This document shows, piece after piece, positions 1-64,000 of a stretch of DNA of 64,000 nucleotides. Numbering within the stretch: the stretch's first letter is position 1; every line of letters starts with the position of its first letter. The notes under the pieces are model-generated. The model saw only the letters and a list, made by a program, of their open reading frames with translations. It was not told the DNA's origin and did not search any database. This stretch comes from Myxococcota bacterium (GTDB taxonomy: Bacteria; Myxococcota_A; UBA796; GCA-2862545): assembly GCA_039208735.1 (NCBI GenBank), contig JBCCQY010000028.1, positions 10,595 to 74,594 on the forward strand. Direction: 5' to 3'. Made by a program: the position numbers and the translations under genes.

Positions 1-1
1 A

Positions 2-811
2 GTGATCGGGGACGTTCTCGAACTCCATGCCCAACCCGAGAACGCAGGTGCCTTGTTTCAGGTCGCCTCCCAGCTCAACACGCTGGAGTTTCCTGGTCCC
101 AACACGGTCCCCGAAGATGGCATCACCGGCTACGCCTCGGACCCTACTCAAGGACCGGCGTGTGCATTGGCAGCTGCCGCAGCCAGCGTCTACCGCAACG
201 ACTTCGTCCCTCTCGCGGGGGGCGTCGGCCAGCACCATGACACACAGATCGACCTGCTGTCAGATTTGGCCTTGCGCCTTGGTGAACCCGATGCCTATTT
301 CACCGTGCGCAATGGCTACACCTTTTCGGACACCTCTCGCTTGAACCAACTTGCAAGACGGCTGCGCCAGGTCGGTCGCGAGGCCTGCCTCGACCAAATC
401 CGCATTGGACTGCAAAGTCAGGTCGAGGTCACCTGGGCCCAGCGCTTCGTTCGACCCGAACGCCCCACCTTCGTCTCGCAAGCGTTCTGCAGCGCCATCT
501 CGTGCGGCTATGTCGCCTCCGTGCCGCTCCAAGCGTGGACGCCACTCGCCACCCTCGTACTGGATGCCATGTACGAGGCCACCCTTTGGGCCACCATCCT
601 CGACAAAGCGGAAGGACGAGGCAGCGGACGGGTGTGGTTGACCTTCGTGGGCGGAGGCGTGTTCGGCAACGAACCTGCCTGGATCGTCCATGCCATCCGC
701 CGAGCCATCGACCGGGTGCGGGGCTTCGCGATCGACATTCGCATCGCGCACTATGGCGAACTCCACCTTGGCTACGCCAATGCGATCGATCACCGAGGCA
801 CGGAAGGTTGA
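2..811 (+). CDS. Macrodomain/PARG-like hypothetical protein (probably 5'-truncated by the window edge)
   Basis: Motifs FQVASQLNTLE, DPTQGPACA and a macro-like GGGVFGN loop; ORF begins at the window edge. Confidence 0.5.
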   Translation: MIGDVLELHAQPENAGALFQVASQLNTLEFPGPNTVPEDGITGYASDPTQGPACALAAAAASVYRNDFVPLAGGVGQHHDTQIDLLSDLALRLGEPDAYFTVRNGYTFSDTSRLNQLARRLRQVGREACLDQIRIGLQSQVEVTWAQRFVRPERPTFVSQAFCSAISCGYVASVPLQAWTPLATLVLDAMYEATLWATILDKAEGRGSGRVWLTFVGGGVFGNEPAWIVHAIRRAIDRVRGFAIDIRIAHYGELHLGYANAIDHRGTEG

Positions 812-836
812 TCGCGTAAGCTTGGCTTACTCCTGA

Positions 837-1604
837 TCAATCCAGCTTCGCATCGAGCCTCACCCAGCGGTAGACCGCGCGTTCGATGCCCTCCTCATCG
901 AGCCAAAGCCGCAGTTCGCCCAGAACGGGCGTCGCTTGCCAGCTGCGGACCCACACCGAGTCCTCATCGGTATACGGCCCGTAGCGAGCCCGAAACCCGC
1001 CGGCTTCGACGACGACGTCCACCCCGGGGAGCGCGAGAAGTTCCGGAACCTGCGTCCCCACCCGGTGCGCAAGCACGACCCGTAGGTCGACCTTGGCCAA
1101 CTGGGGCAGCACGCGCCTCACCGCCGCCACCGCATCGGGCCCCGTTACGCCGGTGACGCCAACCGTGTGATCACCGGCCGAAAACGTCCGGAATGCAGGA
1201 AGGAAATCGAGGTTCGCCGAGAGCCAGGGCAAGTCGGGCGTCGCTTCGACCCCGGGGCGCTCGGCCGCGGTGGCCAGAAGGCCATCAAACGGCGAGGCCT
1301 GCACCATTGCAGCGTCGGTGTCGCGGGACGTGGAGGCGAGCAGACCACCTACGTTGAGCGTGAGGATCGGCGTGTTCGGCGTCCGACGTCGCATCGAACG
1401 AACGACCGAGGCCATCCGATCGAGGCCCCCCAAAGGCTCGATCGAACAACCGCACGGCCCCACGATGCCCTCCTGCTCACTCGCGACGAGCAACACGACA
1501 TCGGCATCGTCGGACACCAGCCGACGGCGCAGAGGTCCCTCGTTCGCGATCTCGGTGGTGACCTGCGGGGCGGCAGCCGCCCAGGAAAGCAGCGACGGAA
1601 GCAT
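837..1604 (-). CDS. Secreted 5'-nucleotidase/metallophosphoesterase-like protein (degenerate)
   Basis: GPCGC...GGLDR motif, LNVGG, PWLSAN, VGVTGV and VVLAH. Start placed at ATG 1604 (MLPSLLSWAAAA, signal-like); the longer ORF overlaps def. Confidence 0.5.
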   Translation of the reverse strand: MLPSLLSWAAAAPQVTTEIANEGPLRRRLVSDDADVVLLVASEQEGIVGPCGCSIEPLGGLDRMASVVRSMRRRTPNTPILTLNVGGLLASTSRDTDAAMVQASPFDGLLATAAERPGVEATPDLPWLSANLDFLPAFRTFSAGDHTVGVTGVTGPDAVAAVRRVLPQLAKVDLRVVLAHRVGTQVPELLALPGVDVVVEAGGFRARYGPYTDEDSVWVRSWQATPVLGELRLWLDEEGIERAVYRWVRLDAKLD

Positions 1605-1644
1605 GCCTCGACCATAAGAGGAACGCATCGACCGTGGAGGATCG

Positions 1645-2253
1645 ATGGCCATCCTCAAAGTGGCCCGCATGGGCCATCCTGTCCTTCGGCTCGAGGCGCA
1701 GCCGGTGCGTCCCGAGGACATCGCAACGGCGGGATTCCAACGCTTTTGCAACGATCTGCTGGAAACGATGATCGAGTACGACGGGGCGGGCCTGGCCGCT
1801 CCACAGGTGCACGTCCCCCTACGGGTCGCGGTGCTCACACTCGACGGCGAAGACGAGCCGCGCTTCTTTGTCAATCCCGAGGTGACCCCACTTGGCGAAG
1901 GTACGGCTCGCACGTGGGAAGGTTGCCTGTCGGTGCCGGGGTTTCGGGGGCTCGTGGAGCGACCCGACAAGGTCCGGGTGCGGGCTTTGATGCGTGACGG
2001 CAGCGAGTACGACGAAGTTCTCGAGGGTTTTTCGGCCGTCGTCGTGCAGCACGAGTTCGACCACCTCGATGGGGTGCTGTACGTCGACCGCGTGCTGCCA
2101 CGATCGCTTTTGTTCCTCGAGGAGTACCGCCGTTGGGGCCCCCCCGAGGAGTACGCCGAGGTCGAGGCCTACGAGGACGAAGAAGGATTTATCGATGATG
2201 ACGACGACGACGAGGAGGACACCGTGCCTTCCGCGTCGGTCACGGAGGCGTGA
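1645..2253 (+). CDS. def: Peptide deformylase with acidic C-terminal tail
   Basis: Motifs GAGLAAPQ, EGCLS and QHEFDH; GGAGG RBS upstream. Confidence 0.95.
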   Translation: MAILKVARMGHPVLRLEAQPVRPEDIATAGFQRFCNDLLETMIEYDGAGLAAPQVHVPLRVAVLTLDGEDEPRFFVNPEVTPLGEGTARTWEGCLSVPGFRGLVERPDKVRVRALMRDGSEYDEVLEGFSAVVVQHEFDHLDGVLYVDRVLPRSLLFLEEYRRWGPPEEYAEVEAYEDEEGFIDDDDDDEEDTVPSASVTEA

Positions 2254-3554
2254 TGGGACTGCTTTCCTGGCTGTTTCCAACCCCTGAGGACCGGGTGGCC
2301 CGCGCCCGCCGGTTCTTCGAACAGAACCGTCCGGACGAGGCTCGCCTGGAGTTGCTCGGCGTCGACCACCCCGATGCGCAGGAATTGCTGGCCCGCGCAC
2401 ACCGGGAACTCGCGGTGGCCAACCTCGATGCCGCGGTGTCTTGGGCTCGGGCCGGCGACGACGATCGCGTGCGCATCCACCTTGAACTCGCGGACCAATT
2501 CCACGAAGGGGGCCTCGAAGAGCGCTTTCGAGAGGCCCGCCGTGAAATGCGAGAAATGCGAGAGGCCCGTCGCGCGGTGGAGGCCGATGCCCAGCGGGAA
2601 GCCCAAGCCCGTTTGTTCGACCTCGACGTGCCCGAACAATTCGACGACGGCACCGCGGGCCTGCTTCCCCACGCCGACGATCCGGAACGGGAAGAAGTGG
2701 AGCAGCGCATCGCGCTGTTGATCGAAAACTACCCCGACGCGCTCGAAGGAACGGTTCGCGATCTTGGCCCTGAGTTCATCACGGCGGTGCTCGAACTCGA
2801 GAACGGCAACCCTCAAGACGCACTGATGGGGCTGCTCGATCTGCCCGACAAGCAGCCTCTGGTGCAGTGGGAACGCGCCCGGGCCGCTCATGCCTTGGGC
2901 GATGCCTCCTCCGCGGCGACCGCCCTCCGCGCGTTCGCCAAGTTTGCCAAGGGACACCACCGCATCGGCAACACCCATTCCGGCACCTACCTGGCCCAGC
3001 TTTTGGCCGAATCGGGGGAGCTTGACGAGGCCCTCCGGGTGCTCCGCGACGTGCGACGCAAGGCCCCCCAAGAGGGTGGCGCCTTGTTTGCGCAGCTGCT
3101 GATGGTGACGGGCGAACTCGAGAAGGCCGAAACCGTGACGAAAGACCTTCTCAAGAAGTCGCCCAAGGCGATGCCGCTTTACGGTCTGCTCGCGCGCATT
3201 CGTTTGGCCGGCGACCACCGGGTCGAAGCGATGCGCGCCCTGGAAGCAGGTCTCGAAGCCACCCATTGTCCACCTGGAAAGTGCGGCTACCAGCCACCGG
3301 ACCTCGACGCGCACCGGCTGCTTGCCACGCTCTACCTCGAAGACGGCATCGAAACGCAACGAGCCCTTGAACTCTCTGCAACTGCGGCGAGCCTGGTCAA
3401 CCGACCATCGTGGGACGACATCTACCTGCGCGCCCTCGTAGCGAAAGCGACGCAGGAACCCGATGCGATGGCCCTGGCCGAGCGACTACTGCAGTCGACG
3501 CCCGAGGACGATCCGCGGCGTCCAAAGGTCCTTGCGCTGACGAGCGCGAGCTAG
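2250..3554 (+). CDS. TPR/helical-repeat protein
   Basis: Ala/Leu-rich TPR-like helices and a CPPGKCG motif; 4-nt overlap with the def stop. Confidence 0.65.
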   Translation: MMGLLSWLFPTPEDRVARARRFFEQNRPDEARLELLGVDHPDAQELLARAHRELAVANLDAAVSWARAGDDDRVRIHLELADQFHEGGLEERFREARREMREMREARRAVEADAQREAQARLFDLDVPEQFDDGTAGLLPHADDPEREEVEQRIALLIENYPDALEGTVRDLGPEFITAVLELENGNPQDALMGLLDLPDKQPLVQWERARAAHALGDASSAATALRAFAKFAKGHHRIGNTHSGTYLAQLLAESGELDEALRVLRDVRRKAPQEGGALFAQLLMVTGELEKAETVTKDLLKKSPKAMPLYGLLARIRLAGDHRVEAMRALEAGLEATHCPPGKCGYQPPDLDAHRLLATLYLEDGIETQRALELSATAASLVNRPSWDDIYLRALVAKATQEPDAMALAERLLQSTPEDDPRRPKVLALTSAS

Positions 3555-3556
3555 CT

Positions 3557-3585
3557 GACTCGCGCAAGAGAAGCTTGCGCGAGTC
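3557..3585. terminator. Probable bidirectional terminator hairpin
   Basis: Perfect 12-bp inverted repeat GACTCGCGCAAG-agaag-CTTGCGCGAGTC between two convergent stops; no U-tract. Confidence 0.6.
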
Positions 3586-3588
3586 TCA

Positions 3589-5019
3589 TCAACGGCCAAC
3601 GCGAAACCCAATCCCTCCGGTCACGGTGACCACGGGCTGCCCTTCCCACACGTCGGACTCCCGCTGACGGGAAGGCGCAAACCCGGCCCACCCCGAAGCC
3701 CGCACCTCGAAGCGCTCGGACAGGGCCCGCTGGAGGCGTGCGCCAACCCCCACATGGTAGGGAAACAGCACGCCTACGGTGCCTTGGAGCCACGATGTTC
3801 CGACGGCCACGTGCGGTACGGGACGTAGACGCACGGCCCGGTCGCCCGTGATGGCAACGGCAGGCGCCCCCAACGGTACGAACAAATCCACGCCAGCGCC
3901 GATCCACACCGGTCCGACGGCGGTAGCCCCCTGCAGGTACCCCCCGGTGGTGATGGCATTCACCGCGGCAAACGTCGGGTCGACCTCGACAGGGTTCTGC
4001 AGGTAAAAGTCTTGGCTACCAAACCATCCGCCCAGCACCCCCGCGGAGATCATCCAGCGGGCGTCTTCGGTTCCTTCGGCGGGAGGCGCTGGCGGGGCAA
4101 TGACCGATGTAAGCACCCCCTCGCGAACTTCGAGCAACTCGACCCCGGATTCGGAGGGACGAGCCAGCCAGACCTCGCCCATCGCGTCGAGGAAAGGACG
4201 TAGATCATCGGGAATCGCGTCGCCGGCTTGGAGGGTTCGTCCAAACTCGACCAACCGACCCGGGGCAAGGCTCGCCCTAAGTTCGGTCCGTTGGCCCGAC
4301 TGCACATTCGCGACGTAGCGCTCGATGACCACGCCTTGGCGCTGGACGTGGATCCAATGGCGCCCTGGGGCCAACGTGAGCTGCCCACCGGGAGCTGGCC
4401 CCGCCGGTCGCCCGTCCACGAACACCGTGTCGCGGGGGCCCAGTTCGGGCAACGCCACGAGTCCCGCCAGGCCCTCGGCAAACCGCGCACGTCGCTCTGC
4501 ATAAGCGACCCGTTGCGGAGCCTCTGCCACGTCGTAAGCCGTAATCTCACGTTCCGGAGCGATGGCGTAGGCCTCGGCCCAGGGTCGTTCCACCGTGGTG
4601 CCAGCCACCTCGACCCGCCAGGGCCCTGCGCTGGGCGCTTCGGCCAACCGGTCGCCGTAGAGCCGGTTCACCGCGAATCCTTGGTACGCCAAGGCAGTAA
4701 ACAGCTGGCCACGCGCGACGTCATCCGGCACCAACGTCAACGCGCCGATCGCCGGCTCCAGAATCTGCAGGATCAACGTCTCGCCATCGAGCTGCGATTC
4801 GAACTTGCGCGCGGATTCCAACGCCGCCGCGAGGTCTTGCCAAGCGTCGGCATCGGCATCCGTGCGTGCGGTCGGGGCAGCGCGAAGCATCACGAGCGGC
4901 AAGTCGGGTCGCCCAACCTCGGACCGCAGCGCCACCTGTGCGACATCTCCCGGCCCCGGAGGCGCGATCCACACGACATCCGCGGCCCACGCAGTCAGGC
5001 TGAGTACCGTCAGGAGCAT
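3589..5019 (-). CDS. Exported protein: helical N-domain, PEGA-like domain and C-terminal beta-barrel-like strands
   Basis: Signal peptide MLLTVLSLTAWA, PEGA-like VFVDG...LAPGRH, amphipathic beta strands ending GGIGFRVGR. Start ATG 5019 has a GGAG RBS. Confidence 0.55.
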   Translation of the reverse strand: MLLTVLSLTAWAADVVWIAPPGPGDVAQVALRSEVGRPDLPLVMLRAAPTARTDADADAWQDLAAALESARKFESQLDGETLILQILEPAIGALTLVPDDVARGQLFTALAYQGFAVNRLYGDRLAEAPSAGPWRVEVAGTTVERPWAEAYAIAPEREITAYDVAEAPQRVAYAERRARFAEGLAGLVALPELGPRDTVFVDGRPAGPAPGGQLTLAPGRHWIHVQRQGVVIERYVANVQSGQRTELRASLAPGRLVEFGRTLQAGDAIPDDLRPFLDAMGEVWLARPSESGVELLEVREGVLTSVIAPPAPPAEGTEDARWMISAGVLGGWFGSQDFYLQNPVEVDPTFAAVNAITTGGYLQGATAVGPVWIGAGVDLFVPLGAPAVAITGDRAVRLRPVPHVAVGTSWLQGTVGVLFPYHVGVGARLQRALSERFEVRASGWAGFAPSRQRESDVWEGQPVVTVTGGIGFRVGR

Positions 5020-6560
5020 GTCATCTCCTCCCCGTTGACTCGGCACGCGACGGTGCGTGGCGCAGTCACCTCGACCACGCTCTGGTAGTCGACGCCAAGG
5101 TAGTTCGCCCGGACCTCGCATGAACCTGCCGGAAAGCCCTCGATGCGCGCCGAAGAGGTCCCGCGAGCCTCGACGGTTCCACAGCCCACCCAGATCCCCG
5201 AGGCGTTCTTGAGCGTAAAGAGGGCTTTGCTGACCTCCACCGTCGGCTTGGACGGGCCCTTTGGACGAGGCCGGGGGGCGAGCTTGGGCGCCACGGGAGC
5301 AACGGAGGGCGTGGGTTTTGGCTGCACCGAGGTGGGTCCCACCTCCGACACGGGCGCAGGGGCAAACTCGAGCGACGTGCCCGGTGCCATGGCCTCCACG
5401 GCAGGGCGCTCGGAGGCCCCTCGCACCACGTCGAAGGTGATGAAACCCGCCACGGCAAACGCCACCAGACCCGCTCCCCCGACCAAGACCCCCAACAACG
5501 CCGCCACCGCCGTCCATGAAGGAAGGCGCGCACCCGTGCTGGACAGGCCGCTGGGATCGAGCGAGTCCGACCGCAGCACCGTGGCCTCGTCACGCGAGCC
5601 CTCTTCGAGAACCCCCTCGGCGGTGTCGCCCACCTCGGCGGTGGAGGACCGCAAGCGAGGCACCACGCGGGCCGCGAACGCTTGCAGCGACTCGCCGGGC
5701 AACGACGCCACCGCCCCAGCCCACGCTTTTGAGACCTCAGAGGCCGTGGGTCGTTCACCAGGCTCCGCCGACAACGTCTGAACCAAGGCCGAAAGCGCAT
5801 CACTCCAGGCCGGCGGTGCGTCTGGAGGCGGCGTGAGCCGTGCGATGGCCTCGCTCACCAACGTCGCGTGTTGCTTGGGCAGGGCCGGCGTTCGGCCCAA
5901 CGGTTCGCCACAAAGAAGTTCGTAAACCGTCGCCCCGAGCGCGTACACATCGCCCGCGGCGGTATCGCCCTGCCCCAAGATGCGTTCGGGCGCCATGTAG
6001 CGCTCCGTTCCTACCCATCCCACGCCCTTGGTCTGATGCTCCCGGCCCTCGAGCGAAAACCGAGCCACGCCAAAGTCAAGCACCTTGACCTCGGCTTCCG
6101 CGGTGATGCGCACGTTCGACGGCTTGATGTCGCGGTGAACCACATTGAGGGGTTGACCATCCGAATCGGTCGCCGCACTCGCCGCCGCAAGGGCGCGCCC
6201 AATTCCCGCGCCAATGGCAAACGCGGCCGCCGGCGGAACCGGACCCTGGTGCGAAAGCACTTCGAGGTCGACGCCGGGAATGTGGTCCATCACAATGGCC
6301 CACCGCTGCCCCAACCGAACCAGATCGAGCACCGCCACGATGTTGCGGTGTTGAAGCTGGCCGAGGACCCGTGCTTCGTCGCGCATCCGAGTTTCTGCCT
6401 CGGTCTTCCGAGCCACGCTGCTATTGAGGACCTTGAGGGCCACCAGTCGGCGAAATCCGCCTTCAGACTCCTGTTCGGCGAGGTAAACGCGCCCAAAGGC
6501 TCCCTCGCCGAGAATCCGCTTGAGGTGGTAACGACGCCCTGAAGGTCGCGGAGAACTCAT
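5010..6560 (-). CDS. Membrane Ser/Thr protein kinase
   Basis: GEGAFG, VALK, HRDIKPSN, DFG and YMAPE motifs; one TM helix; Pro-rich periplasmic region. Confidence 0.92.
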   Translation of the reverse strand: MSSPRPSGRRYHLKRILGEGAFGRVYLAEQESEGGFRRLVALKVLNSSVARKTEAETRMRDEARVLGQLQHRNIVAVLDLVRLGQRWAIVMDHIPGVDLEVLSHQGPVPPAAAFAIGAGIGRALAAASAATDSDGQPLNVVHRDIKPSNVRITAEAEVKVLDFGVARFSLEGREHQTKGVGWVGTERYMAPERILGQGDTAAGDVYALGATVYELLCGEPLGRTPALPKQHATLVSEAIARLTPPPDAPPAWSDALSALVQTLSAEPGERPTASEVSKAWAGAVASLPGESLQAFAARVVPRLRSSTAEVGDTAEGVLEEGSRDEATVLRSDSLDPSGLSSTGARLPSWTAVAALLGVLVGGAGLVAFAVAGFITFDVVRGASERPAVEAMAPGTSLEFAPAPVSEVGPTSVQPKPTPSVAPVAPKLAPRPRPKGPSKPTVEVSKALFTLKNASGIWVGCGTVEARGTSSARIEGFPAGSCEVRANYLGVDYQSVVEVTAPRTVACRVNGEEMTCS

Positions 6561-6988
6561 GGGCAGGTCACTCCATCCGGCGCTTCGAGGGTGACTTCGA
6601 CCTGGGCCTCGGGGCCGAGCGGCAAGTGGTTGTTGGTGACCAAGCTGACCGAAAGCAACACGTTCGACCCATCCGAGAAGGATTCGCGGTCGTAGTCATC
6701 ACACCACGTGGCGGCACTACGGCAAAAGCCGCGTTCCAGACTTGGCCCTCCATGCCAATGCCCTTCGCCGTCTACGGGTTCACGGTCGTCTTCAGGGTCC
6801 ACCAGCGTCAGTCCATCGATGTCAACCACGAGGATGGTCTCGATTTCGCAGTTGTCGTTGAGGGTCAGGGTCTGACCTTGCTCGGGAAACTTCACTTCGA
6901 TGGCAGGGCCAGCATTGACGGTGATGGGATCGGGCGGAGCACAGGCCATCACGATGGACCCGATCAGCAACGCGACGCGAAACGACAT
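6557..6988 (-). CDS. Small lipoprotein (Ig-like, Cys-containing)
   Basis: Lipobox VMAC and GEGHWH motif; overlaps the kinase start by 4 nt. Confidence 0.6.
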   Translation of the reverse strand: MSFRVALLIGSIVMACAPPDPITVNAGPAIEVKFPEQGQTLTLNDNCEIETILVVDIDGLTLVDPEDDREPVDGEGHWHGGPSLERGFCRSAATWCDDYDRESFSDGSNVLLSVSLVTNNHLPLGPEAQVEVTLEAPDGVTCP

Positions 6989-7054
6989 GACATCCTCTCT
7001 TCATCAGGGCGGACCGGGTTCGCCGCGATAGGCGTCCCGAAGGAGGCCGGACCG

Positions 7055-9613
7055 TTGGCTTACGACCATCAGACGATTGAGCCCAAGTGGCAAGCGTGGT
7101 GGGCCGATCATGGCACGTTCCACGCGACCGAGGACCCGTCGAAACCAAAATTCTACGTGCTTTGCATGTTCCCCTACCCGAGCGGTTCGGGGCTCCATGT
7201 CGGGCATCCCGAGAGCTACACCGCCGTAGACATCATGGCGCGGTTCAAGCGAATGCGGGGATTAAACGTTCTTAATCCGATTGGCTTCGACAGCTTTGGC
7301 CTTCCCGCAGAACGGGCTGCGCAGCGGGAAAATCGTCACCCTGCCGAAATCACGCGCGAAAACATCGCGTACTTTCGGCAGCAGATGCAGGCCCTTGGGT
7401 TTTCGTTCAACTGGGAACGCGAAGTCTCGACCCACACCGTCGAGTACTACCGCTGGACCCAGTGGATCTTCCTGAAGCTTCACGAGCAAGGCCTCGCCTA
7501 TCTGGCCGAGGTTCCGGTGAACTGGTGCCCCGCTCAGGGGACGGTGTTGGCCAACGAAGAAGTCGTCGATGGGCGCTACGTCGAAACGGGCGACCCGGTC
7601 GAGCGGCGCCTCATGAAGCAATGGATGCTCAAGATCACGGTCTACGCCCAGCGGCTGCTCGATGATCTCGAAGGCCTGGATTGGCCGGCCGGCATTCTCA
7701 AGCAACAGGCGGACTGGATTGGGCGCTCGGAAGGAGCCGAGGTGCGGTTTGAGGTCGCGGAGCACGACGATTCGTTCGTGGTCTACACCACCCGCCCAGA
7801 CACCCTGTTTGGCGCCACCTACTGCGTGCTGGCCCCCGAGCATGGGCTCGTCGAATCGATCACCACCGACGCTCAACGGGCCGAAGTCGAAGCCTACGTC
7901 GAACAGGCCCGCAACCGGTCGGACATGGACCGTCAACTCGCCGCCGAAAAAGAGAAGACCGGGGTCTTCACGGGAGCCTACGCGGTGAACCCGGTCAACG
8001 GCGAAAAGGTCCCGATCTGGGTCGCCGACTACGTCCTGGTGACCTACGGCACCGGGGCCATCATGGCGGTGCCCGCTCACGATGAACGCGACCACGCGTT
8101 CGCCAAGAAGTTCGGCATCGAGATTCGCCCGGTCTACGACCCTGGCAACGACCATGACTTCAACGAGGCGGCGTGGCCGGGAGAAGGCAAAGCCGTAGGC
8201 TCGGGAGAATTCGACGGGCTCACCGTCGAGCAGTTCAAGCCCGCGATCCTCGATTGGCTCGAGAAGCACGACAAGGGCGAGCGAAAGATCAACTACAAGC
8301 TCCGGGACTGGCTGTTCTCCCGGCAGCGGTATTGGGGCGAGCCCTTCCCCATCGTCCACCTCGACACGGGCGAAGTGGTGCCCCTGCCCTACGATGACCT
8401 ACCGGTGACGCTTCCCCACGTCGATGCCTACCGACCCACCGAAGACGGCCGCCCTCCGCTGGCCCGCGCCGACGAGAGCTGGCTGCGCACCGAAGTGAAC
8501 GGCCAGCCCGGTACCCGCGAGACCAACACGATGCCCCAGTGGGCGGGAAGTTGCTGGTACTACCTGCGCTACATGGACCCGCACAACACCGAGCTGCCCT
8601 TTTCGCAGGATGCGGTCAACTACTGGCAGAACGTCGACCTGTACATCGGTGGGGCCGAGCATGCCGTGCTGCACCTGCTCTACGCTCGGTTCTGGCACAA
8701 GGTGCTCTTCGATTGTGGCCTGGTGCCGACGAAAGAACCGTTCCAGCGGCTCTTCAACCAAGGGATGATCCAGTCGTACGCCTACCGCGAGGAAGCCGGT
8801 CGCTACTACCATCCCGACCAGGTCGAGCAGCGCGCGGGCGAGCACGTCGAAATCCGGAGTGCTCACTCGGGTGAACCCGTCCAGACCGATTGGTTTACCG
8901 GCGAAGGCACGGCCGTCGAACAGACCCTCGGCAAGATGGGCAAGTCGCTCAACAACAGCGTCGACCCCCTCGATATCAGTCGGAAGTACGGCGCCGACAC
9001 CCTGCGCATGTACGAGATGTTCATGGGGCCGCTCGAGCAGGCCAAACCATGGCAGACCAGCGGCTGCGAAGGCATTCACCGTTTCCTGTCTCGCGTTTGG
9101 CGTCTATTCCTCGACGACGGTGATGGCGCCCGGAACTTTGGCGAGACCTCGGCTGAGGTCAAGCGTGCGTTGCACCTGGCCATTCGTGAAGCCACCGACG
9201 GCATCGAGGCGTTGAAACTCAATACGCCGATCAGCCGCATGATGGAGTTCGTGAACGCCTGCAAGGGCCAACTCCCTGCCGAGGCCGAGGCCCTCGACTT
9301 CCTGCGCATCTTGTCGCCGTTCGCTCCGCACATCGCCGAAGAACTCTGGGAAAAGCTCGGCCACACCACCTCGATCGCCCACGAGACGTGGCCCGAGGTC
9401 GACGAACGTGCCCTCGTGCTCGACGAGGTCGAGATGGCGGTGCAAGTCAACGGGAAAGTCCGCGCGAAGATCAAGGTGCCCTCATCGGCCGACAAGGACG
9501 CCGTTTTGGCGTTGGCCAAGTCCGATGACAACGTGATTCGCTACCTGGACGGCAAGACGCTGAAGCGCGAGATCGTGGTGCCCGGCCGGCTCGTCAACCT
9601 CGTCGTGGGGTAG
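7055..9613 (+). CDS. leuS: Leucyl-tRNA synthetase
   Basis: MFPYPSG-LHVGH, TTRPDT editing motif, RDWLFSRQRYWG, KMGKS. TTG start at 7055 follows AGGAGG. Confidence 0.97.
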   Translation: MAYDHQTIEPKWQAWWADHGTFHATEDPSKPKFYVLCMFPYPSGSGLHVGHPESYTAVDIMARFKRMRGLNVLNPIGFDSFGLPAERAAQRENRHPAEITRENIAYFRQQMQALGFSFNWEREVSTHTVEYYRWTQWIFLKLHEQGLAYLAEVPVNWCPAQGTVLANEEVVDGRYVETGDPVERRLMKQWMLKITVYAQRLLDDLEGLDWPAGILKQQADWIGRSEGAEVRFEVAEHDDSFVVYTTRPDTLFGATYCVLAPEHGLVESITTDAQRAEVEAYVEQARNRSDMDRQLAAEKEKTGVFTGAYAVNPVNGEKVPIWVADYVLVTYGTGAIMAVPAHDERDHAFAKKFGIEIRPVYDPGNDHDFNEAAWPGEGKAVGSGEFDGLTVEQFKPAILDWLEKHDKGERKINYKLRDWLFSRQRYWGEPFPIVHLDTGEVVPLPYDDLPVTLPHVDAYRPTEDGRPPLARADESWLRTEVNGQPGTRETNTMPQWAGSCWYYLRYMDPHNTELPFSQDAVNYWQNVDLYIGGAEHAVLHLLYARFWHKVLFDCGLVPTKEPFQRLFNQGMIQSYAYREEAGRYYHPDQVEQRAGEHVEIRSAHSGEPVQTDWFTGEGTAVEQTLGKMGKSLNNSVDPLDISRKYGADTLRMYEMFMGPLEQAKPWQTSGCEGIHRFLSRVWRLFLDDGDGARNFGETSAEVKRALHLAIREATDGIEALKLNTPISRMMEFVNACKGQLPAEAEALDFLRILSPFAPHIAEELWEKLGHTTSIAHETWPEVDERALVLDEVEMAVQVNGKVRAKIKVPSSADKDAVLALAKSDDNVIRYLDGKTLKREIVVPGRLVNLVVG

Positions 9614-9673
9614 CCGTCCTGCAACGCTGCTTGTATGCTGACGAGGTAGCACTCGCTTTTGTGAGGCAGGCCC

Positions 9674-11665
9674 GTGAAGCTCGAGATCGGCCAGGTCATC
9701 CACAACTTCGTGATCGAGCGGGTGTTGGGGTCGGGCGGGACGGCCATCGTCTACCTCGTCCGCGACCGGCACGAGGGCTCCTACCATGCCCTCAAAGTGC
9801 TCACGGTCAGCTCCCCCGCCATTCGTGAACGGATGCGACGCGAGGGGGAGGTCCAATCGGCCCTCCACCACCCCAACATTGTGCCGGTGCGGGATGTCGT
9901 CGATCTCGAAGGCTCCCCCGCCCTGGTCATGGAGTACGTCGAGGGGCCATCGCTCGACGCTGCGTTGCGGCGTTACCGCCTGACCCTGACCGACGCTGAA
10001 CTGTTGTTCGGCGGCATCCTGGCCGGCGTGCAGGCGGCTCACGAATCGGAGCTGGTGCACCGCGACCTGAAGCCAGCCAATGTGTTGCTCGCCAGCACCG
10101 TCGAAGGGTTCGTGCCCAAGGTGACGGACTTTGGGCTCGCCAAGATCATGATCGACATTCCCGGGCTCGCCCATACGCGCGCCGGGATTTCGATGGGCAC
10201 CCCTTCCTACATGGCTCCCGAGCAGATCCGCGACGCCGGCAGCGTCGATCGGCGCGCCGACCTGTGGTCGTTGGGCTGCCTGTTGTACGAGTTGATGACC
10301 CGGCGACGGGCGTTTCCCGGCGAAGAAGCCCTGGCGATTTACAACAACGTCGTCGACGCAACGTACATCCCCCCACGCGAATGGGTCCCCGAGCTGCCCG
10401 ACCGGGTCCACGATGCCATCTTGGGCTGCCTTCAGCTGGACCCGAGCGATCGCATCCCCGATTGTTCTACGTTGCTCGACGTGCTTCAGGGCAAGCTCGA
10501 GTGGGAAACCCAAACTACGGTGCTCAAACGGCCCGCCTGGCTCCTCGAAGGCGACTCCACCGAAGACCCACTGCCCGGTCTTCCCGACCGCTTTTCGAAC
10601 CAGGGACCTGACGTTCCTCCGTTGGGCACCTCGGTTGGGGGCGAGCTTGTGCTCGAGTCCCCAGGGGAACCGGCGGAGGTCACCCTCCCGGTCATCCCCA
10701 CCACCCAGATGGGCCTCGAGGCCTCCGATCTCATCACCGACGATGACATTGCTCCGCCCATCGCCGCAGTGGTTCAAGCCCAGACCACAGGGCACGACGA
10801 ACGCCGAAGCGCCTTTGACGATGAAATTCCCACCGTTGCGGTACGTCTCGAACCCATTCCTACGGGCGAACTGCCCTCTCGAGCCCCTCGCAGCCGGGTG
10901 TCCTCCCAGCCCTTCGAACGGCCTCCATCACGGCGTGGCCCCCGCCTGCCCGTGCTCTTTGGGGCCACCGCCGCGATCGTCTTGCTGTCGGCGGTTGCGA
11001 TTGGCGCGTCGGCCAGCGTGATCAACATGGTGCTGTCCGACGAGGCGCCCCAAGAAGTCAGCTCGGCCATCGTCGAACCCCCCCCGCCGCCCGCGTCACC
11101 GACCGTCGCCCCTAAACCCGCTCCCATCGGGGTGAAGCGCCCTACGCCAGAGCACGCCAATGCGGCGATGGTCACCACGAATCCGGCCCCTCCAAAGGCC
11201 AAGGCAACGCCGAAGCCCCCCATTGCCACGCCGGCCCTCGAGTCCAAACCTGAGCCTCAACCTGTGGTCGCTCCTGCGCCACCGGTCGCGCCCGCTCCCC
11301 CGGCCCCTGAACCGCTGAGCGCCAAGGTCGCGCCCGTGCCAGAGCCTGAAAGCAACGGCATCGCGTCGATCGAAGGGGTTCAGGTGCGAGGGTCCATGCG
11401 CGTCGCACAGGAGGCCGGCAGTGCCGAGCCTATCTCCCTTGAAGTTCGCTTTTTGTCCAACCCGTTGGCCGCCCTGGTGTTCGTCGATGGCCGTCCGGTC
11501 GGGCGCACCCCCAAGAAGCTCGAGCTGACCCGTGGCACCTACGACATTCGAATGGAAAGTGGTGACGACGTAGGACGATTCTCGGTCGCCGTCGCTCCTG
11601 GCCAAAACGCGATGTTCTGCTACAAGTTTGCCGACGGACAGCAGTACGACGGGCGTTGCCCCTGA
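9674..11665 (+). CDS. Membrane Ser/Thr protein kinase with C-terminal PEGA domain
   Basis: GSGG, HRDLKPAN, DFG and GTPSYMAPE motifs; TM helix; Pro-rich linker; PEGA-like SNP..A.VFVDG..VGRTP. Confidence 0.92.
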   Translation: MKLEIGQVIHNFVIERVLGSGGTAIVYLVRDRHEGSYHALKVLTVSSPAIRERMRREGEVQSALHHPNIVPVRDVVDLEGSPALVMEYVEGPSLDAALRRYRLTLTDAELLFGGILAGVQAAHESELVHRDLKPANVLLASTVEGFVPKVTDFGLAKIMIDIPGLAHTRAGISMGTPSYMAPEQIRDAGSVDRRADLWSLGCLLYELMTRRRAFPGEEALAIYNNVVDATYIPPREWVPELPDRVHDAILGCLQLDPSDRIPDCSTLLDVLQGKLEWETQTTVLKRPAWLLEGDSTEDPLPGLPDRFSNQGPDVPPLGTSVGGELVLESPGEPAEVTLPVIPTTQMGLEASDLITDDDIAPPIAAVVQAQTTGHDERRSAFDDEIPTVAVRLEPIPTGELPSRAPRSRVSSQPFERPPSRRGPRLPVLFGATAAIVLLSAVAIGASASVINMVLSDEAPQEVSSAIVEPPPPPASPTVAPKPAPIGVKRPTPEHANAAMVTTNPAPPKAKATPKPPIATPALESKPEPQPVVAPAPPVAPAPPAPEPLSAKVAPVPEPESNGIASIEGVQVRGSMRVAQEAGSAEPISLEVRFLSNPLAALVFVDGRPVGRTPKKLELTRGTYDIRMESGDDVGRFSVAVAPGQNAMFCYKFADGQQYDGRCP

Positions 11666-11694
11666 GGCGCAGAACGGGGTAAGACCGCTGGGCC

Positions 11695-12657
11695 ATGATG
11701 TTTTGGTTCTTCGTCGAAGCGGCCTTTGCCCAAGGATGCCCCGATATCTCCGGCCTCGTGAGGTCGGCATGGTCCGCCTACGAGATTGCCGAGCTTGACC
11801 AAGCGCGCAGCGCCTTGGCCGAGGCGGGTGACGCGCTGTCCTGTCAAAACAGCATCGTCCGTCGAGAGACGTTGCTCGACCTGTTTCGCCTCACCGCTCA
11901 GGTCGCGCTGACGCTCGAAAACGAGCCGCGAATGGTGGCGGCGCTCGAGCGCGCCGTGGCGGTGGATCCGCGGCCAGACGCGCGGCCAGGGGCGCCCTAC
12001 TCGCCCGAACTGGTCGCAGAATGGGATGTCATCGCCAAACGCGCCCGCCAGACGCTTGTGCAGGTCGAGGTGACGGGCGTAGGGGTGGTGTATGTCGACG
12101 GCCGGCTCACCGACGCGCCAAACCCGCTGTTCGTCACCCGAGGCCTGCATCTCGTTCAAACGCCGCTGGCCCGGGGCTTTCGCTCCGAAGTCGTGCTGGT
12201 GTCCGGCGACTACGTCATCGCGACGCCTGGAGGGGCGTCCGGTGCGGTCCCTCCCACCTCCCCACCCAACATTGACGCCTTGCGCCCCGCTCCGATCACG
12301 CCGCCCCCCACCGTCAGAACCGAGCCAAACCGGAGCCGCCGACGCCGCGGCATCATCGCCGGCACGGCGGGCGCCTTTTTCGGCGCCGCGGCCGCATTCA
12401 CGCTTGGGTCTGCGGCGATAAGCGAACGCTCGTTCCAAAACTCGTCCTACAACGGTCCTGTGGTGCCGTTCTACGAGATCGAACGCGGAGATCCGCGCTA
12501 CGAAGAGGCCCGGCGCCGAATCATCGAGTTTGATGCCGGCAATATCAATCTGCTCTACGGCATCGGCTACGGCTCCGCCGTGCTCAGCGGAAGCCTCCTC
12601 ACGGTGGCGTTGGCTCCGTCGAAGCGGGCTCGGGCGGTTCAGGCAACGACGCGTTGA
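11695..12657 (+). CDS. Exported/membrane protein with helical and PEGA-like domains
   Basis: Signal peptide, VYVDG...GLHLVQ motif and two C-terminal hydrophobic segments. Confidence 0.55.
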   Translation: MMFWFFVEAAFAQGCPDISGLVRSAWSAYEIAELDQARSALAEAGDALSCQNSIVRRETLLDLFRLTAQVALTLENEPRMVAALERAVAVDPRPDARPGAPYSPELVAEWDVIAKRARQTLVQVEVTGVGVVYVDGRLTDAPNPLFVTRGLHLVQTPLARGFRSEVVLVSGDYVIATPGGASGAVPPTSPPNIDALRPAPITPPPTVRTEPNRSRRRRGIIAGTAGAFFGAAAAFTLGSAAISERSFQNSSYNGPVVPFYEIERGDPRYEEARRRIIEFDAGNINLLYGIGYGSAVLSGSLLTVALAPSKRARAVQATTR

Positions 12658-13099
12658 CGGCCGCCGCAACCCACGTGGCGGCCTCCGGCTCGAGGTGCTC
12701 GAGCGTGCCCAAGATGCGCCCCCCGTGGCCTCGCAGCTCGAGCGTCGATCCGTCCGCTACGCAAGATTCGATCTGTTCCCAAGAAAACCGCTCTCCAGCC
12801 CAGGACAGGCTGTGGGCTTCTCCTTGGACCTCGGCCGGAAAGAACGCCGCGCCGGCCGACAACGCATAGAGCAGTCCGCCAAACAGAATGCTGCCCCCGA
12901 TGATGGGCGCATGGCTGCCTTCCGCCGAAGCCATCACTTGGGCGATCACAAACCCGACCAGCCCAAAGCCCACCATCACGGCAAAGGCCATCGCGAGGTT
13001 GAAGGCTGGAGCCGGACTTAGGCGCACGAAGAAGCCATCGTCGAGCGGGCGAACGACGAGGCCACGCGAAGGAGGAGGACCCGGATCGATGCGTGCCAT
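12599..13099 (-). CDS. Hypothetical membrane protein (2 TM)
   Basis: Two hydrophobic helices; lies directly downstream of flhB on the same strand. Confidence 0.55.
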   Translation of the reverse strand: MARIDPGPPPSRGLVVRPLDDGFFVRLSPAPAFNLAMAFAVMVGFGLVGFVIAQVMASAEGSHAPIIGGSILFGGLLYALSAGAAFFPAEVQGEAHSLSWAGERFSWEQIESCVADGSTLELRGHGGRILGTLEHLEPEAATWVAAAVNASLPEPPEPASTEPTPP

Positions 13100-13111
13100 G
13101 GCGCGTGCGTA

Positions 13112-14197
13112 TCACTCGGTTCGGGTGGTGTTTCGTTGCTGCCGACGGCGGAACACCACCGCAAGCACCTTCGCCACCGGCACGAACAAGTCGGTGGGCA
13201 CCGCATCCCCCACTTCACAACGCTTGTAGAGCGCCCGGGCGAGGGGTCGGTTTTGGATACGGGGTACCGCGGCCTTCCGGGCTTCGCTGCGGATGCGCGC
13301 CGCAAGATGGTCGGCGCCCTTGCACAGCACCTTGGGCGCTTCGTCGTGGGCCCGGTCGTACTTGAGCGCGACCGCGAGGTGGGTGGGGTTGGTGACCACG
13401 ACGTCGGCATCACGGACCGCATTGAGGCTGATGGCGAGCGCAATCTTTCGAGCGCGTTGACGACGAAATGCCTTGAACCGAGGATCTCCCTCTTGTTCCT
13501 TCTGGTCGTCCCGAAGTTCACGATCCGTTCGCTTGAGCTGCTCGAGCGTCCGCTGGTAGCTCGCGGCATAGTCGATAGCCGCGATGACGATGATGATCGG
13601 CGCCGCGGCCAAGACGGCCGACCAACCTAAGTCCACGAGCAGCTGAAGCAACTGGCCGACCGTCAGCGTCGCGGCCCGAGGCAATGCCGCGATCTTCGGC
13701 CACAACGCGAGGAGGACGGTCGCACCAATCACCAAGATCTTCGCCACACCCTTGGCGAGCTCGAGCAAGGGGGTCCACGACAGATACGTCTGCTGAAACC
13801 CTGAAACGACGTCGAGCCGCTCCCATTTCGGCTCCAACGCCTTGGGCGCCAGTTGCAGTCGCGACTGGGCAATGCTGGCCAGCGTCGAGGCAACAAGCGA
13901 GGCCGCCAACGGCACCGAAATGCTCAAAGCCAACAACACGAGCGCTTCATTCAGCAGCCCGTGCGCTCCGGTCAAGGTCAGGTTGTAGGGACCTTTGCCG
14001 TCGAACCAGGTGACGGACGCCCGTACGAAGGCGTCGTGGACGGGGCCCGGGAACAACACCCACGCGGCCGCAGCCGAAATGACGACCGCCGCGGCATTGA
14101 CGTCCGCCGACCGAGGCATTTGCCCCTTTTCAGCCGCCTCACGCCACTTCTTCTCACCGGGGTCGTGTTTCCGGTCACCCGCGTCCTCGTCGGCCAT
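13112..14197 (-). CDS. flhB: Flagellar export protein FlhB
   Basis: N-terminal KGQMPRS, EGDP and intact NPTH autocleavage motif; sits in the fliPQR cluster. Confidence 0.93.
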   Translation of the reverse strand: MADEDAGDRKHDPGEKKWREAAEKGQMPRSADVNAAAVVISAAAAWVLFPGPVHDAFVRASVTWFDGKGPYNLTLTGAHGLLNEALVLLALSISVPLAASLVASTLASIAQSRLQLAPKALEPKWERLDVVSGFQQTYLSWTPLLELAKGVAKILVIGATVLLALWPKIAALPRAATLTVGQLLQLLVDLGWSAVLAAAPIIIVIAAIDYAASYQRTLEQLKRTDRELRDDQKEQEGDPRFKAFRRQRARKIALAISLNAVRDADVVVTNPTHLAVALKYDRAHDEAPKVLCKGADHLAARIRSEARKAAVPRIQNRPLARALYKRCEVGDAVPTDLFVPVAKVLAVVFRRRQQRNTTRTE

Positions 14198-14953
14198 CTA
14201 CATCCCAAGCCAGCTTGGGAAGGCCGCGATGATCTTCTTCATCGCATCGGCATGGAGGGTGAGGATCCACGGGAGCGATAGCCAGAACAGCGTCATGCCA
14301 CCGATCGTCGTCGCCGTGAGGCCGATGGAAAAGAAGACGTTCATGCGGGGGGCCAGCCGGGCGAGAATCGCCACGAGCACATTCACCACGAACACCATGG
14401 CCAACATCGGCCCCGCGAGCTGCACTCCGAGCGTGAAGTGCCACCCCACCGTGGCGATGATGGCCTGTGGCAGGTCAGGAGACGGCGCAAGGTGACCCGG
14501 AGGCACCTTGGTGAAGCTGTCAGCCAGCATCTGCAGGACATACAGGTGAAGGCCCATCCCCAAAAAGACCATGCCCGACAGCCACGATGCCACGGTACCC
14601 ACCATCGTCGACGTTTGGACCTGCAAGGGGTCGAACATCGTGGCCATCGCGAGGCCCGTCTGCATGCTCATCAGTTCCGCAGCGAGCGACAACGACTGGA
14701 AAATCGCCCGAATGCCCAGCGTCGTCAGAAAGCCGTAGAGCACCTCCACCCCCACGAGCACGATGACCGCATCGAGGGTGGCGGGGGCGGCCGTGATGGG
14801 AAGCGTGGGCAAAATCAGTATCGTCACGCCGACGGTGACCAACACGATGGCCTGGCGGGGCGTGCCCAGCGTCGAGAAGATGGGCAGTCCCGCCACCACG
14901 GCCGCCAATCGGCTGAACGCGAGCACCAGGGTGAAGACGGCATCCGCCAGCAT
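14198..14953 (-). CDS. fliR: Flagellar export protein FliR
   Basis: Highly hydrophobic; QTGLAMATMFDP and RLAPRMNVF motifs. Confidence 0.92.
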   Translation of the reverse strand: MLADAVFTLVLAFSRLAAVVAGLPIFSTLGTPRQAIVLVTVGVTILILPTLPITAAPATLDAVIVLVGVEVLYGFLTTLGIRAIFQSLSLAAELMSMQTGLAMATMFDPLQVQTSTMVGTVASWLSGMVFLGMGLHLYVLQMLADSFTKVPPGHLAPSPDLPQAIIATVGWHFTLGVQLAGPMLAMVFVVNVLVAILARLAPRMNVFFSIGLTATTIGGMTLFWLSLPWILTLHADAMKKIIAAFPSWLGM

Positions 14954-14956
14954 GGG

Positions 14957-15220
14957 TCAGCCGACAGGAATCGACAAGAACATTTGCTGAGCGAAGGTCA
15001 CCGCGACCTGGAGCATCCATCCGCCCGCTACGGCGACGACCAACATGGCAGCCAGAATCTTCGGAACGAAGACGAGGGTGACTTCCTGCACCTGGGTCAC
15101 CGCCTGCAGCACGCTAATCACCGTACCAACCACCAAACTTGCAAGGAGCAGCGGTCCCGCCACGTAGAGCATGGCGAGCAATGCGGATTGTCCTAGGGCT
15201 ACGGCCCCTTCGATGGTCAT
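14957..15220 (-). CDS. fliQ: Flagellar export protein FliQ
   Basis: 87 aa with QAVTQVQEVTLVFVPK signature. Confidence 0.95.
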   Translation of the reverse strand: MTIEGAVALGQSALLAMLYVAGPLLLASLVVGTVISVLQAVTQVQEVTLVFVPKILAAMLVVAVAGGWMLQVAVTFAQQMFLSIPVG

Positions 15221-15966
15221 CGAATGCCTCCCACCATGCCGGCAACAAGCAGCCCCCAGCCATCCATCAACACGAACACCAGCAGCTTGAAGGGCAGTGA
15301 CACCACGACGGGAGGCAACATCATCATGCCCATCCCAAGGAGGACGCTGGCCACCACGAGGTCAACCACGAGGAAGGGCAGGTAAACCTTCACGGCGATG
15401 GTGAAGGCGGTTCGCAGCTCCGACAGCACAAATCCGGTCACCACCACGGGCGTCGGAATGTCGTCGAGGGTCTCGGGACGTGCCTGTCGGGCGAGCTTCA
15501 TGGCCGCAGCAAGGTCGTCTCGGGCCACATTCTTGAGCATGAACGACCGCATCGGACCCATCGCCTTGGGATAGCTCTCCTCGATCGACGCTTGCCCTGA
15601 AATGAAGGGATGAATCCCCTCAGACCACGCCTTCTGTGTCGTCGGCTGCATGACGGTCATCGTCAGCACGAGCGACAAGCCAATCAGCACCTGGTTCGGC
15701 GGAGATTGCTGAAGGCCCAATGCCTGACGCAGCAGCGAAAACACGATGATGAATCGCGTGAACGGCGTCATGGCCAAGATGACCCCAGGCAACAGCGTCA
15801 ACGCGGTGAGCGTGAGCACCAGCCGGACGCTCATCGAAGCCGCCTCGGGCGCCGCGTCGGAGGCGACGCCCACGAGCGCGTCCCCCACCGATGGCTCCGC
15901 GGCGTGCGCCGGTCCCGCGACCAGCCACACGGCGAGCATCAACCCTAAACATCGCAGTAACGGCAA
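15217..15966 (-). CDS. fliP: Flagellar export protein FliP
   Basis: MTPFTRFIIV, LGLQQSPPNQ and GMMMLPP..SLPFKL..DGW motifs; cleavable signal peptide typical of flagellar FliP; TTG start. Confidence 0.95.
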   Translation of the reverse strand: MPLLRCLGLMLAVWLVAGPAHAAEPSVGDALVGVASDAAPEAASMSVRLVLTLTALTLLPGVILAMTPFTRFIIVFSLLRQALGLQQSPPNQVLIGLSLVLTMTVMQPTTQKAWSEGIHPFISGQASIEESYPKAMGPMRSFMLKNVARDDLAAAMKLARQARPETLDDIPTPVVVTGFVLSELRTAFTIAVKVYLPFLVVDLVVASVLLGMGMMMLPPVVVSLPFKLLVFVLMDGWGLLVAGMVGGIR

Positions 15967-16027
15967 ACCCGCCCTCCGCGTCCACCATCGGTCGCCGGAG
16001 GCCTGCGTTGAGCCGCGGTCGCTCGCC

Positions 16028-16393
16028 TTAGTCGGCTAGATGCTCTTCCATATCGGCCAGGAGCTGACGAGCGGGGCCCGTACGATTGTTACGAATGCAC
16101 TTCTTGTAGGCCTTCCAGAGGTCGGCGAGGAAGGTGTCTTCGGTGAGCCGATGTTCATCTGGGTTCGGGTCGGTCGTGGGCAAATCGACCCCCGCGATGC
16201 ACCGACGACTGTGAAGGTTCTTCACGGCCGAGAGGAACAGTCGAACCGCTTCAGGCTCACCTCGGCGCTCCAGCTCGAGAAAAGTCTGCCAAGCCACACT
16301 CTCGGGGAGCGTGCCATCGTCCGTTCGAATCACCCGAATCTGCCGGATGAGGTCCCTCGATGTGCTCGCATCATCGACCAGCGACCGGACCAT
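16028..16393 (-). CDS. Hypothetical soluble protein upstream of fliP
   Basis: 121 aa helical ORF with a GGAGG RBS, co-oriented with fliP. Confidence 0.6.
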   Translation of the reverse strand: MVRSLVDDASTSRDLIRQIRVIRTDDGTLPESVAWQTFLELERRGEPEAVRLFLSAVKNLHSRRCIAGVDLPTTDPNPDEHRLTEDTFLADLWKAYKKCIRNNRTGPARQLLADMEEHLAD

Positions 16394-16499
16394 GAACCCT
16401 CCATTCTCTCGTTCACACGCCTATGGCTCCACTTTTGTGGTACGCCACCCCCGCGGGGCGGGTAAGTTAACACGTTGGGGTCCAAACCCCGGAGAGTCC

Positions 16500-17744
16500 G
16501 TGATTGCCTGGCTCCTCGCCTGTGGGCCCAAAGTCGACATCGGCCCCGTCCCCGTCGAAACGTGGGCCTCCCCGGCACCCGTGGTTCACGTAAACACTAC
16601 GAATGACCCCGACATTCACCTTCTGGCAATGGTGCGGGCAGGTTCGGGGTTCGACCCTATCGGAGAAGAAGGGTTGGCCTGGCTGGTCGCCCACGCTCTG
16701 CCCGCTCCCCTCGAGGTGAGCGTCGATACCGAATGGGTCACCGCACGCCTGCGATGTCCTCGTAGCGAAGCGTCTCGCTGCATCGCAACCTTCGCCGAGG
16801 CCGTTACAACCCCTCGCTTCGAGGACTGGTCCACGCTGCAGCAGGCCGCCCTGACGCGCATCGAAACGCCCTCTTCGTTGGCCGACGAGGTCCTTCACGC
16901 CGTGCTGTTCGAGGGCCATCGCACCGGCCACCCGGGGGCCGGGCGCTCCGGCGTGGTGCCTTCGCTCACCCCCGAGCAGGGGCAATCATTCTTCGAACAG
17001 CATTATCGTCGAGCAACCTTCGTGGCGGGAACGGCCGGAGCCGAAGCCGAAGCCTGGGCGGACGCCCTCGCCGAGGCCCTGCTCGTCATCCCCAGCGGCC
17101 CCCCAGCCGATGCGGCCTGGATTCGACCGCCGACCTTTGCGTCGCGCGGCCTGGTCGTGCTGCCCCCCCCGGTCGACGAAGCACCGACGGACGTTCGTGC
17201 CGGCCAAGTGCTGCGCCTCGCCCCCGACCATGCCGATTGGGTGGCTCTGCACGTGGGTGTCGCCGCCCTCGACGCGCGACTCAAGACGGCGCTAGGCCAA
17301 CAGGCGTTCGCAACCCTCGACGCGGGGCCAGCCAACCCCAAGGACCCCACGCGCGTGCGTCGCACAGTGACGCTTCGGGTCGGCGCCAGCGCGATTGGAA
17401 ACTCGCTTGAGATGTTGGACGTGCTCGTGTCGCAGGTGGAGCGATGGCACGAACAAGGCCTTGGGGACGCCGAGTTCACACGCATCCGAGACAATCTGCC
17501 GGCGGCGTGGACCCCTCAAACGACCGAACGTGCGCTGGCGGAAGCCGTGGCGGAACACGCCGCGGGTTGGCCGTTATGGCCTGTTTCGCCTTTGTCTTCG
17601 TTGTTGCGCGGGCAAGTCGATGGGGCCATCAAACGATGGGTGTCGCCCAACCGTTTTCAACATGTGATGGCCGGCAACCCGGAAGTCACCGATGAACGTT
17701 TCGGTGACAATGTCGTCGAACTCCCCATGGACCCGTTTCGTTGA
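16500..17744 (+). CDS. M16 (insulinase-like) peptidase family lipoprotein, non-catalytic
   Basis: VRAGSGFDP.GEEGLA motif but no HxxEH; FFEQHYR; lipobox LLAC after GTG 16500. Confidence 0.6.
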   Translation: MIAWLLACGPKVDIGPVPVETWASPAPVVHVNTTNDPDIHLLAMVRAGSGFDPIGEEGLAWLVAHALPAPLEVSVDTEWVTARLRCPRSEASRCIATFAEAVTTPRFEDWSTLQQAALTRIETPSSLADEVLHAVLFEGHRTGHPGAGRSGVVPSLTPEQGQSFFEQHYRRATFVAGTAGAEAEAWADALAEALLVIPSGPPADAAWIRPPTFASRGLVVLPPPVDEAPTDVRAGQVLRLAPDHADWVALHVGVAALDARLKTALGQQAFATLDAGPANPKDPTRVRRTVTLRVGASAIGNSLEMLDVLVSQVERWHEQGLGDAEFTRIRDNLPAAWTPQTTERALAEAVAEHAAGWPLWPVSPLSSLLRGQVDGAIKRWVSPNRFQHVMAGNPEVTDERFGDNVVELPMDPFR

Positions 17745-18105
17745 TTGCACATTATTGCAAAATTCGCAAACTCGACCGAGCGACCCCGAGCAGGAGTCGG
17801 CTAATCTGACCGCGCCTTTTTTTGAGGCCCGAACGAAGTCGGCCGGGATCCCAGCCGGGCAGTATCCTGCAAACTCTCCGTGAAACGTCGATGGTGCGAA
17901 AAAGTCCCGGTGAGACGATACGCAACCGCAGGTCCGCCGGTTCGCGAGGCAATCGTTTACCCTATGCATTGCTGTCACAAAGCATCTCAGCACTGTCGTT
18001 CGCCAGGATGCGGCAGCAAGATCCTGTAAATGAACTCGCGTTGGTATTCACATACTAGAACACCGTTCCAATGACCCATCTGGCGAATCGAGGTACCCAT
18101 GTCTC

Positions 18106-18708
18106 ATGCCTTCGTACCTCGACACTGACCCCCGACGTGACCGTATTCTCCAAGCCGCGCTTGTCCTCTGTCTGGAGCGCAATCCCGAGTCGGTGACCAT
18201 CCAGCAGATACGCGGTCTTTCCGGCGCTTCTACCGGGAGTATTTATCACCACTTTCGCGACAAGCAGGGTCTGTTCTTTGAGTTGTTCCTGACCGCCACC
18301 CGCAACTACCACGCGACGGTCCTTGAGGCGGTGGAGTTCGCGACGGGGCCGCGAGCGTTCGTGCGAGCCGTCGTCCGCTCCCACCTCGACTGGATGACCG
18401 AGCATACGAGTTTGGCGAGGTTCATGCAGTCGGCTCGGCGTTCCGAACTGGTGCGAGGCGATGAGCCCGATGTCAAGGAGCAGCACCGCGACTTCGTCGA
18501 TGCCGTCTGCCAGCATCTGGCCCCGTGGGTCGACGCCGAACAGATTCGTCGACTGCCGTGCGACATGACGATGGCGGTCATGCTGGGTCCCATGGAGCAC
18601 TACACGGCGGAATGGCTCATGGGCCGGACGCTGACCGAACCTAGCCAGGCGTTCGGCTTGCTGTCTGAGGCAGCCTGGGAAGCGCTGCGCGTCGTTCCTT
18701 CGATTTAG
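18106..18708 (+). CDS. TetR/AcrR family transcriptional regulator
   Basis: N-terminal HTH: RILQAA...TIQQI...STGSIYHHFRDK. Confidence 0.9.
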   Translation: MPSYLDTDPRRDRILQAALVLCLERNPESVTIQQIRGLSGASTGSIYHHFRDKQGLFFELFLTATRNYHATVLEAVEFATGPRAFVRAVVRSHLDWMTEHTSLARFMQSARRSELVRGDEPDVKEQHRDFVDAVCQHLAPWVDAEQIRRLPCDMTMAVMLGPMEHYTAEWLMGRTLTEPSQAFGLLSEAAWEALRVVPSI

Positions 18709-18877
18709 GCTATTCGGAGAGCCTGCCAATTTTGGTATTCTGAACTTAATTTTTGACAATCTGTCCCACTGATTCGCACACGCGAAGCGAGCAGGTGGGA
18801 TAGTTTGTGCGGAACTGCGGTGGTCACCTTCACCAGCATCCGGCACCTTGAGGACAGAACCAAGTCCTGGAGGCGCC

Positions 18878-20059
18878 ATGGATGCGACGCCGAGGCGGCG
18901 AGCCGTCCCCATCGAGGTCCCGTCCCCTCGCTACGTCGTGTGGGAACTCACGCTGCGCTGTGACCTCGCTTGTCGCCATTGTGGGTCTCGCGCCGGAGGA
19001 GCCCGTGAACGCGAACTCTCCCTGGCCGAGTGCCGCGACGTGGTCGACGAGCTGGTCGCCCTCGGTACGCGCGAAGTCGTGTTCATCGGGGGAGAGGCGT
19101 ATCTGCACCCTCACTGGCTCGGGGTGGTTGAACATGCCGCGGCACAGGGCCTCCGTTGTCTAATGACGACCGGCGGACGCCGATTCACGCCCGCGCTTGC
19201 CGAACGTGCGGCCGCGGCCGGTTTGGCCCAGATCAGCGTCTCCATCGACGGATTAGAGGCGACACACGACCATCTTCGGGCGATTCCGGGTAGCTTTCAG
19301 GCCGCGCTCGACACCCTCCGAAACGCGCGGGCGGCGGGAATTGGCATTACCGCCAACACCCAATTCAATCGGCTGAATCTGCCCGAACTCGAAGAGCTCG
19401 CCGACGTTCTGCTCGATGCCGGTGTTGAAGCGTGGCAAACCCAGATCACAGGTCCTATGGGACGCGCCGCGGACGGTCGGGACTGGCTTTTGCAGCCCTA
19501 TGACCTGTTGGACCTCGTGCCTCGCCTGGCCGCGGTCGCACGACGCGCCAAGGACCGGGGCTGTCGGATTGTGGCCGGAAACAACCTTGGCTATTTCGGA
19601 CCTTACGAGTCGGACCTTCGCGCAGGTGGCTACTTTCAGGGCTGCGTGGCCGGGCGCTACGTGCTGGGTATCGAGTCGAACGGCGACATCAAAGGGTGTC
19701 CCTCCCTTCCGAGTGCGCCGTATGTCGGAGGCAACGTCCGCCACCGACCCCTCGCCCAGATCTGGGCCGAGTCCGAACGACTTTCCTTCACTCGGGACAA
19801 TCGAAAATCCGAGCTGTGGGGCCACTGTGCGACGTGCCACTACGCCGAGGTCTGCCAAGGCGGCTGCAGTTGGACCGCCCATACCTTGCTGGGGCGTCGC
19901 GGAAACATGCCGTACTGCTACCACCGCGCTGAGCAACTGAAGGCACGCGGCCTTCGCGAACGCGTCCGTCAGGTGGAACGCAGCGAACGGCGACCTTTTG
20001 ATTTTGGACGCTTCGAGCTTTGTGAAGAGCCATGGGAGGATGGACATGTGGAAGTGTGA
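18878..20059 (+). CDS. Radical SAM/SPASM peptide or protein maturase (PlpX/GDL-associated, splicease-like)
   Basis: VWELTLRCDLACRHCGSRAG (CxxxCxxC), IGGE, SPASM C.AG...NGDIKGCPSL...CxxCx5CxxxC; GGAGG RBS before ATG 18878. Confidence 0.85.
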   Translation: MDATPRRRAVPIEVPSPRYVVWELTLRCDLACRHCGSRAGGARERELSLAECRDVVDELVALGTREVVFIGGEAYLHPHWLGVVEHAAAQGLRCLMTTGGRRFTPALAERAAAAGLAQISVSIDGLEATHDHLRAIPGSFQAALDTLRNARAAGIGITANTQFNRLNLPELEELADVLLDAGVEAWQTQITGPMGRAADGRDWLLQPYDLLDLVPRLAAVARRAKDRGCRIVAGNNLGYFGPYESDLRAGGYFQGCVAGRYVLGIESNGDIKGCPSLPSAPYVGGNVRHRPLAQIWAESERLSFTRDNRKSELWGHCATCHYAEVCQGGCSWTAHTLLGRRGNMPYCYHRAEQLKARGLRERVRQVERSERRPFDFGRFELCEEPWEDGHVEV

Positions 20060-20804
20060 GACGTGTGAGCGGCATGTGCTGCCGGTGGTGCAGGTGTGCC
20101 CCTTCTGCACGACGCTGCGGGTCGCAAGTTGGTCTACCGCAGTCGTGACGCCGATCGTGCTGTCCGCGTGCTACGGCGCCCCCCCGTGCGCCGACGACCA
20201 AGTGACCGACCAGGACAACGATGGCTTCGTCGTGCCGCTCCCCAACCAAGCCTGTTGGCCGGCTGGTGAACCCGACTGCGACGATACCGACGCCACCGTG
20301 AATCCTGGCGCAGCAGAGATCTGCGGCGACGGCATCGACAACAACTGCGATGGCATCGAAGCCGACCCCTCTCAAATCGAAGTCTGCAATGGGCTGGACG
20401 ACGACTGCGATGGAGACATCGATGAAGACGACGCCTGCAACTTCAGCGACACGGGGACCGACACCGGCCCGGATGGCCCCTCCACCGCGGCGGCCTCCAT
20501 CTCCATCGACTGGTCGAACGGCCTCACCACGTGCAGCGATGCGGGGGTTCAAACACTGACCATCGCCCTCCGTACGCAGGTCGATCAGCCGGCTTCCGTA
20601 AGCCAGGACGTCGCCTGTGCCGAGACGGTGATCGTGGAAGGGCTGCCCGAAGGAGCGTGGCTCATCGATGCCAAGGGTGAAGCGACCGATGGCCTGCGAA
20701 CGTGGCAGAGCGCCTCACGAGTCATCAGCCTGACGCCCGACGAAACCGAATCTACGGGCCTCGAACTGACCTGCAGCGCCGAGGACCCCACCCACTGCGG
20801 GTGA
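20046..20804 (+). CDS. Putative rSAM substrate lipoprotein (CxxC-RH-CPFC leader, LSAC-YG motif, MopE-like repeats)
   Basis: MWKCETCERHVLPVVQVCPFC..., LSACYGAPP, DCDD...PGAAEICGDGIDNNCDG; overlaps the rSAM stop; GGGAGGA RBS. Confidence 0.75.
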   Translation: MWKCETCERHVLPVVQVCPFCTTLRVASWSTAVVTPIVLSACYGAPPCADDQVTDQDNDGFVVPLPNQACWPAGEPDCDDTDATVNPGAAEICGDGIDNNCDGIEADPSQIEVCNGLDDDCDGDIDEDDACNFSDTGTDTGPDGPSTAAASISIDWSNGLTTCSDAGVQTLTIALRTQVDQPASVSQDVACAETVIVEGLPEGAWLIDAKGEATDGLRTWQSASRVISLTPDETESTGLELTCSAEDPTHCG

Positions 20805-20934
20805 AACGCTGGCCCCCGCCGGGTGAACCCCAGATGAAATCCAGCATCTCGGCCCCAAATTCGCGATCGATGGGGCCGGGATTCAGCTTGCTCACGGGCC
20901 CTCCTCCTCCATAGGCAGAGGCTACGGAGGAACC

Positions 20935-21459
20935 ATGTGGATGCTGTTGTGGAGCGCGCTCGGCTGTGGACTGGCGACGTCCCAAGATCTCTGGCTTGAC
21001 GTTCAGATCAAGGAGTCCCCCCAAATCGACGTTCACCTTCCGGCGAACTGGATGCTCGACGCAGAAGAGCCGCTCACCATCGAGACCCCAGACGGCTCCA
21101 TCGACCTTCGGGACGAAGCGCGGCAGCTCAACCAGAGTCCGGTCCGAGGGTCCCGGTCCTGGACGCTCGATGAACGCACAAAGCTCACCCTCCGCGAATT
21201 GAAGCCCGGAAAGGCCAAGGCGGAACGCATTCGCGTGGGTGCCTCGGGCCCTCGTGGCTTCGGGCTGGGCATTGGTGTGCCCCTCAACCCCAACAAACTC
21301 GGTCCGGTCCGCACCGCGTTCGATGCCAACCTGGACGTTCATGGGCTCGAGGTGGACTACGGCACTGCGTTTTGCGAACAGCTCGCGCGTTCGGCGCCCA
21401 CCACCCTGTTGAAGGTCACGGGTGGCAAGGGGGGCGGCTTCACCGTGGCCACCGAGTAG
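20935..21459 (+). CDS. Hypothetical lipoprotein
   Basis: Lipobox ALGC; GGAGG RBS. Confidence 0.6.
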   Translation: MWMLLWSALGCGLATSQDLWLDVQIKESPQIDVHLPANWMLDAEEPLTIETPDGSIDLRDEARQLNQSPVRGSRSWTLDERTKLTLRELKPGKAKAERIRVGASGPRGFGLGIGVPLNPNKLGPVRTAFDANLDVHGLEVDYGTAFCEQLARSAPTTLLKVTGGKGGGFTVATE

Positions 21460-21537
21460 CCATCGCGAAGGGGCCACGAAGGAACCACGAAGCGGCCGGT
21501 CCGACGCAGCGCTTATCCCTCTGACATTGGAGGGAAC

Positions 21538-22359
21538 ATGAAAACCGCTCGACTCGCTACGGTTGTTCCGCTGGCCTTATTCGCGAACGCCTGCACCACG
21601 CAGGCGGTCGATGACACCATCAACTTCTCGTTCGACATCGAAATCGAGGACGTCGATTTCAACTGTGTTGAAAACGACAGTGACGTCATCGAAGACAAGG
21701 AACGGTCCATTGGCTTCACCACCACAAGCAACTACGCCTCGTTGGAATGGTGCAGGGTCGGAGGCTACTATCGAGGACCCGTCCTGAGCTTCCAGGAACT
21801 GAACGACTCGATTCCGGGGGGCGTGCGCGAGTTCCTGTGGACGGACGTGAACGTCGTGCTCAACAGCTTCGACGTGAACATCTCCAACGTCGACACCGTC
21901 GTTCAGGGTTCGTACTTCCTGATGGGCGCCGAAACGGGCACGGAATCCGACATCCCCACCATCGAAAACGATGAATACGGCTACGACGGAGGCCTTGCCA
22001 TTCCAAGCCGCCTCGCCGTCCGGTCCCGCGACGGCGCCGCAGGCACCTTGTTCGCCGCCTACACCCCGAATGCCGGTCTTTCCAAGCCCATTGCGTTGGA
22101 CACCTTGGTCTCGCTGGTCGGGGGCCAGCTCACCACCGAAGTGGCGGATTCGCGCAACCTCGCCGACGTCTTCAACGCGGCCTACGCAAGCGGCGATGAA
22201 GATCTGTACGTGTTTGGGTCAGGCGTACTCGAAGTCCCCAAGACCTCGCTTCCCAAGACGCCAGGCGACATCACGATTGGGGTGGACATGACCCTCGAGT
22301 ACCAGGCCAACGCCAAGATCAACCTGATCGGCGCGGCGCAGTCCCTCAACGACGAGTAG
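21538..22359 (+). CDS. Hypothetical lipoprotein
   Basis: Lipobox ANAC; acidic beta-rich body; GGAGG RBS. Confidence 0.65.
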   Translation: MKTARLATVVPLALFANACTTQAVDDTINFSFDIEIEDVDFNCVENDSDVIEDKERSIGFTTTSNYASLEWCRVGGYYRGPVLSFQELNDSIPGGVREFLWTDVNVVLNSFDVNISNVDTVVQGSYFLMGAETGTESDIPTIENDEYGYDGGLAIPSRLAVRSRDGAAGTLFAAYTPNAGLSKPIALDTLVSLVGGQLTTEVADSRNLADVFNAAYASGDEDLYVFGSGVLEVPKTSLPKTPGDITIGVDMTLEYQANAKINLIGAAQSLNDE

Positions 22360-22404
22360 CGAGGCCCCCGGCTCGGTTACAGCCTCACGACCACGGAGGT
22401 CACG

Positions 22405-22887
22405 ATGGATCTAATCGAGCAGCTTGCCAGCACCCTCGGCGTTGACGCAAAGGCCGCACAGGCGGTCGCCGGGGCAGTCCTCGGCGCCACCCGCGAGCAG
22501 GTTCCCGATGAGGAGACCGCCAAGCTCGACGAGGCGGTGCCCGAGATTGGAGATTGGTCGTCCACCGCTGAAGAGATGCTGAAGGCTGCCTCGGGTGACG
22601 GGGGCGGCGGCCTGTTTGGCACGCTTGCACGCATGGCGGGCACCGGGGCAGGCAACGAAATCCTTGGCGCGGTACTCGGCGAAGAAGCCCAAGATACCGC
22701 ACAGATCGTGGCGCTCTTTCAGTCGCTGGGACTCAAGACGGAGCATGCCAGCATGGCCGCTCCCGTCGTGCTCGACTTCCTCGTCGACCGAGTGGGCAAG
22801 GAGTGGACCGACCGCATCCTCGACGGAGCCCCCATGCTCATGAAGTTCGTCCAGTCGCAGACCACGGATCAGCCTGACAACGGGTGA
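22405..22887 (+). CDS. DUF2780/VcgC-like protein
   Basis: MDLIEQLASTLGV..AQAVAG..L, AVP, FQSLGL and PVVLDF pattern. Confidence 0.55.
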   Translation: MDLIEQLASTLGVDAKAAQAVAGAVLGATREQVPDEETAKLDEAVPEIGDWSSTAEEMLKAASGDGGGGLFGTLARMAGTGAGNEILGAVLGEEAQDTAQIVALFQSLGLKTEHASMAAPVVLDFLVDRVGKEWTDRILDGAPMLMKFVQSQTTDQPDNG

Positions 22888-23729
22888 GCCCGAAACCACT
22901 CGACCAGGTAGTCCACAAACGCGCGTAGCTTCCGAGGCAGGGGGCGGAGCGGCGGGTACATCGCAAAGACGGCGAAGGCCTGCTCCGTGTCAGCGGGACC
23001 GGTGCGTACCAGCCTTCCTTCGAGTACATCGGTCCTCGCCAAAAACTCTGGCAGAAACCCTAGCCCCAACCCTTGACGCACCATGGCCCGCACGACCAGC
23101 ATGTCATCGGTCCGAAACACGGTGGTGCCGTCTTCGGGCGAAGGTCCTACCCACCGGATGAAGGCGTGCGAGGACGCCTCGTCGGAGCGCCGGAATCGGC
23201 CGAACCGCTGCAGATAGCCAGGTGTCGCGTACAGACCGCCGGAAGCGGAAGCCAAGCGACGGGCCCGAAGCGGGGAATCCGGGAGCGGCTCGAGGGTGAC
23301 CCGCAAGGCCACATCGAGGCCCTCGGCCACCAAATCGTGCGACTGACTCGACGCATGAACCACCAGCGACACTCGCGGATACCGCCTTGCAAAGCCGGCG
23401 AAGGCTTCCGCACAGGCCTCGATGGCCAAGTCGTGCGGCACCGTCACGCGGAGTTCGCCGGTGGGCTCATCCCGTTGCTCGGGAACCTCCACGATGGCTC
23501 GGTCGATGGCGGCGAGCGGCGCCGCCACCCGGGCATAAAAGGCTTCTCCCGCACTCGAGAGGACCACCCGGCGCGTGGTCCGGTGCAAAAGTTGCACCCC
23601 GAGTTGCTCCTCGAGCTTGGCGACCCGACGGCTCACCGACGATCGGGGCAAGCCCAAAGACGCGGAAGCAGCAGTAAATCCACCACGATCCGCTACCTCT
23701 ACGAAGACGCGCACCAACTCGAGATCCAT
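22869..23729 (-). CDS. LysR family transcriptional regulator
   Basis: HTH: FVEVADRGGFTAA...SVSRRV..LE..LGVQLLHRTTR; divergent from the dioxygenase. Confidence 0.92.
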   Translation of the reverse strand: MDLELVRVFVEVADRGGFTAASASLGLPRSSVSRRVAKLEEQLGVQLLHRTTRRVVLSSAGEAFYARVAAPLAAIDRAIVEVPEQRDEPTGELRVTVPHDLAIEACAEAFAGFARRYPRVSLVVHASSQSHDLVAEGLDVALRVTLEPLPDSPLRARRLASASGGLYATPGYLQRFGRFRRSDEASSHAFIRWVGPSPEDGTTVFRTDDMLVVRAMVRQGLGLGFLPEFLARTDVLEGRLVRTGPADTEQAFAVFAMYPPLRPLPRKLRAFVDYLVEWFRAHPLSG

Positions 23730-23819
23730 TCGTGCTTCCACGGCACGAGTCCTGTAGCAACTGCAGCTCTGGTGCCCTGTCAACACGATGCTAGATCAAG
23801 GACCTGACTTGGAGGCCCC

Positions 23820-24626
23820 GTGTCTGCTCCCACCCGCATGCCGGTCGTGTTCCTGCCCCACGGCGGAGGTCCCTACTCCTACGTCGATTTGGGCCGACCG
23901 AAGGAGGAGGTCGACGCGCTCGCCGGCTACTGGCGAACGATTGGCCCTTCATTGCCCCAGCCCCCACGTGCAGCCCTCGTTGTCTCCGCGCATTGGGAGC
24001 AGCCTGTTCCCACCGTGATGACCTCGCCGAAGCCACCTCTGCTGTTCGACTACTACGGCTTTCCGCCGGCTTCGTACGAGCTGTCCTGGCCCGCACCGGG
24101 GTCTGCCGACCTCGCTCAGCGGGTTCAGGAACTGCTCCGTGCGGCCGACATCCCGAGCGCAACCGACGCCGCGCGCGGCTTTGACCACGGCACGTTCGTT
24201 CCGATGGGTCGCGTGTTTCCTCAGGCGGACGTGCCCACGATCCAGCTCTCGCTGCGCGAAAGCCTCGACCCTGCCGAGCACTTGGCGTTGGGTAAGGCCC
24301 TCACCCCGTTGCGGGATGAGGGCGTTCTCATCGTGGGCAGCGGCATGAGCTACCACAACATGCGCGGCTTCTTCAAAGGCGAAGGATCGAGCGCAGATGC
24401 CCGATTCGATGCCTGGCTACACGAAACGGTTCGGGCCGACCGCGCCACTAGAGATGCCGCACTCCTGAACTGGGCCCACGCGCCCGCTGCGCGCGAGGCG
24501 CATCCCCGTGAGGAACACCTTCTGCCACTCATGGTCGTCGCGGGAGCGGCCGGTGATGACGCAGCAAACGTGCCGTTCCACGGGCGCGTGTTCGGCAAAC
24601 TCGTATCGGCGGTTCATTTCGGCTGA
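23820..24626 (+). CDS. DODA/YgiD-type extradiol dioxygenase (LigB family)
   Basis: HGGGP, SAHWE, YYGFP, RGFDHG, GSGMSYHN and HPREEHLLP motifs. Confidence 0.9.
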   Translation: MSAPTRMPVVFLPHGGGPYSYVDLGRPKEEVDALAGYWRTIGPSLPQPPRAALVVSAHWEQPVPTVMTSPKPPLLFDYYGFPPASYELSWPAPGSADLAQRVQELLRAADIPSATDAARGFDHGTFVPMGRVFPQADVPTIQLSLRESLDPAEHLALGKALTPLRDEGVLIVGSGMSYHNMRGFFKGEGSSADARFDAWLHETVRADRATRDAALLNWAHAPAAREAHPREEHLLPLMVVAGAAGDDAANVPFHGRVFGKLVSAVHFG

Positions 24627-24640
24627 CGTACAATCCACCC

Positions 24641-25360
24641 ATGGTGGACATCGACACAGTCCTGTGGGACACCCTAGAAGACCGGCGCCTGTCGCGTAGC
24701 GAGCGACGTGCGCTCACCGAGTTGCTGGCGGACCAGCGACCTTCTGAGCTAGCCCTGTGGCGCCACCGCGCCTTCGAGCAAGCCCGCCGTGTCCTCGAGC
24801 TGGGTCAGCCGTCGGCCAACGAGGTCCGACAGGTGGTGGACTGGCTCGAGGAGGTCATTCGAACCATTGCCCACGCCGAACGGCCCCCCGAATCGCCGCG
24901 CATGGCGGAGTCGTTCTTCAGCCCCGGCAAGCGGCCGCTTCACCGCATCACGGGGCTCCTCGAAGCCTCCACCAGTGCCGTCGACATCTGTGTGTTCACG
25001 ATCACCGATGACCGCATCGCGGATGTCATCGTCGATACCCACCAGCGTGGGGTCGCGGTCCGCGTGGTCTCGGACGGGCGCAAGGCGGCGGACCTGGGGT
25101 CGGACGTATGCGACCTGCGAAGCATGGGCATCGAGGTCCGTATGGACCATTCTGAGGCCCACATGCACCACAAGTTCGCCGTGTTCGACGACCGGGTGTT
25201 GCTCACAGGGTCCTACAATTGGACGCGCGCCGCAGCTCGGGAAAACCAAGAGAACGTCTTGGTCACCGATGACTGGCGGCTCACCGAGGCCTACCGGGTG
25301 GAGTTCGAGCGGTTGTGGCGGAGCCTCGAAGGCACCGAGACCGACATCTGCCCGACGTAG
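24641..25360 (+). CDS. PLD-family nuclease/phospholipase (single HKD, Nuc/Zucchini-like)
   Basis: HMHHKFAVFD...TGSYNWT..A..N.EN plus an N-terminal helical domain. Confidence 0.85.
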   Translation: MVDIDTVLWDTLEDRRLSRSERRALTELLADQRPSELALWRHRAFEQARRVLELGQPSANEVRQVVDWLEEVIRTIAHAERPPESPRMAESFFSPGKRPLHRITGLLEASTSAVDICVFTITDDRIADVIVDTHQRGVAVRVVSDGRKAADLGSDVCDLRSMGIEVRMDHSEAHMHHKFAVFDDRVLLTGSYNWTRAAARENQENVLVTDDWRLTEAYRVEFERLWRSLEGTETDICPT

Positions 25361-26317
25361 TCAGGTGACTTCCACTTGGCGGACCCGCAAACGCACAAAG
25401 CCCCTGCGCTTTTCGAGGCACCAAGGGTCGAGACTCGCCCCCCGGAGCTCGGCGCGGATGTTGTGGAGCAACGCCTTGAGTTTGCGCGGTCCCTCATGGC
25501 GCGCCGAGCGACCCCACACGGCCACCCGCACCGACTCGTTGGAACGCCAACCGGGGTCCGTGACCCGCTTGTTGAAGTCGTCGCGCAAGGCTTCGGCGAG
25601 GAAGTAGATCATCGCCACCCGATTGTCAGCGGTCAACGTATGCGATCGACCGGTATCGAGGCAGCGAAAGCGTGCCCAAGGCCCTCGGTCGGGGTCGAAG
25701 GCCGTCTCCACCACGTAGGGATGGCTCGTGTCCTCGTCGGTAGCGGTGGGCAACCAGCCCGCTTCCGCCTCAACAAGACGCAGCTCCACGCCTCCGATGG
25801 TGAACGTCTCCCCAGGCTTGAGGGGCTGGTCTTCATCGTTGATGCCGAGCCAGACTTCGCCGTCAGGATGCGCGATCAGCACCCCTGACACGCCCGACCC
25901 TTCGGGGATGCGTAGATCGGCGTTGGGGTCGTCGCCAATCAAGGTGTGCGATTGTCGTAGGGGAAAGCGAACGCCCGAGCTGACGTCTTCGACCGACATG
26001 GAGCGAAAGGTCTTGGGTTCTCGGGGATCCGCTACCTCAAAGGTGAGTTCCACCTCTTCGATCTGCAGCCTGGTTCCGATCTGCCACTCGGTAGGGTCGG
26101 TGATGGGCTGGCCGTCGAGGCGAGTGCCGTTGCGGCTTCCGAGGTCCTTCACGAAGACCTTGCCTTCGTTCTCCCATACGAGCGCGTGATTCCATGAAAC
26201 GCGATCGATGGTGAGAACAAGGTCGTTGTCGGGGCCCCGCCCGATAGCGACCTGGCCTTCGAGAGGGACTGCTTGCTTTGGCCCGGATGCGGGATGGACG
26301 AGGAGTTCAAGTGCCAT
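25361..26317 (-). CDS. FHA-domain protein with a second FHA-like domain and a C-terminal winged-helix-like region
   Basis: IGRG..NDL, VSWNHA and DLGSRNGT; second repeat IGDD..ADL; OmpR-like tail. Confidence 0.75.
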   Translation of the reverse strand: MALELLVHPASGPKQAVPLEGQVAIGRGPDNDLVLTIDRVSWNHALVWENEGKVFVKDLGSRNGTRLDGQPITDPTEWQIGTRLQIEEVELTFEVADPREPKTFRSMSVEDVSSGVRFPLRQSHTLIGDDPNADLRIPEGSGVSGVLIAHPDGEVWLGINDEDQPLKPGETFTIGGVELRLVEAEAGWLPTATDEDTSHPYVVETAFDPDRGPWARFRCLDTGRSHTLTADNRVAMIYFLAEALRDDFNKRVTDPGWRSNESVRVAVWGRSARHEGPRKLKALLHNIRAELRGASLDPWCLEKRRGFVRLRVRQVEVT

Positions 26318-26377
26318 ACGGCCAACGAATCGGATCGGGAAGTCGATTCCGATAGACCTGGGCGCAAATTTTTGCGT

Positions 26378-27676
26378 TCAGCGAGCCGTGGACAATGTCC
26401 ATCCCTGTGTGATGAGCGCAGGTGCATCCATCGCGCCCCACCGGTCGGTGTCATTGCAGACCTCGACCAGCTTGCCCAGCACCTCGGTGAGCTGTCCCGC
26501 GATGCGGACGTGCCGCATGGACCCCACCGCCTTGTTGGCCTCCATGACCTCGCCATGGACCACCAACGAGGCCTCTCCGGTCGCCAGATCCACGCCGGAG
26601 CAGTCCGGGAGATCGTCGACGCGAAACGAGGGACCTTGCAATTCGGCGAGCAACGCATTGACCGACCGCGTGCCGGACTTCAGCACCAGGTTGCTTGGAC
26701 CGAGTTCGCCATTCATGAGATGGCCCGAAGGTCGTACGGAATGGGTCCGTGCTTCGGCGACGGTCACGAACCGGCCGTCGAGGCGACCGTCCCGCAACAG
26801 CGTCAAGGCGACAGGCGAAACCCCTCGGTCATCGAAGGCCCGCGTCGTCAATCCACCGGCGAGCAGACCATCGTCCACCAGGTGGAGCCGAGGGTCCAAC
26901 GCTTGCCCTGGCGTGAGGAAGAACGCGCCCTCGGCGATGCGGGCGGCGGTGAAGCCGGGCCCGAGATGCGTGAACAACTGCGCCGTAGCTCGAGGGGTCA
27001 GCACGACCCGGACGGGACCCTCGGGCAGCCCTTCACCGGGCTGCCGTACCACCCGAGCCCGCCGCGCGAGAAACTCGCCCAAGGGCAGGGTAGCAACTGA
27101 CGAAAATCGCCGCGAGGCAATCCGCTCGTTCAAGACGAAGTCCCCGTCAGGTGCGGTCGCGGTCGCGCTGCCCTGCACCACGAAGCGCGTGCCTGTCTCT
27201 TGCAGCGCAACGCCCCGACTGCTGGCAAACCTGCGGGTCACCTGCTCATCGCGGTAGGAGAAGGAGCCAGGCTCGAGTTCATCGGCGGCGAGCACCGACT
27301 GTCGGGCCGACTTGAGCACATCGGCGCGATGCGTCTCGCTGATGTTGGCCCGACGCGGGTCGAAGATGCCTAGCCCACCGATTTCGCGATCCTGACGCTG
27401 GACCGGTCCATCTTGCGGCGGTCCCGACTCCGCGTTGGCCAGCGCACGCTCAACGACGGCATCGTAAGCATCGGGCGCCCCCGTTGCCGTTCCCGACCGG
27501 TCGCCATCCAACCAGACCTGGACCGTCAGGGCCTGCGAGGCGCCCGTGGAGTGGACGACCTCGTCACGCTCGAGGACCGCCGTATGCTCTTCGATCAAGG
27601 TGAGGCGTAGCTCTGCTCCCAGAACGCCGCGCGGGCGTAGGTCGGAAGCGCGGTTCGTCAGCTCGGTCAGCTCCAT
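26378..27676 (-). CDS. PmbA/TldE-family protein
   Basis: LVDDG, AFDDRGV, SGH and NLVL motifs; no HExxxH; start at ATG 27676. Confidence 0.75.
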   Translation of the reverse strand: MELTELTNRASDLRPRGVLGAELRLTLIEEHTAVLERDEVVHSTGASQALTVQVWLDGDRSGTATGAPDAYDAVVERALANAESGPPQDGPVQRQDREIGGLGIFDPRRANISETHRADVLKSARQSVLAADELEPGSFSYRDEQVTRRFASSRGVALQETGTRFVVQGSATATAPDGDFVLNERIASRRFSSVATLPLGEFLARRARVVRQPGEGLPEGPVRVVLTPRATAQLFTHLGPGFTAARIAEGAFFLTPGQALDPRLHLVDDGLLAGGLTTRAFDDRGVSPVALTLLRDGRLDGRFVTVAEARTHSVRPSGHLMNGELGPSNLVLKSGTRSVNALLAELQGPSFRVDDLPDCSGVDLATGEASLVVHGEVMEANKAVGSMRHVRIAGQLTEVLGKLVEVCNDTDRWGAMDAPALITQGWTLSTAR

Positions 27677-27983
27677 GGCTCCTCGGGGGTCTCGTCCCGA
27701 CGATAGCCGGCCCGTAGGCACGGCGTCGCGTTTCCAAGAATCCGATGGCCACGGGGGAGGCGCGGGCGCGCCGCGGAGCGTTGTTTTGCCCGCCCCCGAT
27801 CCTGATGCGAGTTCTCTCGCGGAGCAATCCGCCACTATACCAGATCCTAGCAAGCCCGGTCAGCCCTCGACCCTCTGGAAACGAGACGACCGACAACTTC
27901 CCAGGGACTTTCGCCCTCTGCTAAAGGGGGGGCGCGGGGCATCCCCACCCTCCGGGGATCCCGACCGTTGACAGGAGCGTGTT

Positions 27984-30900
27984 GTGCTTAGTTCAGCGAG
28001 CACGGAGTCGAAAAACCAAATCCGTTCCAGCCTTTCTCGATGGACCGGATCCCTCCCCGACTCGGAACGCAGTCTGTTCGACCAGTTCGTCGACGAGACC
28101 CTCAACCGTTTGCGCGGGCCGTTCCTCGCGCACCATCCGCCAACGCAAGTGCTGGTCTACCTCGAAGAGGCCTTCCGGTTCGTTCGCGGGCGGGTTCCGG
28201 GCCAGACCCGGGTCGACATCCGGCCCCGCCAGGCCAAGGGCGTCGCGGTGCTGGTTGCGATGGACGATCAGCCCTTCATCGTAGACACGATCCGGCTGTT
28301 CCTAAGGTCGAACCTTGCCGATTACTGGGGCGGCTTCAACCTGGTGTATTCCGCGAATCGGGATGCCGAGGGCCGCCTCGTCGGGGTGGGCCAGCCAGGG
28401 GGGCGCCTCGAGTCGTTGACGATGTTGGAGGCGGATAGTGGCCGACTCGTCGATGACCTTGATCTGTCCCGCCGTACGCTCCAGACGAACCTCGAGCACG
28501 GCCAGGCAATGGTCCAGGACTTCAAGGCGATGACCCGGGCGGTCGAGCGGACCCTCGACAAGTTCGAGCTGATGGCTGACCGCCAACCCGACCGGGCTGA
28601 AGCGCTGCGCGAGACCGCCGCCTTCCTGAAGTGGCTCATGTCCGAGAACTTCGTGTTCATGGGTCTCGACACCAACGCGGGCGAGCCGCTTGGCATCCAG
28701 CGATTGCCTGGGCCCTACCACAACACGCAGGCCGGCGACTGGCCGGTTCCGCACTTCCCCGGAACCGTCTTCGTGCGCAAGGGGCCCATCGAATCGCCGG
28801 TTCACCGGGCCGGACGAATCGACGAAATCTTCATCTCCATCGGACAAGAAGCGATGGAGCAGCAAGAGGTGCAGCTCTTCATCCGCGGCATGTTCACGTA
28901 CCGCGCCGTCACGCAGCCTTCGCGCAACGTCCCCATCCTCCGCAAGGTGCTAGGCGAAATCTTGGTCGAGCAGTCGTCCGAGCCCGGCTCCTTCCGCTAC
29001 AAGGGCATCGCGAACGTCTTCGATAGCTTGCCCACCGAGTTCCTGTTCACCGCGAACAAGCAAGCCATCGCCGAGATGGTCGACCTGGTGTTCGAGGCCG
29101 AGCAGCAGCAGGAAGTGGGCGTTACCTTCATCATGAACACGCCCGAAAGTGCGTTTTGCCTCGTGGCCATGCCCAAGTCGCAGTTCGGTGATGAGTTGAG
29201 GCGCGAACTCGAGCGCGAAATCATCGCCACCACCCATGCGACGTACAGCGACCACGGCCTGTTCATCGGACGCTATGAAACCGTCCTGCTGCACTACTAC
29301 CTCACGGGCGTGACCTACCCCGGTGATGCCGCAGTTCAGCGGCTGACCGAACGCATCCGCCAACTCGCCACGCCGTGGCTGGCCCGCATTTGGGTGTCGC
29401 TGGCCGAGCGCTTCGGCGAGCAACGCGCCGACCGCCTTGCCGATACCTACGGTCGCGCCTTTCCGCCCGAGTGGATTCGCACGATTCCGGTCGAGCGCAC
29501 GGTTCGCGACATCGAGATGCTCGAGCAGCTCTCCGGCGGCGCCTCGGTCAGCGCGGATGTCTTCGAACTCGATGGTGAGGTGTTCCTCCGCATCTACCAG
29601 ACTGCGAACATCGTGTTGTCGCAGCTCCTGCCCGTGCTGTCGAACTTTGGCCTGCGGGTCCTCGATGCCCAGGCCACGCCGGTGACCAGCCGGGGTGGCA
29701 AGCTCCACATCGACACCTTCCGCCTCCCTGGCGACCGGCCGGTGCTCTTGCGTCGCGCGGGTCGGCTGACCGAAGCCATCACCCACGTTCTCGAAGGGCA
29801 GCAGTCCAACGACCGCCTGAACGGCCTTGTGCTCTCCGCTGGGCTTTCATGGACCCAGGTCGATGTTGTGCGAGCGTATGCTCGCTACAGCCGACAATTG
29901 CAAATCAAGGTGTCGCTTCAACGCATGACCGACATCTTGCTTGGGAATCCTGAACTCGTCTGCGCATGCATGGACCTCTTCCACGTCCGGTTCGACCCGG
30001 ATCTGCCGGGCAACCGAACGGCGGCCATCGAGCATGCCGATGAAGTCCTGCGCGACCTCATCCGGCTGATCGTGGCCCACGATGAAGACCTCGTCTTCTC
30101 CGCCCTGCGGGCCCTCATTAAGGCCACGGTGCGTACGAACGCGTACCGCACCGACCGTCCGCACCACTACCTGTCGCTGAAGTTCCGGGGCCGCGACGTC
30201 CGCATGATGGGCAAGCACCCACCCATGTACGAGATCTACGTCCACAGCCGCGACGTTGAAGGCGTGCACCTCCGTTTTGGTGAAATCGCTCGCGGCGGCC
30301 TCCGCTGGTCGGACCGCGACGACTTCCGCACCGAGGTGCTCGGGCTCGTCACGACGCAACAGGTCAAGAACGTCGTCATCGTTCCCACCGGATCCAAGGG
30401 TGGTTTCTTCCTCAAGAATGCACCCAAGGACTGGGGCGAGCGCCGCAAGATGGCGGATCAGCAATACCAAACCTTCATCCGTGGGTTGCTCGACGTCACC
30501 GACAACATCGTCGAGGGACAGCAGGTGGCCCATCCTCGGGTGGTCGTCCACGACGATGACGGGGCGTACCTCGTCGTGGCCGCCGACAAAGGCACCTCGC
30601 ACCTGTCCGACGTCGCCAACCGCATCTCCGAGTCGTACGGCTACTGGCTCGGCGACGCCTTCGCCTCGGGCGGCTCCAACGGCTACGACCACAAGAAGGT
30701 CGGCATCACGGCTCGCGGCGCTTGGGTCCTCGTCCGACGTCACTTCGCCGAGCGAGGGATCAACCCCTATGCCGAGCCGGTCACCGTGATTGGCATCGGC
30801 GACATGGGCGGTGATGTGTTCGGCAACGGGCTTCTCGAAAGCCCACACCTGCGACTCCTTGCCGCGTTTAACCATGCTCACATCTTCCTCGACCCCGATC

Positions 30901-32660
30901 CCGACACGGCGCGGAGCTACGAGGAGCGCAAGCGCCTGTTCGCCACCCAAGGCGGCTGGGACAAGTACGACACCTCGATTCTGTCGCCCGGAGGCGGCGT
31001 GTTCGAACGCCGCGCCAAGAGCATCGAACTGTCGCCAACCCTTCAGACGATGCTGAACCTCGAAGCGGAACAGGCCGAGCCCGAGGAAGTGATTCGAGCC
31101 ATTCTCAAGATGGACGTCGACCTTCTTTGGAACGGTGGGATCGGGACCTTCGTGAAGGCGACGAGCGAGTCGCACGCCATGGTCGACGACCGCAGCAACA
31201 ACGCACTGCGCATCGACGCCTCCGAACTCCAGGCGAACATCGTGGGCGAGGGCGGCAACCTCGGGTTGTCGCAACGCGCACGGATCGAAGCTGCATTGAA
31301 CGGGACGCGGCTCAACACCGATGCCATCGACAACTCGGGTGGCGTCGACATGTCGGACCGCGAGGTCAACCTCAAGGTGTTGCTCAATCGGGTGGTGGCC
31401 CGTGGCGAGCTGACCGTCGAACAGCGCAACCAGCTCCTCGAACAGATGACCGATGAGGTTGCGACCCTCGTGTTGGCCGACAACGATGCGCAAGGCCGCC
31501 AATTGTCGCGCGACATCCTTCGGTCTCGCGACGATATCTTCGGCTTTGGTCGTGCTATCGCGTTTGTCGAGCAGGTCTTCGATCGCCCCCGCACGCACCT
31601 GCAACTGCCCGACGAAAAGGAACTCGAGCGACGGGCGGCCAATGGCCTTGGACTGACGCGGCCCGAACTCGCGGTGCTCTCGGCTTGGGTGAAGATTTAC
31701 GTTGCGCAGGAGCTTCGCGAGCACGCCGAGCGTCTGCCCGGGTTCCGTCAGCTGCTCCACAGCTACTTCCCGGCTCATATTCAGCAGGCCTACCCGCAAG
31801 ACATCGACCAACACCTGTTGGCCACGTCGATCGCAACGACCGTCGCGACCACCCGCATGGTCGCCGACGCTGGCGCGGCCTTTTTCCCGATGGTGATCGA
31901 GTCGACGGGCGCGTCGGTGCCCATGATCGCCGAGGCCTACCTCAAGGCCCAGCGTCTGGCTCAGACCGAAGAAATCCGCGGGACCCTCGAAGAGCTGCGA
32001 GACAGCGTGAAGCTCGGGGCGTTGTACAACGCTTGGGTCGAGGTCGAAGCCGGCGTACGCGAGGTTGCCCTGTACTGGCTGTCGGCGCAGGGTCGCATTC
32101 CCGACGACGCGTTGCTGGGCGAGATGAAGGATGCGGCGGGCCAGGTCTACGAGTTGCAGGCGTCGTCGGTCCTCGAGGCCAACGCAGAAGCGGTAGGGAA
32201 GCTGCTGGCCTCGGACATCCCCGAGCCCGTGGCAAGTCGCGTCATGCGGGCCCGCTACCTCAACATCGCCCTCACGGTCTGGGCAGAGGCCCGACGGGCC
32301 GGTGCCGCCTTCGATGTGACGGCAGTACAGCACCTCGCGATTGGGCGGGCGTCGCGCTTGCAAGAGGTCTTGGACGACCTGGCTCAGCGGCCGGCGGCGG
32401 GACGATGGGAACCTGTTGCGCTCCGCATTCTCCAGGCCCGTTTCCACGCGTTGCTTCAGCAATTGGTTTCTCGGTGCACCATCGACTCCGAGTCACGCTC
32501 CGTCGATCTCCTAGAGACGGAGCTTGCGTCGGGCGTGCTTTCCAATGTGCGCGCGCAGGTCGATGCGATGTGGACCCCGGGTCGAAACCCTACTGTTGCA
32601 TCGCTCCTCGTGCTTGAAGAGCGGGTCAATTCCGCCATCTCGCGGATTGGTGAAGGGTGA
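27984..32660 (+). CDS. Large NAD-specific glutamate dehydrogenase
   Basis: EGVHLR, RGGLRWSDR, VVAADKGT, FASGGS.GYDHK, GDMGGDVFGNG and NTDAIDNSGGVD motifs. Confidence 0.95.
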   Translation: MLSSASTESKNQIRSSLSRWTGSLPDSERSLFDQFVDETLNRLRGPFLAHHPPTQVLVYLEEAFRFVRGRVPGQTRVDIRPRQAKGVAVLVAMDDQPFIVDTIRLFLRSNLADYWGGFNLVYSANRDAEGRLVGVGQPGGRLESLTMLEADSGRLVDDLDLSRRTLQTNLEHGQAMVQDFKAMTRAVERTLDKFELMADRQPDRAEALRETAAFLKWLMSENFVFMGLDTNAGEPLGIQRLPGPYHNTQAGDWPVPHFPGTVFVRKGPIESPVHRAGRIDEIFISIGQEAMEQQEVQLFIRGMFTYRAVTQPSRNVPILRKVLGEILVEQSSEPGSFRYKGIANVFDSLPTEFLFTANKQAIAEMVDLVFEAEQQQEVGVTFIMNTPESAFCLVAMPKSQFGDELRRELEREIIATTHATYSDHGLFIGRYETVLLHYYLTGVTYPGDAAVQRLTERIRQLATPWLARIWVSLAERFGEQRADRLADTYGRAFPPEWIRTIPVERTVRDIEMLEQLSGGASVSADVFELDGEVFLRIYQTANIVLSQLLPVLSNFGLRVLDAQATPVTSRGGKLHIDTFRLPGDRPVLLRRAGRLTEAITHVLEGQQSNDRLNGLVLSAGLSWTQVDVVRAYARYSRQLQIKVSLQRMTDILLGNPELVCACMDLFHVRFDPDLPGNRTAAIEHADEVLRDLIRLIVAHDEDLVFSALRALIKATVRTNAYRTDRPHHYLSLKFRGRDVRMMGKHPPMYEIYVHSRDVEGVHLRFGEIARGGLRWSDRDDFRTEVLGLVTTQQVKNVVIVPTGSKGGFFLKNAPKDWGERRKMADQQYQTFIRGLLDVTDNIVEGQQVAHPRVVVHDDDGAYLVVAADKGTSHLSDVANRISESYGYWLGDAFASGGSNGYDHKKVGITARGAWVLVRRHFAERGINPYAEPVTVIGIGDMGGDVFGNGLLESPHLRLLAAFNHAHIFLDPDPDTARSYEERKRLFATQGGWDKYDTSILSPGGGVFERRAKSIELSPTLQTMLNLEAEQAEPEEVIRAILKMDVDLLWNGGIGTFVKATSESHAMVDDRSNNALRIDASELQANIVGEGGNLGLSQRARIEAALNGTRLNTDAIDNSGGVDMSDREVNLKVLLNRVVARGELTVEQRNQLLEQMTDEVATLVLADNDAQGRQLSRDILRSRDDIFGFGRAIAFVEQVFDRPRTHLQLPDEKELERRAANGLGLTRPELAVLSAWVKIYVAQELREHAERLPGFRQLLHSYFPAHIQQAYPQDIDQHLLATSIATTVATTRMVADAGAAFFPMVIESTGASVPMIAEAYLKAQRLAQTEEIRGTLEELRDSVKLGALYNAWVEVEAGVREVALYWLSAQGRIPDDALLGEMKDAAGQVYELQASSVLEANAEAVGKLLASDIPEPVASRVMRARYLNIALTVWAEARRAGAAFDVTAVQHLAIGRASRLQEVLDDLAQRPAAGRWEPVALRILQARFHALLQQLVSRCTIDSESRSVDLLETELASGVLSNVRAQVDAMWTPGRNPTVASLLVLEERVNSAISRIGEG

Positions 32661-33232
32661 GTCGACTTGCGTTCGTGCGTCATGGCCAATCGTTGGCCAA
32701 CGCACGACGTGTTCACGCGGGCCAAAGCGATGATGATCTATCCCCGCTTGGCATCATCCAGGCTCGTCGCCTGGCCGCGACCCTCGAGGGCTGGACCATC
32801 GACCGCCTCGTGAGTTCGGACCTCAAGCGGGCCGTTCACACGGCGCAGCTGGCCTGGCCGCACGCGACACCACGGCTCGAGACCTACGCCGCCTTGCGCG
32901 AACGCGACATTGGCGAGTGGGAAGGCATCGCCCGAGATTCACCCATCAAGGGACGTCATCCGAACCGGCTCCTCACCTGGGACGAGGGCCCGCCTGGGGG
33001 CGAGAGTCTTCACCAACTCGCAACCCGGGTGATGAAGTGGTTCATCGAGCACGATGATGGTTCGCGCATGCTCATCGTCGTGCATGGGGGCGTCATTCGA
33101 TGCATTCTCGGCTTGCTCGATGACCTGCCCTACGAACACATCGGTGCGTTGAAGATCGCCAATGTGCAGGTCGAGCGGCGCGACGTTTCTCCGGAACGCT
33201 GGAGCCAGCTCGCAACCCGCCTCCGCGTCTAG
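32657..33232 (+). CDS. Histidine phosphatase (phosphoglycerate mutase family)
   Basis: RHG, SSDLKRA, LRE..G.WEG and HGG motifs. Confidence 0.9.
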   Translation: MSRLAFVRHGQSLANARRVHAGQSDDDLSPLGIIQARRLAATLEGWTIDRLVSSDLKRAVHTAQLAWPHATPRLETYAALRERDIGEWEGIARDSPIKGRHPNRLLTWDEGPPGGESLHQLATRVMKWFIEHDDGSRMLIVVHGGVIRCILGLLDDLPYEHIGALKIANVQVERRDVSPERWSQLATRLRV

Positions 33233-33840
33233 GGGTTCCAGCCTTTACCGGGTCGGATGGCCTGGCCCAGTTCGGCCGACGCGGTTTCTCCGAGCACGTC
33301 ATCGAGCTGACGACCGAGGTTCACGACGTAGGCCTCTCCGTCGAGCTTGGCTTCCCGAACCGAGATCTCCCCCTCATCGAGCGACTGCTTCAGTTCCACC
33401 GTGTAGTACAGGCTCTCCACCAACATGTCGTGGGCTTCCTTCAGGGCGGCATCGGACAACCCATGCCGCTCGACGACGCGCTCGAGTTCCACCAGCGTGC
33501 CCTCGGAGGCCTGCTCCACCCACTTGTCGGTCGCTTCCTGCTTTTTCACTGCCTCACGGGTCTCGAGAAGCTCCTCGACGGTCGACCCGACGAGGGCCTC
33601 CACGTCGCCCTCTGCCATCCCTTCCGGCGCCGAGGCCGCCACTGCGGCCGCGACGGCCGCCCGAAGCTCCTGCTGCTCGGCGGACGAACGTGACAAGCGT
33701 TGCGCTTGGCTTGCCACCGCCTCCGCCGGTGCCCCTCGAACCTCAGCTTCAAGGCTTGCGATCTGGCGCTGCTGGAGAACCATCCCGATCGTTAGTAGCA
33801 CGAGTGCGGCAGCATAAATCCCACCCCAAACCTTCGACAT
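33229..33840 (-). CDS. Membrane-anchored coiled-coil hypothetical protein
   Basis: N-terminal TM then helical Glu/Ala-rich region; AGGAGG RBS before ATG 33840. Confidence 0.6.
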   Translation of the reverse strand: MSKVWGGIYAAALVLLTIGMVLQQRQIASLEAEVRGAPAEAVASQAQRLSRSSAEQQELRAAVAAAVAASAPEGMAEGDVEALVGSTVEELLETREAVKKQEATDKWVEQASEGTLVELERVVERHGLSDAALKEAHDMLVESLYYTVELKQSLDEGEISVREAKLDGEAYVVNLGRQLDDVLGETASAELGQAIRPGKGWNP

Positions 33841-33978
33841 GCGTCCTCCTTGGTGCCGAAGGCAGGGTAGCGCTTGGCGAACCCTCGACCAGCCCAGCAA
33901 GTCGACACACACGCCAAATGTCGGTGTTTTCCCTTGGGGATCGGTCTTGGTAAGGAAACGTGGCCAGCGCGCGAGACC

Positions 33979-34419
33979 CTATCGCGAGAGCGTCGGCCGC
34001 TCGCGGACGTGGGAGGCCGCCAATCCCTCCTCATCGGCCAATCGCAGCACGTAGGTCTCTCGGATCACCCGTTCCATCTCATAGGTCGCACCATCCGCGG
34101 TCTCGATCGACCATCCTTCGCCCAAAAACGGCGCTCGGCTCTCTCGGGGGGTGCTCACTTTCAGGAACGCACCGGACTGGCGGTCCTGAAACCAGTACAC
34201 CCCGGCTTGGGCGTGGTGCATGCTGAACACATAGGCATCAAAGGTGCCCCGCTCGGTGTGCAAGGCCAACTGCAAGGCATCACATGGCCGAACGGCTCGG
34301 CGTGCAAGGCACGGATCGGCCACACTCGCCTCGACTCCTGCGTCTTCTAGGGCATCCGTGGCATCACTCGAAACGGGAGCAGCAACCGCTGTAAGCGCCA
34401 ACCCAACCAACGAAACCAT
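33979..34419 (-). CDS. Hypothetical exported protein
   Basis: Signal-peptide-like N-terminus; GGAGG upstream. Confidence 0.5.
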   Translation of the reverse strand: MVSLVGLALTAVAAPVSSDATDALEDAGVEASVADPCLARRAVRPCDALQLALHTERGTFDAYVFSMHHAQAGVYWFQDRQSGAFLKVSTPRESRAPFLGEGWSIETADGATYEMERVIRETYVLRLADEEGLAASHVRERPTLSR

Positions 34420-34516
34420 CTGGGAACCTCCGCAACATCGGATGGTTCCCTCGTCGGGCTTGAAACACTCGCGTTCGACGGCAGAAGGGCTGAGTGCAAC
34501 GACGATGCAACCGGGC

Positions 34517-37500
34517 CTAGGAGCGTCGGCGACGCCCCATCAACAGGCCAAACGCCAACATTCCCAGAGGCCAAGAGGCGCCAAACCCTCCAGTGGAACA
34601 TCCACCATCCACATCCGGCGCAGACCCCCGTTCAGGCAGGTCGTTGGGCTCGCCGTCAGGGTCGCTGGGGTCGTCGGGCTCCTCGACCACAAGGTCCTCG
34701 TCGTCACAATCCTGGTCGACGCCGTCGTTGGGAACCTCAATGCCCTCGGGATTGACGTCCGGATCCGCATCATCGCAGTCTCCGGGCTCGGTCACCGTGC
34801 CGTCGGGCGGGTCACACGCCTCGACCGCTTCACTCCCAAATCCATCGCCGTCCGCGTCGATGTAGAACGTCTGCGCATCGACTGCATCGTCATCGATCGC
34901 GTCGTTGCAATCCTGGTCGATACCGTCACACACCTCGGTCGCGCCGGGGAACACGCCATCGGCGCCATCGTCACAGTCCGACAGGCCCGTGGGTTCAACC
35001 GCGTTGGGGGGCAAGTCGCAGGCCATCACCTCGTTCGCGGCATCACCAAACCCATCGCCATCGACATCCAGCCAAAAGGCCTGCTCGCCGATGGCTCCAG
35101 CCTCTTCCGCGACCGCATCGCAGTCCTCATCCACGTTGGCGGCGTCGCAGACTTCGTCGGCTCCAGGATGGATGTCGTTGCGCAGGTCGTTGCAGTCCCC
35201 ATCGATGTCCACGTGACCGGCGGGGGCCACACACGCCCTCAAGTTTTGGCTCGCGTTGCCATACCCGTCGTTGTCGGCATCGACGTACCAGACCTGGGCA
35301 TCGACGGACTGCGGAGGGTCGACCACGGCGTCGCAATCGTCATCGATCTGGTTGCACACCTCAGCTGCATTCGGGTTCACCGCCATCGAACCGTCGTTGC
35401 AGTCACCGGCTACCGCCACGAAGCCCGTCGGGGCGACACAGGCCCGCTCGGTCGTGCCAAGGTCGCCAAACCCATCGCCGTCCGCATCGCGGAACCACTG
35501 CGGAGCGCCCTGCGACGTCGGCGGATCGACCACGGTGTCGCAGTCATCATCGATCTGGTTGCACAACTCGTCCGCACCTGGATTGATCGCGGTCACCCCG
35601 TCGTTGCAGTCCGTTCCGTCGGCCACCGTTCCGGTCGGGGCGATGCACGCCTGGGTGGAGGACTGGGGGTCACCGTAGCCATCGTTGTCGGCGTCGGTGT
35701 ACCAGGTCGGAAGGTCGACGGGGTTTTCGTCGACGTCCCCGTTGCAGTTGTCGTCGATGGTGTTGCAGCGCTCGTCGGCGTCAGGATTCACATCGCGGTT
35801 GGTGTCGTCGCAGTCCGTTGCATCGGGCACCGCATCGTCGGGTGCAGTGCAGGCCAAGGTCTCAGACCCCGGGTCGCCAAATCCGTCCCCGTCAAGATCG
35901 GCGTAGTAGGGCGTCAAGCCTGGGGTGCCCGGATCGTCGATGACCCCGTTGCAATCGTCGTCGAGGCCATTGCAGGTCTCGGCCGCGCCTGGAAACACGG
36001 TGGCCAGGCTGTCGTCGCAATCCCCGTCGCAGGTCGTGACCCCATCCTGGTCGAGGTCGGAACACGGCCCACCGTTGGGCACCGCTTCCCACGCGTACAG
36101 CCGCAGGTCCGAAAACGTCGCAAACGCATCGACGAGGACCTGGTAGGTCCCGACCCCGGAGGGGTCGAAGGTGCAGCTCTCGCGACTTGTCGGTGAGACC
36201 GAGCGGCAGTCGTAGGTCGTGGTGGTCGGCGTGGTTCCGAGCGAGACGTACAGATCGGCATCGCCGTTATCGCCCACGAGCATGAACCGCACCGCAACCG
36301 CATTGGGGTCCGGGGTGAAGTTGAAGAAGCCCTGCTGGCCCGCGGTCAGTGCGAGCGGCCCCACATCGTCGAACAGCGCATAGGCCGGCGTTCCTGACAC
36401 ATCGACAAGATCCCAGCCATCGGACACGGCGAGCACTTCGGCCCCGGGTCCGAACAGATCGAGCGCCGCTTGCTGTGTGGCCGTCCGAGCCTCGGCGAAG
36501 GTCGTTCGTGGGGTCATGTAGGCGGCCAACGCCTGATACCAAATGTCGCCGGCCTCTTCGATGTTCAACGAAGGGTCCGCCACCCACTCGACGAACGCCC
36601 GATTCGCGATGCCCGACGTCTGGTGAACGTCGAGGTTGGCGTTGTAGTTGAGGTAGCTGTCGATGCTCGTGCCCACCGAGGTAGGGTTCGCCATGTTGCG
36701 GAAGACACCACCGAGGTCTTCGCCTACAAACCACGTGTTGTTCGTGACGACCCAACCGTCGTTCCAAGCCTCAATGACCGCCGCCATGATGTCGGAAGTC
36801 GCTTCGTTGAGGCCCCCAGACTCTTCGGCGTACACGAGATCTGCCGTCGAATCCGTCACCGCATGGGTGAACTCATGGGCCACCACGTCGAGCGACTGCG
36901 AGAAGGGAGCGAGACTCGAGTTGCCCGAATCGCCGTAGCCAAGGATCGTTCCGTCCCAAAAGGCGTTGGTAAAGTTCGGACCGATGTCGACCACCGAAAT
37001 GACGGTAGCGCCTGCGTCATCAAAGCTGTCGCGCTGCTGGAAGGAGTCGTAGTAATCCCAGGCCGTCCCTACAAAGTCGTGAGCATCGTCAACCGATGCG
37101 TCACCGATGGGCGGCGTGAGTTCGGCTCGGTCAGGGACTTTGGCAATCGAGCTGGAACTGTTCGCGTCGTAGGTCTCTCGGTTCCGGGCCGTCTGTAGGT
37201 CGTCGTAGGCAAGCACCACGCGGCCGGACTGCGCATCGACAAAGGCCACGGGCAACCCCGGGTCCGCCGAAGCAAGATCGCGGAGGCCCACCCGCCAGGC
37301 CAAGTGGTCCACGCCCCGTTGACGCAGCACATGCAACGCAACCTCGGCCACGTCGGCGTCACCGCGCTGGGCATGTTCGCGAGCCCGCCGGATGGCTTCG
37401 TCCTCGGTCAACATGGGTTGGACGTCGAGCGTGAGTCCGTGCAGCAGTCGATCGGTGAAGTGCACGGGCGTTCCGTCGGACGGTACGTGCACCACCATCT

Positions 37501-37774
37501 GGCCACCCAGCACCGGAATCCCGCGGTGACGCTGATCGAGTCGAATGTGCGCGGTGCCCTGACGATCCAAGAACGTGCGTCGCGCCTCGACTTCGTCAAT
37601 GTCGTCGAGCCAGCGGCCATTGGCGAGATGGTCTCTGGCGATCGCCTCGACCTGAATGCGAACATCGGCCGCGGTTGCGTCGAAGCGAGGCGTCTTGTCG
37701 AGGCGTTCCTCGGCGCAGCCCCAAAGTGTGGAGAAGGCCAAGGAAACGACGACCAATGACGGCGAATGACGCAC
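34517..37774 (-). CDS. M4 (thermolysin-like) metallopeptidase with propeptide, PPC domain, seven MopE-like repeats and MYXO-CTERM tail
   Basis: NAFW, HEFTH, GGLNEATSD and DVH motifs; GDADLYV PPC domain; DxDGDG...DCDD...PGA.E.C repeats; GGCS-TM-RRRR C-terminus. Confidence 0.9.
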   Translation of the reverse strand: MRHSPSLVVVSLAFSTLWGCAEERLDKTPRFDATAADVRIQVEAIARDHLANGRWLDDIDEVEARRTFLDRQGTAHIRLDQRHRGIPVLGGQMVVHVPSDGTPVHFTDRLLHGLTLDVQPMLTEDEAIRRAREHAQRGDADVAEVALHVLRQRGVDHLAWRVGLRDLASADPGLPVAFVDAQSGRVVLAYDDLQTARNRETYDANSSSSIAKVPDRAELTPPIGDASVDDAHDFVGTAWDYYDSFQQRDSFDDAGATVISVVDIGPNFTNAFWDGTILGYGDSGNSSLAPFSQSLDVVAHEFTHAVTDSTADLVYAEESGGLNEATSDIMAAVIEAWNDGWVVTNNTWFVGEDLGGVFRNMANPTSVGTSIDSYLNYNANLDVHQTSGIANRAFVEWVADPSLNIEEAGDIWYQALAAYMTPRTTFAEARTATQQAALDLFGPGAEVLAVSDGWDLVDVSGTPAYALFDDVGPLALTAGQQGFFNFTPDPNAVAVRFMLVGDNGDADLYVSLGTTPTTTTYDCRSVSPTSRESCTFDPSGVGTYQVLVDAFATFSDLRLYAWEAVPNGGPCSDLDQDGVTTCDGDCDDSLATVFPGAAETCNGLDDDCNGVIDDPGTPGLTPYYADLDGDGFGDPGSETLACTAPDDAVPDATDCDDTNRDVNPDADERCNTIDDNCNGDVDENPVDLPTWYTDADNDGYGDPQSSTQACIAPTGTVADGTDCNDGVTAINPGADELCNQIDDDCDTVVDPPTSQGAPQWFRDADGDGFGDLGTTERACVAPTGFVAVAGDCNDGSMAVNPNAAEVCNQIDDDCDAVVDPPQSVDAQVWYVDADNDGYGNASQNLRACVAPAGHVDIDGDCNDLRNDIHPGADEVCDAANVDEDCDAVAEEAGAIGEQAFWLDVDGDGFGDAANEVMACDLPPNAVEPTGLSDCDDGADGVFPGATEVCDGIDQDCNDAIDDDAVDAQTFYIDADGDGFGSEAVEACDPPDGTVTEPGDCDDADPDVNPEGIEVPNDGVDQDCDDEDLVVEEPDDPSDPDGEPNDLPERGSAPDVDGGCSTGGFGASWPLGMLAFGLLMGRRRRS

Positions 37775-37800
37775 GGGCCCTCCTGATGCGAGCCGGCATC

Positions 37801-39057
37801 TTATTCCTGGACCCGGTCCTCCGCTGGTCTCACGTCGGAAACCCCGATGACGCCTGCCTCTACAAGGCGATCGATGGCGGCCCGATCGAGGGCTAACTCG
37901 TCGGCCAGTACGGACTGGGTGTGCTCTCCCAGTCGGGGAGCCGGTCGAAACGGAGGCGGATCGGGCATACTCGACAACTTCACGGGATTACCTGGCTGTC
38001 GCGACCGCGTACCGTCGGGTCCGGGAACGTCGACGACCATGTGCCGAGCCATCGTCTGGACGTCGGTCAACGCTTCGTCCACTCCGAACACCGGTGCACA
38101 CGGCACCCGCTCGGCGACCAGTCGATCGACCCACACATCACGAGGTTGCTCGAGAAACCGAGCCCGCAACACGTCATCGATCGCCGCTCGATGCTGCTCG
38201 CGGCCCGCTGCCGTCCGGTACTCGGGACGGTCCAGCTCTTGAAACCCGGTCGCGGCGAGAAACCGCGGCCACATCGGGTCGAAGATGACCGCGACCACAA
38301 GCCAACCGTCGGCGGTTGGGTAGGCGTCATAGGGCACGTGGACGGGATGAGCGTTGCCCCGCGGCCCTGGCACTTCTCCCGACAGCGTATGCATCGTGGC
38401 AATGTAGTTGAGCAGCGAAAGCTGCGTGTCGTGCATCGCCAGGTCGACATGTTGGCCTTCGCCGGTGCGATCGCGCGCGCGCAATGCGGCGAGCAGGCCA
38501 ATCACCACCATGAGGCCGCTCGAGAGATCACCGATCGGCAGGCCCGCGCGTAGTGGCACCCCACCCGGTTCCCCAGTGAGGCTCATGCCGCCTCCCATGG
38601 CCTGGGCCACGGCGTCGAACACCACTTGATGGCGACGGGGTCCCGTGGCCCCAAAGCCCGAAATCGCGGCGGTGACGAGACGCGGATTGTGGCCGATCAA
38701 ATCGGCATGGCGTAGTCGCAGCCGCTCGGTGACCTCGACCGAGAAGTTCGACAGCACCACGTCGGTCTTGGCCACCAGACCCTCGAAGAGGCGTCGTCCG
38801 GCTTCGGACTTGAGGTCGAGCGCCACACTGCGCTTGTTTCGATTCAGCGTGGCGAAGTAGGCCCCGAGGCCGTCGACGGTGTAGCGCGGATCGTGCGCCA
38901 GGAGCCGTCGCGTGGGGTCACCCGTCACGGGCTCAACCTTGATGACGTCGGCCCCAAGGTCGGCCAGCAGCTGTGCGGCATACGGTCCGGCGAGCATCTG
39001 GCACAAATCCAGCACCCGTACATCAGAAAGCGCACCTTGCATCAAAAGAACTGCCAT
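37801..39057 (-). CDS. CaiB/BaiF family III CoA-transferase
   Basis: LAGPY...LADLGADVIKVE and NRNKRS..LDLK motifs; true start may be the second Met. Confidence 0.92.
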   Translation of the reverse strand: MAVLLMQGALSDVRVLDLCQMLAGPYAAQLLADLGADVIKVEPVTGDPTRRLLAHDPRYTVDGLGAYFATLNRNKRSVALDLKSEAGRRLFEGLVAKTDVVLSNFSVEVTERLRLRHADLIGHNPRLVTAAISGFGATGPRRHQVVFDAVAQAMGGGMSLTGEPGGVPLRAGLPIGDLSSGLMVVIGLLAALRARDRTGEGQHVDLAMHDTQLSLLNYIATMHTLSGEVPGPRGNAHPVHVPYDAYPTADGWLVVAVIFDPMWPRFLAATGFQELDRPEYRTAAGREQHRAAIDDVLRARFLEQPRDVWVDRLVAERVPCAPVFGVDEALTDVQTMARHMVVDVPGPDGTRSRQPGNPVKLSSMPDPPPFRPAPRLGEHTQSVLADELALDRAAIDRLVEAGVIGVSDVRPAEDRVQE

Positions 39058-40328
39058 GGCCGAACCTCTTCACCGTCCGCCAGTCGGCGGGCGATTCGCG
39101 AGGCATCAACGGCGTACACGAGGTTGAGAATGCCGCACAGCGCGCACGTCACGACCCAAACCGCGAGACACGCCGCCGCCTTGGCGTTTTGCCCGTTGTA
39201 GAGCTGGCCCAGACCTGGCACGAGGAACGAGGCGAGCCCTGCGACCCAGGGCCTCGGCGCTTCGGTGACCGCCATTTCGGGATCCAAGCCCTCGAAGGAC
39301 GTCGACAATCGGTGCCCTTCGATCGAAAAGACCCCAATGTGGTCGTGGCGGGTGCCAAACACCACCTGCTCGCCATCGGGCGTGAACGCCAGGTCCTCGA
39401 TCCATGCCAGCACCTCCCCTCGGGGGAGCACCTGCTCTGGTCGTAGGGTGGCCGCATCGTAGAGGGCCAGCGCACCATCGGGCAGATTGACGGCGATGCG
39501 GGTGCCATCCGGTGAAAACCGAGGCCGAGGCTCGAACGCAAGCGTCGTACCGCCGGCCCGCACCCCGTCGTGGGCGAAGGGTGGTCCCGACGCAACGTCG
39601 GAGCCGTCGGCCAGATGAAGCACACGGAGACCACGCCGTGACGCATCGGGCTCGCTGGGTTCACCGAGGGGTCGCGTCGGGGTGAGCCGGCGCCAGGGTC
39701 CGCCTTCGGTCCCCACAGGAGCGGTGACCACGACTCGGGTGCCGTCGTTCGAAACCTCGGGAGCGGCCACAGGTCCCTCGAGGGTTCGATCCCACAACAG
39801 TCTTCCGGTGTCGATTTCGATGGATCGCAGGTGCGCGCCCTGGGCCAGGACGAGCTGGCCAGCCCGACGGGCCACCCGAAACCCGCCAAACGGGTCGGAC
39901 CCTCGTGGTTCGTACAGAACGGCGAGGCGCTCGCCAGTGGTGGCATCGAGCAGGTGCACCCCCGCGTGGGTCATGGCGACGGCGAGCCGACCGTCATCCA
40001 CCCATGCCACCGCCACGGGCGTGGCCGGCACCTCGACTTCGCACACGAGGGGAGCCGCCCCCGTGTCACGCACCACCACGGTGCGCTGGCGCGTCGCGAT
40101 GGCCAATCGCCGGCCATCGGGGGCCATGGCGACGGCTGCCGCATCGTGGCTACGACCCGGAAGGCCCACCGGCACGCTGCCCACCGACGCAGCCACCATC
40201 ACCGTGTTCTGCACCAGCACAAGCACCGAACCCGACGGATGCACCTCGACATGTCGCACGCGAGGCAACCGCATCGCGAACGGCAAGCTCGACAGCGTCT
40301 CGTACGAGGCGGCCAAACGGTGCTCCAA
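39042..40328 (-). CDS. WD40-like beta-propeller protein with C-terminal TM2-like membrane module
   Basis: Repeats APDGRRLA, FSPDGTRIA and FTPDGEQV; tail SFLVPGLGQLYNGQ..K. Confidence 0.65.
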   Translation of the reverse strand: MEHRLAASYETLSSLPFAMRLPRVRHVEVHPSGSVLVLVQNTVMVAASVGSVPVGLPGRSHDAAAVAMAPDGRRLAIATRQRTVVVRDTGAAPLVCEVEVPATPVAVAWVDDGRLAVAMTHAGVHLLDATTGERLAVLYEPRGSDPFGGFRVARRAGQLVLAQGAHLRSIEIDTGRLLWDRTLEGPVAAPEVSNDGTRVVVTAPVGTEGGPWRRLTPTRPLGEPSEPDASRRGLRVLHLADGSDVASGPPFAHDGVRAGGTTLAFEPRPRFSPDGTRIAVNLPDGALALYDAATLRPEQVLPRGEVLAWIEDLAFTPDGEQVVFGTRHDHIGVFSIEGHRLSTSFEGLDPEMAVTEAPRPWVAGLASFLVPGLGQLYNGQNAKAAACLAVWVVTCALCGILNLVYAVDASRIARRLADGEEVRPWQFF

Positions 40329-40435
40329 GACAAGAATGCGAGCATAACGACTCGCTCCCCCAGGGGCTTGGCGAGGGTCTCACCACGGCTCAAGCCCGGG
40401 TCCCAGGTGACCGATGCACGCCATGGAGGGCAACC

Positions 40436-41200
40436 ATGGACTTCAGTACCGCCGGCGGTTTCGCGGCGTGCTTCGGACTCATCGCCATCGGCATCATCTT
40501 GGGTGGCGCGGGCTTTGGCGCCTACATCGACCCCCCATCCGTCGCGATCGTTATCGGCGGAACGATCGGTGCCGTCATGATTGGATTTCCCTTGGCGGAC
40601 ATCATGAATGCGCTGAAAGCCTTGCGCATTGCCTTCATGCCGCCCAGTCACGACATGAAGTCGACCGTGAAGCAGCTCGAGGAGCTGTCGCAGCGGGCAC
40701 GCCGAGAAGGCCTGCTTTCGCTGGAAGAAGCCGCTGAGGCAGCCGAGGACGACTTCTTGCGTCGCGGCCTGCAAATGATGGTCGACGGTCATGAACCGGC
40801 CGCCATTGAGTCCGTGTTGTTCGGTGAGATCGATAAGCTCGAAAGCCGTCACAAGGTGAGCATCAACTGCTGGGACTCCCTCGGCGCTTACGGTCCTGCA
40901 ATGGGACTTATCGGGACGCTGATCGGTCTTGTGCAGATGCTCCAAAGCATGTCGGACCCCTCCACGATTGGTCCTGCCATGGCCGTGGCCCTCCTCACCA
41001 CGTTCTACGGCGCCATCATCGGCAATGTCGTGGGGATTCCGACCGCCAACAAGCTCAAGCAGCGGTCGGCCGAAGAGATGGCCCACATGGAACTCATCGC
41101 CCAAGGTCTCATCTCGATCCTGGGTGGCGAGAATCCGCGGTTCATGGTCGAACGCCTCAACTCCACGCTGCCCCCGAATCAGCGTGAAGAGGCAGCCTGA
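40436..41200 (+). CDS. motA: Flagellar stator MotA/PomA
   Basis: ARREGLLSLE, FL.RGL.M.VDG and PAMGLIGTLIGLVQML...IGPAMAVALLTTFYG; GGAGG before ATG 40436. Confidence 0.93.
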   Translation: MDFSTAGGFAACFGLIAIGIILGGAGFGAYIDPPSVAIVIGGTIGAVMIGFPLADIMNALKALRIAFMPPSHDMKSTVKQLEELSQRARREGLLSLEEAAEAAEDDFLRRGLQMMVDGHEPAAIESVLFGEIDKLESRHKVSINCWDSLGAYGPAMGLIGTLIGLVQMLQSMSDPSTIGPAMAVALLTTFYGAIIGNVVGIPTANKLKQRSAEEMAHMELIAQGLISILGGENPRFMVERLNSTLPPNQREEAA

Positions 41201-41919
41201 TGGGGCGCCGAGCGAAATGCGATGAGTGCAAGCCAGGTCTTCCGGCCTGGATGGGCACCTATTCCGACCTCGTGACCCTGATGATGGCCTTCTTCGTCAT
41301 GCTCGTGGCGATGGCCAACTTCGAGGACACCAAGCGAATCGAAGCGGTGGTGGAGTCGATCCACACCGCGCTTGGGATGCGCGGCTTCGACAGCAAGATG
41401 GTTGCCGTCAGCAAGAAGCTTCAATTCACCGAGTCGGTGCGCCGCGACCAAACCGTGGAGCCCGTCGTCGCCAAGCTGCGCCAGGCCATGGCCAAGCACA
41501 TGTCGGACGACTTCGTGCGAATGGTGGAGCAGAAGAAAGAGCTGCGCATCAAGCTGAACGGTCGGGTGTTCTTCCAACCTGGCTCCGCCTTGTTGCACCC
41601 AAGTTCGTATGCGATCCTTGCCGACCTCGGTTCGGCGCTGAAGGATGAGAAGGTCCTCCTTCGGGTCGAGGGCTATGCCGATGAGTCTGGCAACGAAGAG
41701 GCCAACTGGAGCCTCTCCGGTCAACGGGCGCTCGCCGTCGTGCTTGCGCTACGCGAAAAGGGTCCGATCAAGGGCAAGTACCTTGAGGCGGTGGCCCATG
41801 GTTCGTTCCACCCCGGCGCCAAGGAGCCCGAAAGCTCCGATTGGGCCCGCCGGGTCGACATTGTGCTTTCGACGGATGATCTAGCGGGCGCGCGGGCCGC
41901 GGGCCGCTTCATGGAGTGA
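41200..41919 (+). CDS. motB: Flagellar stator MotB/PomB
   Basis: WMGTYSDLVTLMMAFFVML with the conserved Asp; OmpA-like domain NWSLS..RA. Confidence 0.9.
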   Translation: MGRRAKCDECKPGLPAWMGTYSDLVTLMMAFFVMLVAMANFEDTKRIEAVVESIHTALGMRGFDSKMVAVSKKLQFTESVRRDQTVEPVVAKLRQAMAKHMSDDFVRMVEQKKELRIKLNGRVFFQPGSALLHPSSYAILADLGSALKDEKVLLRVEGYADESGNEEANWSLSGQRALAVVLALREKGPIKGKYLEAVAHGSFHPGAKEPESSDWARRVDIVLSTDDLAGARAAGRFME

Positions 41920-42416
41920 GCGTGGACGACGAAGACGACGAGTACATCGTCCAATCCGGCGGGGGCGGCAACATGATGATGACGCTCATCGTGGGCGTCG
42001 TTGGCTTCCTGCTGGGTGCAGGAGCCGGATTTGGCGGGGCGATGTTCCTCGCCGAAGAGCCAGAGTGTGAGACCGAAGCCGAAGGGGAGATGGCCGAACT
42101 CGGTCCGCAAGCGGACGAGCGTGTCATGCATTCGCTCGGCCGGTTCACCGTGAACCTACGGGGTACCGGCGGCGGCCGTGTGTTGCGAATGGAAGTCCAG
42201 GTGGAAATCGACGGGACGCAGCAGGAGATGGTCGAAGCCAAGACCCCCTTGCTGCGAGACGCGGTGCTCACCCTTGCCTCGGACTACACCTTCGGCGACC
42301 TCGAAGGGCTCGACGGCAAGATGCGGTTCCGCGACGAGCTGCTGGCCAGACTCAACTCTGCGTTGTCGGTCTCCGGGATCCGGCGAATCTACTTCACTGA
42401 ATTCGTGGTGCAATAG
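41916..42416 (+). CDS. fliL: Flagellar basal body protein FliL
   Basis: Single TM; FTVNL, P.LRDAV, G...L and IYFTEFVVQ. Confidence 0.92.
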   Translation: MSVDDEDDEYIVQSGGGGNMMMTLIVGVVGFLLGAGAGFGGAMFLAEEPECETEAEGEMAELGPQADERVMHSLGRFTVNLRGTGGGRVLRMEVQVEIDGTQQEMVEAKTPLLRDAVLTLASDYTFGDLEGLDGKMRFRDELLARLNSALSVSGIRRIYFTEFVVQ

Positions 42417-43298
42417 GTGTCTCGCGATCAGCTGCTTTCCAGGCCCGATCGGGCCGCCCTCGGTCTTGTTGCAGACCTCTTCGACGCCGCGACGCTGCAC
42501 CTGCGGACCTCCATGGTGAAGCGATGCGGCGGTGAAGTTGCCGTGCGACCGGAGCAGCCGATCGTGCGTCATCTCAACGATCTGCTCCACCCTCCTGCGG
42601 ATCAACCCATGGGCGCCACCGCTCCCTTCACCCTGGTTCCTCACCAGGTGAGGGGGCTCATCACACTCGATGTTCCGCTGGTTCAACGCCTCGTTGGCTT
42701 GTTTCTTGGGGAAAACCCTGATCAAGAGACGGAAACCAGCGCGGCGCGGCGCCTGACGCGGGTGGATATGCAGATGGCACGGTGGATCTGCCAAGACATC
42801 GCCGACTCGATGGTCGCGGCTTGCAAGATGCCAGATCCCCCGCGAGCCGAGGTCGGTGAGGTCTACTCCAATCCTCGTTCGGTCCGCGCGCTGCCGCAGT
42901 CGCCCTCGGTCATCGAAGTCGAGGTCGAACTCGGGCCCGAAGCCAACCCTTTTGGACGTGCCGCCGTGGTCCTTCCCGCGCAAGCGAACGGCGTGCTGTG
43001 GCCCGAGCGCCGACAGTCTGGCCAAATCCGGTCGCCCCTCACCGACGAAGGGGTGGACCGTGTGCGCAGCGTCCCCGTCTCGGTCGTGGCGAGCATCCAT
43101 CGCCAACGGGTCCCGATGCGAGAGCTACGCGAATTCAAGGTTGGCGACGTCATCGAGATGGGCAGCGTGCGAAACGTCCTCGTCCACGCGAAAGGTCGCG
43201 CCATTTTGAACGGGGAAGCGGGCGACCAAGATGGACACCGCTGCATTCGAGTCGTCGGGCGGATTGGACCTCAAGGGGACTCCACACCGAACCGATGA
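42417..43298 (+). CDS. fliM: Flagellar switch protein FliM (divergent)
   Basis: CheC-like middle domain (RRLT.VD, SNP) plus C-terminal SpoA domain (VGDVI); lies between fliL and fliN. Confidence 0.75.
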   Translation: MSRDQLLSRPDRAALGLVADLFDAATLHLRTSMVKRCGGEVAVRPEQPIVRHLNDLLHPPADQPMGATAPFTLVPHQVRGLITLDVPLVQRLVGLFLGENPDQETETSAARRLTRVDMQMARWICQDIADSMVAACKMPDPPRAEVGEVYSNPRSVRALPQSPSVIEVEVELGPEANPFGRAAVVLPAQANGVLWPERRQSGQIRSPLTDEGVDRVRSVPVSVVASIHRQRVPMRELREFKVGDVIEMGSVRNVLVHAKGRAILNGEAGDQDGHRCIRVVGRIGPQGDSTPNR

Positions 43299-43317
43299 AG
43301 CCGACAGGAGTGAAACC

Positions 43318-43590
43318 ATGAGCGGTGATCCGACTTTCCTGTTCGAAATCCCCGTTGAGCTGGTCGTGGAACTCGGTCGCACTGAGCTGACCGTGGGCGA
43401 ACTGGCTGAACTCGGCCAGGACGACATCGTCAAGCTCGACTGCCTGGCGGGCCAGCCTCTCGACATCGTGGCTGGCGGACGGCTCTTTGGCCGAGGAGAG
43501 GTCGTCATCGAGGAAGACCGGGTGGGGGTTCGCATCACCGAACTCATCGGTCAGGCCTCGGCGTCCCACGTCCTGGCGGAGGCCGGGTGA
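43318..43590 (+). CDS. fliN: Flagellar switch protein FliN
   Basis: IPVELVVELGR...LD.LAGQPLDI...GEVV...GVRITE; AGGAG before ATG 43318. Confidence 0.92.
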   Translation: MSGDPTFLFEIPVELVVELGRTELTVGELAELGQDDIVKLDCLAGQPLDIVAGGRLFGRGEVVIEEDRVGVRITELIGQASASHVLAEAG

Positions 43591-44243
43591 TCGTTGGGGG
43601 GCTCATCGTTGCCCTCGCGAATGCGCAGCCCGTTCCTGACGAAGTACAGGAGCTGCCCCGTTCGGAGGTAGAGCGATTGCTAGGACCCGAACCGGCAGGC
43701 CCTCCCGCCGAGCTGGCCCCGCGTCCCGTGATCGACACCTTCAGCTGGTGGCCGTTTGTATTGGTTGGCTTGGGGGCGGGTGCCCTGTGGTGGATTCGAC
43801 GCCGCATTGAACAGGGCCCGGCCAAAGACACGGGATCGGAGCTTCGCGTCGTGGGCCGAGCAGACTTGAGCGGTCAATCGGCCCTTGCGGTGGTTGAAGT
43901 CCGCGATCGAAGTGGTTCATGGCGCCGCCTGGTCATTGGTACGGGCGATGGGACGCCCCAACTCGTCGCCGACCTCGGAGAACCGCAGTTCGGCTTCCTC
44001 GGTGAGGACGAAGACTCCACCGTGCAGGAGCTGGGATTCGTACCCCCCTCTCCGAAGGCTTCGGTCGAGGACTTGCCGAGCGATTTCGCACCTTACGAAC
44101 CGCTCCCCTCACCGAGCGAGGCGGGCTTGCCCCCTCTTCCCGCGGATCCGAAGTCAGGCCGCGCTCTCGTGCACGAGGTCCTTGGCGAGCGTCGACGAAA
44201 GCCTCGATCCAGACGGTCCACCTCGTTCCAGACCTTTGCGTGA
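43587..44243 (+). CDS. fliO: FliO-like protein
   Basis: TM followed by LRVVGRADL...LAVVEV...LVIG; canonical position after fliN. Confidence 0.7.
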   Translation: MIVGGLIVALANAQPVPDEVQELPRSEVERLLGPEPAGPPAELAPRPVIDTFSWWPFVLVGLGAGALWWIRRRIEQGPAKDTGSELRVVGRADLSGQSALAVVEVRDRSGSWRRLVIGTGDGTPQLVADLGEPQFGFLGEDEDSTVQELGFVPPSPKASVEDLPSDFAPYEPLPSPSEAGLPPLPADPKSGRALVHEVLGERRRKPRSRRSTSFQTFA

Positions 44244-44306
44244 GCGTAACCGTCGTGTGTTGAGGGTGACGTTCCGGCTCGCTATTGTTGCGCGAAAGGA
44301 GGGCCG

Positions 44307-44480
44307 ATGCGCCCCGTGCTCAACTTCTGGTCGAAAGAGGACGGCGCTACCGCGATCGAGTACGCAGTCCTCGCATCCTTCGTGGTACTCGCGGCGATGG
44401 CCGGCTTCGTGGCCTTTGGGAACAGCGCTAACACCCTGTTCACCAACATTTCGTCCCACTTCGCGGGCACCGCGCCCTAA
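44307..44480 (+). CDS. flp: Flp (Tad-type IV) pilin 1
   Basis: Manual translation MRPVLNFWSKEDG/ATAIEYAVLASFVVLAAMAGFVAFGNSANTLFTNISSHFAGTAP; Flp G/xxxxEY motif; AGGAGG RBS. Absent from the ORF track (57 aa). Confidence 0.9.
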   Translation: MRPVLNFWSKEDGATAIEYAVLASFVVLAAMAGFVAFGNSANTLFTNISSHFAGTAP

Positions 44481-44600
44481 GCGGCGGAACACCACTGCAC
44501 TCCGTTGTATCCGCAGAGTAACCTCACCAATCCTACAATCACCTAAGAGATGATTGGATCAGTGGGTCGGCGGTACCGTCGCGAGCAGTGGAGTTGATGA

Positions 44601-44762
44601 ATGCGCAGCGTCCGAGCCTTCCTTCGTGAAGAAGGAGGTAGTACCGCTATTGAATACGGCATGATCGCGTCCCTCGTCATTCTCGTCGCCATGGCTGCGA
44701 TGTACCAGGTGGGTGACCGCACGGTGGCGATGTGGAACAACATCGCCGCGCACATCCGCTAA
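44601..44762 (+). CDS. flp: Flp (Tad-type IV) pilin 2
   Basis: Manual translation MRSVRAFLREEGG/STAIEYGMIASLVILVAMAAMYQVGDRTVAMWNNIAAHIR; GGAG RBS. Absent from the ORF track (53 aa). Confidence 0.9.
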   Translation: MRSVRAFLREEGGSTAIEYGMIASLVILVAMAAMYQVGDRTVAMWNNIAAHIR

Positions 44763-44773
44763 GGCGCTCGAAC

Positions 44774-46513
44774 CTACATCCGCTCCACCGCTTCGATCCC
44801 GAGAAGGCCAAGGCCCGTCTCGAGCGCTTTCGCAACCCCGAACGCCAAGGCGAGGCGACGCGCCTTCACGGACTCCGGCACCCCTTTCAGCACGGGGCAC
44901 TGGTTCCACCAGGGCCCCACCGCTCCTGCGAGCGCTTCGAGGTGATCCGCCAACAGGTTGGGGCGGCAGCTTTCGACGGCCAGCTGGACGACTTCGGGCG
45001 TGCGATTCGCGAGCACCACCAAGGTGCGCTCCGTCTCGTGCTCGATGGCCGGGGGGACGCTCGGGACCTGCCCCTCGAGTTCAGCATTGCGCAGCAAGCT
45101 CTTCAGGCGTGCATGCGCATACTCGAGGTAGACCGCAGACCCTGAGTCGAGCGCAAGCGCGCGGTCCCAAGCGAAATTGATGTCGGACTGCGGGTTCTGG
45201 GACAGGTCGAAGTACTTGATGGTCCCCACCCCCACCTTGCGCGCGACCTCCTTGCGCTCGTCCTCCGACAAAAACCCCTGTTCGTCACGCTCCTCGACAA
45301 CCTTCAGCGTGCGGCGTTCCGCCTCATCGAGCAGATCGACGAGGTTGATGACATTGCCCGATCGCGAGCTCGCCGCGGCCCCCTCAATGCGCAGGGTGCC
45401 AAACCAAACGTGCTGTTGGTCGACGTTGCCAAATCCCATCTTTCGAGCTGCGGCGAAGACCTGACGAAAGTGCAGCTGCTGGCGCCCATCCGTCAAGATG
45501 AGAATCCGATCCGCGTTGTGGTGGGTCGCACGGTAGCGCACCGTCGCAAGGTCGGTGGTCCCATAGAGAGCCGCGCCGTCGGCCTTCCGGATGAGCATGG
45601 GTTGCTTCGCGAGGCCCTTGCCGTCCTCGGGCATGAACTCAATGATCACGGCACCGTCGCTTTCCGTCGCGATGCCTTGAGCGAGCAAATCATCGACCAG
45701 CGGCTTCAGCTCATCGGCGTAGGCACTCTCTCCACGAATTTCGTCAAACGCGACACCGAGACGCTCGTAGACCTGATTGAACTCGGCCATAGAGACATCG
45801 ACGAATTGCTGCCAGAGGGCAACGGTCTCGGGCTCACGGTTCTGGAGCTTCACCGTTTCCGACCGAGCCGTCTCCATGAAGCGCTCGTCGTTCTTCGCCG
45901 CGTCGCCTGACCACTCATACAGACGCTGCAATTCACCAACGGGATCGGCTGCGTAGGCGTCCTCATCGCGCTCCCGGTGCCAGGCCGTGATGAGCTTGCC
46001 GAAGGGGGTTCCCCAATCGCCGAGGTGGTTATCGGCGATCACCGTCCACCCGAGCCAGCGATGCATGCGATCGAGGGCGTTGCCAATGATGGTGGACCGC
46101 AAGTGCCCGATATGCATGCGCTTTGCGATGTTCGGGCTGGAGTAGTCCATGACCACGGTGCGCCCTTGGCCCGCATCGGGTGGTCCGAAGCGTTCATCGC
46201 GCATGCGCGCATCGAGCTGCCCCGCAAGCCACTCCGGCTCGAGGGTGAAGTTGATGAATCCGGGCCCGGCAATCGCCACCGAGGCCACCGCAGGCTCGTC
46301 GGGCAACGCCGCCACGATCTGTTCTGCCACCCCTCGAGGACCTGGACCCTCCCGGCCGAGCTTCTTGCCAAGTCGGAGCGCGAAGTTGGACTGATAGTCG
46401 CCGTGCGACGCATCCCGCGTCGCGACGCAAGGGTCGACGGTCTCATCTTCGTGCCCGATGGCCCTGACCGCCTGCTCTACGAGGGCGGTGAGGTACTCGG
46501 CAATGGTCTGCAT
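44774..46513 (-). CDS. argS: Arginyl-tRNA synthetase
   Basis: GDYQ, GPGFIN, DYSSPNIAK.MHIGHLRS, GDWG, DG..LY.TTDLA and Y.HAR motifs; ends ERM. Confidence 0.96.
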   Translation of the reverse strand: MQTIAEYLTALVEQAVRAIGHEDETVDPCVATRDASHGDYQSNFALRLGKKLGREGPGPRGVAEQIVAALPDEPAVASVAIAGPGFINFTLEPEWLAGQLDARMRDERFGPPDAGQGRTVVMDYSSPNIAKRMHIGHLRSTIIGNALDRMHRWLGWTVIADNHLGDWGTPFGKLITAWHRERDEDAYAADPVGELQRLYEWSGDAAKNDERFMETARSETVKLQNREPETVALWQQFVDVSMAEFNQVYERLGVAFDEIRGESAYADELKPLVDDLLAQGIATESDGAVIIEFMPEDGKGLAKQPMLIRKADGAALYGTTDLATVRYRATHHNADRILILTDGRQQLHFRQVFAAARKMGFGNVDQQHVWFGTLRIEGAAASSRSGNVINLVDLLDEAERRTLKVVEERDEQGFLSEDERKEVARKVGVGTIKYFDLSQNPQSDINFAWDRALALDSGSAVYLEYAHARLKSLLRNAELEGQVPSVPPAIEHETERTLVVLANRTPEVVQLAVESCRPNLLADHLEALAGAVGPWWNQCPVLKGVPESVKARRLALAFGVAKALETGLGLLGIEAVERM

Positions 46514-46567
46514 TTGGGGCCTCCTGCCAAGTCCCTAAGGCGGGCCAGGCAGGAGGTCACGCAGCCA

Positions 46568-47200
46568 TCAGGCCTTGGATGCGGGAATCGTTCGCAGGTA
46601 AGGCTTGATGGCCTTGAACTCTCCAAACCGGCGCGTGGCCTCTTCGTTCGACACGCTCGGCGCGATGATCACGTCGTCCCCTTCCTTCCAGGCGGCCGGG
46701 GTTGCGAGCTGCTTTTCGGCGGTCAGCTGCAACGAGTCAATCACGCGCAGCAGCTCATCGAAATTGCGTCCGGTGCTCGCCGGGTACGTCAGGGTGAGCT
46801 TGACCTTCTTGTCAGGGCCCACCACGAAGACCGACCGCACGGTCAGCGTGTTGTCGGCGTTCGGATGGATCATGTCGTACAGGTCCGCGACCTTGCGGTC
46901 CGGGTCCCCAATCAAGGGGAAGTTCAAGGCGGTGCCTTGGGTCTCTTCGATGTCCTTGGCCCACGCTTGGTGGTCACTCACCCCGTCCACGGACAGGCCA
47001 ATGACCTTGACGTGGCGCTTGTCCCACTCGGGCTTGAGGGCGGCCGCCCGGCCAAGCTCGGTGGTGCACACGGGCGTAAAGTCCTTGGGATGGCTGAACA
47101 GCACGCCCCAAGAATCCCCGAGCCATTCGTGGAACGACACGGTGCCTTCGGTGGTCTCGACGGTAAAGTCAGGGGCGGTATCGCCCAGTCGAATTGCCAT
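46568..47200 (-). CDS. 1-Cys peroxiredoxin (Prx6)
   Basis: FSHPKDFTPVCTTE and YPASTGRNFDE motifs; start ATG 47200. Confidence 0.95.
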   Translation of the reverse strand: MAIRLGDTAPDFTVETTEGTVSFHEWLGDSWGVLFSHPKDFTPVCTTELGRAAALKPEWDKRHVKVIGLSVDGVSDHQAWAKDIEETQGTALNFPLIGDPDRKVADLYDMIHPNADNTLTVRSVFVVGPDKKVKLTLTYPASTGRNFDELLRVIDSLQLTAEKQLATPAAWKEGDDVIIAPSVSNEEATRRFGEFKAIKPYLRTIPASKA

Positions 47201-47274
47201 TGGTGTTCTGCTCCTCGCAATGAGAGGTGTTGGATACGTACCGAGGGCGTCGCCAGATTGGCGGAAGGAGTGTC

Positions 47275-48318
47275 GTGACACGTCAGGGAGTGATTGTGCT
47301 CGGAGCGACCGGGATGGTCGGCCAGCGCCTCGTCAGCTTGCTCCACAGCCACCCCTGGTTCGAGGTGGCCGCGTTGACTGCCTCGGAGCGGTCGGCGGGC
47401 AAAACCTACGCGGAAGCCTGTGCCTGGCGCCTTCCCGGCGAACCCTGGGCGGGCCTCGGAGATCGCAAGATTCTACCGACGGACCCGGCACTTGTGGCTC
47501 AGGCTGCGGCCGGGCCCACCATCGCGTTGTCCGCGCTCGACACCGCACCCGCTCGGGAACTGGAAGTCGCGTTCGCCGAGGCGGGATTTCACGTGGTGAG
47601 CAACGCCAGCGCCTACCGCATGGATGCGCGGGTCCCGCTCGTCATTCCCGAGATCAACGCGGACCACCTGGCCCTGCTCGAACACCAACCGTGGGCGGGC
47701 TCCCTCGTCACGAACCCCAACTGCACTGCCATGCCGGTCGCGATGACCTTGGCTCCGCTGCACCGCTCGTTTGGCATCGAGGCCGTGACCGTAGCCAGCT
47801 ACCAGGCGGTTTCCGGCGCGGGCTACCCGGGCGAATCTGCGTTCGACATGGCCGACAACGTCCACCCCCATCCGGGCAACGAAGAGGACAAGCTCACCCA
47901 AGAGCCCCAGCGCATCCTCGGTGCCTATGCCAACCCTGAAGTAACGCCCGCCGATTTTGTCGTGTCGGCGCGGTGCGTCCGGGTTCCCACGTCGGACGGC
48001 CACCTCGTGGCCATGCACGTCCGCACCAAGACCGCCTGCTCCCCCGAGCAAGCCATCGAGACGCTCGAAGCCTTCGACCCCGGGCTCGAGTTGCCCAGCG
48101 CCCCGCATCCCGTGCTTGTCCATCGCCCCTTTCGCGATCGCCCACAGCCGCGGCTCGACCGTGACAACGGCGGGGGTATGGCTGCGACGTTTGGCCGGGT
48201 GGAAGCTTGCCCGGTGATGGGCCTAAAGCTCTACGCCCTGGCCCACAACACGCTTCGAGGTGCCGCCGGGGCGGCCCTGCTCAACGCCGAGCTGTTGAAG
48301 GCGACGGGGCGGGCGTAA
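47275..48318 (+). CDS. asd: Aspartate-semialdehyde dehydrogenase
   Basis: [22 protein letters not shown] and HNTLRGAAG motifs; AGGAG before GTG 47275. Confidence 0.93.
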
Positions 48319-48349
48319 ACAGATACCCTTCGGGGCAAACTCGGAGGGC

Positions 48350-49396
48350 TTGATGTGGATGTGGTGGCTTGTGGCCTGTGTTTCGCTGCCCGAACAGCAG
48401 GCGGAATACCTGCGTGGCGCCTATTTCAACTGGAATGGCTTCAACCACCGCGTATCTGCCGTGCAATTCGCGGCCAATGAAGGGCAAGCCGAAATGGTGG
48501 TCATCGGCGGCACGTCCACCACCCTGACTCCGGCCGACCTCGATGATGGCTGCGACCCCGGCATCTGCCTCGAGTTTCCGTTTATCGACAACTCGGTGGC
48601 CCGCTTGGGCTGGGGCCGCCTGACCTCTGACACCGTCGCGCTTGGCACAGGGTCGGTCGAGTTTGACGTCCCCCGAGCGGGCGCGTCCAGCACCCTCGAC
48701 ATTGAACTCGACGGGGTTCCGGGTGGCGAAGTGACGGCCATTCTGACGGGGTTCGGGCTCAACACCGACCGTCCGTTGGCGGGCGAGGCGGCCTGCTACC
48801 GCCCCGAGTACGGCTGGCACCCTCGGCGCATCGCGCTTAGCATCGACGACGTCACGGTCAGCGGCAAAACGGCCACGGTGGCCGTGAGGGCTGCGTTCGA
48901 GGCCGGCGCCACCTTCGAGGCCGAACGCGTCTGCATCGATGAGGTGTTTGAGCGCGCGGTGGCCGCCATGCGTCTGGACGTGCTGGTCTTGGCCGGAGTG
49001 GACGTGGTCACCGCCCAGACCATCACTGCGGCCGCCGACTATCCCTTCGGCGACCAGGTGAATCCCAAGCCCCAAGAAGAAGCCGAACCCACGCCCCTCA
49101 GCAACGTCGCGCCGGTGAATGGGTGGCAATCGGTCGACTTCGCATTCGATGCCGGCGACGGCCGCGGCGCCTACCTCCGAAGTTTCGGCTTCGAGATTAC
49201 CGAGGCGGGGGCCGCAGGCATCGCGACCAATTTCTCTCCGGGAACCCAGCTTTCTGGCATGTCCTACACCTTCGAAGGGACCGTCCTCGCCATCGAGGCG
49301 GACGGTGCGGTGCAGACCGGAACGGTAGCCGTTGAGGAACTCCCTGCCGAACTCGATGGCGACGACAACCCAGAGGTCCAGACCTTCCCACTTTGA
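48350..49396 (+). CDS. Hypothetical beta-rich lipoprotein
   Basis: Lipobox LVAC; Cys pairs; beta-rich composition. Confidence 0.6.
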   Translation: MMWMWWLVACVSLPEQQAEYLRGAYFNWNGFNHRVSAVQFAANEGQAEMVVIGGTSTTLTPADLDDGCDPGICLEFPFIDNSVARLGWGRLTSDTVALGTGSVEFDVPRAGASSTLDIELDGVPGGEVTAILTGFGLNTDRPLAGEAACYRPEYGWHPRRIALSIDDVTVSGKTATVAVRAAFEAGATFEAERVCIDEVFERAVAAMRLDVLVLAGVDVVTAQTITAAADYPFGDQVNPKPQEEAEPTPLSNVAPVNGWQSVDFAFDAGDGRGAYLRSFGFEITEAGAAGIATNFSPGTQLSGMSYTFEGTVLAIEADGAVQTGTVAVEELPAELDGDDNPEVQTFPL

Positions 49397-49474
49397 GCCA
49401 GCCGGTCAACGTCTCCTCGCCTCCCTGGAACGGCTGATGTAAGGGAATGCCACCCCCTGGAAATGGAGCGTGGC

Positions 49475-50653
49475 ATGGCGGGAGATGACGACAAGGGCAG
49501 CGGTGGAAATCCTGGCATGCCTCCCGGGATGCCTCCCATGCCTGGGATGCCCCAGATGCCCGGAATGCCCATGCCCGGAATGCCGCAGATGCCCGGCCAA
49601 ATGCCTGGGATGCCCCAGATGCCCGGCCAAATGCCTGGGATGCCCCAGATGGGGATGGGACAAATGGGCGGCGGCAATCCCATGATGCAGATGATGCAGA
49701 TGATGCAAATGATGATGGGGGGAGCGGCAGCCCCCATGGTCGACCCCTCGGCAATGCCGTTTGCGATGAGCGCGCCCGTTCCCGACCAGGATCAAGGGCT
49801 CGATTCCGACATCATCCGTCCGGCGACGTTCGATGAATTGGTGCGCGAGCAAGAACCTCTGCCGACGGGATCGATCCTCGATCAACTCTGCCTTTCGGCC
49901 GACGGTGCAACAGCGTTGGGTGGCATTCCCAAGGGATGCACCATGGCGTTTGTGGGTCCTCCCGGCAAGGGCAAGACGCGGACGGCGCTTGCGGCCCTCG
50001 CGCGGACCGCTCAATCGGGCATGAAGGTCGCGTTCGTCGTCGCCGAAGAAGGCTTCCACACCGAAAGCGGGAGTGGGCGCGACGACCTTTGCTCGCGGCT
50101 CACCAAGATCGGCGGGGCCGTCACGGGACTCGACGAAACGGCATTCCGCGAACAGGTGCTCGACAACCTCTACGTGCTCGAGTCGCAGTACCACAAAGGT
50201 CAGACCTGGGACGACTTCATCGCGCGGTACCGCTACCTCGTCGAGAAGGCGGAAATCGACTTCGTGGTCATCGACTCGCTGAACATGCTCGACCCAACCA
50301 AGCACCGCACGGCCGACAACCTCTCCGCCCTCAAGACCTACAACCACGAAAAGGGTGTGACCTGCCTTTGCATCGGGCAGATCAAGGACACGGGCCTTCC
50401 GGTGGGCGGCGAAGCCCTCATGCACACCGCCGACGCCGTGTTTCTCATCGAACAGCTCTCGCTCGGCAGCAAGGACATGGCCGCCCTGTGGGGAGGAGCC
50501 TACCGCGACAAGATCGATGTCATCCGCGCCGTGAAGTCGGTGACCACGCCCACGTTCCCTCATTTGGCCCGCGTCGAGCAGGCCGCGGACACCGGCGCAC
50601 TGGTCGTGCATGAAGCACAGCCGGCCGACTTTGCGCTGCCCGAGCTGCCCTGA
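49475..50653 (+). CDS. RecA/KaiC/RAD55-fold ATPase with N-terminal M/P/G/Q low-complexity region
   Basis: TG..LD...GGIP.G, Walker A GPPGKGKT, EE, Walker B FVVIDS, H..DA motifs; alternative start 49463. Confidence 0.8.
   Translation: MAGDDDKGSGGNPGMPPGMPPMPGMPQMPGMPMPGMPQMPGQMPGMPQMPGQMPGMPQMGMGQMGGGNPMMQMMQMMQMMMGGAAAPMVDPSAMPFAMSAPVPDQDQGLDSDIIRPATFDELVREQEPLPTGSILDQLCLSADGATALGGIPKGCTMAFVGPPGKGKTRTALAALARTAQSGMKVAFVVAEEGFHTESGSGRDDLCSRLTKIGGAVTGLDETAFREQVLDNLYVLESQYHKGQTWDDFIARYRYLVEKAEIDFVVIDSLNMLDPTKHRTADNLSALKTYNHEKGVTCLCIGQIKDTGLPVGGEALMHTADAVFLIEQLSLGSKDMAALWGGAYRDKIDVIRAVKSVTTPTFPHLARVEQAADTGALVVHEAQPADFALPELP
49511..49718 (+). repeat. Coding low-complexity repeat (MPG/MPQ/MMQ)n
   Basis: Includes an exact tandem 30-nt unit CAGATGCCCGGCCAAATGCCTGGGATGCCC and ATGATGCAG repeats. 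Confidence 0.9.
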
Positions 50654-52581
50654 TGCACTTCGTCGACACCGACGACCTCCGCAGCTGGCTCGCCGCGGAC
50701 GACCATCTTCGCGACTACACCACCGGCATCGGGCGCAACGCGTTGTCCGACCGGTTCATGGAGCGCGAGCTGGGGCTGCCCCTCCACCTTGCCTTCGTGA
50801 TGCGCCGCCTCGTCGCTGAAGATCCCGCGGCCACCATGGAGCGACTGTCCTCCATCCCGTTTTACAGCCTCTGCAAAGCGTTGTTCCTTCCCTTGTCCGG
50901 CATGTCGCCCGACAAGGCAGGCGCCGTGTTTGGGCTGGCCACTCCCGCCCCGCCTCGGGCGGCAGAACGCGAGGTTCTGCTCGGCGAGTTTCTAAGCAAG
51001 GACGTCGGTCTCGACCTTGTTCAGAAACTGTCGTGCATCTTGGGGGATCCGTTTCGCGGCAAGCCGGCCACCCTCAAGCGCGACTCGCTCATCACGTTGT
51101 TGCTGTCGATGCAGCTCACAACGCGACGTCAGCTCCTGGATCGACTCACCGTCGTCGGCGATGTCGCGGTTCTTTTTGCGGAGTCCCGGTCCGAGCCGGT
51201 CGGCAACAAGACGTTGACCGCGGCCGAGGTGCTCGAGACCTTGCGCACCCTCGCCCAACCGGGGGTCGGCCGAACGTTGAAGTTCTCGCTGCTTCGATCG
51301 GTGGTGGAGCGATGCAGTAAGCTCGAAGCCTACTTCCTCGCCAAACTGGTGCTCAAGAAAGCGGGGTTTGGCTTCGACTACCAAGGCCCCCTGCTCGCAC
51401 GCTCCCTTGCCGAGCACTTCGGCGCCGCGCCCGAAGCCGTCGCCCACGCCATGGCGCTCACCGACGCATTTCAGGTCGTGGACCGGTTGGCGCGGGAAGG
51501 TTCTGCCGGCCTGCAAGCGATTCAACTGCAACCCCTCGTCCCAGTCCGCCCGGCCTTGGCCACCGGATCGAGCGACGCCATCAAGCAGTTTCCCGTCTGG
51601 GTGGAGCGCAAGTACGACGGCATCCGCTTCATGCTCCACAAGTCGACCGACGCACAAGGGGCGGTGCTTTGTGGGGCCTACACAAGAACGCGTCGGGACT
51701 GGCTCGAGTTGGTGCCAGGCCTTGCGGCGAGCATTCGAGCGTTTCCCGCCCGCACCGCGATCGTGGATGGGGAACTGTATGGAGTGGTCGCGGGGAATTA
51801 CGGAGCCCGCCCCGCAACCGTTTACGAGCTGTACGCGGTGCTACAGGGCGAAGCCAAGCCCCTGCAGATCAAGTTCGCTGCGTTCGACCTGCTTTACGTC
51901 GAGGGGCGTGACCTCACCGGCATGCCGTGGAACCAACGACGCCAGTTTCTACAGACCCTGCTCGGCCCCATGCAGCACTTCCCGCTGATGGTGCCCATGC
52001 AGCTTGCCGAAGGCCAGTACGCCCAGGGCAAGGACGATGTGAATCGGCTCTACGGCCACTTTCGAAGCCAGGGCTACGAAGGCATCATTGCGAAAGATCC
52101 ACAAGGCCCCTACCGACTCGCCCAGCGCGACCCGACCTGGACCAAACGGAAGCCCGCCATCACCCTCGATCTGGTTCTGCTCGCGGCGGTGTTCGCCGTG
52201 ACCGAGAAGAAGACGGCGGGGGTGTTTGGGTCGTATGTGATTGGCGCCCGCACGGCCGATGGTGGCTTCGTCGATGTGGGCGACGTCGCGGGGGTCGACG
52301 TGCAACGCGACCGCCAACTGCAGGCCGAAATCATGCGCGAAGGGTTGATCACGGGCCAGCGCGTTGAGCGCAAGAGCATGTCGGGAGCGCGTCCCGGCAT
52401 GGAGCTTAGGCCCCACATCGTCGTCACGGTGCGATTCGAGGGCATCGTCAAGGACTCGACCACCCAAGAACTCAAACTCCGAGATCCGAAGCTCGTCCAC
52501 ATTCGAAGCGACAAAAGCGCATTCGAAGCCGACTCGGTCAAGACGATCGAGACTCTTTGGATCCGACAGAACATGGGCTGA
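50653..52581 (+). CDS. ATP-dependent DNA ligase with helical N-terminal domain
   Basis: Motif I ERKYDGIR, III VDGEL, IIIa FDLL, IV EGIIAK, V WTKRK, VI LRDPK...RSDK; TGATG coupling to the ATPase. Confidence 0.88.
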   Translation: MHFVDTDDLRSWLAADDHLRDYTTGIGRNALSDRFMERELGLPLHLAFVMRRLVAEDPAATMERLSSIPFYSLCKALFLPLSGMSPDKAGAVFGLATPAPPRAAEREVLLGEFLSKDVGLDLVQKLSCILGDPFRGKPATLKRDSLITLLLSMQLTTRRQLLDRLTVVGDVAVLFAESRSEPVGNKTLTAAEVLETLRTLAQPGVGRTLKFSLLRSVVERCSKLEAYFLAKLVLKKAGFGFDYQGPLLARSLAEHFGAAPEAVAHAMALTDAFQVVDRLAREGSAGLQAIQLQPLVPVRPALATGSSDAIKQFPVWVERKYDGIRFMLHKSTDAQGAVLCGAYTRTRRDWLELVPGLAASIRAFPARTAIVDGELYGVVAGNYGARPATVYELYAVLQGEAKPLQIKFAAFDLLYVEGRDLTGMPWNQRRQFLQTLLGPMQHFPLMVPMQLAEGQYAQGKDDVNRLYGHFRSQGYEGIIAKDPQGPYRLAQRDPTWTKRKPAITLDLVLLAAVFAVTEKKTAGVFGSYVIGARTADGGFVDVGDVAGVDVQRDRQLQAEIMREGLITGQRVERKSMSGARPGMELRPHIVVTVRFEGIVKDSTTQELKLRDPKLVHIRSDKSAFEADSVKTIETLWIRQNMG

Positions 52582-53192
52582 TGATGTTGTTGGAAGGTGA
52601 CTTTGAGGATGAGACCTTCGAAGATTTGGAAGCGTCCGGCGTCACCATCGAACGGGCCATCTACGAGCGTTGTCGGTTCGTGGGCTGCGCCTTCGAGGAG
52701 CTGGCGTTCTCGGATTCTCGTTTTGTAGACTGCAGTTTCGAGCGGTGCAACCTGGTTGGGGTTCGCTTTGTCGACACCCTCTTGCAAGGCGTCGCCTTCG
52801 AAGGCGGGCGCGCCATGGGCCTCGACTTCACCCAGACGCGCAAGCTGTCCTTGTCGCTGCGGTTTACCGACGCCAAGGTCGATCTGTCGAATTTCGCAGG
52901 GTTGCCGTTGCGCGGAACGCGTTTTGAGGACTGTAGCCTTCGCGACGTCATCTTCGACGACTGCGATCTCCGTGAGTCGGTGTTTAAGGGCTCGGACCTT
53001 GCCGGAGCGGTGTTCCGGCATGTCAAACTCGCGCGGGCGGACCTTCGCAAGACCCGCAGCGCGCTCATCGACGTGGCCACGTGTTCGTTAGGGGAAACCC
53101 AGATCGACGTGGACACTGCGTTGGCGGCGCTTCGCGACGTAGGGCTGCACTGTGCCTCCCTCGAAGAGATGTTTGGCCAACGAGACGCGTAA
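52581..53192 (+). CDS. Pentapeptide-repeat protein (Qnr/MfpA-like composition)
   Basis: Continuous (C/S)xFxx pentapeptides; TGATG coupling to the ligase stop. Confidence 0.85.
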   Translation: MMLLEGDFEDETFEDLEASGVTIERAIYERCRFVGCAFEELAFSDSRFVDCSFERCNLVGVRFVDTLLQGVAFEGGRAMGLDFTQTRKLSLSLRFTDAKVDLSNFAGLPLRGTRFEDCSLRDVIFDDCDLRESVFKGSDLAGAVFRHVKLARADLRKTRSALIDVATCSLGETQIDVDTALAALRDVGLHCASLEEMFGQRDA

Positions 53193-53253
53193 ACACAGCG
53201 GATGACCAACGTAGCCGGGTAGGCTAAATCGCTCGATGAGCGTGGGAGCAGGC

Positions 53254-53919
53254 ATGCAAAGGCATTGGCTCGGGATGATGGGATTGGCGGTCATGGGATG
53301 CGGCGACCCGTTTCCTCCCATCGACAACACGATCACCCTCGACGACACGAGCCCCGACGAGACGGGCACCACCATACCCATCGACACGACGCCTACCGCC
53401 GAGACCGGCAAGCCCACAGTGCCAAAGACCACCCCGGAGCCCCAGCCGGACGACGTGGAATTCACGATTCAGCTCGAGCGCATCGAGCTGCTCACACAGA
53501 ACTGCGACGGGGGCACCAACGGCCCCGCGGCTGAGATCTACTACGATCTAAGGGTGGGCAATCAGTTCGGATGGCAGCTCGTGGTCGCCCGCGACGCAAG
53601 CGACAACATCGACATGCTGCCCATCGGCGACCCCGAGGCGATGCCCCTCGAACTCAATGCGGACCCCGTCACCCTTCGCATCAACGAAGACGGCCAAGAC
53701 CAGCTCATCATCTTTGGGCAGATCTACGACCGTGACGTGACGTCCGACAACGATCTCATCGCAAACTACGACGATTTGATTTGGATGTTCCCCGCCGATG
53801 TTCCGCTTGGCACCACCGCATTCACCCGGGCCGGTCCTTCGCAGAACCCACCCGAAGACCAATGTGAAGCTTCGCTGTTCGTCACGATCGAACGCGTCAA
53901 GCCCAAACCCAATCCCTGA
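53254..53919 (+). CDS. Lipoprotein with Thr/Pro linker and C2-like domain
   Basis: Lipobox VMGC; IYDRDVTSDNDLI resembles a C2 Ca-binding loop. Confidence 0.55.
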   Translation: MQRHWLGMMGLAVMGCGDPFPPIDNTITLDDTSPDETGTTIPIDTTPTAETGKPTVPKTTPEPQPDDVEFTIQLERIELLTQNCDGGTNGPAAEIYYDLRVGNQFGWQLVVARDASDNIDMLPIGDPEAMPLELNADPVTLRINEDGQDQLIIFGQIYDRDVTSDNDLIANYDDLIWMFPADVPLGTTAFTRAGPSQNPPEDQCEASLFVTIERVKPKPNP

Positions 53920-54199
53920 TTCAATGCAAACGCAGGGATCTGACGCCCCGTTCAGATTGGGCGAAGCCCCACGATCGGACGACGTGAGCCGCGAAGGGCA
54001 TTCTTCGGCGAATGTAGGAAAGGACTCGTATTCCCAGGTCTGAACCAGAATTTCCTGCCAAGGTCCTCACGCCGTAAGGTTCGCTTGCGACGGACGCTTG
54101 ACGAACCCGTCGCACAGCCGGCACAATCCCGGGCACGGTATTCGTTCACTCACCGAACGAATCCCAGTTGAACAGGTTCTGCGCACCAGTGGAGGAGAC

Positions 54200-54940
54200 A
54201 TGCGCTTCCTTTCCATCGCGACGCTCACGCTCGCACTGACCGCTTGCACGGGCGACGACCCCAAGGACGAGTCGGCCGTTGAGGGTGATGCCGACACCGA
54301 CGCGGATTCCGATGCGGATTCCGACGCGGACTCGGATGCCGATACCGACGCGGATTCCGATGCGGATTCCGACGCCGATACGGATGCGGACACCGACACC
54401 GACGTGCCCGACACCGACGGTGCGATTCCGTGGTCCTTCGACGAGACCAAGCCCCCCTTCACCTTCGTGGTGTTTGGCAACTTCGGTGGCGGATTCCCCG
54501 CGGCCATCGTCACCGACCCGACCGATGCGACCAACAAGGTCCTGAACATCCAACGCCAAGTCGGCGAGTGCTTCGACGGCGTGACCATCTCGACCGTCAA
54601 GAAGGACGACGCGGTGCCCCAGCTCACCATCAACGGCACCACCACGCAGATCTCGGCCCGCGTGTGGTCGGAGAGCGCCGGCGCGCGCATCCTCCTCAAG
54701 ATCGAAAACTCGACCGAACCGACCGTGTTCGTCGAGACCCTCGCCTCCACCACCATGGCGGGTGCTTGGGAGACCGTCACCTGGGACTTCGCGAACCCGA
54801 TGCCCAACATGGCACCGATCGACCCGAACGCTGTCTACGACAAGATCAGCGTCTTCCCCAACTTCTACTGCGACGAGGGCGCGCCCGTTCCCGCCGCGAC
54901 CGAAGAGTTCTACTTCGACGACTTCGACTACGCGAACTGA
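54200..54940 (+). CDS. Lipoprotein with Asp-rich repeat stalk and CBM-like domain
   Basis: Lipobox LTAC; (DAD[S/T])n; LKIEN...WETVTWDF...YDKISVFP...FYFDD jelly-roll pattern; GGAGG RBS. Confidence 0.75.
   Translation: MRFLSIATLTLALTACTGDDPKDESAVEGDADTDADSDADSDADSDADTDADSDADSDADTDADTDTDVPDTDGAIPWSFDETKPPFTFVVFGNFGGGFPAAIVTDPTDATNKVLNIQRQVGECFDGVTISTVKKDDAVPQLTINGTTTQISARVWSESAGARILLKIENSTEPTVFVETLASTTMAGAWETVTWDFANPMPNMAPIDPNAVYDKISVFPNFYCDEGAPVPAATEEFYFDDFDYAN
54287..54403 (+). repeat. Coding tandem repeat (D-A-D-S/T)n
   Basis: About ten 12-nt units such as GAYGCGGATTCC and GAYGCCGAYACC. Confidence 0.9.
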
Positions 54941-54980
54941 TCTCGTCGCCGCAATTTGCGGCGTCGAACCAATGTTCCCC

Positions 54981-55019
54981 ACCACCCTGAGGCTCCTCGC
55001 CTCGGGGTGGTTTGGTTTT
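54981..55019 (+). terminator. Intrinsic terminator
   Basis: Stem ACCACCCTGAGGC-tcctc-GCCTCGGGGTGGT followed by TTGGTTTT, between convergent genes. Confidence 0.65.
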
Positions 55020-55878
55020 AGCGCTCGCGGGCTCGGGCCGTGGCGTCCGGAAGGGCTCGCTCGGGAAGCGACGGGTCGCACAACTGGACGTACCAACCGC
55101 TCAAGAACTTGTTTTCGGCGTCCAGGGCTCGCGTGTGCGACGGCATGTCCTGCCCGCGCTCGAGTCGATGCACGCTCGGCATGGCTTGGTTGCTCCGAAG
55201 GCAGTGCACAAACTCGCGACGGATGGACTTGAGGTCCCGCACCACCGCACTTCGGCAAGCTTCGGCCTTGCGCCGTCCGACCCGCTCACACACATCGAGC
55301 TGGGCCTCGGTAATCATCCGGAACCACCGCTGGGTGATGGCCTGTTCGATGAGACCGGAACGCTCGGACTGCAGGGCTTCGCGGATGGCGGCCTCGGCTT
55401 CCAAATCCGCCTCGGTCTGCTCAAGGCGTGAACGCGTGGCCGCCAGCTTGTCGACGAGCTGGTCCTTGGTGCGCTTGAGCGAAGCCACCTCGAGTTGGGC
55501 CTCCGCGATCTCCACCCTTGCCTTTTCGATGGCCTCGTTGAGTTCAGCACTCGCGGCCTTGGAGATGTCTGGTGTTTCGAGCTGAGCCCGAAGTTCGGCC
55601 ACCCGCTGTTCGCGCTCCGCCACCTGGCCTTCAAGGCCCGAAATCTGCGCCCGAATCTCGGACAACCGGGTCTTCTGGGCCTCCACGATTGGCTCACAGG
55701 CATCGCGTAGCTCGATCAGCGAGCCGTCACCGAGTCCGGTGAATCCATGATCTTCACGGGCGTACCATCCCACCGTTCCACCGATCAGCATGCCAAAAAA
55801 CATCGCAATCACGGTTGAAACAAAGGGAACTACGGCGGTCAGTACAGCTAGCGACCGCTCGCCTTCTTTGTTGCTCAT
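55018..55878 (-). CDS. Membrane-anchored long coiled-coil protein with Cys-containing C-terminal domain
   Basis: N-terminal TM, heptad region and several Cys near the C-terminus; purine-rich RBS. Confidence 0.7.
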   Translation of the reverse strand: MSNKEGERSLAVLTAVVPFVSTVIAMFFGMLIGGTVGWYAREDHGFTGLGDGSLIELRDACEPIVEAQKTRLSEIRAQISGLEGQVAEREQRVAELRAQLETPDISKAASAELNEAIEKARVEIAEAQLEVASLKRTKDQLVDKLAATRSRLEQTEADLEAEAAIREALQSERSGLIEQAITQRWFRMITEAQLDVCERVGRRKAEACRSAVVRDLKSIRREFVHCLRSNQAMPSVHRLERGQDMPSHTRALDAENKFLSGWYVQLCDPSLPERALPDATARARER

Positions 55879-55922
55879 GGCTCCCCTCTACCTCCCCTCG
55901 TCGGTCTCAAGACCATCACTCC

Positions 55923-55939
55923 TGGCACAACACGTGCCA
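55923..55939. promoter_or_regulatory. Palindromic sigma54-like -24/-12 element
   Basis: TGGCAC-AACAC-GTGCCA gives GG-N10-GC spacing on both strands (minus strand reads TGGCACG-TGTT-GTGC). Confidence 0.5.
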
Positions 55940-56033
55940 TGAGCTGACGAGGGGAGAGAGAGAATGGGCGGGCCCCCACCGTGGCGCGGGGATGTTGATG
56001 GCAAGGGCACCGCCCCGGAGCACTCGGGACATG

Positions 56034-56049
56034 TGCAGGACCCGTGCCA
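56034..56049 (-). promoter_or_regulatory. Sigma54 promoter candidate
   Basis: Minus strand reads TGGCACG-GGTC-CTGCA, close to the consensus TGGCACG-N4-TTGCW. Confidence 0.55.
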
Positions 56050-56433
56050 AGTTCGAACGCTAGGGTTCCCACACGACCTCCTAGGGCTCAAAGAGCTGCT
56101 AACAGGGTGACAATCAAATCCCAGACCCGTTTCATAAGTCCAGCGAAGACTTCAGGGGGGGATGGAGGCCATCGCGGTCCTTTTTCCGCACCCTGACTAC
56201 CCCACCTGTCCCCCCGCCGCCCGGGACCAACCGATGGTCAAGTCTCGAACCGCACGATCCGATTGCCCGTCTGTGACCCTCTGGTGCGAGCCCCACCTCG
56301 AACCAGGACCCTTCGGGGTTCGGCGCCCTGGTGTAACCTCAGTGAGACCAAGAAAGGACGCCCGCTTCCGAACGGAGCCACGGCTTCGAGATTTGGCCTT
56401 CCGAGGGCTGGATCGCCACAGAGGGGGGAACTC

Positions 56434-59400
56434 TTGGCGTTGACACCAGAGCATATCGGGCCGTACCGCATCATCCGTCCCATCGCGTCAGGCGGGATGG
56501 CTGAGGTCTACGAGGTGCAGGACCCGGCAAGTGGCGAACGACTCGCGCTGAAGCTTCTGGTGGCCGTCCGCCAGGCCCTCAAGCGCTTCGATCGCGAATA
56601 CGAGGCGATGACCCGCCTCAATCATCCGGGCATCGTACGGGTGTACCACTACGGGCTGCATCAAGGGCATCCCTGGCTCACGATGGAGTTGCTGCGTGGC
56701 GTAGCCGCCCAGTCCCACATCAAACGAACCGGGCGCCCTGGCTCTCCACGCCGTCTCCGTGAAGTGCTGCGCCTGGGCTACCACGTCAGCAAGGCGCTGC
56801 ACTACATCCATGAGCGCAACCTGGTCCACCGCGATCTGAAGAGTGCAAATGTCATCGTGCTCCCCGATGACCGGGTCAAACTGCTCGACTTTGGCGCAGC
56901 CCACCTCGTGGACAGCCACCGCATCACCCAGGAAGGGGAGTTCGTAGGGACGTTTGCCTACGCGTCCCCCGAGCAGATCCTCGCCGGCCGGATCGACCAT
57001 CGCTCCGATCTGTACAGCCTGGGGGTGCTGTTGTTCCGCCTGGCGACGGGACGTCGCCCCTTCTCATCACGAGACCACGAACAGCTCATTCGCCAGCACC
57101 TCTACGAGCCCCCGCCCGATCCTCGGGAATTCGTGCCGACGCTGCCCAATGAGCTGTCGGATCTCGTCACCCGGCTGCTCGCCAAGTCGCCCGAAGACCG
57201 CGTCCAGACCGCGGACCGCGTGGCCACGACGCTTGAGCGCCTTCATTCGCGGCCGTTCACCACCCGCTCCCGCCTGGCCATTCACGAAGCTCAGAGTGCC
57301 CCACGAGGGCCCGAGCGCCATCGTTTGTGGGAACATCTCGAGGAAGGGCCCGAAAGCTCCCTCGTCGTGGTCACCGGGGAAGATGGGAGCGACCGTAGCC
57401 GATTGCTCGAAACCATCGACCGTGAATCCAAGGAACGGGGTGTCGCCTCCTACCTCGTCCAGCTCCGGCGGGGCGAAGCCATGGCTCGGCTGTGCGAGAC
57501 CCTCATCGCGATGGCCCAAGACTGTTTTCACCCCGACAAAGAGGCCTTGTCGGAGACGGTCGAAAAGTGCTGTACGCCGGCCGCCTTGGCCAACCCCACC
57601 GGCCGCGCGACCCTTCGCCAAGCGGCGGTCGACATCGCACGCCTGCGCGCGAGCAACCAGCCCGTGGTGATGTTGGTGCAGGAGGTCCACCGCGCCGACC
57701 CCTTGACCCTCGACCTGCTCGGGGGCCTTCGTCGCGGGCTCCAGCAAGTTCAGGACACGCCATTCAAAGTGGTGGCATCGTGTCGCAGCAGCGAGCTGGA
57801 ACCTGGCTCAGCGGTGTACCGCCGGCTCAATGACCCCATGGTCATTGCTCTATCGCCGCTCGACCCGCGTCAGATTGCCGTATCGGTGGGCCATATGCTG
57901 GGTCGCCGACCGCCAACGGCGGAGCTTGCCCGCCAGCTCCATGAAGTGACGGCCGGGCAGCCGCTCTACGTGGAAGAGACGGTGCAGCTACTGGTCGCCT
58001 CGGGGGGCATCGAAGCCGAAGACAGCCGCCTTGCCTGGGCGGACCAGACCACCGAGGTGCCCCGACCCGAGCGGGCCACCGCTGCCGCCGAGCGGGTGCT
58101 CCGGACCCTGCCGCTGACGTGGCGACGGGTCCTTGAAGCCCTAGCCGTCGCGGACGACGCCACCCAGCTCAGCGTGCTCGCGCGCTTGATTGGATGGTCC
58201 CAGGCCGAACTCAATGTGGCGGTCGATGGTCTGTGCGCACGCGGGGTCGTCCGGCGGAGCATCAGCGAGCCCACCGCCTTGTTGTGGCGCCACCCGCTGC
58301 TGCCCAAACTGCTTCGGGACCGTGTGAATCCCGCACGACGCGCGCTGTACCTGTCTCGCCTGGCCACGGCAGAATCCGAGGACCCTCACAGCAAGGGGCG
58401 CGTCGCCGCACTGGTGGCCACCGGCCGTGTGCAGGAGGCCGCGGTCCAAGCAAACTCGCTCACCAGCGAGCTGTTGACCCAACACCGCATTCGCAGCGTC
58501 CTCGAGATGGCGGAACCCGTGGTGGACCGCCTCCGCGTGGTGGATCGAGCGCCGGAGTGCGCGGAGCTGTTGCTGCAGTACGCCCGTTGCTTGCGGACGG
58601 TGGCGCCTACCGACCCCTCCAACGGTCGCACCCTGCAGCAGGCGCGCCAACTGGCCCAGCTCCTTGACGACTCGTTGCTCGTCGTCCGCACGGACCTTGA
58701 GCAAGCGAAGCTGTACAAGACCATCGGACACTACGGCGTCTACCGAAAGTACCTGGAGCAGGCCTTCGAGGGCCTACGTGAGCCGAACGACGAGCCGGCC
58801 ATCGCAGCGCACATCGCGATGGAGTACGCCACGAGCTACCGACTCCAGGGCCACGTGGCCAAGGCCGACGAGTGGGCCGCGATGGCCGTTGATCACGCCG
58901 AGACGAGCGGCGATGTCGCCCTGATGGGACGCGCGATCGTGGAGTCCGCCAGCTGCTTGCTGGCTTCTGGCCAGGTCGTCGAGGCCGAAGCCGCCTTCAG
59001 CTTGGCCATGGAGCACTTCGAGCGGGCGCACGACGCCTGTGGGCTATGGCGCGCGGTGGCCCGCTGGTCGCACACGCTTCGTCTGCAAGCCCGGTACTCA
59101 GAAGCGTTGGCCCAGCTTTACAAGCGACTTCCGGCGGCCAGCCAATGCCAGGACTCCGTCCCCTACGTGGAGTTGCTCCAGGCGACCGGTTGGGTCGAAC
59201 TCGATCTGTCGCGGCTCGGGCGAGCCCAGGAATGCACCGACGAACTCGCTGCGACCCTGCACAAGGGAGCCCACCTCTACCTTAGGCTCAAGACCAACCT
59301 GCTGACGGGGCGAATCCTTCTCGCCTCGGGTGAGCCGCAGACGGCCGCCTACGTGCTGCAGGAAGTCCACCGTTCTGCGCGGAACGCTCAGCTCGCCGTT

Positions 59401-59820
59401 CTCGCGGAACACGCCCGGGCGGTCCAGGCCGAAGCCCTTCATGCCATCGGGGATGCCGAGGGCGCGTCAAGTGCGTTCCAATCGGCCATTCTCGGTCTTC
59501 TCGGGGCCGGTGACGTCACCATTCTCGCTGAAGCCGTCCGAGGCCGGGCCCGGACTGCGGCGACCCGAGAAGATCCATCCGAGATCTTTCGGCACGTACG
59601 CACGCTCCTCGACGAACAACCCATGGTCTTGTTGCAGCTTGAGCATCTCCTTGCAAAAGGGGCATGGCACCGCGCTCGCCAGGACCCAGCGGCCTCCGAC
59701 CAGGCATTCAGGGAGGCGGCCATGGTACTCAATCGCATGGCCACCAACCTCTCGGACACGGATCGAGCGGCTTTGCGCGTCCATCCGTGGTCGAGCTGGA
59801 TTCGCCAGGGACGACGTTGA
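56434..59820 (+). CDS. Ser/Thr kinase - degenerate AAA/STAND NTPase - TPR protein (paralog A)
   Basis: GGMAEVY, HRDLKSAN, DFG and YASPE; Walker A-like GEDGSDRS; GQPLYVEE (GxP); TPR-like helices; TTG start at 56434 or 56440. Confidence 0.88.
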   Translation: MALTPEHIGPYRIIRPIASGGMAEVYEVQDPASGERLALKLLVAVRQALKRFDREYEAMTRLNHPGIVRVYHYGLHQGHPWLTMELLRGVAAQSHIKRTGRPGSPRRLREVLRLGYHVSKALHYIHERNLVHRDLKSANVIVLPDDRVKLLDFGAAHLVDSHRITQEGEFVGTFAYASPEQILAGRIDHRSDLYSLGVLLFRLATGRRPFSSRDHEQLIRQHLYEPPPDPREFVPTLPNELSDLVTRLLAKSPEDRVQTADRVATTLERLHSRPFTTRSRLAIHEAQSAPRGPERHRLWEHLEEGPESSLVVVTGEDGSDRSRLLETIDRESKERGVASYLVQLRRGEAMARLCETLIAMAQDCFHPDKEALSETVEKCCTPAALANPTGRATLRQAAVDIARLRASNQPVVMLVQEVHRADPLTLDLLGGLRRGLQQVQDTPFKVVASCRSSELEPGSAVYRRLNDPMVIALSPLDPRQIAVSVGHMLGRRPPTAELARQLHEVTAGQPLYVEETVQLLVASGGIEAEDSRLAWADQTTEVPRPERATAAAERVLRTLPLTWRRVLEALAVADDATQLSVLARLIGWSQAELNVAVDGLCARGVVRRSISEPTALLWRHPLLPKLLRDRVNPARRALYLSRLATAESEDPHSKGRVAALVATGRVQEAAVQANSLTSELLTQHRIRSVLEMAEPVVDRLRVVDRAPECAELLLQYARCLRTVAPTDPSNGRTLQQARQLAQLLDDSLLVVRTDLEQAKLYKTIGHYGVYRKYLEQAFEGLREPNDEPAIAAHIAMEYATSYRLQGHVAKADEWAAMAVDHAETSGDVALMGRAIVESASCLLASGQVVEAEAAFSLAMEHFERAHDACGLWRAVARWSHTLRLQARYSEALAQLYKRLPAASQCQDSVPYVELLQATGWVELDLSRLGRAQECTDELAATLHKGAHLYLRLKTNLLTGRILLASGEPQTAAYVLQEVHRSARNAQLAVLAEHARAVQAEALHAIGDAEGASSAFQSAILGLLGAGDVTILAEAVRGRARTAATREDPSEIFRHVRTLLDEQPMVLLQLEHLLAKGAWHRARQDPAASDQAFREAAMVLNRMATNLSDTDRAALRVHPWSSWIRQGRR

Positions 59821-62800
59821 ACGAGCAGACCTCGAGTTCCATTCCCAAGGAAATCGGACCCTACCGGGTCCTTCGGCCCATTGCCCGCGGAGGGATGGCC
59901 GAGGTCTACGAGGTGGAAGAGCGCTCCAGCGGCGAACACCTCGCGTTGAAGCTGCTTGTGCAAACCGGCGGGGCGCTTCCGCGATTCAATCGCGAATATG
60001 AAGCCATGATCCGCCTTAATCACCCGAACATCGTCCGGGTGTATGCCTACGGCTTGCATGGGCAGTCCCCATGGCTGTCGATGGAACTCATCGAGGGCAC
60101 GCCCATCCAGGCCTACGTGAAGCGCTGCGGCAAGCCCGGCACGGATGCGCGCACCGAGGAAGTCATTCGCCTCGGCCACGACCTGGCGTTGGCGCTCGAC
60201 CACATCCATCGCCGCGGACTGGTCCATCGCGACCTGAAATCGGCCAACGTGCTCGTCCTGCCCGATGGTCGCGTCAAACTCTTCGACTTCGGCACCGCGC
60301 GGGTGAGCGACCCGGTCCAGCAAATCACCAACGATGGTGAATTCATCGGCACCTTCGCCTACGCCTCGCCGGAGCAGCTCCTCAACGAGCACGTCGATGG
60401 GCGTTCGGACCTCTATTCGTTTGGGGTCCTGCTGTTCCGCATGGCCACGGGCAAGCGCCCCTTCGAGTCGAGCGACCTTGGCGAACTTGCCCGCATGCAC
60501 GTTCGGGACGCTCCGCCCAACCCCAAGTCGTTCGCCCCCACGCTGCCCGAAGGGCTCGAACGCATCATCCTCCAACTGCTGTCCAAGGCACCGGCCGACC
60601 GGCCGCAGACCGGGGCTGAGGTCGCCCACACCCTCGAAGGCCTGTCCGGCACGACCTTGCGCCTCCCCGGCACCCTCGACGTCGACCAAGGCCGCGAACG
60701 CCTCGTCGGCCGTGAAAAGCAGATGCGGGAGCTGCAGTCGTTCATCGACCATGCGGCCGATCTTCGAAATCCCGATGCGTCGGGCGCCATGGCGCTGGTC
60801 GTGGGGGTCGATGGATCGGGTCGCCATGCGATCATGGGCGCCATGGAACGGGAGGTCAGCCAGCGTGGCTGGCGCTCCGTCAGCATCTTCTTCCGCCCTG
60901 GGGCCAGCGACCTGATGCAGTTCGCCTATGCCCTGTCCGTGGTGTCGCGGTCGTTTGGCAACCTGTCGACCGACGAAATCCAAAGCGATGCGGACGCCAT
61001 CGAGCGCATGGTCCAAGCCACGAGTCTTGCCGTCGCCGAACGCCTCGAAGTGGTCCGACAGGCGGGAGCGAGGCTGCTCGACCGACGCGCTCACACCGAC
61101 CAAAACCCCGTCATCGTGTTCGTGCGAGGCCTCCAACACGCGGGTGCGGTCGGCTACGAGGCCCTCGCCGGCCTAAGGCAGGAACTCGCCAGCCTCGGGT
61201 CACGGGTCATGTTGATCGGCGACTGCACCGAACACGCGGACGACCCCGACTCTCTCGCCCGACGTCGGCTGAAGGATGCACGCCGCGTCCCCCTTCCGCC
61301 CATGTCACCCCGCGAAGTTGCGCTGCTCGTAGGCGCCATGCTGCATCGAAGGCCGCCTCCCGCCTCGGTGGCCCAGCGGATTTACAAGGCGAGCGGCGGC
61401 CTGCCCACCTACGTCGAAGAGGTCGTCCACGGTCTCATCGCCAACGGCATCCTTCGGGTGCGAAGCCGAGACCAAAATCGCATCGAGTGGGCCCAGCAGG
61501 AAAGCTGGGAAATCGAAGTGCCTGAAGGGGCCCGAGAACGCATCCTCGACCACTTCTCGGCCCTGCCGACGGATCGAAGGCGATGCCTTGAAGCCCTCGC
61601 CCTCATGGGCGGCGAAGGCTCGGTTCGCGTCGTGGCTGGCGCCGTTCAGCGCACCCAAGATGAAGTGCTGCCCACGTTGTTCGATCTCGCCAATCGAGGT
61701 TGGATCACCATGTCGAAGCGCAAGGGCTTCGACTACGCGACTTGGCGTCAGGTGCTCGCAGAAGACGTGGTCACGGGACAGCTCCAGCCGACGCGGCGAC
61801 GCCTTCTCGAACGGCTCATCATCCTGCAGGTGTCTGAACACCCAGCCTTCGCCGCGCAGATCCGGCTGCTACTCGCCACCGGCCAAACCCGGCACGCGTT
61901 CTTGCGGGCGCGGGATTGGGCCGTGCACCACCTCGCCTACAACGAGCCCGTGACCGCGGTGGATGTCCTCGACGATGTGGTGCCCCAGCTCGCAGAACCT
62001 GCGTCCGGCGTCGATGACGTATTGCGGGGGCAACTCCTGCTGCTGTACGCGAACTGTTTGCTCGCTTCGAACCCGACCGACGGCAATGCGACCAAGGCCC
62101 TCGCCCGAGCGGAACGGTGCTTGAAGCGCACGGGGTTGTCGGCCGCCGAGCAGGCCGTGTTCGACGGTGAGATGCACCTCACACGGGCCCAAATCCATCG
62201 GGCGATCGGTCACTTTCCGAGCTTTCGCCGTGAACTCGACGAAGCGTGGCGGCACGTCGAATCCACCCCGCCGAGTGCCCTCGGGGCCATGATCGCCACC
62301 CTTCGAGGCTGGTCCGACCGTACCCAAGGCGACGTCGAAGAAGCCGCGACCTGGCACGGCCGGGCCCGCCGGCTGGCGATTGAAGTTGGAGACCCTGCCG
62401 TTCGTGCACACGCCGATACGGGCGTCGCAGGCTGGCAATTCTCGCGAGGTCTCCTCACCGAAGCCGAAGCCACCGTATGGAGCGCGATCAGCGTATTCGG
62501 GGATGTCGGCGACCTGCGAGGCATTGCCGAGGCCCTGCCCGTCTGGACCCACAGCTTGCGCATCCAGGGACGCTTTTCGGAGGCGCTCGGCCTCCTCTAC
62601 CATCAAATGCCGATGATTCGGCAGTGCGAAGTTCCCACCTTCTACGTGCGACTCCTCCTTGCGAATGCATGGTGTGAGGTCGACCTCGGACGCCTAGGAC
62701 AAGCGCAGGAGTGCGTCGACGAACTCGCAGCGACGCTTCGCCGGGCGGAACACCTCGACCTTCGATTGGAAGTCGACCTCGTGTGGGGACGCATCGAAGT

Positions 62801-63317
62801 GGCGTCGGGCCTGTTCGATGACGCGGTGCAGCGCTTGGGCGGCGTGGTGCAACGAGCCGAAGCGGCTGGACTCACCGTCATCGCCGAACAAGCACGGGCC
62901 CTGCAAGCCGAGGCTCGCTGGTCGTCGGGCGACCGAAGCAGTGCCCTGACCCAGTTCAGCGCCGCAGTCAACGCACTTCGCCGTTCTGGGGACGTCCCGG
63001 CGCTCGCTCTCGCCTGCGTCTCCCAGGCCCGTGCGATGAGCGAGAGCGTCGACCCCGACCTCGTGTTCAAGCCGCTCGCCGACTGGCTTGAATCGCAACC
63101 TGCGGTGTGTGTGCGCATCGAACGACAGATCGCGCGAGGCCGGCACCTCAAGGCCATGGGTAAGGACTCGGATCCTGCCTATGCGAGAGCCGGCGACATG
63201 ATCGAGCAACTCGCTCAACCCCTGTCACCGACCGATGCCACGGCCTTCCGCCTGCATCCCTGGTCGCAATTCCTGCGCCGATCGCGCCAGCCCACGAAGC
63301 CGCCCACCCGCATGTAG
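59817..63317 (+). CDS. Ser/Thr kinase - degenerate AAA/STAND NTPase - TPR protein (paralog B)
   Basis: Same kinase motifs; LVGRE, GVDGSGRH and GLPTYVEE; TTGA start/stop overlap with paralog A. Confidence 0.88.
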   Translation: MNEQTSSSIPKEIGPYRVLRPIARGGMAEVYEVEERSSGEHLALKLLVQTGGALPRFNREYEAMIRLNHPNIVRVYAYGLHGQSPWLSMELIEGTPIQAYVKRCGKPGTDARTEEVIRLGHDLALALDHIHRRGLVHRDLKSANVLVLPDGRVKLFDFGTARVSDPVQQITNDGEFIGTFAYASPEQLLNEHVDGRSDLYSFGVLLFRMATGKRPFESSDLGELARMHVRDAPPNPKSFAPTLPEGLERIILQLLSKAPADRPQTGAEVAHTLEGLSGTTLRLPGTLDVDQGRERLVGREKQMRELQSFIDHAADLRNPDASGAMALVVGVDGSGRHAIMGAMEREVSQRGWRSVSIFFRPGASDLMQFAYALSVVSRSFGNLSTDEIQSDADAIERMVQATSLAVAERLEVVRQAGARLLDRRAHTDQNPVIVFVRGLQHAGAVGYEALAGLRQELASLGSRVMLIGDCTEHADDPDSLARRRLKDARRVPLPPMSPREVALLVGAMLHRRPPPASVAQRIYKASGGLPTYVEEVVHGLIANGILRVRSRDQNRIEWAQQESWEIEVPEGARERILDHFSALPTDRRRCLEALALMGGEGSVRVVAGAVQRTQDEVLPTLFDLANRGWITMSKRKGFDYATWRQVLAEDVVTGQLQPTRRRLLERLIILQVSEHPAFAAQIRLLLATGQTRHAFLRARDWAVHHLAYNEPVTAVDVLDDVVPQLAEPASGVDDVLRGQLLLLYANCLLASNPTDGNATKALARAERCLKRTGLSAAEQAVFDGEMHLTRAQIHRAIGHFPSFRRELDEAWRHVESTPPSALGAMIATLRGWSDRTQGDVEEAATWHGRARRLAIEVGDPAVRAHADTGVAGWQFSRGLLTEAEATVWSAISVFGDVGDLRGIAEALPVWTHSLRIQGRFSEALGLLYHQMPMIRQCEVPTFYVRLLLANAWCEVDLGRLGQAQECVDELAATLRRAEHLDLRLEVDLVWGRIEVASGLFDDAVQRLGGVVQRAEAAGLTVIAEQARALQAEARWSSGDRSSALTQFSAAVNALRRSGDVPALALACVSQARAMSESVDPDLVFKPLADWLESQPAVCVRIERQIARGRHLKAMGKDSDPAYARAGDMIEQLAQPLSPTDATAFRLHPWSQFLRRSRQPTKPPTRM

Positions 63318-63326
63318 GATGGCGCC

Positions 63327-63830
63327 ATGGCCTCCGACCTCGTGCGGTATCGAAAGGTGCTTGATCCTGTTGCAAAAGCGGCACGGGAACAATCTTGGTA
63401 TAAAGAGCGCCCTTGGCGCACCAAAACCCACGTGGTCGAAGAGCACGGCGCGGTGGTGGTCGACCTGCATGACCTGCGCGCGGCCCTCGCCAAAAAGGCG
63501 GTCCATGCCGTGGTGGAAGCGGGCGTTCCCAAGGCCGGGGCGGTCGTCTTTGTGCACGGCCGAGGACAGCACAGCCTCGTCCCCGGTGGCGTGCTTCAGG
63601 GCGTCGTCACGGAAGCCCTTGGAAAAGCGTGTCTCAAGCATTCTGGATGGGCCGTCCGACGCGGTCGGCCGGGTCGGACGGTGTGGGTCACCGACCGGAA
63701 ACGCGCGCCCAAAGCCCACCTTGGAGGCGGAGGAATCGGCCTTTCATTAGGGATTGTGCTCTTCGTGTGTCTGTTCTTTGCTGCCGTTCTGTTTAGACTG
63801 GGCGTCCTTCCCTTGGACCTCTCACCCTGA
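63327..63830 (+). CDS. Smr/MutS2-C-like domain protein with C-terminal TM helix
   Basis: VDLHDL, FVHGRGQHS and G.L...V motifs; hydrophobic tail. Confidence 0.65.
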   Translation: MASDLVRYRKVLDPVAKAAREQSWYKERPWRTKTHVVEEHGAVVVDLHDLRAALAKKAVHAVVEAGVPKAGAVVFVHGRGQHSLVPGGVLQGVVTEALGKACLKHSGWAVRRGRPGRTVWVTDRKRAPKAHLGGGGIGLSLGIVLFVCLFFAAVLFRLGVLPLDLSP

Positions 63831-63929
63831 CTCGACACGGTCCAAGGGTTATCGAAGTCGCGCTGCTGTTTCTGGCGGCTCCTGCGCTTTCGCAGAGGCG
63901 GCCCAGATCTGACCGGAAGGGAGTCACGC

Positions 63930-64000
63930 ATGGAAATCCGCCCGGACGACGCCAATATCGCCACAACGTCCCGTCGAAAGGGTGATGACCCAGAGAATCC
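63930..64000 (+). CDS. Possible start of a CDS running off the window
   Basis: GGGAG RBS then ATG; reads MEIRPDDANIATTSRRKGDDPEN, open to the edge. Confidence 0.3.
   Translation, partial: MEIRPDDANIATTSRRKGDDPEN

What the first reader, a model, noticed from the sequence alone, without database searches (positions are those of the whole stretch)
18878..20804. Splicease-like radical SAM enzyme coupled to a lipoprotein with a Cys-motif leader and YG directly after the lipobox Cys
Seen in sequence: an rSAM/SPASM gene overlaps the next ORF by 14 nt. That ORF begins MWKCETCERHVLPVVQVCPFC, then a hydrophobic stretch, then LSAC-YG-APP (TAC GGC at 20172-20177), then MopE-like Ca/metal repeats and a beta domain. 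Established: PlpX-type rSAM spliceases excise tyramine from X-Y-G motifs to leave an alpha-keto-beta-amino acid, and a related rSAM/lipoprotein pairing is known from Bacteroidetes. Inference: X here would be the lipidated Cys itself, so a ~250 aa surface protein, rather than a small RiPP, could carry a backbone ketoamide at its membrane anchor. The CxxC...CPFC element in the signal peptide may stand in for the RRE/PlpY partner, since no such gene is visible.
Basis: partly seen in the sequence, partly recalled or inferred. Interest (0 to 1): 0.8.

Follow-up and report, generated by a model that had tools for sequence, protein, structure and literature searches.

The report
Splicease-like enzyme targeting a lipoprotein's anchor
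A radical SAM enzyme of the backbone-splicing family overlaps the gene of a zinc-ribbon-headed lipoprotein precursor whose invariant Tyr-Gly site directly follows the cysteine that would carry the lipid anchor, so the cell likely makes a surface protein with a reactive keto-amide at its membrane anchor; the gene pairing recurs across myxobacteria, but the chemistry is untested.

Summary
A radical SAM/SPASM gene (18878-20059) overlaps by 14 nt a 252-aa ORF (20046-20804). That ORF has a CxxC...CPFC zinc ribbon, a hydrophobic stretch, a lipobox (LSAC) followed at once by YG, MopE-type repeats and a predicted beta-sandwich.

The enzyme scores far higher on the two splicease-related NCBIfam models (462 and 413 bits) than on heme/PQQ enzymes (157 bits or less), but it is below both curated cut-offs.

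I examined 86 related rSAM copies in Myxococcota. Of these, 33 sit beside a zinc-ribbon lipoprotein with lipobox-Cys-Tyr-Gly and 27 beside one with x-Y-G-x-P cores further downstream. The C-Y-G type falls in two well-supported enzyme clades. In this genome C-Y-G follows 1 of 987 lipobox-like sites. A narrow pattern found true C-Y-G partners only in genomes that have the rSAM (21 of 138 against 0 of 263).

A complex model puts residues 39-46 (L-S-A-C-Y-G-A-P) in the enzyme barrel (score 0.94, best control 0.02).

My reading is a binary spliceotide-type system whose leader doubles as a lipoprotein signal peptide. It is a new variant of a known kind. This scan has met the general system before in other myxobacterial genomes. 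No mass-spectrometric proof exists.

The parts
18106..18708 (+). TetR-family regulator gene upstream. It is context only and is conserved upstream in the closest relative L013, not in the wider set.
   Evidence: Pfam TetR_N 39.5 bits. L013 has the same upstream gene.
18869..18873 (+). GGAGG Shine-Dalgarno-like site 4 nt before the rSAM ATG
   Evidence: Read from the sequence.
18878..20059 (+). Radical SAM/SPASM enzyme, 393 aa, splicease-related. The CX3CX2C motif is at C28/C32/C35. The SPASM cysteines C256, C274, C317, C320, C326, C330 and C347 are invariant.
   Evidence: TIGR04103 462 bits, TIGR03913 413 bits.
20035..20039 (+). GGAGG Shine-Dalgarno-like site 6 nt before the partner ATG, inside the rSAM gene. 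This fits translational coupling.
   Evidence: Read from the sequence.
20046..20804 (+). Partner/substrate gene, 252 aa: a zinc-ribbon-led lipoprotein precursor
20055..20108 (+). Zinc ribbon C4-x2-C7 ... C18-P-F-C21, the predicted cytoplasmic head of the leader/signal peptide
   Evidence: C4, C7, C18, P19 and C21 are invariant in 28 partners.
20121..20171 (+). Hydrophobic h-region (residues 26-38) and lipobox L39-S40-A41-C42
   Evidence: L39, A41 and C42 are invariant. In the model, residues 34-49 form the confident interface with the enzyme.
20169..20186 (+). Predicted splice site C42-Y43-G44 followed by A-P-P. Y43 would be the tyrosine cut out.
20208..20438 (+). Acidic, Cys-rich MopE-type repeats (about residues 55-131), typical of extracytoplasmic proteins
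   Evidence: Pfam PF11617, 2 stretches, 67 bits. PDB 2vov. The Cys and Asp columns are conserved in A3.
20484..20801 (+). C-terminal predicted beta-sandwich (about residues 147-252), present only in the closest relatives
   Evidence: AlphaFold2 pLDDT about 90 over this part. Foldseek gives weak matches to pilotin, pilin and adhesin sandwiches, best E 9.7e-4.

Best explanation
The radical SAM/SPASM gene (18878-20059) and the overlapping zinc-ribbon/lipobox gene (20046-20804) are a conserved gene pair, likely enzyme and substrate, and the enzyme is predicted to excise a tyramine unit from Tyr43 of the invariant Cys42-Tyr43-Gly44 motif, which would leave an alpha-keto-beta-amino residue at the very cysteine that is likely lipidated after export.

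Shown by calls or by the sequence:
- the 14-nt overlap;
- the enzyme's placement next to the splicease models;
- the recurrence of the pairing;
- the invariance of the zinc ribbon, the lipobox and YG.

Inferred order of events:
1. Both proteins are made from one mRNA.
2. In the cytoplasm the enzyme grips the end of the signal peptide and the C-Y-G-A-P stretch, with some help from the zinc ribbon, and performs the splice.
3. The Sec pathway exports the protein.
4. Lgt adds diacylglycerol to Cys42, and LspA cuts between Ala41 and Cys42. The housekeeping signal peptidase thereby removes the 'leader'.
5. Lnt may acylate the new N-terminus.
6. The mature MopE-repeat/beta-sandwich protein sits on the envelope with an electrophilic keto-amide as its first backbone link.

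The use of that group (protease capture, covalent tethering or controlled release) is not known.
For: Enzyme family:
- TIGR04103 (PlpX-type) scores 462 bits and TIGR03913 413 bits. The next family scores 158 bits, and AhbD, NirJ2, NirJ and PqqE score 157 to 98 bits.
- Fourteen other myxobacterial copies behave alike.
- The rSAM and SPASM cysteines are invariant in 35 sequences.

Pairing:
- Of the 86 rSAM copies examined (window plus L013-L096; L018 and L038 are the same place), 33 have a zinc-ribbon lipoprotein with lipobox-C-Y-G within 2.6 kb.
- 3 have C-A-Y-G, 27 have YG further downstream, 2 have a partner without YG, and 21 have no partner found.
- Among copies at least 57% identical to the window's enzyme, 25 of 28 are the C-Y-G type.
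- The C-Y-G type falls in two starred clades: 97%, with 23 of 25 rows, and 99%, with 10 of 13 rows. No downstream-YG partner lies inside either clade.

Site:
- YG is invariant in 28 aligned partners and in 5 further database relatives.
- Downstream-type cores read P-[LA]-Y-G-x-P, with P at G+2 in 62 of 76 sites. This resembles the PlpXY splice tag ...RPLYGLPI... (PMC10533398, Table 1 passage). The window has Y-G-A-P-P.

Specificity:
- The leader motif occurs once in the genome.
- C-Y-G follows 1 of 987 lipobox-like sites.
- True CPxC...ACYG ORFs were found in 21 of the 138 genomes with the rSAM and in 0 of the 263 without it.

Complex model:
- Score 0.94, best control 0.02. That mark was reached by 116 of 157 solved complexes and by 2 of 215 mismatched pairs.
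- The three runs agree in at least 59% of contacts, and the partner's pLDDT is at least 63.
- The tightest pairs join partner residues 39-46 to enzyme residues 19, 21, 68, 70, 95, 97, 120, 158-160, 185-189 and 275-276.
- No similar complex is solved. The nearest PDB chains score 64 bits or less.

Export:
- The lipobox L-[AS]-A-C is invariant.
- The mature part is made of Cys-rich MopE repeats.
- Lgt, LspA and Lnt are present above their cut-offs.
Against: - No member of this myxobacterial clade has been tested in anything I could read.
- The enzyme is below the curated cut-offs of both related models (462 against 725, and 413 against 591.75), so it is not an equivalog of PlpX.
- X = Cys was not among the natural or engineered X residues in the passages I read (Met, Leu, Gly, 'a variety').
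- The site lies at the end of a hydrophobic signal sequence, so the enzyme would have to act before Sec targeting.
- The link between enzyme clade and site position is not strict. G020 and G112 carry a C-Y-G partner but only one rSAM, and that rSAM belongs to another clade.
- G272 has three C-Y-G partners, each more than 4 kb from any rSAM copy.
- 21 of the 86 copies had no partner within 2.6 kb.
- P at G+2 holds in only 16 of 29 C-Y-G partners.
- The loci are not a random sample. They are 15 close relatives, the 29 best phylum hits and 40 hand-picked further hits.
- The tree is the quick search, not the finished careful one.
- The complex score is the model's own confidence. It used my own alignments and ligands that the calibration did not include.
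- Lipidation is inferred from sequence only.
Confidence: 0.55

Rival explanations
1. The enzyme-substrate pair is the same, but the chemistry differs. The rSAM/SPASM enzyme would modify the C-Y-G site in another way, for example a thioether or C-C cross-link involving Cys42 or Tyr43, epimerisation, or hydroxylation, and would not excise tyramine.
For: The enzyme fails the curated cut-offs of TIGR04103 and TIGR03913, so it is a separate family. SPASM enzymes in the hit list carry out many reactions on Cys-containing peptides: sactipeptide, ranthipeptide and SkfB types. A thiol next to the tyrosine could divert a radical intermediate.
Against: Across the wider family the conserved element is Y-G-x-P with variable X (L, A, V, P, E), not Cys. 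Cys is present only where the site coincides with the lipobox. The core resembles validated PlpXY splice tags (PMC10533398 passage). Splicease-related models outscore all other rSAM families by about 250 bits or more.
Confidence: 0.2
2. The pair and the splice are real, but the partner is not a lipoprotein. The zinc ribbon and hydrophobic stretch would stay as an uncleaved N-in membrane anchor, and the modified site would sit at the outer face of the inner membrane.
For: The n-region is 25 residues long and holds a folded zinc ribbon, which is unusual for a signal peptide. I had no predictor of signal-peptidase II cleavage and no experimental data. A keto-amide next to Cys42 might disturb Lgt or LspA.
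Against: L39, A41 and C42 are invariant, and position -2 is A, S or M in all 37 C-Y-G partners. Downstream-YG partners keep a lipobox-like Cys as well. Such conservation would be unexplained for a plain anchor. The genome has Lgt, LspA and Lnt.
Confidence: 0.15
3. There is no functional link. The rSAM would be a cofactor or heme-type enzyme (NirJ, Ahb or PqqE-like) that happens to lie beside an ordinary surface protein.
For: Weak matches to AhbD, NirJ and PqqE exist (98-157 bits), as for any SPASM enzyme.
Against: The genes overlap by 14 nt. The pairing recurs in 65 of 86 copies. True C-Y-G partners were found only in genomes with the rSAM. The complex score is 0.94 against 0.02 for the controls.
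Confidence: 0.03

Closest known systems
Type I spliceotide systems PlpX/PlpY/PlpA and PcpXYA of Pleurocapsa (PMC11414181 introduction and first results; PMC11002830 and PMC9811515 passages). That TIGR04103 is the model holding PlpX is my recollection.
   Same: The enzyme is a radical SAM/SPASM protein whose best family match is TIGR04103. An X-Y-G site lies in a neighbouring gene product. The Y-G-x-P context resembles the PlpA splice tag.
   Different: The enzyme is below the TIGR04103 cut-off (462 against 725). No PlpY-like gene is nearby. There is no Nif11 or NHLP leader; the leader is a zinc ribbon plus a lipoprotein signal peptide. X is the lipobox cysteine. The product would be a 211-residue exported protein, not a short peptide.
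Binary (type II) spliceotide systems RhaX/RhaA, RcsX/RcsA and RasX/RasA of Rheinheimera (PMC11414181; PMC11626197 passages)
   Same: The architecture has two components and no Y protein. A part of the substrate's own leader is modelled as docking on the enzyme. The structure model places XYG in the barrel.
   Different: Those substrates are small cytoplasmic RiPP precursors, with MYG or LYG cores, that yield protease-inhibiting peptides. Here the leader is also an export and lipidation signal, and the cleavage site abuts the modified residue.
Myxobacterial zinc-ribbon lipoprotein partners with downstream x-Y-G-x-P cores
   Same: Both have the same enzyme family, the same zinc ribbon, hydrophobic stretch and lipobox head, and the same YG-x-P core.
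   Different: In the window's type the single core is fused to the lipobox, so Cys+1 is X. The enzymes of this type form two separate well-supported clades. The mature part carries folded domains (MopE repeats and a beta-sandwich), not only low-complexity repeats.
TIGR04133 'rSAM_w_lipo' family radical SAM/SPASM proteins (NCBIfam name only)
   Same: It is a SPASM enzyme whose short name links it to a lipoprotein partner.
   Different: The window's enzyme scores 158 bits against a cut-off of 425, so it is not a member. I did not examine that family's partners.

Membership tests
Spliceases / spliceotide systems (PlpX type, NCBIfam TIGR04103) | Radical SAM CX3CX2C motif plus a SPASM domain with auxiliary-cluster cysteines | tested here: met
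   Pfam Radical_SAM 80 bits and SPASM 32 bits. C28, C32, C35 and seven SPASM cysteines are invariant in 35 sequences.
Spliceases / spliceotide systems (PlpX type, NCBIfam TIGR04103) | Score above the curated equivalog cut-off (725 bits) | tested here: not met
   The score is 461.8 bits, the best of all families. Fourteen other myxobacterial copies score 380-519 bits.
Spliceases / spliceotide systems (PlpX type, NCBIfam TIGR04103) | A conserved X-Y-G motif in a co-encoded precursor | tested here: met
   C42-Y43-G44 is invariant in 28 aligned partners. 63 of 86 copies have a YG-bearing partner within 2.6 kb.
Spliceases / spliceotide systems (PlpX type, NCBIfam TIGR04103) | Nif11 or NHLP-type leader and a PlpY-type helper protein (type I only) | tested here: not met
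   The partner has no Pfam or NCBIfam leader family. No PqqD-like family is found among 10 neighbouring ORFs. Binary types lack Y as well (PMC11414181).
Spliceases / spliceotide systems (PlpX type, NCBIfam TIGR04103) | Net loss of C8H9NO (135.06 Da) at XYG, giving an alpha-keto-beta-amino residue | not testable with these tools
   This needs co-expression and LC-MS/MS.
TIGR03913 (GDL motif peptide-associated radical SAM/SPASM maturase) | Score above the curated cut-off (591.75 bits) over the full 477-position model | tested here: not met
   The score is 413.1 bits. Only model positions 18-395 are matched, and the C-terminal ~80 positions are absent.
TIGR04133 (rSAM_w_lipo) | Score above the curated cut-off (425 bits) | tested here: not met
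   158.2 bits.
Heme/cofactor SPASM enzymes (AhbD, AhbC, NirJ, PqqE) | Score above the curated cut-offs (381-650 bits) | tested here: not met
   AhbD 156.6, NirJ2 152.7, AhbC 131.6, NirJ 125.2 and PqqE 98 bits.
Bacterial lipoproteins (signal peptidase II substrates) | Positive n-region, hydrophobic h-region, lipobox L-[AS]-[GA]-C | tested here: met
   R25, a hydrophobic stretch at residues 26-38, and L39-S40-A41-C42. Positions -3 (L in 36 of 37), -1 (A in 37 of 37) and Cys are conserved in the C-Y-G partners. The n-region is atypically long because of the zinc ribbon.
Bacterial lipoproteins (signal peptidase II substrates) | The processing machinery is present in the genome | tested here: met
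   LspA has 2 hits, Lgt 4 and Lnt 2 above their cut-offs.
Bacterial lipoproteins (signal peptidase II substrates) | Actual diacylglyceryl modification and cleavage before Cys | not testable with these tools
   This needs lipid labelling, globomycin treatment or N-terminal MS.
MopE-type metal-binding repeat proteins (Pfam PF11617) | Score above the Pfam gathering cut-off (27 bits) | tested here: met
   67.4 bits in 2 stretches. PDB MopE 2vov matches at E 2.9e-4.

The most novel reading that the evidence does not exclude
The lipoprotein signal peptide is itself the RiPP leader, and the splice is made at the lipidated cysteine. The mature surface protein then begins with an acylated, diacylglyceryl-bearing alpha-keto-beta-cysteine. 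This would be a new kind of lipoprotein N-terminus, placing an electrophilic warhead, or a chemically cleavable joint, right at the membrane anchor. Lgt and LspA would serve as the pathway's export and leader-removal machinery.
Probability: 0.35. Interest if true: 0.8.

Novelty: new variant of a known kind. Interest (0 to 1): 0.62.

Why it matters
Reviews state that the final spliceotide products of native hosts remain elusive (PMC9811515 passage). This system suggests one destination, the cell envelope.

If the splice is confirmed, it would show backbone beta-amino acid chemistry wired into the general lipoprotein pathway. The signal peptide would act as the leader, and LspA as the leader peptidase.

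It would also add a new N-terminal structure to bacterial lipoproteins, and it would give natural protein-sized splicease substrates.

The compact recognition unit (zinc ribbon, hydrophobic stretch and C-Y-G-x-P) could be useful for protein engineering, where splice tags are in use already (PMC10533398, PMC11414181).

About a third of the sampled Myxococcota genomes carry the enzyme family (138 of 401). The biology is therefore widespread, and it is unnamed in Pfam and NCBIfam.

Tried and rejected
- Scott et al. 2022 (Chem 8:2659) is the survey of 939 predicted splicease systems (figure from PMC10533398). It is not held. I therefore cannot say whether it lists a myxobacterial zinc-ribbon lipoprotein type. 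Its supplements may bear on the novelty claim.
- Full-text searches found no paper on such a pairing in the held library. The searches were 'splicease', 'spliceotide', tyramine / radical SAM / lipoprotein / myxobacteria and radical SAM / lipobox / zinc ribbon / ketoamide.
- The promoter and terminator scan of 18000-21600 gave nothing useful.
- NCBIfam gave no family for ten partner proteins. It returned only weak zinc-ribbon and acidic-repeat matches below cut-off.
- The word-indexed protein search with residues 1-60 reached only 5 close relatives, all unnamed.
- The DNA pattern search was noisy. The reversed control matched about as often, and 19 of the 32 places I fetched were chance matches.
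- My first scripts missed some partners because of a GC3 filter and a narrow lipobox regex. L035, L041 and L089 were corrected by eye.
- The AlphaFold2 model of the partner is unreliable for residues 1-143 (pLDDT below 50, 5-row alignment).
- Foldseek matches of the C-terminal sandwich are weak and generic.
- The careful tree search did not finish, so the quick tree was used.
- I considered an anti-sigma-factor-like reading of the zinc ribbon plus membrane segment. I dropped it because no sigma factor gene lies nearby.
Full report
**What is there**

The finding's coordinates and sequence statements are all correct.
- The radical SAM gene starts at ATG 18878, preceded by GGAGG at 18869-18873, and ends with TGA at 20057-20059.
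- The next ORF starts at ATG 20046, preceded by GGAGG at 20035-20039. The two genes therefore overlap by 14 nt, which fits translational coupling. This ORF ends at 20804.
- Its product (252 aa) reads, in order: M-W-K-C4-E-T-C7-E-R-H ... C18-P-F-C21; then T-T-L-R and a 16-residue hydrophobic stretch ending in L39-S40-A41-C42; then Y43-G44-A-P-P-C.
- Y43-G44 is encoded by TAC GGC at 20172-20177.
- Acidic Cys-rich repeats follow. Pfam calls them MopE-type (PF11617, 67 bits, two stretches), and they match PDB MopE 2vov at E 2.9e-4.
- The last ~105 residues fold in AlphaFold2 as a confident eight-strand beta-sandwich with pLDDT about 90.
- That fold resembles, only weakly and generically, sandwiches of pilotins, pilins and adhesins (best Foldseek E 9.7e-4).
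- Residues 1-143 of that model are unreliable.

**The enzyme**

Pfam finds Radical_SAM and SPASM. NCBIfam scores are as follows:

| Model | Bits | Curated cut-off |
|---|---|---|
| TIGR04103 (nif11-class peptide radical SAM maturase 3) | 461.8 | 725 |
| TIGR03913 (GDL motif peptide-associated maturase) | 413.1 | 591.75 |
| TIGR04133 | 158 | 425 |
| AhbD | 157 | not met |
| NirJ2 | 153 | not met |
| NirJ | 125 | not met |
| PqqE | 98 | not met |

Even so, the enzyme is not a member of either curated equivalog.
- Fourteen other myxobacterial copies give the same picture: 380-519 bits on TIGR04103 and 377-481 bits on TIGR03913. This is a third, unnamed sister family.
- That PlpX belongs to TIGR04103 is my recollection. 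A review places PlpX in InterPro IPR026482 (PMC11002830 passage).
- The three radical SAM cysteines and seven SPASM cysteines are invariant in a 35-row alignment.
- No splicease structure is solved. The nearest PDB chains are BlsE, SkfB and PqqE at 64 bits or less.

**The pairing is conserved**

- The genome (9.4 Mb, 288 contigs, 93% complete, 6% contaminated) holds one copy of this enzyme.
- In a sample of the phylum, 138 of 401 genomes have a homolog at E of 1e-60 or better (120 of 339 high-quality genomes).
- I examined 86 rSAM copies: the window, 15 loci from the search for related loci, the 29 best phylum hits and 40 further hits that I picked by hand. This is not a random sample. L018 and L038 are the same place.

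Partner types within 2.6 kb, from scripts with three corrections by eye:

| Partner within 2.6 kb | rSAM copies |
|---|---|
| Zinc-ribbon, hydrophobic, lipobox protein with Y-G directly after the lipobox Cys | 33 |
| C-A-Y-G | 3 |
| Same head, with one to six x-Y-G-x-P cores further downstream | 27 |
| Such a head without YG | 2 |
| No partner found | 21 |

- Among copies at least 57% identical to the window's enzyme, 25 of 28 are the C-Y-G type and 3 have no partner nearby.
- Orientation varies: downstream on the same strand, as here, or divergent upstream.
- Several loci have two tandem partners (L027, L028, L030, L032).
- Nothing else is conserved around the pair. The TetR gene upstream is shared only with the closest relative.

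**The site**

- In 28 aligned C-Y-G partners the invariant columns are C4, C7, C18, P19, C21, L39, A41, C42, Y43 and G44.
- Everything after G44 varies: MopE repeats, Thr/Gly-rich or acidic low-complexity tails, and total lengths of 86 to 282 aa.
- In downstream-type partners, 76 of 111 tyrosines are followed by Gly. The cores read P-[LA]-Y-G-[AVGL]-P-[PA], with Pro at G+2 in 62 of 76 sites. In C-Y-G partners Pro at G+2 holds in 16 of 29.
- This context resembles the PlpXY splice tag printed in PMC10533398 (Table 1 passage, ...RPLYGLPI...).
- Across the family the conserved target is therefore Y-G-x-P. Cys is X only where the core has moved onto the lipobox.

**Specificity controls**

- A six-frame scan of the own genome finds the leader motif C-x2-C-x-[RK]-H-x(4-12)-C-[PA]-x-C once.
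- It finds C-Y-G after 1 of 987 crude lipobox-like sites.
- A DNA pattern for C-P-x-C, 15-25 residues, A-C-Y-G hit 46 places in 39 of 401 genomes. The reversed control hit about as often.
- I fetched 32 of the places. The other 14 were partners I had already seen.
- In all, 27 places in 21 genomes are open ORFs with the hydrophobic stretch, one of them apparently truncated (L114).
- All 21 genomes are among the 138 with the rSAM, and none is among the 263 without it. Relatives are not independent, and the pattern is narrow, so this is a consistency check and not a statistic.

**Enzyme clades**

- A quick IQ-TREE of 85 copies puts the C-Y-G type into two well-supported clades (the careful search did not finish, and the root is at the midpoint).
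- One clade has 97% support and 25 rows: 23 C-Y-G and 2 without a partner. It holds the window.
- The other has 99% support and 13 rows: 10 C-Y-G and 3 without a partner.
- No downstream-YG partner lies inside either clade, which suggests that the enzyme and the site position changed together.
- Against a strict rule, G020 and G112 each have a C-Y-G partner on another contig and only one rSAM, of a different clade.
- G272 has three C-Y-G partners more than 4 kb from any of its three rSAM copies. Action in trans must therefore occur if these partners are modified.

**Complex model**

- I folded the enzyme (35-row alignment) with residues 1-75 of the partner (28-row alignment), SAM and three 4Fe-4S clusters.
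- The score was 0.94 (runs 0.94, 0.83 and 0.94) against a best control of 0.02.
- That mark was reached by 116 of 157 solved complexes and by 2 of 215 mismatched pairs.
- The runs agree in at least 59% of contacts, and the partner's pLDDT is at least 63.
- The confident interface is partner residues 34-49, plus a few zinc-ribbon residues (1, 3, 7-10, 12, 19).
- The tightest pairs join L39, A41, C42, Y43, G44, A45 and P46 to enzyme residues 19, 21, 68, 70, 95, 97, 120, 158-160, 185-189, 261-262 and 275-276. These lie on the barrel strands and at the start of the SPASM part.
- This echoes what Richter et al. report for PlpX and RhaX models (PMC11414181, first results).
- The model supports binding and does not show it. 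It says nothing about the chemistry.

**How it most likely works**

- Shown: the overlap, the family placement, the recurrence and the invariance.
- Inferred: the enzyme acts in the cytoplasm on the nascent or free precursor. It grips the end of the signal peptide and C-Y-G-A-P, and it excises tyramine from Y43 as spliceases do at XYG (PMC11414181, PMC10533398).
- Inferred: the protein is then exported, Cys42 is lipidated by Lgt, and LspA cuts before it. Lgt, LspA and Lnt are all present.
- The leader would thus be removed by housekeeping enzymes, and the keto-amide would be the first backbone link of the mature lipoprotein.
- Cys-rich MopE repeats and a beta-sandwich are what one expects outside the cytoplasm.
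- The absence of PlpY is normal for spliceases outside cyanobacteria (PMC11414181).

**What is known and what is new**

- Spliceotides are an established RiPP class. PMC10533398 cites 27 characterised and 939 predicted systems. PMC10849128 cites 189 genera and 27 confirmed pairs. Protein splicing through splice tags is established.
- I could not read Scott et al. 2022. The four full-text searches found no paper describing a zinc-ribbon lipoprotein substrate.
- Pfam and NCBIfam have no model for the partner.
- This scan has noted the general system before on other myxobacterial genomes. Those notes agree with my reading but are not independent evidence.
- Specific to this window: the single splice core is fused to the lipobox, so X would be the lipidated cysteine, and this type has its own enzyme clades.
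- I file it as a new variant of a known kind. It is unproven chemically, and it is of clear interest to people working on RiPPs and on lipoproteins.

Noticed in passing
L021:5279-5791 (-) and L022:5180-5746 (-): The partners of two more distant rSAM copies (50-52% identity) have no YG at the lipobox. Both end in the same C-terminal tail, P-Y-G-A-P-P-A-R-R-R-[VL]-V, so their single YG core sits at the extreme C-terminus.
   Followed up: partly
L022:5180-5746 (-), residues 2-38: The zinc ribbon of this partner weakly matches positions 428-464 of the 477-position TIGR03913 model (E 0.063). The window's enzyme lacks this part of the model. True TIGR03913 enzymes may carry a fused C-terminal zinc ribbon of the same kind.
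   Followed up: no
G272:C1 around 4941476 and 5397190-5397930 (L115, L116, L143, L144): One near-complete genome has three C-Y-G partner genes that are more than 4 kb from any of its three rSAM copies. Its clade-1 rSAM (L018 = L038) has no partner nearby. These are unlinked 'orphan' substrates.
   Followed up: partly
L114 (G232:C386:2701-3392): A C-Y-G partner whose reading frame stops 13 residues after the Cys (ACYGQPPCSWGRPE*). It may be a broken copy or a sequencing error.
   Followed up: no
window 20935-24626 compared with L013: In the closest relative (L013) a PLD-like gene follows the partner directly. The window has about 3.7 kb of extra genes in between: two unknown ORFs, DUF2780, a LysR regulator and a LigB-type dioxygenase.
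   Followed up: no
window 13112-15966 (-) and 25361-26317 (-): The ORFs upstream look by eye like export-apparatus membrane proteins of a type III secretion or flagellar system. I did not test them. The ORF at 25361-26317 has FHA and Yop-YscD_cpl domains (T3SS inner-membrane component).
   Followed up: no
L013, L016, L023, L025, L026, L027 (record titles): Several MAG records that carry this myxobacterial-type gene pair are labelled Enterobacteriaceae, Enterobacterales, Alphaproteobacteria or Proteobacteria. Their rSAMs nest among Myxococcota copies in the tree, so the labels look unreliable.
   Followed up: no
own genome: C153:15710-16168, C12:42315-42782, C68, C13, C133, C64, C52, C96: The genome has two LspA, four Lgt-family and two Lnt matches above cut-off. 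The estimated contamination is 6%, so some may come from a second organism.
   Followed up: no
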